Shown: positions 1-64,000 of the stretch, piece after piece
How the letters are laid out: each line of letters starts with the position of its first letter
Numbering within the stretch: the stretch's first letter is position 1
Origin: a virus
Direction: 5' to 3' (one strand)
Length of the DNA: 64,000 nt
Virus record (IMG/VR): IMGVR_UViG_3300020192_000009
Coordinates: 1-64,000 of that record
Notes under the pieces: model-generated
What the model was told of the DNA's origin: nothing
The model's database searches: none
The model's input: the letters and a program-made list of their open reading frames with translations, nothing else
Position numbers and translations under genes: made by a program

Positions 1-573
1 TCGGGTACACGGGTCGTGGTGAAAGCTGGAAAAACTGCGGTGCAGCTGCATAAGCTGGCGCTTAAGTTGGCGCTTGCGTTTGCAATTCGGCTTGGGAAGG
101 TTATCTGTGCGACGCCTGAAGGCGTTTTGCGCATCGGAGCTGCCTCCGCAGGTGTGAATTTTGATATTGTGCCGCTTTTCTGCCAAGCATTGCGGGTTCG
201 CAACATCGCTACGATTCGCGCAAACCTGCCAGCGATCATCAAGTTGGCTTTGAAGCTGACAGCCTCGTCGGCGGTTCCTGGTTTAGGCCCTGTGTTGGCA
301 ACCATGAAGTTTGTGCCGGGGTTGTCTAAGTTTGCAGGCGCGCCTTTGGCGGCTTCACTTGGGCACGCCGATGATACGTATTTGGGCAATTGGAGCGAAG
401 CCGAGATTGCCAACGAGATTGCAAGCATGGCGGATAGTGAGATCGCCGACGCGCTGGGGCTTCCTGGTGATGAGATTTTCGGCAGGACGCCCACCGTGGC
501 AGGCACCGTGGTGTTCTTCAGTCTTGCAGGGTTGGCTATCGGTTACAGCACTTATACCATCCTGCGTAAATAG
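1..573 (+). CDS. membrane-anchored putative virion protein, probably 5'-truncated by the window
   Basis: Frame is open from base 1; C-terminal hydrophobic helix followed by RK; acidic linker with LG/FG motifs. Confidence 0.5.
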   Translation, partial: SGTRVVVKAGKTAVQLHKLALKLALAFAIRLGKVICATPEGVLRIGAASAGVNFDIVPLFCQALRVRNIATIRANLPAIIKLALKLTASSAVPGLGPVLATMKFVPGLSKFAGAPLAASLGHADDTYLGNWSEAEIANEIASMADSEIADALGLPGDEIFGRTPTVAGTVVFFSLAGLAIGYSTYTILRK

Positions 574-622
574 CAAATTGCGCCTAGACACGGCCCTGTA
601 ATGGCGGTTACTGTTACCGTCC

Positions 623-1345
623 ATGCACAGTACCGTCGTTGTTTTGACGTGTCCCCGTAGTAAGGCCTACCTGTGGGATACGCTTGCATCCTTGAATCGG
701 GCTGGGGCCTGTGAAGCTTTCGCCCCGCAGCACCGTTGGGTGCTTTCCGATGGTGACGCAATTGATGGGCAGCGCGTACTTGATGCCGATTGGCAGCTAC
801 ACCGGTTAGGCGGCGACCCCCGAGGCAATCTGCGGGCCTTTCTCGCGGTGTTCGCTTTCGCGTTACGCGATGTAACCTGTGATCACTTATTGTTCTTCGA
901 GGATGACGTTGTGGCCTGTAAAGGTGCAATTGCGCGCATGCTGCAAACAGGTGTGCCGCACGATTGCGCGTTTACAAGCTTCTTCGATATGAAGGAATGT
1001 CCTTATGGAATGCCGCCACAATTGCACAAGGTCAGCACCATGGGCGCTGATGGTCGTGGTTATTGGGGTAGTCAAGCGATCCTGTGGCCCCGGCGCACAA
1101 TGGAGTATTTGGTAGCACGTGGGCCTGCAATGCTTGAAGGCGGCAGCGCTCACAGTTCAGATTGTTTGTTTGGCTCGCATTTGCTTTTCAGCGCGACGCC
1201 GCATTATGCGCTTCACGTACCTAACTTAGTGGAGCATGTAGGTGATGTGTCGGCGATCTGGACATGGATGCCGAAGGTCAATCGTAAGGCGACAAGCTTT
1301 TTAGGCGAAGACTTTGACGCGTCACTTTTGCCGGTTTGGGGATAG
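623..1345 (+). CDS. GT-A fold glycosyltransferase
   Basis: VVVLTCPR N-terminal strand, LFFEDD metal-binding motif, PNLVEHVG motif. Confidence 0.75.
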   Translation: MHSTVVVLTCPRSKAYLWDTLASLNRAGACEAFAPQHRWVLSDGDAIDGQRVLDADWQLHRLGGDPRGNLRAFLAVFAFALRDVTCDHLLFFEDDVVACKGAIARMLQTGVPHDCAFTSFFDMKECPYGMPPQLHKVSTMGADGRGYWGSQAILWPRRTMEYLVARGPAMLEGGSAHSSDCLFGSHLLFSATPHYALHVPNLVEHVGDVSAIWTWMPKVNRKATSFLGEDFDASLLPVWG

Positions 1346-1349
1346 CTTC

Positions 1350-2198
1350 GTGCCCTACCGATTTGTGCGGCTTTCACGGCCAGATGTAACACCGTTGCAA
1401 GTCTGGGATTTGCGGCTACCCGATGGCAATCCGCTTTGGAGCGCGTTGGGCGCAAGCCACTTGCGCCAAGCGCAAGCTATGGGGCAGACGCCGCATGAAA
1501 TTGCAAATGCGCTTGCACAACGCGTTTTTCGCGCCGTTGAGTGCATTCACGAGACATTCGGGATTCAGCAAGTGCCTACGTATTTGCGGCAAGGCTTCAA
1601 GAGCGTTTGCGTTTACGGGGGTCTTGCATTGCTGCCTTTTTTTCGTGAAGCGCTTGTACACCAGCGTAAACAATTTGGTTGGCATTTTCACGTCTCAAAG
1701 CAGGGGCGGGATTATGCGGCGTATGCCAAGCGTGCAATTTTTGGCAAAGATTGCACGATGCATGTGTGTGACGTGGGGCAAACAAGCCTAAAGCTCTACA
1801 CGCCCCAAAACACACGTGTCATTTGTACGCGGGATCCCGTTCTCGTTCCGTATGGGGCATGCTCCGACAAAGCAAGCTTGACCGCGCAATTCGTAGGCAG
1901 TGCACTTGCAGAATTGTTGTTAACAGCACGGCCAGGCGCGCCGTTGTTGCTTGCGTTGCCCTGCCCGATTGATAGCTCTTTTCGTTTTGGAGCAAACACG
2001 TATGGGTTTGAAGGGCAGGGTTTGCCGTTCGTTACAGAGATTCTTCGCATTGCTAAAGCGGCACCAAACACAACAGTGTATCTTGCAAACGATGCGGAGC
2101 TTGCAGCTGAATGTGCGCGAGAAGAAACGCTCACACTTGGTAATACGCTTGCGCTGACACTTGGACACGGGCCTGGGGCGGCGATCTTACACGGGTAA
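1350..2198 (+). CDS. ROK-family sugar kinase-like protein (start uncertain)
   Basis: DVGQTSLK, ALPCPID, LANDAELAA and LTLGHGPGAA match the ROK/ASKHA motif order. Confidence 0.65.
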   Translation: MPYRFVRLSRPDVTPLQVWDLRLPDGNPLWSALGASHLRQAQAMGQTPHEIANALAQRVFRAVECIHETFGIQQVPTYLRQGFKSVCVYGGLALLPFFREALVHQRKQFGWHFHVSKQGRDYAAYAKRAIFGKDCTMHVCDVGQTSLKLYTPQNTRVICTRDPVLVPYGACSDKASLTAQFVGSALAELLLTARPGAPLLLALPCPIDSSFRFGANTYGFEGQGLPFVTEILRIAKAAPNTTVYLANDAELAAECAREETLTLGNTLALTLGHGPGAAILHG

Positions 2199-2202
2199 TT
2201 TT

Positions 2203-2913
2203 ATGACAGCAGCAGCGGTCTTAGCAGAAGCGCACACAGTTTTTTACAAGCAGCAAGCCATAACACTCGTAGGCCATGCGCACGATCACATTACGCGGAT
2301 TTGGCGTAATACTGGCAAGTTTTACGAGCATCAATTGTTAGAGGCAATTCATGCTTATGATTTGCCCGGCGTCTACGCTGACGTAGGCGCGCATGTTGGC
2401 AATCACGCTGTGTTTTTTGCAACTATGTGCCGGGCCACACAAGTCATTGCATGCGAAGCATCTGCCCGCAATTTACAGTTGTTGTCGCGCAATGTTGTCG
2501 CGCAATCTACAAGCGCAACGTTGCGTGGCGCTATTACTGTGGTGCCACAACCTATGGGCACAGGGCTCGACACTGTTGAGGTCTGCGAGCTTTCGACGAC
2601 AAATACCGGCATGGATTGTGTTTTGCAATCACAAAAAGCCACAGCCCGCCATACGTGGGCCTTAGACAATACGTTATCAGAAGTTGTACAAGGCCAAGAC
2701 CGCGTTGCAGTTCTAAAAATTGATGTCGAAGGCTTTGAGATGCCAGTGTTACATGGCGCACGGTTGACCATTGAAGCTGATAGACCTTTGATTGTTATTG
2801 AAGCCGCAACACCACGCGCGCACATTGCACAAAGTGAATGGCTGTTAGCGCGTGACTACAAGATTGTGGGTCAGTACAATGCCACACCGACTTTTATTTG
2901 GGAGCCTCGTTAA
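2203..2913 (+). CDS. FkbM-family methyltransferase
   Basis: DVGAHVGNH and LKIDVEGFE motifs. Confidence 0.9.
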   Translation: MTAAAVLAEAHTVFYKQQAITLVGHAHDHITRIWRNTGKFYEHQLLEAIHAYDLPGVYADVGAHVGNHAVFFATMCRATQVIACEASARNLQLLSRNVVAQSTSATLRGAITVVPQPMGTGLDTVEVCELSTTNTGMDCVLQSQKATARHTWALDNTLSEVVQGQDRVAVLKIDVEGFEMPVLHGARLTIEADRPLIVIEAATPRAHIAQSEWLLARDYKIVGQYNATPTFIWEPR

Positions 2914-2916
2914 AAA

Positions 2917-3675
2917 ATGCCTGCGCCAAGTGTTTGTGTTTTGCTTATGTGTGGTGGACAACAAACGCGCATGAACAGTGTGCTTACAACGCCTAAACAA
3001 CTTGTAGATGTTGCAGGCGAGCCCAATGTGTTGCGCACGGTTCGCATGTTGCACGAGTTGACAAGTCGGGCGCTTGTGACCATTGCAGCGCCAAAGACAA
3101 GCTTGTGGGAAAGCATTGCGCGTGATGCGCATGCAATACTCAAAGAGCCGACAACGCCGCTATTTCTTGAATCTGCGTTTGCAGCTTTGCCGCGTTTTCC
3201 GTTGCATGTTGTTGATCGCTATTTAGTCCTTTGCGGTGATACCGTTTTTTCGCATGATGCGCTTCGCGCACTTGTACAGCCCAACAACACGCAAGCGTTA
3301 ACATTCTGTGCGCGCTACGTGCCCCACATGTTCACGGGGCGAGACAGTGGTGAGTTGTATGGGTTTTCGTTTGAAGCTGCGAGCTATGGGCAAGTGGTCT
3401 ACTACGTACGCGAATGTCTGGAACGGCTCAAACGCCTAACCCAAGAGCTATCGCAAGTGACAACGGATCCTGAAATCATCGGTGCCGTTCGCGAGCGTAA
3501 CTGTTATTTGTGGTACTTCATGCATGTGTTGGAAGACTTGAATTTTGCGCATGTGCATGACGTAGCTGTCGATGACTACACGGATGACATTGACAGCCCG
3601 CAGGACCTAGCCAATTTGCCAAAGATCATTGCGGCTATGCAGCTGCAGGCCCAAGTGTTAGAAGGTGCCCTGTGA
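2917..3675 (+). CDS. NTP-transferase (sugar/choline nucleotidyltransferase-like)
   Basis: LMCGGQQTRM...PKQL, LCGD, DIDSPQDL. Confidence 0.8.
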   Translation: MPAPSVCVLLMCGGQQTRMNSVLTTPKQLVDVAGEPNVLRTVRMLHELTSRALVTIAAPKTSLWESIARDAHAILKEPTTPLFLESAFAALPRFPLHVVDRYLVLCGDTVFSHDALRALVQPNNTQALTFCARYVPHMFTGRDSGELYGFSFEAASYGQVVYYVRECLERLKRLTQELSQVTTDPEIIGAVRERNCYLWYFMHVLEDLNFAHVHDVAVDDYTDDIDSPQDLANLPKIIAAMQLQAQVLEGAL

Positions 3676-4232
3676 TGCGTGAGGCTTTTATCAGTGCATA
3701 CGGGGATCGCGTTACTGGTGATTCGCTACTTGCATTGCGTTTTGTGCGTACACAAACATACGCAATAACGCTACCCCCCGAGCCGGTGTTTGTTCATGCA
3801 ACAGCGTTGACGCCCAATCGCTTAGTGGTCCTTGAACGGCAAGCTGACAGCCAGCACGCGCATTTGCATACGTACAATCTACGAGACGGCTACTACCCTG
3901 GTGCTGATTTGCGTGTGCGCGTTTACACGCTCGATGATCCGGATCTTCTTGCAATGGTAAGCACAGTGACAGGCACGACACTAAATTGCACACTGCAACA
4001 AGGAACGGCTCCCGGCACAACCGTTGTGCGATTTGATACCGCGCTTGATACCGCACAGGCCCAAGTGATCGTACAGCCTTACGCGGCGAGTTTTCGCATA
4101 GCAGAGACAACTTTCTTGCAGGCGAATGTATGCACCATTCGGACACTCATTACACGAACGCCGCCTGTGCCCATTGAAACAAATATTGAAGTTGCAATTG
4201 TGCGGCATCTGGGGCCTTTACGTGCGCGATAG
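3672..4232 (+). CDS. hypothetical protein
   Basis: Overlaps the upstream stop; beta-rich 186 aa ORF. Confidence 0.5.
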   Translation: MMREAFISAYGDRVTGDSLLALRFVRTQTYAITLPPEPVFVHATALTPNRLVVLERQADSQHAHLHTYNLRDGYYPGADLRVRVYTLDDPDLLAMVSTVTGTTLNCTLQQGTAPGTTVVRFDTALDTAQAQVIVQPYAASFRIAETTFLQANVCTIRTLITRTPPVPIETNIEVAIVRHLGPLRAR

Positions 4233-4246
4233 GTGCGGGTACTGCC

Positions 4247-5941
4247 ATGCAACTTAATTTCGTTTTGATTCAACGTTTGGTGGAGTACAACGCACCAAAT
4301 TGGCACGACGTAGATGATCTACAATGGCTCGCGGCAACGTTCGATAACATTTATGTTGAACCACTTGATAGCTGGTATGCAGCTGCGCAACGTGCGTTTG
4401 CAAACGGCGCCAATGTTGTTTGCTTTTTAGATATTGGCGAGCTTGGCCACAGTGTGGCTGAAGCGCCTGCATGGCGCGCTATTGCACAGCGGGCATTGGA
4501 TGAAAACCGTACAGCGGTATTTATGCCGCATACAGAGCACGCGACTGTGCCCGATGTAACCCTTCCTGCAATAATACGTACGTGCCGTACGTATCGCTTA
4601 CGCATGTTCGTTCGTGAAGTGCCGCAATGCTTGTTGTGGTTCGTTGGTCCCGGGCGTGATGCTTCATTGCTGCAGGGGGCATTGGCATATCGTGGTTTAC
4701 TGGTCGAAAACGTGGAGACTTACGATACATTGCCTCGCAGTGATCGTGTGACGTGGGACAACGTTGCAGATTCGATGTTTACGCGTGTGCCTGCGACGCT
4801 ATCAGATCGTGTGGCGCATACGCTTGTGGATTTCGCGGCTGCGCAAACTGCGGTATCCATCGCATACAAAGCAATGATGGTTACAACGGCGCAAAGCATG
4901 TGCTCAGCGCCAGAAATTATTTTAAAAGCGGAAGAAGTGGTAAAGCGCGATGGCATTACGGTACTCGAAGCGCATCAACGCTATATGCGCTTTTTTGCGT
5001 GGGATCCCGTTTGGTTTGCCAAGCGTTTGGTGTCCGCACAATCAAAATACACGGGGTTCTGCGCTCAACGCGCTTTTCAATTGTTTGCAAACCAATTGGG
5101 GTTCGACATTGAATTGCACGACGGTGCGGCGGCGCAAGCATTGACGGAAGTTACAGCGGCGGTTGCGCTTACTGCCCCTGCGATTGCACAGCAGGCAAGC
5201 GCAGCGTTGATCGCTTGTGGGGCGTTTACTTTCACACCTATAGACCAGCAGGCGCCTACACATGTGATTGCGGATGCCAAGACACACGACCCACGGCATT
5301 CGACAATTTTGGTGTTTGATACAATACCTGCGCGCGGCGACTTCCACGCTGTCACTGCTATTTTATGCGCGCGGTGTATTGTGGTTTTCTCGGAAGCACA
5401 ACGCATAGCATTTTTACGTGTGTTTTCTTTGTTTGATAAGGTTCACGTTGTCCGTTTGTCCGCAACGCCTTACGTAACGCCTGTAACAAAGTTGCCATTT
5501 CATGTGTTCATTGAAGCAGGTACAAATTTGCAGCTATGCGAAGCTTTGCGCGTTCGCTTGCCGCAGATTGTGTTTGTAACGGAGCCCGCGCAGCTTGGAA
5601 GCTGTGTGCTCTACATTGACGCACAATTAAATGAATGCGCGCCTGCAGCGTGGACACCGTTGCGGTTACTTGAAGCCCAAGTCAACGGCATTATTCCTGT
5701 CTGCGTTGGCGTTGGCGCGATACCTGAATACATTAAGTTTGGGTTCTTTTACAAAACGCCAGCGACCGCCGCCGCGTGTGTGTCCGCGATGGTTACGCGT
5801 TGTGCGGCATTGCTCGAAGACGATGGCGCGCGGCAAGCGTTACTTGATAATTTGCCGAACATGACAGCCTTGCACCCTGATATAACGCTGTGGTCCTGGC
5901 GGGCGTTATTCTGCGCATCTGACGGTTACGCAGGCTCGTGA
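4247..5941 (+). CDS. large protein with C-terminal GT-B (GT4-like) region
   Basis: LLEAQVNGIIPVCVGVGAIPE resembles the GT4 'LEA..G.PV....G...E' motif. Confidence 0.55.
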   Translation: MQLNFVLIQRLVEYNAPNWHDVDDLQWLAATFDNIYVEPLDSWYAAAQRAFANGANVVCFLDIGELGHSVAEAPAWRAIAQRALDENRTAVFMPHTEHATVPDVTLPAIIRTCRTYRLRMFVREVPQCLLWFVGPGRDASLLQGALAYRGLLVENVETYDTLPRSDRVTWDNVADSMFTRVPATLSDRVAHTLVDFAAAQTAVSIAYKAMMVTTAQSMCSAPEIILKAEEVVKRDGITVLEAHQRYMRFFAWDPVWFAKRLVSAQSKYTGFCAQRAFQLFANQLGFDIELHDGAAAQALTEVTAAVALTAPAIAQQASAALIACGAFTFTPIDQQAPTHVIADAKTHDPRHSTILVFDTIPARGDFHAVTAILCARCIVVFSEAQRIAFLRVFSLFDKVHVVRLSATPYVTPVTKLPFHVFIEAGTNLQLCEALRVRLPQIVFVTEPAQLGSCVLYIDAQLNECAPAAWTPLRLLEAQVNGIIPVCVGVGAIPEYIKFGFFYKTPATAAACVSAMVTRCAALLEDDGARQALLDNLPNMTALHPDITLWSWRALFCASDGYAGS

Positions 5942-6723
5942 ACAATACCCCAAAGCTGATGCGCGGGGTGGTTCGTTGCTTGTAAGGCTTGCGCAAGTTC
6001 AAAGTTTGTTGTGCATGTTACAGGCACAGCGTGCGCTGTTGCAGGTGAGACAATAACTGTTGCGCCGAACAGCGGTGTCCGCATGGGCATCTTAAACACA
6101 TGCACATGTGGTTCAAGATGCGGTGAACCATACGCAGGTACATGCAAACTTGGGTGTTGTGTGCTGATTAACGCCATGTTTGCAGGTACAGGCGCGATAT
6201 CGTGCAACGGTGGGCCCCACACAGTGCATTTGGCTGTGTCGCGCGCAGCCTGTAGTGTTTCAGGCAGCGTTGCAAAGTGTGCGAAGCTCGCAGCTTGTGC
6301 CAATGGCAGCGCTTGCCACAAGTCACGAGATTGCCAGTGTTCTCGCTGTTTGCGCAATAACGTACGGATCCGGTATTCGTGTGCTGCTGCTGTTAGCGGC
6401 GTTTCGTATTGGCGCACAGGTTGCGCTTTCCAGTATCCCGCAGCCGCGCGATACCAGCGTAGCGCATCTGTGAGAAAATCCAGTTGTTCGCAAATATCGC
6501 CAAGCAAGCAAAACGCTTCGTAAGACGCGCCATCATGCAATGCGCGTAATGCCCATGTCTCTGCCGTATCAAATGCGCCTTGCGCGTATGCTTGATGTGC
6601 CGCATTGAGCGCCAACCTGTGGTGCTCGTCGGCGTAAGCGCCATGCGACACAATGCGGTTTTTACGTGCATTCACAATGGTTGCAAGGCTGCTACTTGGG
6701 TCTTGTAAGGTTTCAACGAACAT
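5926..6723 (-). CDS. TPR-containing protein
   Basis: AETWALRALHDG..EAFCLLGDI..ALRWY helical repeat shared with neighbours; start overlaps upstream stop. Confidence 0.6.
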   Translation of the reverse strand: MFVETLQDPSSSLATIVNARKNRIVSHGAYADEHHRLALNAAHQAYAQGAFDTAETWALRALHDGASYEAFCLLGDICEQLDFLTDALRWYRAAAGYWKAQPVRQYETPLTAAAHEYRIRTLLRKQREHWQSRDLWQALPLAQAASFAHFATLPETLQAARDTAKCTVWGPPLHDIAPVPANMALISTQHPSLHVPAYGSPHLEPHVHVFKMPMRTPLFGATVIVSPATAHAVPVTCTTNFELAQALQATNHPAHQLWGIVHEPA

Positions 6724-7993
6724 TGCGATGTGCCATTGAGGCTGTTGCTGTAACAAGTTCAGGTGCAATGCCTTCGAGTGCGCCGATAGCTTCTCGAATT
6801 TGCGTGCGTCGCGCCCAGCGAAGTTCACCGCCTTCGAGCCATCCGAAACTATCGATCATAGGTGCGCGGCATGCGCAATCGAACCAAAATAGCGCTGCAG
6901 GTAAGTCGCCGCGATCTTCTGCAATGTCGCCTAAGCGGTAGAAGGCTTCTAAGATAGGCCCATCAAGTAATGCGCGAAACGCCCAAAGCTCAGCTTGATC
7001 GAAGTTATCGTCACGGTAGTACAGTTCTGCAAGGCCGCAAGCCAAGACAGCGCGTTCGCCTGTAGCGGGGCCGCGTACTTCGGCAAAGCTGCGAAACTTT
7101 TCTGTGGCTTTTAGGGCTTCTGCAAGATTGCCTTCGCCTATGAAGTGCTTAGCGACGTGAAACGTTGCGTTCAAGTCACCTTGATCCGAATCCGCCACAA
7201 GGGCGGCATGCCCTTCTGCGCGTTGTGCGTCTCTGCGCGCACGTTCTAGGCGCGTTCGCAATGAAGTGTCATGCATGACGCAGATATCATCAGTGATCGC
7301 AACAACTTCGTCTGCAGCATACGAAAAATTCAATTGGTTATGTGTCGCTCGAAACCAGCGATAACGCGTGCGCGCAAGTCGCAATGTATCGCGCATAACA
7401 ACAGTGCCCAAGTTTACGTTGATCTCTATGGCCGTGTACTGCGGTTGCAAGGCAATGCGCAAATCGACGGGCACTTTGCTGAAGTACTCGTCAGTGTCTA
7501 AAATCAAAGCCCATGGTGTTTGCACTTTGGCGCGCCCAATGTTGCGTGCATTGGAAAAGTGCATTTTGTCAGCGGCCCAGTCTTCCGCGCTTAGGCCAAT
7601 GGCTTGCGCATCAAATACATGTACTTCATCCGCAAAAGCCGCTGCGGCTGTATGCGTTGCAGCATCCGAGCGTCCATCAATGCCAACGATGATGTAATCG
7701 ACGTGCACCATTGCCGAATGAATGGCGCGTTCTAGGCCTGCAGCATCAGACCTGACAATCATGTCCAATGTGACTATTGGCGTTTCTGGTGGGCCCGGTA
7801 CGATGTCCACAAAGACACTTGCGTGTGTGCAAGAAAAGCGCACTTTGCCATGTGGCGTGAAGCGTGCGCGTAAGTCGCGAAGCGCAGGCCCGCCGCGCAA
7901 AGGATGCGTAAAAGTGAAACGTGCGGGTGCTTCAAAAACAAAACCCGAAAGCTCTTCGAGCGTTTCGGGTCTGTAGCTTGCGTAAGGGGTCAT
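6713..7993 (-). CDS. GT2-like glycosyltransferase with C-terminal TPR
   Basis: MIVR, IDGRSD, HFSNARN, WALILDTDE, HNQL motifs, then TPR. Confidence 0.8.
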   Translation of the reverse strand: MTPYASYRPETLEELSGFVFEAPARFTFTHPLRGGPALRDLRARFTPHGKVRFSCTHASVFVDIVPGPPETPIVTLDMIVRSDAAGLERAIHSAMVHVDYIIVGIDGRSDAATHTAAAAFADEVHVFDAQAIGLSAEDWAADKMHFSNARNIGRAKVQTPWALILDTDEYFSKVPVDLRIALQPQYTAIEINVNLGTVVMRDTLRLARTRYRWFRATHNQLNFSYAADEVVAITDDICVMHDTSLRTRLERARRDAQRAEGHAALVADSDQGDLNATFHVAKHFIGEGNLAEALKATEKFRSFAEVRGPATGERAVLACGLAELYYRDDNFDQAELWAFRALLDGPILEAFYRLGDIAEDRGDLPAALFWFDCACRAPMIDSFGWLEGGELRWARRTQIREAIGALEGIAPELVTATASMAHRNVR

Positions 7994-8050
7994 GCGCGCA
8001 ATTTACAGCATTGCGTCTGCCGCTGTCTAGGCGGTTACGGGGCTGCGTGC

Positions 8051-8536
8051 TTAGATTTCGATATTGTGTTGCCGTTGGACGAACAAGCGCCCACGTACGG
8101 TGGGGCTGACATCGGTGGCGGAACCCGCGCCATCACGAGCGACAAGAATACCAAAGTGCCGTGTGCCTATTGGCGTGGTGCCAGAAGGTTGGCCTGCGAA
8201 TATTAGAATTTCTGCGGTGCCATTGTCCCTGACAGTTGCAACGGTAAATCGTACGTAAACGCGTTGATTGCGAAAAGGTGTTCCAATGCTGGTTACAACT
8301 TGGCCCGTAATTGGCTGAAACCAGGCCGTCACCTCATTGCGGCGTTTAAGCTCATCAGAAGATCCGAGGGTCAACGCTGCAAGGTCTTCTAACACAGAGC
8401 CGTAAACGTCTCCGGTGTAGCCTACCCTGAATTGCGTACAGGCAACGACTTGGCCAAACACAAGTGTGGCACCCAGGCCATTGTTGACTGTTGTCAGGTT
8501 GATGTTGAAATACAGTTTTTTTCGACGGGTTGCCAT
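8051..8536 (-). CDS. putative virion protein (paralog of 8644-9156)
   Basis: Shares KKLYF, CTQFR, NQRVYV, TPIGTRHF and QRQHxIEI with the neighbour. Confidence 0.55.
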   Translation of the reverse strand: MATRRKKLYFNINLTTVNNGLGATLVFGQVVACTQFRVGYTGDVYGSVLEDLAALTLGSSDELKRRNEVTAWFQPITGQVVTSIGTPFRNQRVYVRFTVATVRDNGTAEILIFAGQPSGTTPIGTRHFGILVARDGAGSATDVSPTVRGRLFVQRQHNIEI

Positions 8537-8594
8537 TGCTTCAGCGTCGTCAATAAAGCGTGATCGGTCAAATATCGCACGGCGTTAGATGCAC

Positions 8595-8635
8595 AAAAGC
8601 CCTTGGCGGCGCGCATTGCGCCTACACCAAGGGCT
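8595..8635 (-). terminator. rho-independent terminator
   Basis: AGCCCTTGG...CCAAGGGCT stem followed by TTTT on the minus strand, just after the 8644 stop. Confidence 0.7.
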
Positions 8636-8643
8636 GAAAGGCT

Positions 8644-9156
8644 TTAGATTTCGATTGAGTGTTGGCGCTGCACGTACAGCACGCCGCGTACGGTGGCGCT
8701 GGTTACGAGATTTGCGGTACGATCTCGAATAACGAGAACGCTGAAGTGTCGAGTTCCAATAGGGGTTGAGCCTTGCAGCTGTGGCGCAAAGACCAAGCCA
8801 TCAGTGATTGCTAATGGAATTGACGCAGGGTTTTCTGTGCCGTTAACGAAACCGGTTGTTGCCGCGATAAACTTAACGTAAACCCGTTGGTTAATGCCTG
8901 TGTTGCCGGGGAATGCGGCAGTTGCAGCGTTTATGGCTACCTGCCCACTTAGCGGACTAAACCAAGCCGCAACACTGTGAAGCCGTTTGCGGGCCGCAGG
9001 GGATCCCGCTACGAGTGCGGGCAGGTCGTCGAGCACCCCGCCGTAAAGATCACCGTTGTAGGATTGGCGAAATTGCGTGCAAGGAAACGCGAGGCCGCGT
9101 GTCGCACCTATAAGGGCTACATCGAAATAAAGTTTCTTTTTGCGAATTGCGGGCAT
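8644..9156 (-). CDS. putative virion protein (paralog of 8051-8536)
   Basis: Paralogy; AAGGAG RBS; followed by a terminator. Confidence 0.55.
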   Translation of the reverse strand: MPAIRKKKLYFDVALIGATRGLAFPCTQFRQSYNGDLYGGVLDDLPALVAGSPAARKRLHSVAAWFSPLSGQVAINAATAAFPGNTGINQRVYVKFIAATTGFVNGTENPASIPLAITDGLVFAPQLQGSTPIGTRHFSVLVIRDRTANLVTSATVRGVLYVQRQHSIEI

Positions 9157-9244
9157 TGCTCAAGCTCCTTGATATGGGAGCCTCAATTAGACCGGTAATT
9201 CGTTAATAAATCAAAATAGGGCAAACGCCTTGCGAAATACGGCC

Positions 9245-10357
9245 TTATTTCGTGAAAAGCGTTCTAGCGTCGGTGCAATGCGGGTACGACGGCGATTGCC
9301 GAGCACCGCTGTTGCCTGTCAATGACACAGCGCCTATATGCTGCACTGGGTTAGGGTACATTGTCGCCCAAAATTTGCCAGGCATTGCCAAGTTGAAAAT
9401 CCCATCACCCCCGTGGGTATCCGTCCACGCATTGTAGACTTCAGATGTTAGTAATTGGTCAATGGTCCGCCGGGTCATTGTCAATGCTACGCCGGTAGCA
9501 GCGCAAGGCATTTGCTGCATTACAATGCGCGATTGATTGCCAATGGAATGAAATGGTTGTGGTGCATTGGAGTACCACGCTAAAACCGCTGCATTTGCAG
9601 GGATTTCAATGTGTTGTAATGCCTCTAATGCATTGGGCGCTAACACAATGTCGTCTTCGAGTACGGTCAGAAAATCCCATTTAAGCATGTGCGCATGTTC
9701 GAGTGCGCGAAAGAACGTGCGGGCCTGCCCCTCGCGTTTCGGTGTTGCTGTCGGCAACCATGTCCAATCGCGTAAACATGTAGGCTGTGGGCCGTCCCCG
9801 TCGATAATGACAGTCGTTGGGCCCTGCCAAATGCCATTGGCGGCAATGCTTTCGGCTGTTGCTGCGAACGTTTCGCGATCTTGTACGGTCATTAGCACAA
9901 GCCCGTGCGTTGTTTGTGCACGAATTGGCCGCTGTTGCGGGTACAGTGTGAAAAACCGGGTTTGCAATTGCTTATGGCGTCTTGCAATGGTTTCCCAGAT
10001 AAGCCCTCCGGTGCAATGCGCGAGGATCTCGCCTGCCGCGTACCACGCTAAAGCGCCTTCAACGTTGTCGCTTAGCAGCGCTAACTCCCCAAGCAAGCAA
10101 AGCGCGTCCACGCGTGGTTGCGTTTGCATTGCGCGTAGGGCCCATGCTTCAGCGCGAGTGTACTCGCCTTGTGCGAAATACGTTGTTGCCAGTTGCGCGG
10201 CAACCTCACCGCGAAAGGCAACGGCTGTGCTGGTTTCGGGTAAAATGTTTGCTCGAAGCTTTGTAGCGCAATCATCGGCGCGTTCTAGTTGTACGTTAGC
10301 TAGGCTTTCACAGAATTGTTGATGCAGGTTTGTTTGCGCTGTTGTCAGGTTTGTCAT
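9245..10357 (-). CDS. TPR plus GT-A glycosyltransferase
   Basis: N-terminal TPR; VLEDD and PNPVQHIG as in 623-1345. Confidence 0.7.
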   Translation of the reverse strand: MTNLTTAQTNLHQQFCESLANVQLERADDCATKLRANILPETSTAVAFRGEVAAQLATTYFAQGEYTRAEAWALRAMQTQPRVDALCLLGELALLSDNVEGALAWYAAGEILAHCTGGLIWETIARRHKQLQTRFFTLYPQQRPIRAQTTHGLVLMTVQDRETFAATAESIAANGIWQGPTTVIIDGDGPQPTCLRDWTWLPTATPKREGQARTFFRALEHAHMLKWDFLTVLEDDIVLAPNALEALQHIEIPANAAVLAWYSNAPQPFHSIGNQSRIVMQQMPCAATGVALTMTRRTIDQLLTSEVYNAWTDTHGGDGIFNLAMPGKFWATMYPNPVQHIGAVSLTGNSGARQSPSYPHCTDARTLFTK

Positions 10358-10358
10358 G

Positions 10359-11747
10359 TTAAAGCGTTCCTTGCGAAAGGCTGTCTGCGAGCCTGAACCA
10401 TGCAAGCGCGTTTGCAGTGTGGCTATTCTGCTCTGCGATTTGTCCAAGGATCGTAAATGCAACACCGCAAGGCCCATGCGCAAGTGCGAGGTATACTAGG
10501 CCTGTTGCTGTTTGCGTGTCACTTTCACGCAAGAAGCTACGGGCAAGTGTTGTTGCCGCAGTAACGAAAGCGGGAACTTGTGCAGCATCATTTTGTGCAG
10601 TAGTGCGCCAGCTACTGATGACATCAATACAACTAGGCAAATTGTCGGCGGCAAACGCGTCATTGAATGCGGCTGCTTCATGGCCTTGTATAGGAATCAT
10701 CTCGGGTGCGTTGTTCACAAGGTCTGTGAAAAGTACGGCTGCAAACGCCTTGGTTTGCGCAACAGAATCGTAATTGAGTTCAACGAATCCGCGATTCGCC
10801 ATAGCATCGAATGCTGTTTGTGCGGGTGTTGTAAGCCCGCGGTGTAGGAGTACTTTTAAATCTGCAAATGATCGCCATTTAGGTAAATGCGGCCAATTGG
10901 TATCTCCCCCCGGGGCGTCGTGCAACAGCGGTATGATGCCCAGTGCGCATGCTTCAATGAGCGTGTAACCCAGGGTTTCCCAAACCGATGCCGAGAGTAG
11001 AAACTTAGCGTCAACCTCACGCAACCACACGGGTGTATTGACAGCGCCGTACATGCATACGTTGTCAGGTGCCGTATGTTCTAGGTAGCGTATCAAGCGT
11101 GGATTGTGCTCTTCCATTGCTGTCGCTACGTGCAACATTACGTTGGGCTGTGAACGCGCCCATTCAAACGCTAGCTGATAGCCTTTGTCGCTGATTACGC
11201 GCGCGACAAGCGCGACCGAGACACGTTGGTTATCTGCGGGGGGCGTCCACACCTGCATTGCAAGCGCGTCTAAGCAAACGCCTGCAGGAATGATGTGTGT
11301 TGCGATTTGCGGGTATGGCAGGTTCAGCCGTTTGAAATGGTCCCGAAATAGGTCTGCCAGGAAAGGGCTTTCAAACACAAGGGCATGCACGTTTTCCCAT
11401 GCAAAGTTTTCCAATGGACCCCAAACATCGAAACCCCGCATACGGATCACAAGGCGGTTGCAAAGCTTGCTGGCGGCGGCAGCGAAAGCGTCTTCATTGC
11501 ACCATTCAGTCCAAACAACATCGGCTTGGGTAGCGGCATAGGGATCAAAGGCACCGTGCAATGTCACCTCGTGACCTTGGCTGCGTAATGCATTTACGGT
11601 TGGCTTTGAGAACTGGGCCCGCCCGCCTACGCCATCTTCCGCAATGGCTGTGCTGTCAAAGACGGCAATGCGCCAATGGGGTGGGGGCGGGGGGACATTG
11701 GCAACATCAATGGTGAGCATTGCCAACCTTCTTACATCAATGGCCAT
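10359..11747 (-). CDS. GT-B (GT4-like) glycosyltransferase with C-terminal TPR
   Basis: VARVISDKG, SVWETLGYTLIEACALG. Confidence 0.8.
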   Translation of the reverse strand: MAIDVRRLAMLTIDVANVPPPPPHWRIAVFDSTAIAEDGVGGRAQFSKPTVNALRSQGHEVTLHGAFDPYAATQADVVWTEWCNEDAFAAAASKLCNRLVIRMRGFDVWGPLENFAWENVHALVFESPFLADLFRDHFKRLNLPYPQIATHIIPAGVCLDALAMQVWTPPADNQRVSVALVARVISDKGYQLAFEWARSQPNVMLHVATAMEEHNPRLIRYLEHTAPDNVCMYGAVNTPVWLREVDAKFLLSASVWETLGYTLIEACALGIIPLLHDAPGGDTNWPHLPKWRSFADLKVLLHRGLTTPAQTAFDAMANRGFVELNYDSVAQTKAFAAVLFTDLVNNAPEMIPIQGHEAAAFNDAFAADNLPSCIDVISSWRTTAQNDAAQVPAFVTAATTLARSFLRESDTQTATGLVYLALAHGPCGVAFTILGQIAEQNSHTANALAWFRLADSLSQGTL

Positions 11748-11779
11748 TGCGCATTCAAGCGCAAAGCGGCATTTCGACG

Positions 11780-12037
11780 TTAGCGCATTGGTACGGGAAT
11801 GTGCTCTTTACGGTGCAACACGACCCAAAGGCCGCCCGCCACAGCCCAAAATGCAATGGTTCCTGCGACAATTCCAATCGTTTTGGAAGTTGTTGGGTGT
11901 TCCGCCTTCGCCAGCTTGCGGGCTAAATACCCGGCGCCAATGCCTGTTATGTTGCCCAATGCCAATGGAACGGCAAACCGCCAAAACGTAACAGGGCAGC
12001 GTCCAGGCGAAGGGGTCATTGCGGCAGGCGTTGGCAT
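11780..12037 (-). CDS. small two-TM membrane protein
   Basis: Two hydrophobic helices; TAAGAT-N7-ATG leaderless promoter. Confidence 0.5.
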   Translation of the reverse strand: MPTPAAMTPSPGRCPVTFWRFAVPLALGNITGIGAGYLARKLAKAEHPTTSKTIGIVAGTIAFWAVAGGLWVVLHRKEHIPVPMR

Positions 12038-12236
12038 TTGTGCAATCTTAAGCGGGAATTTGACAGAAGAAAAACATCATGCACAAATAGTAATTGTGAA
12101 GGGGTTGGTGCATTGGCAACGGGGCCATTGCAATGTGACCGTACGAAACGGCGCTCTGTATGCATTTCGCTCACAAGGCATTATGCGTTTTGAGTGCCGT
12201 TTTTGCGTTTTACCGCTGTTTTCGGGGAAAACCACA

Positions 12237-12749
12237 ATGACGATTAAAAGCAATTACAACCAATGGCAATACGGCGAAGACGGCCCCGGCGGCGGATCCG
12301 TGCCTTACAATGTAATGGCCACTGGGGCGATAGCGCCGTTCTCGCCATTGAATGCGCGTCGGGACATTCAGCAATCAAGCCTACAAGCGCGTACGCGGAT
12401 TCCTGTTGGAATGCGGCCTGGCATGGCTTCACAGGGGCCCTTCCCCGCCGCAGCGGCTGCGCCTTCGGTGGCTGACGCTTCCGATATGATGAATGGCAGC
12501 CTTGGTCGTGTCCTTGGTGCGGATGCTAGTGGCCGTCCCATACGTCATTTTGCAGCTGCCGGGGCGCCTTCAGTGCCTGAAGCATCACGCGCTGTTTCGG
12601 CTTTGCGCCAAATGGCGGAAGTTCTGCGGTCCAACAATGTAACGAATCTGGCGCCCCCTCTGGTGAGTGGGCCGCTTGCGGCGCTTGCGCGGGGCGAAGC
12701 AATCGTTCTGCGCTGGCCCAACGGTGTTGCCCTAACGGCAGCGCTGTAA
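12237..12749 (+). CDS. putative virion protein
   Basis: First gene of the capsid operon; purine-rich RBS before ATG 12237. Confidence 0.5.
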   Translation: MTIKSNYNQWQYGEDGPGGGSVPYNVMATGAIAPFSPLNARRDIQQSSLQARTRIPVGMRPGMASQGPFPAAAAAPSVADASDMMNGSLGRVLGADASGRPIRHFAAAGAPSVPEASRAVSALRQMAEVLRSNNVTNLAPPLVSGPLAALARGEAIVLRWPNGVALTAAL

Positions 12750-12786
12750 CCACCAAAGGGCCTTTGGGTCACAGGGAGAATTGAAC

Positions 12787-12909
12787 ATGGCAAAGAAGAA
12801 AGCAAAGAAGGCCCGCAAGGTATGCGTGCGTCGCAAAGGCCGCGTCACTTGCGGCACGTTGGTCAAGGGTAAGAAGGCGACCAAGAAGCGCCGCAGGGCT
12901 CGCAAGTAG
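12787..12909 (+). CDS. 40-aa protamine-like basic protein (not in ORF track)
   Basis: GGAGAA RBS; MAKKKAKKARKVCVRRKGRVTCGTLVKGKKATKKRRRARK. Confidence 0.75.
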   Translation: MAKKKAKKARKVCVRRKGRVTCGTLVKGKKATKKRRRARK

Positions 12910-12965
12910 TCGCGCAAGCGGCACAACCTTTCGCACAAACCTTAAAGAAAAAACGGAGAATTCAC

Positions 12966-13559
12966 ATGGCACGTCGTCGTCGGCATCGGCTTGGTAATGA
13001 TGGTTTGGAAGGCGCTTTTAGCGATCCTTCTGTTGCAGGCCCCCTTCTGGGTGGCGGTTTGACGCAGGCAGCTTCTATGGCCACGCGGATGCTTTTCAAG
13101 AAAAAGCCATCCATGGTCAAGTGGTCGCCTGTCATTGGTTTGTTGGTTGGCGGCGGCGCTAGCGCTGCATTGCTTTTCACTCGCCACAAGCAGACCGGCT
13201 TGGCTGGTTTGATCACTTCGGCTCTCATTGCAATTCCAGCCCAGCTGGAAAGCGCTTTGAATATGCCTGCGCGGACCGCAGGGTATTTGGGCGTTATCAC
13301 ACCTGAACAAGAGATGGCTGGCGCCTTCGGTTACGAAGACGGCGGTTACTCAGATGACGGGATGAACGACGCGTTTGGCGCTGACATGTCGCAAGACATT
13401 CAGTTGCTTGACGGTGGTTCGGGTTCCACTGGCGTGTTGGGCGTTGTTACGCCTGAGCGTGAGATGGACGGAATGAGCGGCGCGTTTGGCGCTGGTGGTT
13501 TCGGCGCGAACAACGACGTTGAGTTGCTTGGTTTCGGCAGCAACTTCTTGTCGCAATAA
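12966..13559 (+). CDS. membrane/scaffold-like virion protein
   Basis: GGAGAA RBS; basic N-terminus, hydrophobic helices, acidic Gly-rich tail with repeated FG/LG; directly upstream of the MCP candidate. Confidence 0.6.
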   Translation: MARRRRHRLGNDGLEGAFSDPSVAGPLLGGGLTQAASMATRMLFKKKPSMVKWSPVIGLLVGGGASAALLFTRHKQTGLAGLITSALIAIPAQLESALNMPARTAGYLGVITPEQEMAGAFGYEDGGYSDDGMNDAFGADMSQDIQLLDGGSGSTGVLGVVTPEREMDGMSGAFGAGGFGANNDVELLGFGSNFLSQ

Positions 13560-13580
13560 ACAGCAAGTGTTCTGAGTTCC

Positions 13581-13628
13581 GGCCCGTGTGTTTGGTGCGA
13601 CAAACAGCGACACACGGGTTGTTTTTTC
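13581..13628 (+). terminator. hairpin plus U-tract in the MCP leader (terminator or attenuator)
   Basis: CCCGTGTGT...ACACACGGG stem then TTGTTTTTT. Confidence 0.5.
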
Positions 13629-13695
13629 CATACTGTTAAGGCCTGGTACCAGGACCATACCGGCGACGCCGACCCTGGATGAAAGCAAAGTAAAA

Positions 13696-14454
13696 ATGTC
13701 TCGTGGAACACTGACCGTTCGAGTTCGTGGCGTGCCCTTTCCAATCGAGTTCGCTGACTGGACCCATGATCGCCTTTACCACACGGTAGAGCTTCAAGGC
13801 CTGGACAGCACCGAAATTCGCGCCTTCGTGGGCGGTGTTGGTTCTGCCATTCCTGGCGGATCCCGCACCTTGACTGAAGTTGACACCAACATTCCTCGTT
13901 CCGGTGACACCGGTCTGCAGGACGGTTGGGAAATGCTGATCTACAGCATTCAGGTCGGCATCACCCGCGAGACGATTACCACCACTGGTAACGCTGTTTC
14001 GTTGCAGGACACCGCAGGCACGGCAGTTTCGCGACCTGCTCACGTTGGTGGTTACGATCCAGCGTACACCGCTGGTGGCGTCATGTTCGACTTCCTTCGC
14101 AAGACCTTCCACCGCTTCGCAGTGAACCAAAAGGTTCAGAGCGAAGGACCTGTGGAAGAGTACCCACAGGGATCGGGCATTTCGGTGTTCGGTACCACGA
14201 CCAGCTTGGAAGTTGCCAACAACGGCAACCCTTCGCCTCGTGACCAAAGCGCTTTCGTGTTGCCAATTTGGCTGCGCCCAAACATCGCGTACACCTCGGT
14301 GCTGAAGCCCGCTGCCGCTCTCGGCTTGCAAGGTTCTCCTGGCGCTGGTTTCCTTCAGGGCTACACCAACTGGTCTGGCTTTGCTGATACCGGTTCGAGC
14401 ACGTTCGACGTGCGCGTGACGCTTGAAGGCTTGCTGAAACGCCCAGTCGTATAA
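13696..14454 (+). CDS. candidate major capsid protein (single jelly-roll type, large)
   Basis: 252 aa, beta-rich; C-ending codon bias suggesting high expression; strong terminator follows; no HK97 context. Fold is inferred. Confidence 0.6.
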   Translation: MSRGTLTVRVRGVPFPIEFADWTHDRLYHTVELQGLDSTEIRAFVGGVGSAIPGGSRTLTEVDTNIPRSGDTGLQDGWEMLIYSIQVGITRETITTTGNAVSLQDTAGTAVSRPAHVGGYDPAYTAGGVMFDFLRKTFHRFAVNQKVQSEGPVEEYPQGSGISVFGTTTSLEVANNGNPSPRDQSAFVLPIWLRPNIAYTSVLKPAAALGLQGSPGAGFLQGYTNWSGFADTGSSTFDVRVTLEGLLKRPVV

Positions 14455-14470
14455 CGTTTCACCTCCAAAG

Positions 14471-15166
14471 TTAAACGCTTAAAAGGGTCGCTGCGGAAAC
14501 GTAGCGACCCTTTATTTTTTGTGTGTTGGCAACTTTGAACAAGCGCAACAAAGGTTGTGATTTCAAAACGTGCAAGACGCCTACTGTAAGCCTGTTTTCT
14601 ACGTATTGCCGGTCACGTGAGATCCCTAGGTTTGTAAGCGCGACGGCGATTGCCTCTATCATAGCGGGCGCTGCGCTAGCCAAATTCCAGCCTGTTGCGG
14701 TGTCTGTTTGGGAGCCTTTGGCGCGATACAGGTCCAACAGCCATTCAAGCCCTTCGCCGCCGTAGCGATTGAGTGTGAAAGGCTCTTCGTGCCTTGACCA
14801 TAGCGTCAGCGTAGGCGCATCTGCGGTTACCAAATAGGCTTGGGAATCCGCAAAGCGTAACCAATCAAAAGGCGCATCGCTTGCGGTTGCTCGATACGGT
14901 ACGGTGTCTTCCACACGGGCTGTGATTGCGCTGCCAGGGCCTAGGGCAGGAAACGCCCACGACGGCAATGTGCATGTCACAGAAGGGCGCGACAATGGGT
15001 AACGCGCAATTACAAAGATCGGCGCAAAGCCCGCAATGGATAAACGCACCCAATCAGGCGGCGTAAAGCCCGTGGCCCGCAATTGCGCGACAATGGCCGC
15101 GGGGATTGTGATGCGTAAATTGCCTTTACTGCCTTCGGCGCGAACAATTGTTGAAAATGGCGTCAT
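14471..15166 (-). CDS. hypothetical DNA-binding protein; AbrB-like N-terminus, possible degenerate LAGLIDADG C-terminus
   Basis: GSKGNLRITIP; WLLDLYRAKGS. Confidence 0.35.
   Translation of the reverse strand: MTPFSTIVRAEGSKGNLRITIPAAIVAQLRATGFTPPDWVRLSIAGFAPIFVIARYPLSRPSVTCTLPSWAFPALGPGSAITARVEDTVPYRATASDAPFDWLRFADSQAYLVTADAPTLTLWSRHEEPFTLNRYGGEGLEWLLDLYRAKGSQTDTATGWNLASAAPAMIEAIAVALTNLGISRDRQYVENRLTVGVLHVLKSQPLLRLFKVANTQKIKGRYVSAATLLSV
14482..14520 (+). terminator. rho-independent terminator (possibly bidirectional)
   Basis: AAAGGGTCGCTGCG-GAAA-CGTAGCGACCCTTT followed by ATTTTTT. Confidence 0.85.
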
Positions 15167-15236
15167 TGTTTAAGTAGACCTTCTTGCGCCCCATTGCCAA
15201 TAGGCGCAATGCTGAAAAGCGAGGTTTCACAAAAAA

Positions 15237-15761
15237 ATGCCCACCGCTGACGAACTTGCCGCAATGGCCCGTAACAATGCTGGCACCAATGCCATGCTAA
15301 TGCAGATCGCCCCAATCATTGCTAAGACATTGGCGCGGATTCAACCCCTGTTGGACCAGCCGATCATTCGGATGCCGTACAACTTCCCATTGGCCAACAC
15401 CGCGACGCTTTCTGCGGGGCAAACGGGCGTGCCATTGGCCGAAACGGATTTCTTGAACGCTCTCGAATGGCCGTTCGAGATTCACAAGATCAAGTTTTCT
15501 CAGGATGCATCGCACACGGCACGCGATTGGCGTGTGACGATTCAAGACCAGACGTTCAATCAGAACTTCATGAAGAATTCGACACTTGTTGCCGATTTGA
15601 TCGACAACAACACGGGTTCTTGGGATATCAGCAATTACCCCTGGATTGCGCGACCAAAGGGCGGCGGCATCAAGGTAACCGCTGACAATTTGGACACTAG
15701 CAACCCAATTCAAGTTGACATCAACTTCATTGGGTACCTGATGATTCCACGTTCCCGCTAA
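15237..15761 (+). CDS. candidate second (small) single jelly-roll capsid protein
   Basis: 174 aa of alternating beta strands ending in INFIGYL; GAGG RBS; high-expression codon usage. Confidence 0.55.
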   Translation: MPTADELAAMARNNAGTNAMLMQIAPIIAKTLARIQPLLDQPIIRMPYNFPLANTATLSAGQTGVPLAETDFLNALEWPFEIHKIKFSQDASHTARDWRVTIQDQTFNQNFMKNSTLVADLIDNNTGSWDISNYPWIARPKGGGIKVTADNLDTSNPIQVDINFIGYLMIPRSR

Positions 15762-15791
15762 AAAACCGTACGTTTCGTGTAAACTGGCACA

Positions 15792-16253
15792 ATGCGAACG
15801 ATGGAAGACATACTTGGCGGATCTGGATCCTTCGATGGGCCCAGCGCAGGCATTGCCCTTGCAGCATTGTCGTCGTCTGGGGTTTCAGGGCAAGTCAATT
15901 CAGAGCCGCTAGGTAGCCTTACCGGGGCACCTCCATGGGCCCGCCTTGAGCGTATTCAAGTGATCCCCTACACCGCTGTTGGTACCGCCGGGCGGCAAGC
16001 AACTGTACTTGCCCCTGCGCAGCGCCAAAACCGTGTGATTGTTTGCACAGCGCCAGCTGTCGGGTTTGCGGTTTACGTCGGAGATTCCGGCGTGCGTCCG
16101 GGGTTTGCGTTCCAGCTGCCACCAGGATTAGCGTATGACGTGATTATTCCTGGCGGTCAGATTTTGTACGCGGTAACCGATGCGCCAAGTTATTTGCCAG
16201 TGCAAGTCCAAAACGCAGCGTTGCTAATGGGCGGCACAGAGCGTCGTGCCTAA
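15792..16253 (+). CDS. putative minor capsid or penton-like protein
   Basis: Beta-rich C-terminal ~100 aa; leaderless promoter. Confidence 0.4.
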   Translation: MRTMEDILGGSGSFDGPSAGIALAALSSSGVSGQVNSEPLGSLTGAPPWARLERIQVIPYTAVGTAGRQATVLAPAQRQNRVIVCTAPAVGFAVYVGDSGVRPGFAFQLPPGLAYDVIIPGGQILYAVTDAPSYLPVQVQNAALLMGGTERRA

Positions 16254-16887
16254 ACGCAAAGGCAAGCGGCGCATTGCCGCGTGGCTGCGCCGCTTACCGC
16301 CTTGGGTTGCACCTGCAGGGCTTAGCGTATTAGCGTTGGGCGCTTTCGTAGCAGCTTTGGCCAGCACCAATACTAGGGTGCGGCGTCCAGGGGAAATCAC
16401 CCCTGCAATTTATAGCTTAGCTTTGAAATGGGCACAGGCGCGCGGATTACCGGCGTCTTGGGTGCTAGCGACAATTTTGGCAGAATCTAGTGGGAGTACA
16501 CAGGCTGAAGGTGATTGCACGAAAGATGGCGTACGGTTGTCCGAGTGCCGTTCAGTTGGCTTAATGCAAGTCAACTGGGCGGTGCACGGACCGCGGTTGC
16601 AACAATTAGGCATCGCAGCGTCTCGGGATGCGCTTTTTAGCCCTGCAGCCAATATCGAAGCTGGAACGCTCTTTTTGCGCGAGGCATACAACGCCGTGAA
16701 GAGCGCTTTGGCCGTTCGCGCATCTTCAGTGCCTCTGGATATGCTCGTTCGTTACGCTTACACAGGGCCTGCCCTTGCAGTCTCGGCTATCAAACGGGGC
16801 GTTGATCCCGCAGATGTTTACAAAAACAGCGATGCGCTTATGGCCACATGGAACCGTGCATTGACACGTGCTCAGGGCTTGGCTTAA
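16246..16887 (+). CDS. membrane-anchored lytic transglycosylase (SLT-like)
   Basis: TM helix; ILAESSG catalytic Glu, GLMQVN, NIEAG. Confidence 0.85.
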   Translation: MPKRKGKRRIAAWLRRLPPWVAPAGLSVLALGAFVAALASTNTRVRRPGEITPAIYSLALKWAQARGLPASWVLATILAESSGSTQAEGDCTKDGVRLSECRSVGLMQVNWAVHGPRLQQLGIAASRDALFSPAANIEAGTLFLREAYNAVKSALAVRASSVPLDMLVRYAYTGPALAVSAIKRGVDPADVYKNSDALMATWNRALTRAQGLA

Positions 16888-16931
16888 ACGTCGAACTTTC
16901 AGCCCGGCTTTGATTGTGCCAATATAGGGCA

Positions 16932-17411
16932 ATGCTGAGCCGTACTTACACTGTTCTGATGCCTTCGGACGCAGGGACTTACCCCACGGTCGATATTCCT
17001 GTCGAAAACTTCAACCCCACGGCAGCTGTGGCTCCTGTGGTTGTCGGTGTAGACGGGTTCTACTCGGAATGGCGCAACTTGCCGATTCGAGTGCCTGTTA
17101 AGGCAGGTGCTGCCGCAACGCCTGCAGCTGGCTTCGTACCGCGCTTTAGGCTTGGTTACAGTTTGGCAGTTTCTCAAGTTGGTGGCATCGGGGCAGCTAA
17201 TTTGTTAGCTGTGCGCCTTTCACGGTCGCTTGTTGGCAACGTGATTTCAAACGCTGCGGGCACGACAACGCCGGGTGACGGGACCTTCCAAGACCCTTCG
17301 GGTGCGCCCACGATTCGGTTATTGAACACGGCAGCCGTGCAAGGCTTGACCTTCCGTGTGAGTTTGCTGGTTCCCACACAAATTGAAGATGCGCGTAACG
17401 GAGTGGGCTAA
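16932..17411 (+). CDS. putative virion protein
   Basis: Beta-rich; CAATAT-N6-ATG. Confidence 0.45.
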   Translation: MLSRTYTVLMPSDAGTYPTVDIPVENFNPTAAVAPVVVGVDGFYSEWRNLPIRVPVKAGAAATPAAGFVPRFRLGYSLAVSQVGGIGAANLLAVRLSRSLVGNVISNAAGTTTPGDGTFQDPSGAPTIRLLNTAAVQGLTFRVSLLVPTQIEDARNGVG

Positions 17412-17896
17412 TGCAAACGAACAGTGGTTTCGGGTATCTCGGTTATGGCGCACGCGTGTATCAAGAGCCCGAAAACGATCCTTCTGCAGAAAGCGGACCT
17501 GTTCGCAGGGCATCAGGCGCGCTCGTACGTATTACCGATCCACCACGCATGGTCTACAGGTCGCCACATGCCGTTGTGCCCGATGCTGAAAGCGGCGCGG
17601 TTTACAACAATCCTCCCGTGTGGCAAGACAAGTTTTTGCCTGATGGCCGACTTGTCTCAATGCACGGGGTAGAACTGACAGAAGAGGCTGAAAGCGCTGC
17701 TCAAAGTTTGGCGATATTCGCTACGCTTGGGTTTACTGTGTTTGGCGTCATAATCGGCGCAGGAACCGGCAAGAGTAATGAAAACCTCTGGAAACGCGCA
17801 GGCGTTGCAGGCTTACTCGGTGCAGGCGCAGGACTCTTGGTTACCGGCGTCGCAGGCCGTACAGCAAAACTCGCGACAATCTTGCGCAAAACATAG
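17411..17896 (+). CDS. membrane protein
   Basis: Two C-terminal hydrophobic helices; N-terminal GFGYLGYG. Confidence 0.55.
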   Translation: MQTNSGFGYLGYGARVYQEPENDPSAESGPVRRASGALVRITDPPRMVYRSPHAVVPDAESGAVYNNPPVWQDKFLPDGRLVSMHGVELTEEAESAAQSLAIFATLGFTVFGVIIGAGTGKSNENLWKRAGVAGLLGAGAGLLVTGVAGRTAKLATILRKT

Positions 17897-17908
17897 GCGG
17901 CACTTTCC

Positions 17909-19003
17909 ATGGCAACCAAATCCTCTACAACTATCGACGTTGTGACAGCCGCACAGTTCTTGCAAAAGCGTTACGCTGATTTGCAAATTCTGGCAGCAAA
18001 GCTTGTCGAAAGTGTCAATACCACTAAGCGGCCTTTGCCCTGCAAAGTTATCAGTAACTACAACCAGGCTGTCAAAGAGTACTTGAGTGCGGGCAAGCAA
18101 GTTTTCGATCAATTGGCAGCAAAGGGCATCGTTGTAGATCAAATTGTCTACCGTGATGGCAAGCCCGCGCAAGCGCCTGACGATGCTTCTAAAATCTTGG
18201 TGCAAACGCTTGTCAGCCCTTTACGCCCAGCGATCTTCGTTCCAGGACCTGAATGTCCTGCTGCTGTGCGTTTTGCAGGTCAAGACGAAGCGCCTTTAGG
18301 CATAGCACCTTTGGTTGTCGGAGTTATCGAAGCTAGCCTTGCTGCCGGGCGCGCTATTGGGCCTTGGTTAATGCGCACAGGTGGCGCAGCGGTCTTGCTG
18401 TATTTCACTGGTGAAGCTGTTAAAGCGACGGTGGGCCCTTTGACAATCGTTCGCGATACGGTTGTTGGCTACGATCCTGCCGCGTTGCCTACCGCGTACA
18501 CAAAGTGCATTGAAGTTGCAATCGCTGCAGGGATCTCTCCTGAAAAAGCGGGTAATGATTGCAATGCTAAAACCGCAGGCAATGCCCTTGGTATTTTTGG
18601 TTGGATTGGTTTAGGCGTTGTGACGTTGGGCGCTGGCGCGGGTTTGTATTGGTGGTTTAAGCGGCGCGGTGGCGGGGGTGGCGGCATGATTGACGACGCT
18701 GACGCTGACGCTGACGATGACGCTGACGCTGACGATGACGCCGACGAGGAATATATCGCGCCGCGTAAAAAGCAAAAACGCCTTGGGCGCGCTGCGCCGC
18801 AAGCTGCTGCAACTGACGAAGACGAAGATGTTGCCAACGACGTTGCCTCTGCTGTTGCCGATGCAACGCCACCAAAAGCCAAGCGTAAGCGCAAAGGCAG
18901 TGTGGCCGCAGAGGATTACACAGTGCCCGGCGGAGAATTGTCGATGTCCGATTTTGGGGACGTTGCCGCTTCTGATACGCTAGACGAATGTCCTACGATC
19001 TAA
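17909..19003 (+). CDS. membrane protein with acidic DA-repeat and basic tail
   Basis: TM helix then YWWFKRR; (GACGCT)n-encoded acidic run. Confidence 0.6.
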   Translation: MATKSSTTIDVVTAAQFLQKRYADLQILAAKLVESVNTTKRPLPCKVISNYNQAVKEYLSAGKQVFDQLAAKGIVVDQIVYRDGKPAQAPDDASKILVQTLVSPLRPAIFVPGPECPAAVRFAGQDEAPLGIAPLVVGVIEASLAAGRAIGPWLMRTGGAAVLLYFTGEAVKATVGPLTIVRDTVVGYDPAALPTAYTKCIEVAIAAGISPEKAGNDCNAKTAGNALGIFGWIGLGVVTLGAGAGLYWWFKRRGGGGGGMIDDADADADDDADADDDADEEYIAPRKKQKRLGRAAPQAAATDEDEDVANDVASAVADATPPKAKRKRKGSVAAEDYTVPGGELSMSDFGDVAASDTLDECPTI

Positions 19004-19182
19004 AAAGGCCAAAACAGCCCGTAAATGGTGCGTCTACGGGAAACGGGGCGGGTGCGCTTCTCGCAGGTGCGGGTATGGCTGCGCTTTTCGGCGGGTTAGC
19101 CGCGGCTTTTAGCGGCGGCGCTAAAAAACCGGGTCTTGGGCGTCCTGGCGTAAAAGCCAAGCCTTGCAAGTGCGGGCGGTAA
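18988..19182 (+). CDS. small membrane protein
   Basis: Single TM, basic and Cys tail. Confidence 0.5.
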   Translation: MSYDLKRPKQPVNGASTGNGAGALLAGAGMAALFGGLAAAFSGGAKKPGLGRPGVKAKPCKCGR

Positions 19183-19186
19183 TTCG

Positions 19187-19384
19187 ATGCCTACACATCA
19201 AGCGGGTGGTTCGTTTCGGCAAGGCCCTCAAGGGCTCCAAGGCGAAGCTGGCGCATTCGGTGGCCCTGCAGGCGCACAAGGTGCAATAGGTGAAACTGGC
19301 GCTGTGGGCCCGCACGGCTTTCAAGGCATAACCGGAACCAATGGCATTGCTGGCATCAATGGGGTCGCGAAGGCTCGACTGTGA
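19187..19384 (+). CDS. mini collagen-like protein
   Basis: G-X-Y repeats over about 50 aa. Confidence 0.5.
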   Translation: MPTHQAGGSFRQGPQGLQGEAGAFGGPAGAQGAIGETGAVGPHGFQGITGTNGIAGINGVAKARL

Positions 19385-19469
19385 TGAATTCACTATTGCA
19401 ATGCCATGTTCGCGTGCAATATTCCCGTAGCTTTTGAAGCCTAAGAGATTGCCTTAGGTTTCTGTTCTG

Positions 19470-19520
19470 ACGCCTTTTGCGATGGTCTGTTAAACCCTTG
19501 CAAAAGGCGTTTCCTTTTTT
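19470..19520 (+). terminator. terminator
   Basis: ACGCCTTTTGC...GCAAAAGGCGT stem then TTCCTTTTTT between convergent genes. Confidence 0.6.
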
Positions 19521-19537
19521 AGGCGCTTACGTCTTTT

Positions 19538-20080
19538 TTAGACGCTTACGTCAACGTCTTGGGTTTGCGTAGGTCGAAACACAAGCCCTTGCGCATACGG
19601 CACCTTGGCGCCTTGTTGCAAGGCGCGCATCGCTTGCCCAAAGTATAATCGCGCTTGCTGCCAATCACGGCGGCCCGTGATGATCTCGTGCGCTAGGTTG
19701 ATTGCAAGCAAGTTCATTGCGGGGGAATTGTGCCGGGCGGCTATAACGCCTTGGGTGCGGCGTAACGTCAGCGATCCGTCGAAAGCTGCCAGTTGGTCAT
19801 ATTTGCCAACGACGTTGCCCATGGGGTAGTAAACCGACTGTTCCAGCACATCAAAATGTGGCACCGGAAAGTTGTGCGGTGTTGCCTCCGCAGAAATTGT
19901 GCTTTCATGGAACACGCCGCCTTTGTTAAACCATGTCATGCGGGAAGCCGTGGCTTCGTCCGGCATGCCGTAAACGCGAAACAAATTGCGTGCCAGCATT
20001 TGCGATTCGGGGGCGTAGTTCCGAATGACAGCTTCGAGGTTTTGCGGCAAGGCTGCGGGGTTTTCGTTGTCGGCGAACAT
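19538..20080 (-). CDS. conserved hypothetical protein (YGxPDE / PHxFPxPHxD type)
   Basis: Motif-rich globular sequence; TAGGAT-N5-ATG. Confidence 0.6.
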   Translation of the reverse strand: MFADNENPAALPQNLEAVIRNYAPESQMLARNLFRVYGMPDEATASRMTWFNKGGVFHESTISAEATPHNFPVPHFDVLEQSVYYPMGNVVGKYDQLAAFDGSLTLRRTQGVIAARHNSPAMNLLAINLAHEIITGRRDWQQARLYFGQAMRALQQGAKVPYAQGLVFRPTQTQDVDVSV

Positions 20081-20252
20081 GCCCCATCCTACCCTTAGAA
20101 ATACACCTTGCACAAATGCAAGCCGCTACGGTACAACAAGGCTGTTGCTTGGGGCCCCGGCGGGTACCACAGCGCGCGCTAAGGTCCGCCGGGGCAATTC
20201 TTGCGTAAATGTGTCCCTAAGGGCATCCTGGATGCAGGGGCAATAGGGCAAA

Positions 20253-20519
20253 ATGAGCAAGGTCAGCAAAAAGCAGCGAAAGCGCGTTATTAAGTGCGGC
20301 GCTCATGAACAGCGTTACACCGCTGTGCGCTTGGGGACCAATCGCAAGACCTTTGCAGCTGCCAGCTTTGAGACTGCTATGGATTTTGCACGTCCCGCCA
20401 AAGGCGCAACCGTCGAGGTTTACGCTGTTTGTGCCCGCGATATAACAACAGCGAAACGCAAAGTTGCACGCCAAGACGCACAACTGTTGCGCCATTTCAC
20501 GTTCAAAGGAAAGCGCTAG
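20253..20519 (+). CDS. small basic protein
   Basis: K/R-rich; first of a six-gene tandem cluster. Confidence 0.55.
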   Translation: MSKVSKKQRKRVIKCGAHEQRYTAVRLGTNRKTFAAASFETAMDFARPAKGATVEVYAVCARDITTAKRKVARQDAQLLRHFTFKGKR

Positions 20520-20523
20520 GACT

Positions 20524-20742
20524 ATGCCTGTAAAACGCCTTTATCAAGTTTATGTGTACGAAGGCTCACATTCTGAAATTTACGAAACCAAAAGTCGTAA
20601 AATTGCAAAGCAAGTTTTCAAACGTGTGTGTGCGCGTACAGGGCAGTCTGCAACATTGCTAAGCGGTCGTATCAACGCAGAGATGCGGCTGCAAGCGGTT
20701 TGTGGGTTTGGCGGGGGCAAAGCACCGCGAAAGCTTTGGTAA
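20524..20742 (+). CDS. small basic protein
   Basis: MPVKRLYQV...; operon spacing. Confidence 0.5.
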   Translation: MPVKRLYQVYVYEGSHSEIYETKSRKIAKQVFKRVCARTGQSATLLSGRINAEMRLQAVCGFGGGKAPRKLW

Positions 20743-20746
20743 GTTT

Positions 20747-20941
20747 ATGCAAAAGTGCAACCGAACAGTTCACGCTAAGAAAGTGCAAGCGCTTCGCGCG
20801 CTTCGCAGCAGCGTGCCCAAAGATTTACGGCCTTTGTTTAACCACGTTCTGAAGCTGTCTATTGACAGTGTAAAACACGGTTATTGCCAACGCGCAGGCC
20901 AAGAGCTACGCCACGCGCGTAAACTCACGAAAGCAAAGTAG
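20747..20941 (+). CDS. small basic protein
   Basis: MQKCNRTVHAKK...; operon spacing. Confidence 0.5.
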   Translation: MQKCNRTVHAKKVQALRALRSSVPKDLRPLFNHVLKLSIDSVKHGYCQRAGQELRHARKLTKAK

Positions 20942-20949
20942 GCATTCAC

Positions 20950-21324
20950 ATGGCACGCCAACGCTACGGAGTGGATCGGTACACCAATCCTCTACAGTTT
21001 GATAAGCGTGGGCATCAGATCCTCAAGATTGCCTACGGGGCTGTGCCTAACACAAACAAGATGCGTGGCCCGCATGACGGCTTTTCACCTGTTGTGTGGT
21101 TCAACGGAACACCTCATGACAGTGGTTGGTCGGCGCGGGGGCTGGACCGCGAAACCGCATGTCTTGTTGCCAAAGCGCAGGCCCTTGATGAGGCAGATCA
21201 TTATATCGGCGACTGGGTTATCAAAGTGATTCCAGGTTGTGCACGCGGGACGCAAAAAGATCTCACACACGGGCTTAAACGTGTGAAAGCAAAAACGAAA
21301 GCAAAAACGAAAGCGAAGCGGTAA
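20950..21324 (+). CDS. basic protein
   Basis: C-terminal KAKTKAKTKAKR. Confidence 0.55.
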   Translation: MARQRYGVDRYTNPLQFDKRGHQILKIAYGAVPNTNKMRGPHDGFSPVVWFNGTPHDSGWSARGLDRETACLVAKAQALDEADHYIGDWVIKVIPGCARGTQKDLTHGLKRVKAKTKAKTKAKR

Positions 21325-21326
21325 GT

Positions 21327-21653
21327 ATGGCACGAAAACAAGGCTGTCTTCTGTTACTTAAGCGTTGGGCCAATGAACGCAAAGCATCCGTAAAAGACAT
21401 GGTAAGCGTCAAAGTGCCAAGCTTCATGAAGCATGCACCGGCATCCGAAATGTGCATGCGTTCGCGCTGCGCGGATCGTCGCATTCGCGCATTCGCGATT
21501 GATAAACGACACAACACCGCTGCAATCGCCTTTACCGATGAACGCGGTTGTCATTTCGCGGCTGGCCGCGTTACGGAAGTTTTGTCTGCGGATCTACGGC
21601 AGACTGCCAATCTTGGCGGCGTAAAAAAGTCAGTAAAGAAACGAAAGCGGTAA
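21327..21653 (+). CDS. basic Cys-rich protein
   Basis: Ends in LGGVKKSVKKRKR. Confidence 0.55.
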   Translation: MARKQGCLLLLKRWANERKASVKDMVSVKVPSFMKHAPASEMCMRSRCADRRIRAFAIDKRHNTAAIAFTDERGCHFAAGRVTEVLSADLRQTANLGGVKKSVKKRKR

Positions 21654-21657
21654 TCCA

Positions 21658-21891
21658 ATGGCAAAACGAGTTTGTTTACGGTCGGGATACAAGTATGAAT
21701 TTGAAGGCACACGCAATTGGCGATCTTCTAAATCTGATGCTTGGGAAACCGTTATGGCGAAAACCATGTGCGGCAAGCAAATGGGCTCGCGTCGTATTGA
21801 TGGTAGCGTTGTTGTTGTCGTCAAAGCTCGGGGAAAGTTCTTTGCAGCTTTGCCTCACGCCGTTATCAGCGCCAAGCCTTCGCGGCGCTAG
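21658..21891 (+). CDS. small basic protein
   Basis: Operon spacing; K/R-rich. Confidence 0.55.
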   Translation: MAKRVCLRSGYKYEFEGTRNWRSSKSDAWETVMAKTMCGKQMGSRRIDGSVVVVVKARGKFFAALPHAVISAKPSRR

Positions 21892-21895
21892 CATC

Positions 21896-22486
21896 ATGCT
21901 TTCTGCAGCGCCTAAAATACCTGAAAGCTTCCCGCCGCCACCTAAGCGAATAGTCGCGGCGCTGAAAAAATGGGGTACGGTTTTTGATGTTCCGTGGTCG
22001 TGGCTTGCTGTTGCGAGCTTCATCGAATCCACGCACACCCCAAGCAAAGTCAACCGTACACCAGCGGCAGCGCGCAAGGGTGGCGCTTGGGGTTTACTGC
22101 AGCAGATGGCGGACGAAGCTGATTACAAAACGAACTTGATTCGTAAGTTTTACAGTAAGCCTAACAAAGCTGCAGCGGCGTTTTGGAAGGGAACCACAGC
22201 GCGACATGCGGCGATCAAAGCGGCACTCGCGCATTGGCGTGGCAGCCCTTCGAACCTGCTAAATCTTGACTTAAACGTTATGCTGGCCGCCTGGCAGTTT
22301 GCGCGACTACGCCGGGTATTTGGCAACGATTTCAGCACGGTTATGGCCGCGTACCATCAAGGGGAGGCGGCGGTGCGGCGGCGCATGTCTGCGGGGGAAA
22401 TGCCTGTTGACCCTATGATGCAACCTGCAGGGTACGCGTACGTTGCGAAGGCTTTAGCCGTTCGTAATCAATACGCGACCCTGTAA
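21896..22486 (+). CDS. lytic transglycosylase (SLT-like)
   Basis: FIES catalytic Glu, GAWGLLQ, AAYHQG. Confidence 0.75.
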   Translation: MLSAAPKIPESFPPPPKRIVAALKKWGTVFDVPWSWLAVASFIESTHTPSKVNRTPAAARKGGAWGLLQQMADEADYKTNLIRKFYSKPNKAAAAFWKGTTARHAAIKAALAHWRGSPSNLLNLDLNVMLAAWQFARLRRVFGNDFSTVMAAYHQGEAAVRRRMSAGEMPVDPMMQPAGYAYVAKALAVRNQYATL

Positions 22487-22500
22487 AGGGCCGCGTACGT

Positions 22501-22782
22501 CTAATCACAATTGTCAGCGGCAGTGCAATTGGCGGCCATGGTCACGCAAGTCAAATCCCACGCGACAATCCCGCTGGTTTGCATGTTACCGCACACAGTT
22601 TCGCATGTTGCGCCTGCTGGTGTGGGCTCGCCGCCTGGGCAACGCATGATGCGGAGGCGTTCACAGGCTGTGCCGCATGTGGCAGGCCCGTCGATAGGCG
22701 TTGGGCTTGGGGGTGTTGGTATGGGCTTGGGGCATGCCGTGAAGGCGCACACCACAAAACCAAGAACGATGCGCTTAATCAT
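22501..22782 (-). CDS. Cys-rich lipoprotein
   Basis: Signal peptide with FTAC lipobox, Pro linker, multi-Cys domain. Confidence 0.7.
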   Translation of the reverse strand: MIKRIVLGFVVCAFTACPKPIPTPPSPTPIDGPATCGTACERLRIMRCPGGEPTPAGATCETVCGNMQTSGIVAWDLTCVTMAANCTAADNCD

Positions 22783-23597
22783 TTGTCCACTTTCGTTGTC
22801 TCGTTTTCACTGAAGTTGGGTGCAACATCGACAACCCAGAAGTCGTTGGATCTGTACCATTCTAAATAGTCTGCGGAAAACAGACAGCGCCCGCTATCGC
22901 CCCAATCTGTGCCCCAGCTGTTAACGATGCTGAAATTGTCACCATTGTAGGCGTCAATGCACATGGCATGGCCGCCCATCCAAGTGCCCGCGTCCGGGGG
23001 CCCTAGTGGCACATTAGGCTTGATATGCGAGGATCCGAAGGCTTGGCCTACTGTTGTGCCGAAAACAACTAAATGCTTTTCCGCTATGGCGCGTTTGATA
23101 TCGCGGATCCTCTCACTGCCTGTCGAAGTGATGCGGTAATATTTTGTCGGCGCTAGCTGGTCAAATGCCATGCGAATGGCATTTTTGCTCGGCATTTTGT
23201 TCACCAAGGCTTCGTTATAAGGCCAGAATTGTTCTTGCGGAAAGCCGAACGTGTTCATGGCCTGGAAGAACAAACGAATGTAAGTGCCTTGGTCTTCTTT
23301 TGTTGCCGCGTGGATGGCGCGGGCAAAGAAGTAGCCGAACAGGCGGCTAGCTGTGGCGGCGGTAGCGCCCGCGCGGATTTGGGCGGCACGTATCGCTTGA
23401 AAGCCTGCATTCGCAACGCATGATGAAAGCGCGCCTTGATTGAAAATGCCTGCAACCAAGTGGCTTGCGCTAGCCGCCACGGGGGGTATTGAAGCGCCTA
23501 ACAAGGGTTCGGCATCGTAGTCGGGTTTGTCGCCGATGGCTTTTACGGGGTCAGGGTGCCACCCAAGGTGGTAGACGCGTGCGGAAGTTGTAGGCAT
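22779..23597 (-). CDS. papain-like C1 cysteine peptidase
   Basis: NQG..SC, GGHA, VNSWG catalytic motifs. Confidence 0.9.
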   Translation of the reverse strand: MPTTSARVYHLGWHPDPVKAIGDKPDYDAEPLLGASIPPVAASASHLVAGIFNQGALSSCVANAGFQAIRAAQIRAGATAATASRLFGYFFARAIHAATKEDQGTYIRLFFQAMNTFGFPQEQFWPYNEALVNKMPSKNAIRMAFDQLAPTKYYRITSTGSERIRDIKRAIAEKHLVVFGTTVGQAFGSSHIKPNVPLGPPDAGTWMGGHAMCIDAYNGDNFSIVNSWGTDWGDSGRCLFSADYLEWYRSNDFWVVDVAPNFSENETTKVDK

Positions 23598-23720
23598 GGG
23601 CCCAGCTTAACGCAAGTCGCAAGAGCTTGTCTCGTAATTTGACGAATTCGGGCAGCTTGCGGCAAACTGGTTGTTGACTTCCAAATTTGATTTTGCATCT
23701 CTCATAAAGGATTTTTTGTA

Positions 23721-24083
23721 ATGGCTACAACATTTGAGTCATCTGTCGCAACCCCGAATACGCTGCGTTACCTGGTTAGGGGTGACGGCACACCATCTAA
23801 CGCCGCTCGCACACAAGCACAGGTTGTTGCATCTTGCGCCGCAGGGCCTTTGAAGCAGTTCCTGCAAGGGCTTACAACCGCAAACTTTAACTTGCTAGGC
23901 GCGGGTACGGTTGGCACGCCTTTGCAAGTTAGCGTAGTGAGCATTACAGCCACGGCAAACGTGCCCGCTGGCCCATTTGGCGTAGCATTTGGCGTTGTGT
24001 CCGGCAGCCTCACGGCTTACAGCGGTGCTGTTGTAGGCGATGCAGCAGTGACGCTTCGCTTTATCCAAAGCGACGACCGATAA
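23721..24083 (+). CDS. putative virion protein
   Basis: AAAGGA RBS; own terminator. Confidence 0.5.
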   Translation: MATTFESSVATPNTLRYLVRGDGTPSNAARTQAQVVASCAAGPLKQFLQGLTTANFNLLGAGTVGTPLQVSVVSITATANVPAGPFGVAFGVVSGSLTAYSGAVVGDAAVTLRFIQSDDR

Positions 24084-24142
24084 CACCGATAACACGGCGC
24101 CCATTAGCGGAAGCCTTCACCCCTCACCCCTCACCCCTCACC

Positions 24143-24179
24143 AAAAAGCCCGTGCTTAATTGCGCGGGCTTTTTGTTTT
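24143..24179. terminator. bidirectional terminator
   Basis: AAAAAGCCCG...CGGGCTTTTT between convergent genes, preceded by (TCACCCC)n. Confidence 0.8.
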
Positions 24180-24188
24180 CGCTTACGC

Positions 24189-24632
24189 TTACTTACGTGA
24201 ACTGAGCGTCAACGCCATTGGTTCGGGCACATAGAGCCCGCCAGGTGTGGCGCGCAAACTATCGCCCGTTGTCACGCCCAAAGGGGTCACAAGGACAAGC
24301 AAATCCGCATAGGCTTGGCGAAAGTCGGCAAAAGCGGCATTGACTTGCTCTTGCGTGAGCTTCTCGGTGCCTTGTGTAATGTGCAACGCCGTGTTCAACG
24401 CTTGCTTGGCGCGCGTAAGCGCAGCGATCACTTTGTCTTGCAAAACCGTGTTGGGCTGGACTTTGAAATAAGTGTCAGTGAATTCTTTGATGGCATCGAC
24501 AACCATCAAACCGTCTGTAACAGCGGCGATGATAGCGGGCAGTGTCGCGACAATGGCACCGCAGCCAACAGCCACAGGGCTTAGCAACAGTGCAAAACTC
24601 ACAATTTGTAGGATCCGGGAAAGTTTCGTCAT
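24189..24632 (-). CDS. helical lipoprotein
   Basis: Signal peptide ending in AVGC. Confidence 0.6.
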   Translation of the reverse strand: MTKLSRILQIVSFALLLSPVAVGCGAIVATLPAIIAAVTDGLMVVDAIKEFTDTYFKVQPNTVLQDKVIAALTRAKQALNTALHITQGTEKLTQEQVNAAFADFRQAYADLLVLVTPLGVTTGDSLRATPGGLYVPEPMALTLSSRK

Positions 24633-24734
24633 GGGGCCATGATCGCGCAAGTGGCGCGGAAGGGCAATTTGGCCGTGGGCCGGGCAGGCGTCCCTTATTT
24701 TACAGGTGTTGTAAGGCCGGATAGGCTGTAACAC

Positions 24735-26327
24735 ATGAGTCTTGCCAACATTATTGTCGATTCATTGCGCAATGGCGCTGTAGAGCTTCCCCATGGTGCG
24801 GTTGTTCGCGTGTCCAGCGCAGGCACCGTCGTTGTTGCGCAATCAAATGCCGCCCCCAATTACAAAGGCTTGGTAGGCGTTGCGCGTGCGACAAATGCAA
24901 TCGCTGCCGGTGGTGCCGTTAACGTTGTCAACGCGGGTTTGACCGAAGTTTTGCTTGATGCAAGCCTGGCTCCCGCGCCTGGCGATGATTTGTATTTGTC
25001 AGCGATCACTGCGGGCCGCGCAACAACAACAGTCACGGCTGTCAAAATCGGCGTTGTGCGTTCGGTTGCGCTGTATGCAACGCGGTCGCTTGTGCTCGCA
25101 ACTGTTACAGGTTTCGGTGGGGGTGGCGGTGGCGCACAGGGTTCGCAAGGCTCGCAGGGTTCACAGGGCAATCAGGGCAATCAGGGATCGCAAGGTAATC
25201 AAGGCGTTGGCGGCATAAACGGCACTAACGGCATTAACGGCTCGCAAGGTTCGCAAGGCACAACGGGCACACAAGGCGCAACCGGTGCGCAAGGCACAAC
25301 CGGTACAGGCTCGCAGGGCGCACAGGGTTTACAGGGCTTAGGCGGCGGCGCTCAGGGTTTTCAAGGTGCTACAGGTCCACAGGGTTTTCAGGGCTTAGGC
25401 GGCGGCGCTCAGGGTTTTCAAGGTGCTACAGGCACAATTGGCGTTCAGGGTTTACAGGGTTCGCAAGGTACACAAGGCAGCAATGGCGTAAATGGCACTA
25501 ACGGCATTAACGGCTCACAGGGCTCGCAAGGCGTTGTTGGTGCGCAAGGCACAACGGGCACGCAAGGCACTACAGGTGCACAGGGTGTTGTTGGTGCACA
25601 GGGTGTTGTCGGTGCACAAGGCGCAACAGGTACACAGGGTAGTGTCGGTGTACAAGGCACAACCGGTGCGCAAGGCGTTGTAGGGGCGCAAGGCGTTGTT
25701 GGTGCGCAAGGCGCAACAGGTGCACAAGGCATAACAGGTGCACAAGGCATAACAGGTGCACAAGGTACGGCGGGAAGTCAAGGCGCACAAGGCAGCGGCG
25801 GGATCGCTGTTCTTAGCAGCACAGGCGTACGCGTTGTAAACGCAACAACCAGCGCAGACGAAACGTTACGTACGTACACTGTTCCCGCGAATACATTTAC
25901 AACGAATGGTGACGTGATTCGCATTCAACAAGCAGTGAAATTCATCACTGTTGGCGACGATACACAATCGCTGTTCAAACTGCTTGTCTTTGAATCTGCA
26001 ATAAGCATATTCGGGTGGGATTCATCATTGCCACGAACCCCCGAAGGCAACACAACCCTGCATTGGCCACGTGCTGTAGGCACGTTGCTTGTTACGTTGG
26101 ACATCATACGTATCTCTGCAACAAGTGTGCGCTTTGTATTGGGTGTGCAAAATTCACCAAATCAAGTGGACACTGCCTTTAGTTTTACAGAGACGTTTGT
26201 GGAAACTTCACCTTTTGGGTTCCCTTTCGATTCGACACTTGCACATGAAATTCGTTTGGTAGGCAATGCACCCGTCGCCTCGTATGTTGGCGTGTACCAA
26301 TCGTCAGTAATGCTTATTAAGGCCTAA
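24735..26327 (+). CDS. collagen-like fibre with N-terminal capsid-attachment-like domain
   Basis: About 220 aa of G-X-Y (mostly Gln in Y) repeats; N-domain shared with the fibres at 53752 and 56454. Confidence 0.8.
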
Positions 26328-26422
26328 ACCGAAACGCGAAACGGCTAATGTACAACACTGTGCACATTAGCCGTAACCGTGAAACCGTAACCGTGAAACC
26401 ATGCAGCGTAGGCTGCCGCCGT

Positions 26423-26578
26423 TTAGGCTTTGCAGCGATGGAACTGCTTCATGCACGCAGACGACTTGGCCCGGGAACCTTTGCCAGTCATGCATTTGGA
26501 CAACTGAATGCGGCATTTTTTCGGAGCTTTCGCTGAAGATTTTGCCGCGCCTTTAAGACTTCGTTTGCGTTTTGCCAT
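26423..26578 (-). CDS. 51-aa basic Cys-rich protein (not in ORF track)
   Basis: MAKRKRSLKGAAKSSAKAPKKCRIQLSKCMTGKGSRAKSSACMKQFHRCKA. Confidence 0.6.
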   Translation of the reverse strand: MAKRKRSLKGAAKSSAKAPKKCRIQLSKCMTGKGSRAKSSACMKQFHRCKA

Positions 26579-26795
26579 GGTGAGTACAAGCGTAAACGTG
26601 AATACCAGTAACGGTCAAATTATGGGATCCCTTGCAGCGGCTCGGACCTGATACGTAGCCTTAAGCGCCGCCGATACCCCTAAATTGTAGGGGATGCGCT
26701 GCCCTTCTATACTGGGGCAAGCGCGGCATTGCCATTGGCATTGGCATTGGCATTACCATTGACACGACGGGGCCCATATCGCTACGATGCGCGGC

Positions 26796-28100
26796 ATGGG
26801 CTCTACGTTGCCGATTTTTTCGATCATCACACCCACGCATAACACCAAATACTTGGCTGAAGCTTACGCAAGCCTGCAAGCGCAAACGTACACACAATGG
26901 GAATGGGTGGTTGTCTGCAACGGCCCCGAGGCGGCGGCAGTTCGCACGCAGGTCGTAGCGCTTGTAAATGAAGATCCCCGGGTCAAGCTTTGGACCGCTC
27001 CTGAATCTGAAATTCCTGTGGGGACCATTGGCGCCCTAAAGCGCTTTGGCTTTATGCGCGGCATTGGGGATTTCTTGGTCGAATTTGACCACGATGATTT
27101 GCTCGTACCGCATGCGCTGCAGGCGCTTGCTGATGCTGCTGAAGCGGAGCCTGATGCAGGTTTTTTCTTTTCAGACTTTGTTGATTTTGAGGGGCAAACC
27201 TACGGCAATAATTTGAGTGCATGGATTGCTTCGGGCTGGCGCTTTCGCTTTGCTGTGGAAGGCACCCTTGATGCAACGGTTATTGACGTTGGTGAAGTGG
27301 TGCCGTGTATGTTTCCTCCAAGCGCTGCAAGCTTGTCACGCATTTTATGGGCACCGAACCATGTTCGCGTGTGGCGTACAGAGACGTATCACGCGCTTGA
27401 CGGCCACGATGCAGCGCTTAGCGTTTGCGACGATCATGAATTGCTAATACGTACATATCTCGAAACGCGCATGCATCACATTCCGCAAGTGCTTTACAAA
27501 TATCGGGTGCATGCAGCAAATACATGGACTCCGCGCGCGGCTGAAATTGCAAAGCTATCGGCAGACATCGGTGCACGCCATATTGAATCGCTTGTCTTAC
27601 GCGAAGCAAGCTTGACCGGCTTACCTGCTATTGATCTTGGAGCTTCCAAGAGCCCTCGCCTAGGTTGGGTTTCGTGCGATATTCGTGATGATGCCGCCAT
27701 CGTGCATGACTTGCGCGTTACACCGTGGCCCTGGGCCGACAACAGCGTGCAAGCGTTTCGTGCGAATGACCTGCTCGAACACTTGCCTGACAAGCAAGCG
27801 ACAATGAAAGAGATTTGGCGTTGTCTCGCGCCTGGCGGTTGGCTTTTGGCTGAAACACCTAGCACTGATGGTCGCGGCGCTTTCATGGATCCGACACATG
27901 TCAGCTACTGGAATGAGCCTGCTTTTTGGTATTGGATTCGTGACGAACAAGCGCACTTTATCGACAACACCGACATGCGCTTTCAAGTTAGCGAGTTAGG
28001 CACGTACTTTCCTGGCGATTGGCATAAAACGCACAACATTTCGTATGTACGTGCAAGACTTTGGAAACCCGGCAAGGCCTTTCCTCGTGCCACCATCTAG
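26796..28100 (+). CDS. GT2 glycosyltransferase fused to a SAM methyltransferase
   Basis: SIITPTHN, FDHDD; DLG, LLEH, LAPGG, DPTH. Confidence 0.85.
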   Translation: MGSTLPIFSIITPTHNTKYLAEAYASLQAQTYTQWEWVVVCNGPEAAAVRTQVVALVNEDPRVKLWTAPESEIPVGTIGALKRFGFMRGIGDFLVEFDHDDLLVPHALQALADAAEAEPDAGFFFSDFVDFEGQTYGNNLSAWIASGWRFRFAVEGTLDATVIDVGEVVPCMFPPSAASLSRILWAPNHVRVWRTETYHALDGHDAALSVCDDHELLIRTYLETRMHHIPQVLYKYRVHAANTWTPRAAEIAKLSADIGARHIESLVLREASLTGLPAIDLGASKSPRLGWVSCDIRDDAAIVHDLRVTPWPWADNSVQAFRANDLLEHLPDKQATMKEIWRCLAPGGWLLAETPSTDGRGAFMDPTHVSYWNEPAFWYWIRDEQAHFIDNTDMRFQVSELGTYFPGDWHKTHNISYVRARLWKPGKAFPRATI

Positions 28101-28511
28101 CGCCAACGGCAGTAGCCCTAAAGCGGTCAAGCATTTCGCAAGGCATTTACCCGCACCCACGCACCGCCCAAAGGTTGTGCAATATCTTCGCGGCATTGCA
28201 ACCACATGGCGAAACGCAACTTGCGAAGATCCACGTTGGCTAGAGTGGACCGCGCCGCTGTTGGCTTTTTGTACAAATGCCAAAAAGCCGATTGTGTGGG
28301 AAGTGCTCACTGTGTGGTACGTGGCTACGTGGCCGAACTACCCGGCAGAGTTTCTACAGCATCAAATTGCGTATCTGTCTTTGACGGGTCGGTTACGCTA
28401 CGACGCAGTTACCACCAGTTGGCATGCAAGCAACGGCGCGAACGCGCTTGTTGTGCCTGCTAAAAATTATTCTGTGGATAGCTCATCTAGCTGCAACCCA
28501 CAGAACAATCA

Positions 28512-28570
28512 CACGTTTCGACGTGAGTAGTTCACGTTTCGACGTGGGTAGTTCACGTTTCGACGTGGGT
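28512..28570. repeat. three tandem 21-bp units, each with a CACGT-TTCG-ACGTG hairpin
   Basis: Read directly from the sequence. Confidence 0.9.
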
Positions 28571-28578
28571 CGCAGGGC

Positions 28579-30750
28579 TTAACGCCACATGCTGAAAGTG
28601 CCGCTTAGCGCTTTACCGCTTGCGACAATAGGCAACAGCTTGCCGCTCTTCGGATCTTTGCGTAACAAAGGTTGCCCCTTTGCATTGCGTGCAAGTGCAT
28701 TGATCGGCACTGTGGTGTAAGCATTGCGCGCGTCTAGCGCCAACACCATCAACTTGCTGTCAACTTCACGTTTTGCTGCAGTAAGTGCCCACCCCATAAG
28801 TTTGCGAATGGTGTCTGTTGATTGCGCCCAGAAAGGCACCGGGGAGCTTAATTCGGTGTACACCGGCACTGTAGGCGCACCAGGGAACGCCGAAGATCCC
28901 TTGATAAACGGTTGCGCGATAATATTGAAAGCAGCTTGTCGCGTTAACGTTTGTTTTTGGTCAGATGCGGCGCGCGCAATTGCATACGCAATAGCTGCTT
29001 CCCAAGCATTGCGCGCTAGTGCCAACTTATCAGCGGGCACAATGGTTCGCACACTTGGGGCCTTCACCTTTGGCGCAGACTTTGATTTTGGCGCAGGCTT
29101 TGCCTTTGGTGCAGGTGGTGTGTACGAATTGACGGCTGTTGTGACTTTCTCGCGAAAGGCATCGTCAGGCATCTGCCAAAAGGACACGGCGGGGTTTGGT
29201 GCATCAAGCACAATGCCAGCGGCTTTCAAGACCGCCGCAGCTTTGTTGATTGCCGCTTGTCGCGATAATCCGGGCTCTGCAGCTTTTACGCGTGCAAGCG
29301 TTTCTTGAAATGCGCCTGCGACCAATTGGCGTTTCATTTCCATACTGGCCGTGGCCGTGTTGGCTTTCGTTGTCGCTTCGTTTGCGGCTACAACATTGCT
29401 TTGGACAGCCGCTTTCGCTTCTTCACGTTGTGCCACCGCTTGCGTCACAGCCTCTGTTGCGGCTTGCACGGTGGTAGCTTGTGCTGCCGCTGCTGTGGTC
29501 GCTGTTTGCTGTACTTGCTGCGCTTGTGCGGCACGCGCTTGTAATTGTTTGGCGTGTTGCGCTTGTAACGCAGCTTCGCGTTCAAGGCCGCGGCGTCGAG
29601 TCGCATTGGCTTCTTCACGGGCTGCGGTTGCAAGGCCCGTAGCTTGGGCAGCCGCAGCTTCAGCGGCTGCAATGGCAGCAGCAGCAGCCGATCCCGCATT
29701 GGTCGCAAGCGTTTCAGCTGCTATTTGCCGACGTTGCGCATCAGCGGCAGCACCGCTTGCAGCAGCTGCGCGCGCGTTGGCAGCATCTACCGATGCCGCA
29801 GCGGCCCGTGCTGCGCCTGCGGAAACATCGGCATCTTTACGCAATTTATCAATTGCAAAATCATCCGCGCGCGCTTTGCGTGCAATGAAGAATGCCGCCA
29901 ACCCAGCAAGGCTGGCAAGGCCGAGGCTCAATGCGACCTTTTTCTTTGGTGACACTGGCATACCAAGTTTGCTGCGTGTGGCGCGAGCGCGAGCGCCTTC
30001 GAGTCTCATGGGATATTTGTACACGTTGTCAACTCCTGCGGAAAAGCCCAAGTCTAAAATTTTCCAAGTGCCGTCGTCTGCAACGCCGACATTCTTGATA
30101 TGCAAATCGTTCGTGGGCACAAGGCCCGTGTCGGATTGTACCGTTTCAATGTTGTCACGAAACACTTCAAGCGCTTCGCGGCAAGCGTTATCGCCAACGC
30201 CTTTCTTATTCGTACAGCATGTTTCAGGTGCTGTGAGGTCACCGCGTTGAAAACGCCCCCATGCTTTACGGTCAAAACCGGTGGCGACCAAACAAGCTAA
30301 GGGTTTTTTCCAACGTGCGGCCAATGGTGCAAGGCGTTCAACTTCAACAGCGTACACAGTAGGAGGTGCATACCCTGTTGCGCCTTTCGGACGCCCTAAC
30401 CAGCGCGTTCGCGCCGGTTGCAATTCGTAAACGTCAATCATCTCGGGGATCACGTCATAGCTTTGACCCTGTTGCAAACTGGCAATGTCTGACACATCGG
30501 TTGTCAGCTTGACGACGGTCTTGGCCGTGGGCCCATCGTAAGCGCAGGCAAACGCACCACAACCGATAACCACGGGGGGCCCTTCGGGGAATAAGCGCGC
30601 TTGCTGGGTCGGTGAGAGGCACACAGAGTACTTGCCGCTAGTGGGCAACCATGCGCGTGATACGCCTTGCCGTAAGCACACTTCAGCGCCGGGTGGCGCC
30701 GCAGGGCCCCTGCCAAGGGTTTTCACACGCTTTAGTTTTGGGTAGGCCAC
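28579..30750 (-). CDS. protein-kinase-like domain + TM + Ala-rich coiled coil
   Basis: GCGAFA, VVKLT, DLHIKN, ILDLG; TM helix; long helical stalk. Confidence 0.75.
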   Translation of the reverse strand: MAYPKLKRVKTLGRGPAAPPGAEVCLRQGVSRAWLPTSGKYSVCLSPTQQARLFPEGPPVVIGCGAFACAYDGPTAKTVVKLTTDVSDIASLQQGQSYDVIPEMIDVYELQPARTRWLGRPKGATGYAPPTVYAVEVERLAPLAARWKKPLACLVATGFDRKAWGRFQRGDLTAPETCCTNKKGVGDNACREALEVFRDNIETVQSDTGLVPTNDLHIKNVGVADDGTWKILDLGFSAGVDNVYKYPMRLEGARARATRSKLGMPVSPKKKVALSLGLASLAGLAAFFIARKARADDFAIDKLRKDADVSAGAARAAAASVDAANARAAAASGAAADAQRRQIAAETLATNAGSAAAAAIAAAEAAAAQATGLATAAREEANATRRRGLEREAALQAQHAKQLQARAAQAQQVQQTATTAAAAQATTVQAATEAVTQAVAQREEAKAAVQSNVVAANEATTKANTATASMEMKRQLVAGAFQETLARVKAAEPGLSRQAAINKAAAVLKAAGIVLDAPNPAVSFWQMPDDAFREKVTTAVNSYTPPAPKAKPAPKSKSAPKVKAPSVRTIVPADKLALARNAWEAAIAYAIARAASDQKQTLTRQAAFNIIAQPFIKGSSAFPGAPTVPVYTELSSPVPFWAQSTDTIRKLMGWALTAAKREVDSKLMVLALDARNAYTTVPINALARNAKGQPLLRKDPKSGKLLPIVASGKALSGTFSMWR

Positions 30751-30786
30751 CTACCGATGGTACGCCACCCGGCGCAGAGGCTCAAT

Positions 30787-31368
30787 TTACAGCCTGGCGC
30801 GCTTGCGGCCCCGTTTTGCGCTGGTGGCGAAATCCGCGCCAAAAACGGCATCCATAACATCGCCCACTTGGCGCAGACTATGACATTGTGGCGCGTTTTG
30901 CTCGGTGCCCACAATAACGTGGTCAAGCACGGGAATGCCCATCATCTTTCCGATTTCCCCAAGGCGCTTTGTCAGGTCTATGTCGGCTTTTGAAGGCGTG
31001 ACCAAGCCCGATGGATGGTTGTGTGCCAGGATGATCCGGCTAGCGTTGTTCAAGATGGCGCCTTTGAACACCTCACGGGGGTGGACTTCAACGCTGTCAA
31101 GTGTGCCAATGGCGACCCGTTCAGAACCAATCACCCGGTTGCGCACATCTAAATGCAGCACATGCATGTTTTCGCGATCTGAAGTCGCTATTCCACGCAC
31201 GTAATTGCAGGCGTCTTGCCCGCTTGTGACTGGTTGGCTTGGGCGACGCCCCGTCTTGCGCATGCACAATGTGATCGCCTGGTCGTCACGTTCCGGGGTG
31301 CAAATGCTGCCACCGGCACTAGCACGAGATGCGCGAGGCTTTTTCACGGGGTTGCTGCTGCTGCTCAT
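30787..31368 (-). CDS. radC: RadC-like JAB domain protein
   Basis: VHPREVF, AHNHPSG, S..D, LDHVIVG. Confidence 0.9.
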   Translation of the reverse strand: MSSSSNPVKKPRASRASAGGSICTPERDDQAITLCMRKTGRRPSQPVTSGQDACNYVRGIATSDRENMHVLHLDVRNRVIGSERVAIGTLDSVEVHPREVFKGAILNNASRIILAHNHPSGLVTPSKADIDLTKRLGEIGKMMGIPVLDHVIVGTEQNAPQCHSLRQVGDVMDAVFGADFATSAKRGRKRARL

Positions 31369-31396
31369 GCTTTCAAGCTATCACGCAACGTGCGGC

Positions 31397-31672
31397 CTAG
31401 CGAAAAAGCCAAGCCAGCGTAATGCCAAGGCCCAGAGCACTAACAGCGACAATTGCGCCTACAGCAACGCTTACAGCATGCCCATAGCCACGAGCGTCAA
31501 CCAACCGTTCTTCACAACGCCGGTCGGTTTCTATGACGCCCCGGTATTTCGCCGCAACCAACGCGTCTAATTGCGCTGTAACGGGGATTTCCATCCGAGT
31601 AGGGATCACCCCTTCAGGGTCGGTGTCCCCCGTGTCATCGGGGTCGGGTGGTAAACGAAAGGCCATGTACAA
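31397..31672 (-). CDS. small membrane protein
   Basis: C-terminal TM helix. Confidence 0.5.
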   Translation of the reverse strand: MYMAFRLPPDPDDTGDTDPEGVIPTRMEIPVTAQLDALVAAKYRGVIETDRRCEERLVDARGYGHAVSVAVGAIVAVSALGLGITLAWLFR

Positions 31673-31735
31673 GCCTGCAACGGCACACTATAGCTGTCAA
31701 TTTGAGCTATATAACAGCCTAACGCGTGAGGCGGC

Positions 31736-31963
31736 TTACGCCTTACAGATGCGTGCGCGATGCTTGCGGAGCCAACGAAGCTGATGCGCTGCAGAGTTTC
31801 GCGCGTCTTGCTTGCTTTCGGTGAAGTCGCCGCCACCGCTTTTGCCACCAACCACTTTGCCTTTGACTGTGGTTGTGACCACAAACTCACCTGCGTAGTT
31901 GTCCTTGTAAATTTGGACTTTGCAAGTGCCGTACTTAGTTGTGTGCAAAAGTTTTCGAGCCAT
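31736..31963 (-). CDS. small basic protein
   Basis: MARKLLHTTKYGTCKV... Confidence 0.55.
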   Translation of the reverse strand: MARKLLHTTKYGTCKVQIYKDNYAGEFVVTTTVKGKVVGGKSGGGDFTESKQDARNSAAHQLRWLRKHRARICKA

Positions 31964-31986
31964 GTACTGACTTTCGCCCAAATAGG

Positions 31987-32781
31987 CTAAAACGGCAAAT
32001 CGGCGTTCGCACGGGCTTTCTTGGCATCGCGTTTGGCGCTGGCTTTGGCGCGGGTCAACCGTGCGGCCAAAGCTTTAGCTTTTGGCGTATGCTTTTTACA
32101 GGATTCAACAGCTTGATCGGTGAGTAGCAACCTGGCCAAAGCTTCGGGCGCAACCACATCAGCCCGCAAGCCTGCAGCTGTTACCTGTTCTTCAAAGAAA
32201 GCCAGTCGTTCGGGGAGGTCCCGCCAACGTCGAGAACTTGGTAGGGTGCGGTACAAGGCTTCGACCCAGGTACCAACTTGATTGCGTCCGCGCAGATCCC
32301 ACCGAATGTCGAAGGCATCTAGGCCAACCTCGCGTTGCCCCGGCATTGGCTTAGGCCCTACGCGGCCATTGCGCACCCAGGCCCGGTAATTGGGTTCACC
32401 CAAGCTTTGCAGCCACGCCGACAGGCGGGGGTTTTCGTCCAACAACTCTTTCACAGCATCGGTTTTGGTACGAAACCCTTGAGGGCATTTGCCCTTCCGC
32501 CCATCGCGCCGCGTGACTCGGCAGTAAAGCGGCTTGCAGTACCGCCCAGCTTTGACGGCGGCCAACGCCTTGCGTAATTCAGCAAGACGTTGCCGGGTTT
32601 CGGGCAACATAGGCGCACCGAGCGTGCCGAACGCGTCACCTAGGTTGCTTGGTAGGGTGTAGGGCTGGATCTGCATGGCGGCGCTTTTGCGCAATGCCAG
32701 TAACAGTCCGCCCAAGCCCGCAACCCCAGCACCAACCAAAAGTGCAATCTGCCCTGCCTGCTGTTTTTCCGCCGCGTCCAT
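31987..32781 (-). CDS. membrane-anchored basic protein
   Basis: N-terminal TM; CAAGCT-N6-ATG. Confidence 0.55.
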   Translation of the reverse strand: MDAAEKQQAGQIALLVGAGVAGLGGLLLALRKSAAMQIQPYTLPSNLGDAFGTLGAPMLPETRQRLAELRKALAAVKAGRYCKPLYCRVTRRDGRKGKCPQGFRTKTDAVKELLDENPRLSAWLQSLGEPNYRAWVRNGRVGPKPMPGQREVGLDAFDIRWDLRGRNQVGTWVEALYRTLPSSRRWRDLPERLAFFEEQVTAAGLRADVVAPEALARLLLTDQAVESCKKHTPKAKALAARLTRAKASAKRDAKKARANADLPF

Positions 32782-32813
32782 CCTCTGAGCTTGACGGCAA
32801 CCGGCTATCGGTG

Positions 32814-33206
32814 TCAAACAGCGATGAAAGGCTTCAAGAAGGCCGCCAGGCCAGCACGCGACAGCGCGCCTTCGCTACGCGCAAGCTGTTTGCCATTCTT
32901 GTACAGCAACAAAGTAGGGATCGCCTGTACGTTGCACTTTGCAACTTGCTTTTCGCCATCGTCGAGATTGTATTTAAGACAAGCAATCGCGGCATAGGGT
33001 GGCGTTGCTAGCAACGCGTCTAGAACTTTGCCCATGCTTTTGCAGGGCGCGCACCATGGGGCCCAAAAGTCTACAAGGATGAGCGCGCCCGTAGGTGCGC
33101 CTGTCACTTGGGCTTTCCAAGTTTTGTCGGTAACAACGTTTTCAGCGTCGTGCGCTGTTGGTGCGAGTTTAGTGCTCGCGGCTTTTGCTTTAGGTTTGGT
33201 GGGCAT
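32814..33206 (-). CDS. trxA: thioredoxin
   Basis: VDFWAPWCAPCK, IPT. Confidence 0.9.
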   Translation of the reverse strand: MPTKPKAKAASTKLAPTAHDAENVVTDKTWKAQVTGAPTGALILVDFWAPWCAPCKSMGKVLDALLATPPYAAIACLKYNLDDGEKQVAKCNVQAIPTLLLYKNGKQLARSEGALSRAGLAAFLKPFIAV

Positions 33207-33231
33207 TGCTTGAACTCGTAACTTTTATAAT

Positions 33232-33823
33232 GTTGCAATTTTGAAAGGCATTGCACAGCCTTTATCGCGAAATCGCAAGCGGCGTTCGCCAAGCCGATGC
33301 ACGGGTTGCAATTTTGAAAGGCATTGCACAGCCTTTGTCACAAGAAGGAGGGCCAAGAGAATCGAGTTGCAATTTTGAAAGGCATTGCACAGCCTTTGGC
33401 ACGCACAGGCCGTACGTCTTTCACACTATTTTCGTCTCGTTGCAATTTTGAAAGGCATTGCACAGCCTTTGTCACAACGCTAGGGCTGCAGCTGCGTACG
33501 CGTGCGCGAAATCGTAAAACCCAGTGAACCACGGGGCGCTGCTGTATTGCCCGAAGTCTGTCATGAAAGTGTCGCTGCCGATACAGTGTATAACATGACA
33601 ACTGTTGTGGATCCGCAAAAAGAAACGAAATAGCTCGGCTTGTGGTGCTGCTGTTGTGAGGAAAAACACACGTTGTGGTGGTAGCTGAAACAGTCGGTAG
33701 ATCGCTACGTCTGCAAGTGCATTCATGGCAGCATCCGTGTTGCAATTTTGTAAGGCATTGCACAGCCTTTGTCACAAATATACCGACGCCGAACTCGTAA
33801 CTTTTTCAATGTTGCAATTTTGA
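33232..33823 (-). CRISPR. CRISPR-like array A (5 full repeats + 1 partial), no cas genes
   Basis: Repeats at 33232, 33305, 33366, 33439, 33739 and a partial at 33811-33823; intervals 36, 24, 36, 263 and 35 nt. Confidence 0.85.
33472..33726 (-). CDS. 84-aa ORF filling the interval between two repeats
   Basis: ATG 12 nt after one repeat; TGA stop supplied by the next repeat. Confidence 0.45.
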   Translation of the reverse strand: MNALADVAIYRLFQLPPQRVFFLTTAAPQAELFRFFLRIHNSCHVIHCIGSDTFMTDFGQYSSAPWFTGFYDFAHAYAAAALAL

Positions 33824-33969
33824 GCTTGCAACTCAAGCGGCGCGCGGTCTTCTTGCAATGCCACAAATACAGCTGTAACGCCGCAAGCTTCAAACGCTGC
33901 AACGATTTCACAAGCTAACTTGTAATGCGCTTTGTCGGCTTGCGGCCAATACGTGATTGCAACATGCAT
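33772..33969 (-). CDS. 65-aa ORF running into array A
   Basis: Starts 3 nt after the oxygenase stop; ends at the TGA within the repeat. Confidence 0.4.
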   Translation of the reverse strand: MHVAITYWPQADKAHYKLACEIVAAFEACGVTAVFVALQEDRAPLELQAQNCNIEKVTSSASVYL

Positions 33970-33972
33970 GCA

Positions 33973-34605
33973 TTACGCTTTTTTACGTTTTGCGTTTACA
34001 GGCTCGGGCGCAGGCGCTGCCGTGGGCACGGGCTCGGGCGCAGCAAAGCGCTTCATGTCGAAAAAGAACATCCAGAATAACCGTGCATTGGTTGGGTGAT
34101 GCCCAAAGTATGACGATGCTGCATGAATGAGCGCCCCATCCCAAATCACCAATCGATTGTAGACATTGCCGATCTTGTCTACCAATTCCCATTTGCTCGG
34201 GTCTAGCAAGTTGTTGTCGAACGTAGCGCTTGCCAGTGTTGGATTCAAAGGCGCGCGTCGTGCACCTGTGATCTTGCTGCGGTAAAGCGAAAGGCCCGCT
34301 TCCACAGGTGCATTGGGCGTTAGGTAAAGCGTTGCTGCATGCGTCTGCAAATCCGCGTGATAGACAATGGGGTCAAGCGGCGTGCAAATTTGAAAGCGGC
34401 CATTCATGCCGTGGCGATCCCAATCATCAACTTGCAGGCCTAGGGCGTCTTCCATCACCTGAGGATCAACCATGTGATGGAAACGCGCGGCGCTACGCAA
34501 ACCCTTGTGGTAGTCGCTTGGCCCAAATTCTTGCGAAAGCGCAAGCGCTCGCACGGCATCGGGATCGGGCAAGAAATCGTCAATAACGGTGATAACCCTA
34601 GGCAT
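33973..34605 (-). CDS. 2OG-Fe(II) oxygenase (DUF6445-like)
   Basis: VIDDF.PDPD.VR, HAD, YNRLVIWD, HAA, RL. Confidence 0.8.
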   Translation of the reverse strand: MPRVITVIDDFLPDPDAVRALALSQEFGPSDYHKGLRSAARFHHMVDPQVMEDALGLQVDDWDRHGMNGRFQICTPLDPIVYHADLQTHAATLYLTPNAPVEAGLSLYRSKITGARRAPLNPTLASATFDNNLLDPSKWELVDKIGNVYNRLVIWDGALIHAASSYFGHHPTNARLFWMFFFDMKRFAAPEPVPTAAPAPEPVNAKRKKA

Positions 34606-34767
34606 GCCGCGCAGCTTGCCAGCGTTTTGTACAGGAGGCAACGCTTTTGCTAAGCTTACACCCGTACGGTGTCTCGAAGGCCGGTAGCGCACTTAGGCAA
34701 ACCGTACATTGAGCGGACTCAGCCAAGGGTAGTGCCTTGGCGTGCTGGTCCGCTTTCTTATTTGTAG

Positions 34768-35478
34768 CTACAGCATCGCAAGATTGAGCTTGCGGCGTCT
34801 TTTACGAGAACGCGCCCCTTTGAGAACTGGCCGGTCTGCGACGTAATCCACGTTGTAACCAAGGTCGAGAATCTTCCACTTGCCTTTGGCGTTGCGCCCT
34901 AGGTTGGCGGCATGCCAGTCGAAGAACAACAGCTTACGTTCGCGAAACGCATCGCTTGTCTGTTGCACCATGGCCATTAGGCTGAGACAAGAAGACACCG
35001 TGTCAGCAACGGGTATGCGCGCAGCTGTCTTCAATGCGCGTACAATTTGCATATCACAACATTGCGCATGTACTTTTACAGCCGGGGTTCTACGGGCGCA
35101 TTTCAAACCGTCAGAAAGTGTTTCTGAAGCGGCTGTAGGTGTTAGCTTTTCGACGCGCATCGCCCAACGCTCGTCATTGCCTGCAATTTGCAGGGCACTA
35201 TACAGTGTCACAACACCGGGGATCCCCTGTGCGCCCATTGTGGTGTGCACGTCACCAGGATCGGTAGTCAACTTAATGACTTTGCCAGCCTCATCAGACT
35301 CGTAAACACAGGCATAACTGCCGCAACCGTAACGCTTGGGCTTTGTCATGCGCCGCCCGAACAACTTGACCCACTGGGTGTCTGTCAAGCAAGTTAGGCT
35401 GTACGAGGCTCCCGTGCGTAAGCAGCGGCGGCCAGCGTCATCAATGGTTACGGTGTAGTTTCGCGTGGGAGCGCTCAT
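34768..35478 (-). CDS. small protein-kinase-like protein (paralog of the 28579-30750 N-domain)
   Basis: GCGSYA, VIKLT, DWHAAN, WKILDLG; basic tail. Confidence 0.75.
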   Translation of the reverse strand: MSAPTRNYTVTIDDAGRRCLRTGASYSLTCLTDTQWVKLFGRRMTKPKRYGCGSYACVYESDEAGKVIKLTTDPGDVHTTMGAQGIPGVVTLYSALQIAGNDERWAMRVEKLTPTAASETLSDGLKCARRTPAVKVHAQCCDMQIVRALKTAARIPVADTVSSCLSLMAMVQQTSDAFRERKLLFFDWHAANLGRNAKGKWKILDLGYNVDYVADRPVLKGARSRKRRRKLNLAML

Positions 35479-35503
35479 CAGTAAACCAGTGTACGCCCAC
35501 GTC

Positions 35504-35767
35504 TTAGGGCTTGTCGAACACGCCTGCCATGCGTGATCTGAATTGCTTGTTGGCTTCCGCCCAGCCCGCGGCCCGGCCTTCGTAGTAGCCCGCATCAAAG
35601 TCTAGGGGAATCGCGCAGGCGATTCGTAGATGATTGCGCAGCCATTCGGTTAACGCGGCTTTACCGCCGCAACGCTCATGGGCCTGGGCAAGCAATTCGT
35701 TGGGCACCCGTAACGCTATCGGTGTGGAATCCCGAACATTGTACAAACCGCCTTTAGGTCGCGCCAT
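35504..35767 (-). CDS. ribbon-helix-helix-like regulator
   Basis: IALRVPNELL...LTEWLRNHL; divergent from the recombinase. Confidence 0.55.
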   Translation of the reverse strand: MARPKGGLYNVRDSTPIALRVPNELLAQAHERCGGKAALTEWLRNHLRIACAIPLDFDAGYYEGRAAGWAEANKQFRSRMAGVFDKP

Positions 35768-35818
35768 GCTGCTTACCGTACCACTTTTCGCAATTGAAGG
35801 CGCCATTTCGACAGGTTG

Positions 35819-35860
35819 GGGCCCAAAAACGACGGCTATTTTGGCCTTCGTTTTGGGCCC
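35819..35860. promoter_or_regulatory. imperfect inverted repeat in the divergent intergenic region
   Basis: GGGCCCAAAAACGACGGC-TATTTTG-GCCTTCGTTTTGGGCCC. Confidence 0.55.
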
Positions 35861-35990
35861 AGGCCTAACCCCCTGTTTTTATTGTGTTTTCTTAGGTAAC
35901 ATTTTGCTTGTCATCCTTACAAGGATGCCGTATGCTGGTTTCAATGGGGCGGCAAATTAACGCCGAAAACCCTCAGGTTAGGACGGTATT

Positions 35991-36707
35991 GTGGCGCATA
36001 AAGATGTCGATTCCGAAGCGGTCTATACCGTGCAAGAGATCCAACAGGTTTTGCGTACGGCACGCACTATAGGCACGCTTGCTTTCACATTGACAGCATG
36101 GTGCTACGAATTTGGCGCACGCACCGCAGAGCCGGGCCAACAGTTGTTGCGTGACGTGGACTTGCCGAACAATCGCGCACGGCCTACGCACCTCAAAGGT
36201 GGTGCTAGCAAGGCCTGGCAGTTCCTGATGCCCAATTGCCAAGCAGCCTTACCCCTGTGGCTTGCAGAACGCGAAACGCATATCAGCCAACCCACCCAAG
36301 CGCTTTATCTGTTTCCGGCACGCAAGCCAGGCAAGTGCCTTACTTGTGAAGGGACCGGCCAACGCGCAAAGCAAATGCGCGATGGTGAACGGCGCTTCAA
36401 GGGCCCACGTGTGCCTTGCCATCATTGCGCGGCTACGGGCAAACGATGGGGCATGGACCGCCGCGAAGTGTACGCAATCGTTGCGCCCGTGTTACGCGCA
36501 GCGGGTATGCCAAAGGGCCGCCAGCATCCACACGTTCTGCGCCACAGTGTGATCACACATATGCTTGACGCAGGCGTGGCTCCCAAAGTAATTCAAGAAC
36601 GTGTAGGGCATCGCAGTCTGCAAACGACACTCGACTATGTGAAAGCGACCGATGCGGGTCGTGCTGAAGTCATGGGCAAAATGAATGCCCTATTCGCAAA
36701 GCAATAA
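35991..36707 (+). CDS. tyrosine recombinase (catalytic domain only) with CxxC...CxxC insert
   Basis: GARTAE (R), LKGG (K), HPHVLRH (HxxR), VGH, TLDY (Y); CLTCEGTG and CHHCAATG. Confidence 0.9.
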   Translation: MAHKDVDSEAVYTVQEIQQVLRTARTIGTLAFTLTAWCYEFGARTAEPGQQLLRDVDLPNNRARPTHLKGGASKAWQFLMPNCQAALPLWLAERETHISQPTQALYLFPARKPGKCLTCEGTGQRAKQMRDGERRFKGPRVPCHHCAATGKRWGMDRREVYAIVAPVLRAAGMPKGRQHPHVLRHSVITHMLDAGVAPKVIQERVGHRSLQTTLDYVKATDAGRAEVMGKMNALFAKQ

Positions 36708-36730
36708 CAACAACAACAACAACAACAACA
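36706..36730 (+). repeat. (AAC)n microsatellite, about 8 units
   Basis: Directly after the recombinase stop, in the array leader. Confidence 0.9.
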
Positions 36731-36795
36731 AAAGCCAGAAAGTGAAAGTGCCTCCGACCAAGACTTTGGTGTACCAACGACTAAAGCGACAATTT

Positions 36796-46118: not shown

Positions 46119-46882
46119 TAATCAACTACGGAGGCGGTGTTAACAGTCTCGCTATCCTGTGCGGTCTGTACGAACGAGGTATCAAGCCCGCGATCATCGT
46201 GTTCGCCGACACGGGCGGAGAAAAGCCAGAGACTTACGAGAGCATTTCACGTGTTGATGAATGGCTGGCATCTATAGACTGGCCACCCGTTACCCGTGTG
46301 ACAAACGCGGGCCGCACCATCAAACGGCGCGATGGCACAACCGTTGTGTATTCGTCGCTCGAAGACGAATGCTTAAAGACTGAGACGCTACCCTCGCGCG
46401 CGTATGGTTTTGGCCGGTGCGCGGATCACTGGAAGCGTCGCCCCATTGAACGATACTTGCGCAAAGCAGTCACAGGCGAATACACGCAAGCCATTGGCTA
46501 CGATGCGGGGGAAACTGCGCGCGTGAAACACGCGTCAAATCCACGTTCAACACTGTGGTTCCCGCTGATTGATTGGGGTTGGGATCGGGCCGCGTGCTCC
46601 GCAGCCATTGAGCGCCAGGGGTTAAGTATACCTGCTAAATCGGCGTGCTTTTTTTGCCCGTCGTCGAAGAAATCGGAAATACTGGCGTTACCTCTGGACT
46701 TGCGAAAACGTTCGCTAGCAATCGAAGACACGGCCCGCCCCGGTTTCGGCCCTACACTGCACGGCCTGGGACGCCGATTCTCTTGGTCCACGTTTTTGCA
46801 GGCAGACAAGCAGCAACAAGATGCTGCACCTGAATCAATTGTAGAAAGTTGTCTAATGTGCACTGACAGCGAGGATACTTAG
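46106..46882 (+). CDS. PAPS-reductase-like (PP-loop) protein
   Basis: YGGGVNS, FADTGGE, FPL..WGW.R, KSACFFCP. Confidence 0.8.
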   Translation: MLNLIINYGGGVNSLAILCGLYERGIKPAIIVFADTGGEKPETYESISRVDEWLASIDWPPVTRVTNAGRTIKRRDGTTVVYSSLEDECLKTETLPSRAYGFGRCADHWKRRPIERYLRKAVTGEYTQAIGYDAGETARVKHASNPRSTLWFPLIDWGWDRAACSAAIERQGLSIPAKSACFFCPSSKKSEILALPLDLRKRSLAIEDTARPGFGPTLHGLGRRFSWSTFLQADKQQQDAAPESIVESCLMCTDSEDT

Positions 46883-47105
46883 TTATGATCGACCGAACCA
46901 GCAATCGTTCGCGGGACTGGGACATGCAAAAGCGCCAGTGTCGCGACAGGTGGCCAGGGGATCGCGTGTTCACTAGACGCGGTGTTGGCGGCTACGACCC
47001 ATCCGTTGGTGGGTATGTAGTTCCACACTTTTTTTCAAGGGTGCCACGCGGCGGCGCAAACTTGAAGGCTTACAAAAACCGAAAGAACATAGGAACCTAA
47101 GAGCC

Positions 47106-47432
47106 ATGGACACTGCAACCACTAAAAAAGTTGAATACGAAACGCAGCTATTTATAGAAAGCTTCATGGTGCAAATCCGCCGCCGTATGGAAGAGGCAGG
47201 TTTCAGCACCGTACAAGTTGCTCGACGCATCGGCTGGACACCTGATTTATTGCTTAGCGTTTTAGAAGGCGATGAGCGCAATCTGACATTGCGTGACTTG
47301 GCGGATCTCGCTTATGCTGTCAACGCGCGTTGTAACGTCAATTTGTTGCGTGCTGCGATGGCACCGCAAACGGCTTTAGTGGCAGAAACAGGCAATGCTG
47401 CGAGCGGCGTCCCACAACGCAAACGTAAGTAG
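47106..47432 (+). CDS. XRE-type HTH regulator
   Basis: VARRIG...VLEG..NLTLRDLADLA. Confidence 0.7.
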   Translation: MDTATTKKVEYETQLFIESFMVQIRRRMEEAGFSTVQVARRIGWTPDLLLSVLEGDERNLTLRDLADLAYAVNARCNVNLLRAAMAPQTALVAETGNAASGVPQRKRK

Positions 47433-47469
47433 ATATTTCTGTCACTGCCACGAACTGCCACAAACTGTT

Positions 47470-47694
47470 ATGAACCACCAACAAGCAGACCTTGATACGC
47501 TCTTGAATGATCCCGTGTTCGCAGCGCGCTTTGCGCAGCTTGAACGCGATTTGTGCGGGCCCCGCAAACCCAGCGCAGCGAACAAGCCCAACAATAAAAC
47601 ATGCGCCAAATGCTTACGCGTAAATCGTATTCCACACATTGCCCCTGTAGGCGCGCAGCCTCGTTGTGGTGCATGCAAAGCTCCCTTGCTGTAA
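47470..47694 (+). CDS. Zn-ribbon protein
   Basis: CAKC..VNRIP..RCGACKAPL. Confidence 0.55.
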   Translation: MNHQQADLDTLLNDPVFAARFAQLERDLCGPRKPSAANKPNNKTCAKCLRVNRIPHIAPVGAQPRCGACKAPLL

Positions 47695-47697
47695 GGC

Positions 47698-48177
47698 TTG
47701 TCAATGTTCCAATACCAAGTACCCAGCGGCACCACAAACCGCAATTACATGACAGCCGCACGCGCATACGTGAAAGCGCGTGGCATACAAGTACTGCTGC
47801 TATTGTCTACCGGCGTGCTGCTTTATGGCATCACAGCCCTGTGGCCCGCCACAAGTTTCTTGTGCCTTGTGATCATGGTTTATCTATTGTACGGCGAAGG
47901 GCCACCACGTTGTGTGCTGTGGGTACAGCGTTTCTGGCCTGTGCGTCCAGTAGACACACGCTTGCGCATCGTTCACCAAAACAGCACATGCACTATAAGC
48001 AGCTTTCGCGAAGGCACAGCCTCAAATTGCCTCGTAGTCGCGCTACGATCTGAAAGACAAACCAACATGGGAGACTCTATTGTAGTGTTTCACCGCGATA
48101 GCGAATCCCTTGCCGATCTTAAAGAGTTTGAAAATGTTTTGCGCAGCTGGCGCACAACTGGAACTTTGAAACCCTAG
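47698..48177 (+). CDS. membrane protein
   Basis: Two TM helices. Confidence 0.45.
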   Translation: MSMFQYQVPSGTTNRNYMTAARAYVKARGIQVLLLLSTGVLLYGITALWPATSFLCLVIMVYLLYGEGPPRCVLWVQRFWPVRPVDTRLRIVHQNSTCTISSFREGTASNCLVVALRSERQTNMGDSIVVFHRDSESLADLKEFENVLRSWRTTGTLKP

Positions 48178-48212
48178 AACACTTCACTTCACTTCACTCA
48201 AGGAGCACTACG

Positions 48213-48395
48213 TTGACCGTTACAATCACTATCGAAGCGCGTGCTGCAAAACTCTACGCAGCCTTGAAAACTCGCATGAAACGCCTGAGCCTTGGTGACC
48301 AAATGAAATTGGCAACCGTTGAAAGTTTCGACAAACTGCCAACGACACTCAAGACTGCATTAACTGAAGCGCTTGCGGAATCGGATACTGTCTAA
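48213..48395 (+). CDS. hypothetical protein
   Basis: AAGGAG RBS. Confidence 0.5.
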   Translation: MTVTITIEARAAKLYAALKTRMKRLSLGDQMKLATVESFDKLPTTLKTALTEALAESDTV

Positions 48396-49042
48396 TGCCC
48401 CTAGAGATAGACTCAACAGCAGCGTTATTACAAGCTTTGCGGGTGGGGCGCATATCTGTTGCCAAAGACGACTTGCAGTGCGCAATCAACACACACAGCA
48501 CTACAAACTATGCCGGTGACAAGGTTGCGATTCTGGAAATCGCAATGAACGATAACCAACAGGGCTCAAGCAGTCTGCGCACCGATCTACGAAACGGCGT
48601 ATTGCTATTTGAAAGTTTGAACATGCTGTTTGGGGGCAAAATCCCTGTTGACAACAGCCGCAGCGCCGCCGTGCTCCCTAGCTATCCAATGCCAATATTG
48701 CTTCGCCAAGCAGAAGCACGTGCGCAGCAAGACGTGGCATTGCAGGCGCAACAGATGGCGTGGACGGTAACGCCTGATTGCCTAAAATTGATTTGCGACG
48801 AGCACCACTGCGCGAGTGTTATACCTTTTGAAGCTGAATTGTTCGCATGGTTTGTGTACGCCTATGCGTATGTTGAAAACCCAAAACTACTCCACCAAAA
48901 AGGCATTTGCCTTACACAAACACAAGCCATTCTAGAAGCCTCTAAATACGCTGTTGAGTATCGGCTTGAAATTCTCGAAACCACACGTATTGCGCTTGAA
49001 AAACTCGCAGCAGCCACAACACTCGTAAAACCAAAAAGGTAA
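48395..49042 (+). CDS. hypothetical protein
   Basis: TAATG coupling. Confidence 0.5.
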   Translation: MPLEIDSTAALLQALRVGRISVAKDDLQCAINTHSTTNYAGDKVAILEIAMNDNQQGSSSLRTDLRNGVLLFESLNMLFGGKIPVDNSRSAAVLPSYPMPILLRQAEARAQQDVALQAQQMAWTVTPDCLKLICDEHHCASVIPFEAELFAWFVYAYAYVENPKLLHQKGICLTQTQAILEASKYAVEYRLEILETTRIALEKLAAATTLVKPKR

Positions 49043-49046
49043 ATTT

Positions 49047-49352
49047 ATGCCAACGTTCCACTTCACATTCAGAGGCATGACCCTCGCGCGATACATAGTC
49101 GCCGACCTGGAACAATACGTAAGCACCGGAAAGCCGCAAGGCGCATTCATACATGCAGTGCTTTGCAACGATCTGAAAGCCGCGTGCGACCGCGCCGACG
49201 ACAACAACATGCAAATCCTGCCCGCGTATGTTGCGTATTTATATAACAAGTGCCCTCTCGCGTGTTGGGGATCACCTGCAGCGGTAGACGCTTGGATGGC
49301 CGCTGGTGGGCTGACGGGCTTGCAAGCGGCAGCGCCGACAGAGCCCGCATGA
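49047..49352 (+). CDS. conserved phage protein
   Basis: G.F..AVL.NDL..A..RAD..N...CWGS. Confidence 0.65.
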   Translation: MPTFHFTFRGMTLARYIVADLEQYVSTGKPQGAFIHAVLCNDLKAACDRADDNNMQILPAYVAYLYNKCPLACWGSPAAVDAWMAAGGLTGLQAAAPTEPA

Positions 49353-49515
49353 AAATCGTTGCGATAGCCCCGACAGAAACAACCCCCTTTTGGGTGCCGC
49401 TACTCACGGTTGGCCTTGTGGTTGCGATTGCGTTCTTGCTTTTTGCAGGCCTTGACTACATCCGCAAGCAACGTGATGCGCGCGGCCCGGACGACAGCGA
49501 CGAATTGTAACCGGG

Positions 49516-50007
49516 CTACGCACCCTGCCAAGTGATCAACGTATCAGTTTCACGTGTATCAAGATGCGCCCAACGCGGGTACGTCCCGAAACCACCAAGC
49601 ATCGGCAATTTGCCTTGCGCATACAATTGCCCGATCACTGCAATAAACTGCCGCATTGTCGCATAATCGGCAAGTGTCCAGCGACTGACCTTAGCTGGCA
49701 AGCTTGCCGGGCAGATATCAAGCGCCCGCCCTTCCATGTGCTGTGACTTCCGCGCAACGCCGCTTTCACGTTCGGCTTGTGCCGGTGTGCGCCCCGCTGC
49801 AATCAAGCGTCGGACCGAATCGGCGCGTCGCTGCGCGTTGTATGCGGGATCGCGGTAAGCGGAAACCACACGTATTGCTGCGCCATGCGCCTCGCGTACG
49901 ATGTTGAAACCGTTGCGCAACGGGGGCAAGCGAGTCTCCCGCCATTCAAGGGGATACACCACACCGCTTTGACACGCGAGTTCAACGTCAGCGAGATAGT
50001 TTTGCAC
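49516..50007 (-). CDS. peptidase M15-like endolysin
   Basis: SAYR, SQHMEGRALD, HLDTR. Confidence 0.85.
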   Translation of the reverse strand: MQNYLADVELACQSGVVYPLEWRETRLPPLRNGFNIVREAHGAAIRVVSAYRDPAYNAQRRADSVRRLIAAGRTPAQAERESGVARKSQHMEGRALDICPASLPAKVSRWTLADYATMRQFIAVIGQLYAQGKLPMLGGFGTYPRWAHLDTRETDTLITWQGA

Positions 50008-50013
50008 TTTGTC

Positions 50014-50457
50014 TTATGTCCGAATCAGGGCGCGACCCGCAAGCGGTACGGCAAGCAGTACACCTAAGCTGACCACGCCTGGCAAGGTTTTGTTGGTAGG
50101 CCACAATTGCCGTGTCGCCACGCCTACGGCGCCTGCAATGGCGGTTTTGACAACAGTGTATCCAAAAAGCGCTGCAAGACTGGGTGCCGCGCAATCTGGG
50201 GTCCGCGTGCCTGCGCGCTGTGCAAGCAACGAAGGGTAGATGCCGCCAATGGCACCCACACCCGCGCCTACGATTGCGCCCACTGTGGCTCTGCTAGGCG
50301 CAAACGCTTTGCTGGCCACAAAGCCCACACCGGCACCCCCGGCAACAAACGCAAGCTGCGCAAGGCCGCCCATCAAATCGCCTGCAAGCACACCACCATA
50401 AGTTGGTCGCGTGCAAGAAGGTAAAGATCCGTCCCCAAGTCTGCGGCGTTTGGCCAT
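50014..50457 (-). CDS. multi-TM membrane protein
   Basis: MAKRRRLGDG start; about 4 hydrophobic helices. Confidence 0.55.
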   Translation of the reverse strand: MAKRRRLGDGSLPSCTRPTYGGVLAGDLMGGLAQLAFVAGGAGVGFVASKAFAPSRATVGAIVGAGVGAIGGIYPSLLAQRAGTRTPDCAAPSLAALFGYTVVKTAIAGAVGVATRQLWPTNKTLPGVVSLGVLLAVPLAGRALIRT

Positions 50458-50520
50458 TCCCAAAGCTTGCGCGTATGCTGCGTTTTCGTCAAATTCAGCG
50501 TTTCGGTCTACACTCGAAGT

Positions 50521-50964
50521 ATGGGCAATACCCTAGACGATTTGACAAACCCTGGCGCTATTCCGCAGCGCCACAACACCGGGGCGTATTCAAGTCCGTA
50601 CGCCATTGCAGTACAAGCACCACAGCAAGGCTACTTGCCCTATAACGCCGGAAATGGTGGGAACGGCAACAATAACAGCCCGTCAATCATGCAAACTTGG
50701 CAGGTAATCACAGCTGCCATCGCCATGGGCGCAACGCTTGTTGCCGGAGGCTGGTTTGTGGCTGCTCGCGTCTTTGTCACCCAAGATGTCTACAGCACAC
50801 ACAGAACTGAGCAGGTCGAAATCAACACAAGCCTAAAAAGCACAGCAGCACAGAACATTGCGACAGCAAACAGGCTCGAAACCTTGGTCGAAAAGCTAAA
50901 CAACAAACTAGACACTTTGTTGAACGCCAAACTAGACGAACACAACGAACGGCGACGGCGCTAA
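50521..50964 (+). CDS. TM plus coiled-coil protein (lysis-associated?)
   Basis: One TM, C-terminal heptads; TACACT-N6-ATG. Confidence 0.55.
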   Translation: MGNTLDDLTNPGAIPQRHNTGAYSSPYAIAVQAPQQGYLPYNAGNGGNGNNNSPSIMQTWQVITAAIAMGATLVAGGWFVAARVFVTQDVYSTHRTEQVEINTSLKSTAAQNIATANRLETLVEKLNNKLDTLLNAKLDEHNERRRR

Positions 50965-51494
50965 GGCTGCAAAAGTTTCGGTAACGCTGCAAGTGCCTCG
51001 GGATCCTTGTTGAGCATCCGCCGGTTAAACCAGCCCGTGAAACTTGCCAACCGCACCCCGTGTAAGTTTTCCAGCACGAAGCAGTTGAACACTTGGCAAT
51101 CGACCGCGCGGGTATTGAACTTAGCGGCTGTTTGCGTGATTTCCACCAGCAGCGTTTGAATCCGCCTGGCGTCTGCGGGATCCACGAGGGCCCCAAACGG
51201 CGTCTTAAGCAACCGCAAGGTTCGCGTAATTGACCGCGAATACTTAGAGGCTATGGCATTCGCCCGCTTGCGCGCATCAGATACGCTTTGGTGCATGGTG
51301 ACTTGCGCATCGGTCGCACTTTGCGCCACACGAACGGCCTTGGATGTCATGCCGCCTTCGATATGCACGGTGCCCGTGAGAACGAGCAAAGGCCGAAAAT
51401 TCGTGATGAACTTGAACGCCACTGTGTCAGGCGCAGCGGGCAAAATAGACGGCGATTCAGATTGCAAAGTCACGGTGCTAATTATATAACACAT
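50961..51494 (-). CDS. hypothetical protein (start uncertain)
   Basis: ORF divergent from the Dam-like gene. Confidence 0.5.
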   Translation of the reverse strand: MCYIISTVTLQSESPSILPAAPDTVAFKFITNFRPLLVLTGTVHIEGGMTSKAVRVAQSATDAQVTMHQSVSDARKRANAIASKYSRSITRTLRLLKTPFGALVDPADARRIQTLLVEITQTAAKFNTRAVDCQVFNCFVLENLHGVRLASFTGWFNRRMLNKDPEALAALPKLLQP

Positions 51495-51498
51495 TTCC

Positions 51499-52398
51499 GT
51501 GACACCTGCCACCCAAGCGCGCACCCGCCCGACTACGCAGCCAACAGGGGCATTTTTGCGCTGGGTCGGCGGTAAACGCAAGCTTGTGCCACAGCTATTG
51601 GCCCGCGTGCCTGCCCACACGCATTACATTGAGCCGTTTCTGGGCGCAGGCAGTCTGTTTTTTGCGCTAAGCCAAAAAGCGCAAAAAGCGCCCATACCCG
51701 CACTTATCGCCGATTTGAATTGGGAGCTAATCGAAACGTACCAGGCCCTAGGGAGCCAAACCGAAGCCGTGATCCGGACACTGCAAGCCTGTGTGGCGCG
51801 GTTACGCGATGCCGATTGCACCGTGCCGGTGTTCTACGAAGAGATGCGCAGCATGACGCCTCAGGGCCTGCCCCCCGCAGCGATTGCCGCCCGCTTCGTC
51901 GTCCTGAACAAATTGTGTTTCAACGGCATTTACCGTGTGAACAAGAAAGGGACCTTCAATGTCCCTTTGGGTAAATTCACTACATTTCCCAACTTGTGCG
52001 ATGTCGTGCAATTGCGGCACACAGCAAACGTACTGCAAACTTCACGTGCCGAGATTTTGCACCAATCATTTGAAGAGTCGCTAGAAGCTGCAGATCGCGG
52101 TAGTTTTGTGTATTGCGACCCGCCTTACGCGCCTGTGAGCGCCACCGCGGACTTTACGAGTTACACCAAAGAAGCCTTCGACGACGCCGCGCAAACACGG
52201 CTACGCGATTGTTTGGTAAAGGCCCGCGAACGGGGTGCGCATGTCTTGGTGTCCAACTCGAACGCACCGCTGATTCACAAACTGTACGACACAACCTCAT
52301 GGCGCATTGAGAAAATTCAAGTCGGACGCGCGGTCAACAGTGATATAAGCAAGCGGCAACCCGTGACAGAGCTACTCATTGCAGGAGATCCCAGCTAA
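51499..52398 (+). CDS. dam: Dam-like DNA adenine methyltransferase
   Basis: LRWVGGK, EPFLGAGS, FNGIYRVNKKG.FNVP.G, DPPY. Confidence 0.9.
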   Translation: MTPATQARTRPTTQPTGAFLRWVGGKRKLVPQLLARVPAHTHYIEPFLGAGSLFFALSQKAQKAPIPALIADLNWELIETYQALGSQTEAVIRTLQACVARLRDADCTVPVFYEEMRSMTPQGLPPAAIAARFVVLNKLCFNGIYRVNKKGTFNVPLGKFTTFPNLCDVVQLRHTANVLQTSRAEILHQSFEESLEAADRGSFVYCDPPYAPVSATADFTSYTKEAFDDAAQTRLRDCLVKARERGAHVLVSNSNAPLIHKLYDTTSWRIEKIQVGRAVNSDISKRQPVTELLIAGDPS

Positions 52399-52513
52399 AT
52401 GCGTTTTTTGAAAACTTGGATCGCATTTGTTGTATTTGCACTTGCAGTTGGCTTCTGCATCGCTGAAATTGAAAACTTGTTGGGCCAATAACTCGGAAAA
52501 ACGGAAACGAAAC

Positions 52514-52924
52514 ATGACAACCTTGATCGAACAGACACCTGAGTGGGCAGCCGTACGCGAGGCCGAAACGCAAAGCATTGTGACACGCTCGAAACTCGAA
52601 GCGCTTTTGCATGCAACGCGGCCCTTGTGCGAAATTGAGAAAGCGGCGCAATTGTACGCCGCTGCACATGTCACCGCGCAAGCTTGTCATGAAGCGCTCG
52701 TACGCAAGACGCAAGAGCTTGCACCTACCGCGCCGAGCGACACACGGATGGAAGGCGCGCTTGATCGGTTGCTTGAATTAGTCACAAACCAACACACACG
52801 CGCAACCCGCTTTGAAACACACATCGAAACGCTTTTGACCGAGTTACGCCAAAACGTAGCGGAGTTGCAAGCGCGAACGCAAGCCACCGAAGACACAAAA
52901 CGCATACCCGCGTTAAAAGCGTAA
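52514..52924 (+). CDS. coiled-coil hypothetical protein
   Basis: Helical ORF. Confidence 0.5.
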   Translation: MTTLIEQTPEWAAVREAETQSIVTRSKLEALLHATRPLCEIEKAAQLYAAAHVTAQACHEALVRKTQELAPTAPSDTRMEGALDRLLELVTNQHTRATRFETHIETLLTELRQNVAELQARTQATEDTKRIPALKA

Positions 52925-52939
52925 CGCAGCTACAACCTT

Positions 52940-53203
52940 ATGAAAAAGGCACAACGCAAGCGCATCAAAGCGAAACAACGTTCGCACCAAAAGGCGCGCA
53001 CGAAAATAAAACGCATTGAAAACATCCGTGCGGCGTTGTGTCGTTTTACAGAGCCACCTGCAGCAGAATGGACGTTTGTTAAAAGACCACAAATCGACGA
53101 GTCCCCTGGGCTGCAGGCAGGCGATACGTGGGTTTCTGGCGGGAATCGCTGTGTGTGCATGGCTGATGGCACCATCAAACGTGCACCGATCTCTGAAGTG
53201 TAA
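52940..53203 (+). CDS. basic hypothetical protein
   Basis: K/R-rich N-terminus. Confidence 0.45.
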   Translation: MKKAQRKRIKAKQRSHQKARTKIKRIENIRAALCRFTEPPAAEWTFVKRPQIDESPGLQAGDTWVSGGNRCVCMADGTIKRAPISEV

Positions 53204-53420
53204 GGAACACGCATGTCGCATTTGTGCGTACAACAGCGTAAGCAGCGCCGTACTGCGGCCCGCAAACGCGCACGATTGCAACACACACTGCAAGCGCTGC
53301 GAGAGCCCTACGTTGCCGCGAAGCTTTCAGGCGTTGCAGGCTTTTGGTTCCCGCCGCCCGCCCTCCGCATCATCGCAATTGCCACTAACGACCCGATCAG
53401 CGTCCAAGCTGCGATAGCTG

Positions 53421-53723
53421 CTATCCGAGCGCTTCCGTCAGAACCTTGTCAAGCCGAGCCGCCGTCACACTGCCCTCAAGCTTCTTTACGCGACCCTCGC
53501 GGTTCACAATAACCGTCGTGGGTGTTGCTTGGATCTTGAAGTGATCCGCAGCTTTCTGCGTCTCGTGGTCGAAACGGCGTGAAACATCCGGTGCGAATAC
53601 ACGAACACCGCAACGTTTGTATTTCGCAGTAGCTTGCAAAAAACGCGGCATGAATTCGTGACAGGCCGGACAATGGGCCTGCACGAATGTAATGACGAAC
53701 GGTGGTTTCATGGAAGGCGACAT
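53421..53723 (-). CDS. thioredoxin-like protein
   Basis: HCPACH, TPT cis-Pro loop. Confidence 0.75.
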   Translation of the reverse strand: MSPSMKPPFVITFVQAHCPACHEFMPRFLQATAKYKRCGVRVFAPDVSRRFDHETQKAADHFKIQATPTTVIVNREGRVKKLEGSVTAARLDKVLTEALG

Positions 53724-53751
53724 GCGCCTAAGACTAACGCAGGCAACAAGC

Positions 53752-55749
53752 CTACGTCAATGTAGTCCTGTAGGTAGTGCCTCCCATACGAACGCACATG
53801 CTGCGCACGCCAGCGATGTTGGTGGCCCAAACGTCACCGTCAATAACACCAGCGGGATCGGCCCCAAGAATCGGGGTGTTAGCGAGTGACCCAGCCGTCA
53901 ATTTTTTAAGTGGACCGCCATTTGCTTCAGCTACCAGAATGTTGCCGTTCGTATCGGCAAACCCTTCGGCGACAACCTCAGCCCATGTCTTGACCGCAAC
54001 ACCTACCGGTTTAACATCGCCCAAAGTTCCCGTGACAGTATTACCGCTGCCAAACCGAATTGTGGAACCAACGGCAAGCGTAGCGTCTACGCCATAGCCG
54101 ACGTTGCCTGTAGAGCCGATGATGTTCTTAAGCATCACAATGCAAGTGCCCTGCAATTGAATTGCGCCTGGACTCGCGGCATTGTTAATCTCTACCCCAT
54201 CAAGCTGCCCCATGTATTGGCGCAAGATAAGCGTTGAACCGAAATAGACTTTTGGAAAGCTTGTTACACTTGTGCCAGGTCCGATTTGCTGTGCGCTTGA
54301 AGCCGCTGCTATACCGGCCACTACAGGAGGGAGAATAGACCCGCCAGCAATAATAGCCGCGCCGAAAAATGCCCCAAGAAATTGATACTGAATTTTTTCA
54401 GGTGTAGTTATCAGCAGACCCTTGACAATAGCCACGATAACGCCGTCGCCTTTGACCGCGCAAGTGAGGTTAGCTTCACAAGTTATCCCGACCCTGGACG
54501 CGATTGTAACTGCTCCTTCATCAGCATATGACAACGCAAAAGCCTTACCCAATAACAGCGAGATACTAGCGGCGAATTCAAGTGTATTTAGATTTGTAGG
54601 TTGCTGGTTCGTAACTATGTTGCCCACAGACCGATAACGAAATCCCGCAAGCAAAACCGTACGAACAAAATTCCCCGCTGCGCTTAGTCCAATAAGCGTT
54701 TGGGATCCGTCTCCAATGTAACCGTCAAACTCAATGGAAGGCGCGCGTATGGTGAACGTGTCTCCTGCTACTGGAACGATAGAAGGCGAAACGTTAGTAA
54801 CCTCAAACACCGTTGCACTTATAATCCGCTGGATTTGCCACCCTTGAGTGCGCAGCAACGTAGTTACATTACCAGCCCATTGAACCTTTTTACCCGCAAG
54901 TGTGGTCCCCGTGGTCAACGCCCCCGCAGCGATTGTCACGCGTAAAAGTGCTGCATCGTAGCTCTGGACGGTAAACGAATTGTCACCGTTTGGTCCATTA
55001 AATATTGTGTAACAAGCAAAATCCACTTTGTCGTTTGCGTTGTTTGTGAAGTCCGACGCACGAACCCATATAGACTTGTAGCCTGTAATGCCTGCAAGCG
55101 TTTGAACATCAATTGTTCCCGCTGGATTGTTGTATGTGGTTAGTGCGCTGTAGCCTCTGACAAGGATACACATACTGCGTCCAAGTCCATTGCCAGGAAT
55201 TGCGCCTGAAAGGCCAAGCCAGGTTTTTTTCGCGACCGCTTCAAGCGCAGTTGATACGAAAATTGTATTTGGCGCGGCGTCGATGTACCCGACATTTGCA
55301 TCGTTGCCGTTTACGGCATCAACTGCGTAGTACCTAACAATATTCAAAGGCCATGTTGCCTGCCCTGCGCGTTGCACACCCGCCTCTTGCACACTGGCGA
55401 GCACGATTGAACGTGCGGTGTATGCGCCAGCATTTGCAACCGTGCCAACAAGAACTCCCGATGCGGGATCCGTTGTTGCGCTACCCGCTGTACCGGATAA
55501 GTACAAAGGCGCCCCAGGCAACAACGTTGCAGACAAACCCGCAACGCACAAAACATCTGCTTGTCCGCTGGTGGCAATGTTTACGCGAGAACCCGCAGCT
55601 GCAGCACTACCATTATTTTGAACAACGCCTAGCATTGCGGTTGTCGCAAGCGCAACTGTGCCCGCAGCCACAAGCTGTACAATGCTGCCATCAACGGCTG
55701 TAGCTGCGAGCCGGGCAGTTGTGATCAAATTCAATGCAGAGTTAGACAT
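53752..55749 (-). CDS. fibre/spike protein (paralog 1)
   Basis: Shared N-domain, WPL..RYYAVD, beta-rich body, conserved C-terminus. Confidence 0.7.
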   Translation of the reverse strand: MSNSALNLITTARLAATAVDGSIVQLVAAGTVALATTAMLGVVQNNGSAAAAGSRVNIATSGQADVLCVAGLSATLLPGAPLYLSGTAGSATTDPASGVLVGTVANAGAYTARSIVLASVQEAGVQRAGQATWPLNIVRYYAVDAVNGNDANVGYIDAAPNTIFVSTALEAVAKKTWLGLSGAIPGNGLGRSMCILVRGYSALTTYNNPAGTIDVQTLAGITGYKSIWVRASDFTNNANDKVDFACYTIFNGPNGDNSFTVQSYDAALLRVTIAAGALTTGTTLAGKKVQWAGNVTTLLRTQGWQIQRIISATVFEVTNVSPSIVPVAGDTFTIRAPSIEFDGYIGDGSQTLIGLSAAGNFVRTVLLAGFRYRSVGNIVTNQQPTNLNTLEFAASISLLLGKAFALSYADEGAVTIASRVGITCEANLTCAVKGDGVIVAIVKGLLITTPEKIQYQFLGAFFGAAIIAGGSILPPVVAGIAAASSAQQIGPGTSVTSFPKVYFGSTLILRQYMGQLDGVEINNAASPGAIQLQGTCIVMLKNIIGSTGNVGYGVDATLAVGSTIRFGSGNTVTGTLGDVKPVGVAVKTWAEVVAEGFADTNGNILVAEANGGPLKKLTAGSLANTPILGADPAGVIDGDVWATNIAGVRSMCVRMGGTTYRTTLT

Positions 55750-55809
55750 GCGTTTGTTGCCTTAAGTAAGAAGCGTTCGTGCAATTGCAGCTGTAATGTA
55801 CAGATCGCT

Positions 55810-56118
55810 TTACACTCGACACTTTTTACGCAACTTCCGCGTTACCGCTTCCGCGTTACGATCCACGCGGGCATACAATGGCTCCCAATAATCGCTACGA
55901 GCAGCCGAAGGGCCAAGCGCCGCCAAACTTGTGGCAGCCTTACCGTTTGCGTACACAGCATCAAGCAAATTATCAAATGCAGCTTTGCATGTTGCAGCTT
56001 CACTTGCAGCCGTTATGTCACGTTCTACAGCTTTCAACGCCTTGGACAATGCTACAAAGTGAGAGTCTTGGGAGCCGCCGAGACGGCTTACTTTTCGTTT
56101 TCGTTTTTTCGTTGCCAT
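55810..56118 (-). CDS. basic protein (tandem paralog)
   Basis: MATKKRKRKVSRLGGSQ. Confidence 0.65.
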   Translation of the reverse strand: MATKKRKRKVSRLGGSQDSHFVALSKALKAVERDITAASEAATCKAAFDNLLDAVYANGKAATSLAALGPSAARSDYWEPLYARVDRNAEAVTRKLRKKCRV

Positions 56119-56134
56119 GTGAGAAAATTCCTTT

Positions 56135-56440
56135 TTAATACACTCGACACTTTATGAGCGCTGCCTTCGTTATTGCAGCCAGTTCACGGTTCACACTGCG
56201 ATTTTCATCCCGCCAACGGTTACGGGCGGCAAGATTAAGCGAAGTCAAACTTGCAGATACGCGACCTTTCACAAAAGCAGCGTGAAGCAAATGATCAATT
56301 ACGTCTTTGCATGTTGAAGCCTTACTTGCATCTACTACAGCACGTCGTTCAGCAGCAAATGCCAAGAGCAAGTCTTTGGCGTGCAAAGCTTGGGAGCCGC
56401 CTAGAGAGCTTACTTTTCGTTTTCGTTTTTTCGTTGCCAT
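56135..56440 (-). CDS. basic protein (tandem paralog)
   Basis: MATKKRKRKVSSLGGSQ. Confidence 0.65.
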   Translation of the reverse strand: MATKKRKRKVSSLGGSQALHAKDLLLAFAAERRAVVDASKASTCKDVIDHLLHAAFVKGRVSASLTSLNLAARNRWRDENRSVNRELAAITKAALIKCRVY

Positions 56441-56453
56441 GTGAGAAAATTCC

Positions 56454-58487
56454 TTACGTAAGAAGTGTGCGAACGGTTAACGGACCTGCAACCCGCACAC
56501 ACAAATTGCGGGCGCCTCCATTGTCGGTGATCCACATGTCACCTATTGCAGGTGAAGGGGGATCTGCAGAGAGGGCGGGAAAGTTGGCAAGTGTTCCAGC
56601 GGTGATGCGCGTGACGGTTACACCGCTTGCATCTTGGTAGTTGTTCCCTTGCACGTCTACGTAGTTGTTCGCACTCGCAAACGTAGTGAAAGGAATGACT
56701 ACAGGGCCAGCAACGCGCAAATCTCCGAGCGTTGCCATTCCAGCGGCAATGCCAGTACTGAAAACGATTGACCCAGAACGCATTCCGGTGGAATCAATAA
56801 CAACATCAGTGTTGCCTCCCCCGCTAGAAGAAAGGTTTCCTATGTTCATAGGGAGAAGCCCCATCGTAGATGCCGTCCTAATCGTTAAGCAAGGGAATGC
56901 ACCAGCGGAAATTAGATCAATGCCATTTACAAGTAGCGGGCTGTCACTAAGTTGACAACGGCCTACCAGCGCCATAAGGAACGTTGGCCCGGAAGCGTTA
57001 GCGCCAAAAACCCCACTTCTAGATGCATTAGATCCGTTTATTGATAAAAGGAATCCCGAAGTATTTAGGTAACACGCGACTCCTATCGTCAGCGCTAGTG
57101 CGCGATTTATAGTGCTTGCCAATCCCATTGCTAACAGCGCGCAATCTTGCATGAAAAGATTCACACTGAAGTTGTTAAACATTAGCGAAATATCATTTTG
57201 CGTCCAACGTAAACCAGAACCGGGGGACGCTAATACAGACGCCTCATCGTAGTAAGAAAATAAGCATTGTAAATTCGCAACATTAGTAACCGATGCGCGC
57301 CTATCGAATTGGAAGAAGCTTAAACGTAAGTTATTCGACATTGTAGCGAGGAACTGTACTAAGAACGTATTTTGTCGCGCTCTAAAGCCGACAACGTTAG
57401 TGCTACTAACACCGCCAGCATTGGTTATGCCACCTGCGCCGCTCAAGTCTGAATTTATGAAAATGTTGTCAACCGATACACCGGGAACTTCAATTGTGAA
57501 CGTATCCCCATCAGCGGGTGCTACGGTGAGCGTTCGACCGAGCGTGATCTGTGTGGAGGTATTGCGCCAGATCACGAGAGCTTGGTTCGTAAGCGCAGCG
57601 GTAACGTTACCAGTGAACCGAACGCGCATACCATTAAGCGAAGTTATGCCAAGCAATTCCGCTGTAAGTGTTCCGCTAGCTACCGTGAAGATGCTAGTGG
57701 TACCTCCCGCCGCACATGTCCAAACGCCGCCAGTACCGGGACCTGCTTGACCTTGCGCAGGGGCCAAAACCTTTTTGTCGGTAGCGCTGTTTGCGAAGTC
57801 CCGGGTTGTACGGCAGACCCAAAACCTGTATCCAGAAATGTCACGCAAATCCAGATCGTCTAACGTTACACCATCAGGTTTGAGGTATTGCACGTCGGTA
57901 ATGCCAAGAGGATCGCCCTTGACTGCAATGACAATTGATCGTCCTAGGCCGTTGCTAGGCACAATCGCGCGAAGGCGCGTAAGCGTCTTGATTGCAACGG
58001 TCCCCGCTGCGGCCATGCTTACGTCACTGAAACCAATATTCGTGTCAGAGCCGCCCACATAATCGACAGCGTAATAACGAGTAGTCGCAAGCGGCCAAAG
58101 AGCTTGTGTGTTCTGACTCGTGCCAGAAGCCGCAAGACTTGTAACAACAAGATCCGCCGTTGCATATTTTGCAATGCTGACAACTGTGCCTACAAAAATG
58201 CCTGAACTTGCATCGGTTGTCGCACGGCCCGCCGTCGCAGACAACCAAAGCAACGATACACCGGGCGTGAGCGTCAAACCCGCTACACACAGCACATTCG
58301 CTACTCCCGCCAACACAACGTTCGCAGGAGATCCGCTAGCGAGATTCAAACTCGAAGCTACAACGCCCGCAAACGCTGTTGTGGCGGCCCCCGCGGTGCC
58401 CGCACCCGATAGCTGCACAACTGTGCCGTTTTGCGCGACTGTGGTCAGGCGTAGAGTTTCAACAATTTGTTCTGCAGCGTTTGCCAT
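56454..58487 (-). CDS. fibre/spike protein (paralog 2)
   Basis: Same architecture as 53752-55749. Confidence 0.7.
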   Translation of the reverse strand: MANAAEQIVETLRLTTVAQNGTVVQLSGAGTAGAATTAFAGVVASSLNLASGSPANVVLAGVANVLCVAGLTLTPGVSLLWLSATAGRATTDASSGIFVGTVVSIAKYATADLVVTSLAASGTSQNTQALWPLATTRYYAVDYVGGSDTNIGFSDVSMAAAGTVAIKTLTRLRAIVPSNGLGRSIVIAVKGDPLGITDVQYLKPDGVTLDDLDLRDISGYRFWVCRTTRDFANSATDKKVLAPAQGQAGPGTGGVWTCAAGGTTSIFTVASGTLTAELLGITSLNGMRVRFTGNVTAALTNQALVIWRNTSTQITLGRTLTVAPADGDTFTIEVPGVSVDNIFINSDLSGAGGITNAGGVSSTNVVGFRARQNTFLVQFLATMSNNLRLSFFQFDRRASVTNVANLQCLFSYYDEASVLASPGSGLRWTQNDISLMFNNFSVNLFMQDCALLAMGLASTINRALALTIGVACYLNTSGFLLSINGSNASRSGVFGANASGPTFLMALVGRCQLSDSPLLVNGIDLISAGAFPCLTIRTASTMGLLPMNIGNLSSSGGGNTDVVIDSTGMRSGSIVFSTGIAAGMATLGDLRVAGPVVIPFTTFASANNYVDVQGNNYQDASGVTVTRITAGTLANFPALSADPPSPAIGDMWITDNGGARNLCVRVAGPLTVRTLLT

Positions 58488-58506
58488 GTGAGAAAATTCC
58501 TTTCGA

Positions 58507-58821
58507 TTACCGTAAACACTTTTTCGCGAACAGTTCTTGCGTCTTTGTCACTTGCTTGTCCAAGCGGCTAACGACGGCAAACATTTTGCCCTTGCGCCCT
58601 CGTAGTGCTTTGTCGTGGCCTACAGAGGCTTCGACAAGCGACGTGCGTACCGCTTGCAGACTGCGACTTGCCTTAATCAGCGCCTTAAGGGTCGTTGCCC
58701 CACAATCAATCTGAGCGCCTCCTATGCCGCGCAGCATTCTTTGTGCGGTTTGGATATTGGACGCCCGCAAATACTCGACAACATTGCGAGTCTGCTTACG
58801 CGCTGTTTTTGATGTTGGCAT
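58507..58821 (-). CDS. basic protein
   Basis: MPTSKTARKQ...KKCLR; C-terminus resembles the 55810/56135 pair. Confidence 0.5.
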   Translation of the reverse strand: MPTSKTARKQTRNVVEYLRASNIQTAQRMLRGIGGAQIDCGATTLKALIKASRSLQAVRTSLVEASVGHDKALRGRKGKMFAVVSRLDKQVTKTQELFAKKCLR

Positions 58822-58825
58822 CGGC

Positions 58826-59272
58826 TTACGCTTTCTTAAGTGGTTGTGTAACCGGCGTTGTGTCGGCCACAGCAGCCAATTCGGGAACCGCAGACGGCAA
58901 GGCCATCTTGTTTTTGAAACGCCAAACGTTGTACCCAAGCGCTACGGCTGCGGTTGCGACCATACTTGCTATCTGGGTGACTCTTGGGGACAACCCGGGA
59001 AGCTGTAGATCGGACAACGCCGCTGCGATGCTGGCCCCCACGCTGGCCAGTGCAACCCAAAAGGCCTTGGTCTGAACGCCAGGCCGATCAGTGCTCGCAA
59101 GCCCTGTGCTGAACACCGAATAGACGGCTGCCAGAATGATAGCCACTCCGGCGGCAACCCATTTCTCAGAACCCGTAAACCCCTGCAGGTACGTTGTCAG
59201 CAATGCGCCGATAACCACAATGGCCGAAAGCCATGCTTCCGACTTTTGAACCGCATTCTTTTCGTTTGCCAT
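58826..59272 (-). CDS. holin-like 4-TM protein
   Basis: Two KSEAW/TKAFW-type TM hairpins. Confidence 0.6.
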   Translation of the reverse strand: MANEKNAVQKSEAWLSAIVVIGALLTTYLQGFTGSEKWVAAGVAIILAAVYSVFSTGLASTDRPGVQTKAFWVALASVGASIAAALSDLQLPGLSPRVTQIASMVATAAVALGYNVWRFKNKMALPSAVPELAAVADTTPVTQPLKKA

Positions 59273-59882
59273 TCTTCGATACTAACGGAAGCGCACGACC
59301 TTGAAAAATTAGGGAAAACCCACAACTTGACCCAAGGCCGCGCGAAGCGGTACGCTGTGGCAATGTTTCGCCGCTTTCCAGCATCTGTACGCAGCACCGT
59401 TGCAGGCATCGTTCTAGGGGACGCGCCCTTGCCCCGGGTGCCCGGCTTTTGCAAGCAATCACCTATGCAAGGTGCAACCCTCGGAAGCGTGCAAGCCATG
59501 CCGCCTGCAATGCGGGCAGCGTTTGTACGCAAAGCGGCCCAACGCCGCGCACGCCAAACATCAGCGCAGTCGCCTACCCATCAGCTGGAACAGGGGATCT
59601 TGCACTTGATGTCCAACGCCAGCGAAAAAGGCCTTGAGCCCACAATCACACGCGTCACGAATTTGGCATTGGCTGCCGGATTGACGCGCCTTGGACTGCT
59701 TGTGAAAGTTGCCGGGCACCGCTTACGCCTGCATGACATGCCTGCCGACGAGAACTGGCCGGGAACCCAGACCAGCATTCGCGATTACATTCGGCCTAAA
59801 TGGTTGCCGATTGAAGCGAAGCAAGTCCGGTATTACTAGGCTAGGCTCGGCTAGGCGCGGCGCGCCTCACCTGCGTTTTGCC

Positions 59883-60416
59883 TTATGCTTTCAAAATAGA
59901 GTACGCGCCAAAAGCAGCTGCCGCGAGATTCAGGCCAACCAGCGACCAACCGACCTGCGGAGTCAATTCGCCGATTTCGACAGGTGTTGCATCGTTGCTA
60001 GGCGGCAAAGGCGTACGCACTACTTTGACAAGCGGTGCAATGTTGCCGCCTCGACGGCCTACCTCAGCGGCAATCAAGCCGCCAAGTTGCGTGGCGTTTT
60101 GCGCGACTTGCACAAGCATGAGGCTTCCTGTGCGCAACGCCTGCGGTGCCTGCCCACTACCCACATGGCGGGTTAGCGCACGGTTAACAGCAGCAACCGT
60201 CGAAGGGCCGACAACACCGTCAATCGTAACGGCCAACACCTTGTCGCCTACGAGCTTACCTAGCGCGTTGATCGCGTTCTGCAGCACTTCTGCTGCCGGT
60301 GCACGATACCCAGCGCCAGGGCCCCCGCAATTGCCGTTTGGCGTTTGAACCCAACCGGTCGGACACGCATTGGTTGCGCCCAATGGCGCGCCACTGATTG
60401 AGAAAACTTCAGACAT
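59883..60416 (-). CDS. peptidoglycan-binding-like membrane protein
   Basis: LQNAIN...IDGVVGPST; C-terminal TM. Confidence 0.6.
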   Translation of the reverse strand: MSEVFSISGAPLGATNACPTGWVQTPNGNCGGPGAGYRAPAAEVLQNAINALGKLVGDKVLAVTIDGVVGPSTVAAVNRALTRHVGSGQAPQALRTGSLMLVQVAQNATQLGGLIAAEVGRRGGNIAPLVKVVRTPLPPSNDATPVEIGELTPQVGWSLVGLNLAAAAFGAYSILKA

Positions 60417-60457
60417 GCACTCAGATTACCGCGGAACGCCTCCACACGGCAAATTGC

Positions 60458-60862
60458 CTATGGGGAGACGACAGCCAAGCCAAACGGCGCTGTGATCAAC
60501 ATGCTCGAAACGGTTCCTGCGGGAGTCCGAATCTGTAGACGCGCGTATTGATGCTTACGTATTAGCTGTGTGCTAACCGCATACGTTCCGGCAGCAAACG
60601 TGCCAGAACCATTGGTTTGCAACGTACGAATAACAAGCGGCATAGCAACAACGCCCGCGCCTGCGGCTTCTTCTGCAATTTCACGAAACCAAAGCGTCGC
60701 CGCCGGATCGCTTGAAAATTCAAGGTACCAGGCGATTGAAGTGCCTACGCCACCTGTGACGGTAAACAGAAAATCGAGCGTCAACGTCTCGCCGACCATC
60801 AAAATAGGCCGCGTTGGCTGAAATACGTTGGTTAGATTGCTGTTGTAAAGCTGCACAGACAT
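60458..60862 (-). CDS. beta-rich putative virion protein
   Basis: Beta-sandwich-like pattern; TAGGCT-N6-ATG. Confidence 0.5.
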   Translation of the reverse strand: MSVQLYNSNLTNVFQPTRPILMVGETLTLDFLFTVTGGVGTSIAWYLEFSSDPAATLWFREIAEEAAGAGVVAMPLVIRTLQTNGSGTFAAGTYAVSTQLIRKHQYARLQIRTPAGTVSSMLITAPFGLAVVSP

Positions 60863-60882
60863 GGGGCCAGCCTATCACACGT

Positions 60883-61266
60883 TCAAGTTTTCGTAGAAAC
60901 CGTTCGCGTCAACGCCCATGTAACGCCGCCAAGTAAGCCGACAAACAAAGTGCCGTAAAGCAACGCCTCTGTGGCCCCGAGAGTCGCACCTTTATGTGCA
61001 GCCTTGTAAGCGGCTTTGGTTGCAGCTGTGGTCGCTGCTGTACCTGCGGCTTTACGGACCGCTGCTGTAATTGCAGGGATCGCAGCCTCACCGGCAGCCA
61101 AAGCCGAATTCATGACGGTCGCGATAATTTGCTTGGCCGTACTTGTAGAGATCAAAGCATTGCTAGCAAGATCTTTGACTTCGGCTACGTACGTCGCTTG
61201 TAGCTCAGGATCCATAAAGGGCGGTCCGTAGGGCCCATAACGCCCAAGCGATGCCGTAGCGAGCAT
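60883..61266 (-). CDS. membrane protein
   Basis: C-terminal TM. Confidence 0.5.
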   Translation of the reverse strand: MLATASLGRYGPYGPPFMDPELQATYVAEVKDLASNALISTSTAKQIIATVMNSALAAGEAAIPAITAAVRKAAGTAATTAATKAAYKAAHKGATLGATEALLYGTLFVGLLGGVTWALTRTVSTKT

Positions 61267-61668
61267 TTAAACTGGTGCCCAACCCACACGGCCATCAGCG
61301 GCAACGACAAGCTTGTAGCCATCGGCGGCAGCTTCTCGCACACGCGCTGCATTGGTCTGTGGAATGCTGACTGCCGTGTAGCGCCTGCTGTCAATCATGT
61401 GCCAAGGAATTGGATCCCCAATAAGGTGGCTAACCGTGATGGTTCCCCCTGTATTGTCGATAAGTACCGTGCTCCACCCCTTGGCATTTGGCCAAGCCAT
61501 GACAACGCTATTTTTGAGGTGGCGCGCCAACACTTCCGCAGCGAGCGCCGCATTGTGCGCTAACACAGGGCCCGAGCTTACAAAGTATTTGCGACGGCGC
61601 ACAAGTGCAACCGTTCTGACGGTGGTAACACCTGCAAGCAGCCCAAGCCCTAAGAGCGTCAAAATCAT
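61267..61668 (-). CDS. membrane-anchored protein
   Basis: N-terminal TM followed by RRRK. Confidence 0.5.
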   Translation of the reverse strand: MILTLLGLGLLAGVTTVRTVALVRRRKYFVSSGPVLAHNAALAAEVLARHLKNSVVMAWPNAKGWSTVLIDNTGGTITVSHLIGDPIPWHMIDSRRYTAVSIPQTNAARVREAAADGYKLVVAADGRVGWAPV

Positions 61669-61682
61669 TGTGCGATGCCTTT

Positions 61683-61934
61683 TTAACGTGCAATTTGCAA
61701 AACACTGCGCACATCGGTAAGCGCTAAATAAGGCTTCAAATTGGCGGCCAGCCGCATTGCAAGCTTTCGACGCAAAGGCTGCAATTGACGTGTTTGCCAC
61801 GGTGACAACTCTGTATCGCCACGCACGATTTTGACTAAATGCCCTAGCATTTCATCAGCTTTTGCCAAATGCGATTTCCCGTAGGAAACGATACGTGCTG
61901 CGGGCTTTTGGCCGAGTCCAGATTGTGTCATCAT
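61683..61934 (-). CDS. small basic protein
   Basis: Operon spacing. Confidence 0.4.
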   Translation of the reverse strand: MMTQSGLGQKPAARIVSYGKSHLAKADEMLGHLVKIVRGDTELSPWQTRQLQPLRRKLAMRLAANLKPYLALTDVRSVLQIAR

Positions 61935-61963
61935 TTGAATGCTGCCTTACGAAATGTGTAAAA

Positions 61964-62236
61964 TTAACCCGCGCCGCTGGGCAGCCCAGTCAACCCGTGC
62001 GTGTGGCCATCCGAGTCATTAACTTGGACTTTGCCGTACTTCACGCGATGAAAGTGACTTGCAACAACATCGGTTACGCCATTGCCCTCGAAGTCGAGGA
62101 ATGCACTGTGGTCGTGAACCGGCGAAAGGCGTCCTGATGCGCGCGTTGTTAGCTGTGGGGCGTACGCCGGGGGTGCCGTCGTAAGCCTTAAAGCGTCAAC
62201 GCGCTCAGGATCTGGGTATGATCGTTGTCGAGACAT
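61964..62236 (-). CDS. His-rich putative metal-binding protein
   Basis: HDH, HFH and GHTH motifs. Confidence 0.55.
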   Translation of the reverse strand: MSRQRSYPDPERVDALRLTTAPPAYAPQLTTRASGRLSPVHDHSAFLDFEGNGVTDVVASHFHRVKYGKVQVNDSDGHTHGLTGLPSGAG

Positions 62237-62264
62237 GGCCCTAGTGTATGCCGGTTACGGCAGA

Positions 62265-62888
62265 CTAGTAAGACTTGTTGCCGTTGTAGACGTTCTGAAT
62301 CTGGCGATTGCGCGCCGTGAACGCCTGTGGCATCAACTGATTAATCATGGACGAAGAGTCCACAACACCTGCCCGAATGCCAGCGGCAGTTGACCGAACT
62401 TGGGGCCACATGCCTTCGCGCATGGTCCGCGCTGGGAAAGCGTTGTTGCTTCCGTACGCAGGCCCGCGTCGTGGGCCTTGAGGAATCTGCGCTTGTGGTT
62501 GCGGCATAGAAGGTGTCAAAGAGGCAACAACCATTGATCCAGGACCAGGACCCCTGGCCCCGAGACGCCCAAACTGTGGTTTGCCCGATCCGTAGCGCGG
62601 GGTAAACCCGAAGCCACGAATTTGAGCGGGAGCGGCATCGCCGCCCGCGTCCATCGCAGGACCACGCCCACCGCTGTCAGGCAAATTGCCGGGACGCATG
62701 CCAGCAGGCATACGCGGCAAATTTGGCCGAAAGGCTGCCATTGGCTGCATCGTCTGCTGAAACGGTGAAATGTTGGAGAAGAAACCGGTCGGTGCCAGTG
62801 AAGGCCGAAACGACGGCTTTGCTGGATCGGGCCGTGTGAACGGCATCCGGTAATTGTAAGGAACACCTTGGCCTAATGAAACGATCAT
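62265..62888 (-). CDS. Pro/Gly/Arg-rich disordered putative virion protein
   Basis: AGAGGA RBS; many LG/FG/YG motifs. Confidence 0.55.
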   Translation of the reverse strand: MIVSLGQGVPYNYRMPFTRPDPAKPSFRPSLAPTGFFSNISPFQQTMQPMAAFRPNLPRMPAGMRPGNLPDSGGRGPAMDAGGDAAPAQIRGFGFTPRYGSGKPQFGRLGARGPGPGSMVVASLTPSMPQPQAQIPQGPRRGPAYGSNNAFPARTMREGMWPQVRSTAAGIRAGVVDSSSMINQLMPQAFTARNRQIQNVYNGNKSY

Positions 62889-62976
62889 GTTGTTTATCCT
62901 CTGTTAGTTCCGAATGCTTTGCAAGAACACGCCCGATTTGCGTCAAGCGCGAGGGCCCTATATCCTGAAAATAGAC

Positions 62977-63282
62977 ATGGCCGCCCGCAAACCCCCAGCA
63001 ACAACTGCATTCGATAACGACGACACGCCAACGCTTGTCGGGCCCCCCATAGGCCACAGTGCAAACCGGGAAATGCTGGCAATCATTGGCAATTACTCGC
63101 TCGAAGCCAAAGCCCATGGTGATAAACTGCAAGGGCTTTATGAAAGCCTACGCATGTTTGAGCGCCCTGTAGCGGGCGCATGGGGCGAGCGTCTATTAGA
63201 AGAGCAAACGCGCCATCACAATGCCAATACGGGCAACCTACGACAGCTTGAACAAGTCGTTGGCCGCCTGGCAGTAGGCTAG
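62977..63282 (+). CDS. hypothetical protein
   Basis: Helical ORF convergent with the RRM gene. Confidence 0.4.
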   Translation: MAARKPPATTAFDNDDTPTLVGPPIGHSANREMLAIIGNYSLEAKAHGDKLQGLYESLRMFERPVAGAWGERLLEEQTRHHNANTGNLRQLEQVVGRLAVG

Positions 63283-63896
63283 CCGTCGCGGCGCCCGCCA
63301 CCTTTAAAAGGTGTATCGTCGCGGTGCCGAAACACACGAGGCGCTTTTTCAACAGGTACACGGGCCCGCGTATCCGCGCCTGCGACGTAAACAGCGCTTA
63401 CCTTGTAAGGCCGCACAACAGACGCACCGGCATCGGCAGGGGCGCCGCTTACCGGGGGTTTACGGTCTTCGGCCCAAATATCACGAGCTTTGGACATTTT
63501 TGAGAACTTAGCGCCAGGAGGCGATCCCGCGGTTGGCCGCGCTTTAGACACTTTGCCTTTGCGGGCAGCGCGCGCATTCGCAGCCCGCTTTACTTCACGT
63601 CGAGAGCCCACCGCTGTTTGACTTTCGGCAAGTTCAGCGCGCAATGTCCGACCCGCGACAGCTTGGTTTTCGATGGCCTTCACGGCTTCAACAGGACTGC
63701 CGGTCACCTCAACAAAGCCGAACCCGCGAGAAATCCCGGTTGCGCGTTCACGCATGATTTTGGGGTTGATTGCAACAACCCCCATGGATAACAACGCTGC
63801 CAGCAACGTTCGTTCGTCAAAGGTTTGGGGCACATTGCCAATGAACAGCCGGGCGGGTGGCTGCTGTGCGGGTTTGCGCTGTGGTTTTGGAAGCAT
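63279..63896 (-). CDS. RRM RNA-binding protein with a basic tail
   Basis: RNP2 LFIGNV; RNP1 RGFGFVE. Confidence 0.9.
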   Translation of the reverse strand: MLPKPQRKPAQQPPARLFIGNVPQTFDERTLLAALLSMGVVAINPKIMRERATGISRGFGFVEVTGSPVEAVKAIENQAVAGRTLRAELAESQTAVGSRREVKRAANARAARKGKVSKARPTAGSPPGAKFSKMSKARDIWAEDRKPPVSGAPADAGASVVRPYKVSAVYVAGADTRARVPVEKAPRVFRHRDDTPFKGGGRRDG

Positions 63897-63920
63897 TGTG
63901 TAGCCTTTGCTAGTGTTCAC

Positions 63921-64000
63921 GTTGCAATTTTAAAGGCATTGCAGAACCTTTTGGCATCGCTACGATCATCGTCAACATTGCAATTTTGTAAGGCATTGCA
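63921..64000 (-). CRISPR. CRISPR-like array C (same repeat family, cut by the window edge)
   Basis: Diverged repeat at about 63921-63957, about 19-nt spacer, second repeat from 63977. Confidence 0.75.

Follow-up and report, generated by a model that had tools for sequence, protein, structure and literature searches.

Cas-less arrays of CRISPR-type repeats have been described in several viruses. Cyanophage N-1 carries five 37-bp repeats with spacers of 29-37 bp and an AT-rich leader, and this array is transcribed although no Cas proteins accompany it (PMC4916379); archaeal viruses carry Cas-less mini-arrays (PMC6858448). Racr, by comparison, are solitary repeat units that match the CRISPR repeat of the host (PMC10651486). 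The PeSL of T4-type phages are of another kind, consisting of a strong promoter and a terminator that flank whole small genes (PMC2839356, PMC4122927). The phage analysed here has five arrays of its own, and we conclude that one of them has very probably overwritten the middle of an adjacent gene. According to this conclusion, an open reading frame (ORF) of 84 aa that seemed to sit between two repeats like a gene cassette, and a 65-aa ORF upstream of it, are the two ends of a single 172-codon gene, and the arrays themselves are Cas-less and recombining.

The phage is represented by a 98,503-bp (98.5-kb) IMG/VR virus, record IMGVR_UViG_3300020192_000009, with a CheckV completeness of 88%; the window, by which we mean the whole stretch of DNA analysed, is its initial 64 kb. 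Sequence runs that contain the phage sequence are chiefly microbial-mat metagenomes. The record bears the phage hallmarks of a collagen-like tail fibre, DNA methyltransferases and thymidylate synthase, together with genes for RadC, thioredoxin, DNA polymerase A and an SNF2 helicase. It has 0 copies of the HIP1 motif GCGATCGC, for which ~2 would be expected.

The 37-nt repeat reads GTGAC AAAGGCTGTGCAATGCCTT(T/A)CAAAATTGCAAC, and ~50 copies of 36-37 nt are spread over the five arrays of the whole record; its 15 matches in the window, as against 0 in 100 shuffles, are far beyond chance. Array A (33.2-33.8 kb, minus strand) has five copies. Array B (36796-37550, plus strand, the opposite orientation to array A) has 11 repeats and a degenerate 12th, with spacers of 15-38 nt; array C (~64 kb, minus strand) has three, and there is also a solitary copy at 66.3 kb; array D (87.0-87.65 kb, plus strand) has 11, and array E (92.1-93.2 kb, minus strand) has 19. 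As in CRISPR arrays, where repeats measure about 23-50 nt, these are near-identical tandem direct repeats, with spacers that are unique save for a few duplicates. The spacers do not follow the narrow length distribution of CRISPR arrays, being 4-39 nt long with a mode of 36-39 nt and about half of them shorter than 30 nt. Among the ~45 inter-repeat intervals of the record, just one, in array A, falls outside this range, at 263 nt. In several runs, loose contig ends (window 33566, 36787 and 36824-36932) join repeats to flanks that are absent from the 98.5-kb record, one example being a repeat followed by AACAGGGAGATTCTAAAATGCGA; the ~12% of the genome that the record lacks, or the genomes of sister strains, probably hold additional arrays.

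The long interval is bounded by two full copies of the 37-nt repeat (33775-33739 and 33475-33439, both on the minus strand). As the original prediction from the letters alone had described, its 263 nt hold an 84-aa ORF that starts 12 nt past the repeat, with its ATG at 33726, and that stops on the TGA (33474-33472) of the next repeat's GTGAC; the upstream 65-aa ORF (33969-33772) also ends on a repeat TGA (33774-33772). The prediction had taken the 84-aa ORF to be whole and likened it to a promoterless integron cassette, and neither idea survives, since in alignments the two ORFs match the two parts of a gene that is unbroken elsewhere, and the 84-aa ORF is just codons 89-172 of 172. Such an alignment had been named at the outset as the finding that would speak against a cassette; we looked for it and found it. 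The alternative offered at the same time, an ancestral gene split by invading repeats, is the one borne out, because two intact proteins span both ORFs in one frame.

These two proteins, an intact allele from the same population (P0002) and a distant intact homolog (P0012), were compared with the window as protein sequences. P0002 is a 187-aa protein from a 977-nt ENA contig and falls in the 90% cluster of the 84-aa ORF. It comprises, in order, residues 1-50 of the 65-aa ORF (49/50 identical), 38 residues (PFDLLLAITPAALTREIQGRAVWQYVNIAYAVWFTDAA) and the entire 84-aa ORF, which is 100% identical to its residues 89-172. Beyond the gene, it reads through a repeat and then into ...ACGAGACGAAA, the first spacer as in the window; the read-through IATRRK encodes the window's first array A spacer (GAGACGAAA...). 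P0002 is therefore the same locus with the gene unbroken, and the array already lay behind the intact gene. When phmmer was run exhaustively against 1.84 billion representatives, it yielded three proteins in total. P0012 (169 aa, 67% identical, E 1e-69) was aligned by phmmer over residues 1-166 and covers both halves: its residues 1-50 align with the initial 50 aa of the 65-aa ORF, and it is 60% identical to the 84-aa ORF. Because P0002 and P0012 span both ORFs, the intact state is ancestral and the allele in the window is the disrupted one. Between P0002 and P0012, conservation is highest in the middle stretch, which is absent from the window, and tblastn of P0002 against the record gave a single collinear match (33969-33430) and no further copy of the absent segment.

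The 172-codon gene belongs to a very rare family. Among 5.8 billion proteins the 84-aa ORF has no relatives beyond its own 90% cluster; Pfam and PHROG hold no family for either ORF, and Pfam and NCBIfam none for the intact product. IMG/VR scans with the repeat, the 84-aa ORF, P0012 and, as a single sequence, the recombinase discussed below gave no matches within a scope that may not take in near-identical records. AlphaFold2 gives the intact homolog an alternating strand-helix pattern, with a mean pLDDT of only 41, too low for any conclusion.

The anatomy of the insert, confirmed nucleotide by nucleotide, can be followed along the minus strand. Codons 1-50 of the gene (33820-33969) make up the first 50 aa of the 65-aa ORF and run into a partial repeat, its final 13 nt TCAAAATTGCAAC (33811-33823), which by our reading of the sequence forms the left junction. 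The first 4 nt of this partial repeat, TCAA, double as codons 49-50 of the gene and are thus a microhomology at the junction; past this point the native protein reads QAQ-PFD in both P0002 and P0012. A 35-nt spacer-like insert follows (33776-33810). Its first 20 nt, ATTGAAAAAGTTACGAGTTC, duplicate the array A trailer, ATTATAAAAGTTACGAGTTC at 33231-33212, and these are the sole two copies in the 98.5-kb record. After the complete 37-nt repeat (33739-33775), whose GTGAC gives the TGA that closes the 65-aa ORF, the gene resumes with 12 nt, ACGGATGCTGCC (33727-33738). These are codons 85-88 of the intact gene (T-D-A-A), in frame with the ATG of the 84-aa ORF, and across this region P0002 reads ...VWFTDAAMNALAD... 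The 84-aa ORF itself (33472-33726) extends from Met89, a conserved internal Met, to Leu172. In all, 102 nt (the conserved codons 51-84) are out and 81 nt of array are in.

Downstream of the gene lies the remainder of array A (33232-33475, minus strand), with four repeats and spacers of 36, 24 and 36 nt, then the trailer (33207-33231, minus strand) and the thioredoxin gene (32814-33206). The upstream neighbour encodes a DUF6445-family protein (PHROG 1644; 33973-34692, minus strand), which served as the anchor for retrieving relatives of the locus. In the freshwater run X12, a contig is missing 718 nt (window 34787-35504) and has 130 different letters instead; the gap takes in most of a 276-aa ORF (34768-35598), and the difference looks like a strain-specific gene replacement.

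Each feature that suggested a cassette has its source in this arrangement. The GTGAC of the inserted repeat is in frame and so yields the TGA that closes the front fragment. The conserved internal Met lies just past the insert, and consequently an ORF opens 12 nt after the repeat; the natural end of the gene abuts the first array A repeat, so that the GTGAC there gives the second TGA. There is nothing remarkable in a repeat TGA closing both ORFs, because GTGAC starts about half of the repeats and gives a stop in one of three frames; outside GTGAC, the repeat sequence is stop-free in all sense frames. The long interval is a resident neighbouring gene entered by array sequence, not foreign DNA that entered the array.

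The donor would have been an array segment made up of the last 9-13 nt of a repeat, the 35-nt spacer-like piece and one complete 37-nt repeat. We infer that the replacement came about through illegitimate or microhomology-assisted recombination, or through gene conversion, rather than by site-specific insertion of a cassette. The simplest route would be recombination at the 37-nt repeats combined with at least one illegitimate join, for which TCAA would provide the microhomology. The C-terminal fragment is probably non-functional and heading for deletion through recombination at the repeats.

Sister strains show that the arrays change by whole units. A 57-kb metagenome contig (L011) carries the identical split gene; because it and the window are identical across the gene, no pseudogene decay is visible yet. 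In array A of this contig (L011:6218-6306), the second spacer has been swapped for a copy of array B's first spacer, while array B keeps its own. In L012, the units of array B are reordered and two spacers are new (L012:57-420). In P0005 and P0004, proteins from two further sister contigs (108 kb and 7.8 kb), the N-terminal fragment is retained and the reading frame continues across several repeats; the C-terminal fragment is absent from the called ORFs. These differences imply that strains trade, rearrange and lose repeat-spacer units, and the likely agent is repeat recombination among the five Cas-less CRISPR-type arrays. The comparison of related genomes at this slot, which had been suggested as a check for cassettes, does find the unit in some strains without seeing it in others, but its presence or absence reflects unit turnover rather than the movement of a cassette. 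Sequence collections contain both alleles, and the broken one comes from mat and freshwater metagenomes. In four DNA runs the Logan contigs break at the repeats, and no allele bridges the slot, so that the alleles are neither joined nor excluded by these data; the loose ends of the contigs map mostly to flanks of other arrays.

The apparent cassette is, in other words, the wreck of a gene, and it would be a mistake to cite it in favour of an integron-like system in phages. The broken gene does show that the arrays recombine actively enough to have replaced a portion of an adjacent gene, and the pair of intact and broken alleles provides a natural marker for tracking array dynamics.

Three other explanations of the locus were weighed. 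The first is that units are copied to new places by some Cas-independent mechanism, for example by the zinc-ribbon tyrosine recombinase described below or an unrecognised protein, and that the gene was hit by one of them. If this were true, unit copying would be active, the arrays growing, swapping units and invading coding sequence, and the split gene would be an insertion caught in the act. Units do move between arrays, as the first spacer of array B in array A of L011 demonstrates; array sequence now lies inside a gene, and five arrays occur within 98.5 kb. We nevertheless regard this mechanism as unlikely. The insertion shows no target-site duplication, goes together with the 102-nt deletion and has a truncated repeat at its left end, a combination that looks like the scars of recombination rather than transposition. 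Moreover, homologous recombination at the 37-nt repeats accounts for unit exchange without a special enzyme, and no transposase, Cas1 or TnpB was detected among the families listed for the ORFs of the record or with a TnpB profile.

A second explanation, which we consider very improbable, is that the repeats are regulatory modules that act as promoters, terminators or RNA-processing sites, in the manner of T4-type PeSL, and that the two ORFs are separate small genes brought together by modular shuffling. Each of the five arrays is indeed co-directed with its flanking genes, and the repeat-mediated shuffling between strains resembles the behaviour of PeSL (PMC2839356). A consensus scan of the repeats, however, found neither a sigma-70-like promoter nor a terminator, with counts not above those of shuffles, which makes a PeSL-like role less likely. 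The repeat can form a single 6-bp stem, a weak hairpin of -7.3 kcal/mol (z -0.5), and its runs of 11-19 copies, 4-39 nt apart, flank no genes. The two ORFs, for their part, miss 34 conserved residues of the parent protein.

The third explanation is an integron-like system, and it centres on the tyrosine recombinase encoded between arrays A and B (35991-36707, plus strand), a 238-aa protein with a Cys4 zinc-ribbon insert and a Pfam Phage_integrase match of 9.5e-17. An (AAC)n run (window 36700-36734) straddles its stop and the start of the 88-nt stretch ahead of array B. The protein belongs to a family of zinc-ribbon recombinases of ~235-250 aa found on phage-sized contigs. It falls far under every NCBIfam cut-off (TIGR02249, 40.5 bits with a cut-off of 265; NF011946, 24.7 with a cut-off of 435), and the integron-integrase models match its catalytic C-terminal part only. 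In the IMG/VR relatives G001-G003, no arrays adjoin the recombinase homologs (42-65% identical), and a tie between recombinase and arrays is rejected for now on this ground. The attC sites of integrons are imperfect inverted repeats of 57-141 bp, conserved in structure and not in sequence. In such a system, this recombinase would move the 84-aa ORF, as a mobile cassette without a promoter, between repeat sites. In its favour, the recombinase gene sits between the two arrays with array B beginning 88 nt past its stop, the ORF is flanked by repeats and its unit is seen in some strains and not in others. The explanation is nevertheless hardly credible, because the ORF is the 3' part of a gene and lies in line with the matching 5' part, in the original place and order, the left junction falls within a partial repeat rather than a full site, the remaining ~44 intervals of 4-39 nt hold no ORFs, near-identical 37-nt repeats with only a 6-bp hairpin are unlike attC, the recombinase reaches just those 40.5 bits of the 265 required of an integron integrase, and its homologs in G001-G003 have no neighbouring arrays.

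With the gene explained as one overwritten by array sequence, the arrays themselves, Cas-less and with ~50 repeats and irregular spacers, become the more interesting object. Candidate explanations are decaying CRISPR arrays, decoys for host CRISPR systems, or something else; we judge the chances about even that they are Cas-less arrays of CRISPR type, decaying or repurposed, for instance as decoys (PMC10651486). A CRISPR-type origin is favoured by repeats that are 36-37 nt long and spacers whose modal length is 36-39 nt, by the degenerate terminal repeats of arrays B and C and the AT-rich leader and terminator of array D, and by a repeat 3' end close to that of cyanobacterial repeats and a family-level relative, G002, described below. 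It is disfavoured by the fact that about half of the spacers are only 4-30 nt long, by the lack of any Cas family, TnpB-profile match or homolog of the G002 effector, and by the lack of a protospacer, host array or Rfam match. No Cas family occurs among the families listed for the 121-125 ORFs of the record (25 of 32 for PADLOC and 25 of 38 for Pfam, so that weak matches are possible, in a record that is 88% complete), and a TnpB/Cas12 profile search of the record gave no match. Protospacers were found neither in the phage's own genome nor in G001-G003, INPHARED or IMG/VR (one 22-mer), collections in which mat viruses are poorly covered. A search by exact repeat pattern, with one genome per GTDB species, found no host array and 37 unrelated single matches; a search of 401 cyanobacterial genomes that allowed up to 3 mismatches did not find the repeat either. 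Rfam had nothing at gathering thresholds and just noise at E up to 10.

An orphan 451-aa ORF on the plus strand (record 85468-86823; L010:5468-6823) lies 183 nt upstream of array D in the same orientation. It has no Pfam, PADLOC, NCBIfam, Atlas or TnpB-profile match and no homolog in G001-G003; the idea that it is TnpB-like is unsupported by any family or TnpB-profile match, though not disproved.

Relatives of the phage offer a further point of reference. A syntenic block of ~8 genes (window 12000-18000) has 32-69% aa identity with G001-G003 and, being common to them, indicates a family-level group of ~100-kb phages. One of these, G002 (IMGVR_UViG_3300050821_013777, 121.5 kb), has ~30 genes in common with the window's phage, including a recombinase 56% identical. 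At ~116.1-118.4 kb (L144:16101-18448) it carries a 602-aa ORF and, directly behind it, a single regular array in which eight 36-nt repeats alternate with spacers of 36-40 nt; the 3' end of the ORF overlaps the first repeat. This ORF matches HTH_OrfB_IS605, OrfB_IS605 and Cas12f1-like TNB in Pfam, TnpB in NCBIfam, and Cas12u4 (E 1e-60) and Cas12f (E 1e-56) in PADLOC. Judged by these sequence matches, G002 seems to carry, on a phage genome, a miniature type V locus of Cas12f/V-U4-like type. No homolog of its effector was found in our record or on contigs of sister-strain size.

The locus can be set beside several known systems. Like integrons, with their IntI, attI and attC, it has a tyrosine recombinase gene beside a repeat array and an ORF between repeats, but the recombinase does not resemble IntI, nor do the repeats resemble attC, and the ORF is only part of a gene. 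In integrons a cassette comprises a complete ORF followed by a site of its own, whereas here the ORF is partial and the other intervals measure 4-39 nt. With PeSL it has in common short conserved phage repeats that drive insertion, deletion and replacement among close relatives; the repeats here, however, show neither promoter nor terminator signal and mostly flank nothing. Racr are similar in being CRISPR-repeat-like units in a phage without cas genes, and a decoy role would fit spacers that are short or missing, but the units here stand in long arrays rather than alone, and no match to a host repeat was found in the genomes searched. The likeness to virus-borne Cas-less arrays (PMC4916379) extends to the 37-nt repeat, the modal spacer of 36-39 nt, the absence of phage cas genes and the unmatched spacers. 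The 37-nt cyanobacterial repeats described in the same study (PMC4916379) end in ATTGAAAC, close to the ATTGCAAC at the end of the phage repeat. Cas-less viral arrays differ from ours in that here there are ~50 repeats in five arrays, half of the spacers are 4-30 nt long and a piece of array lies inside a gene; a further difference is that no host array with the phage's repeat was found. Finally, the putative type V locus of G002 has a regular array and an effector, whereas the window's phage has irregular arrays and no detectable homolog of that effector; nevertheless, the two belong to the same phage group, their repeats and spacers are alike in size, and the repeats of both start with GTGAC and end in GC(C/A)AC.
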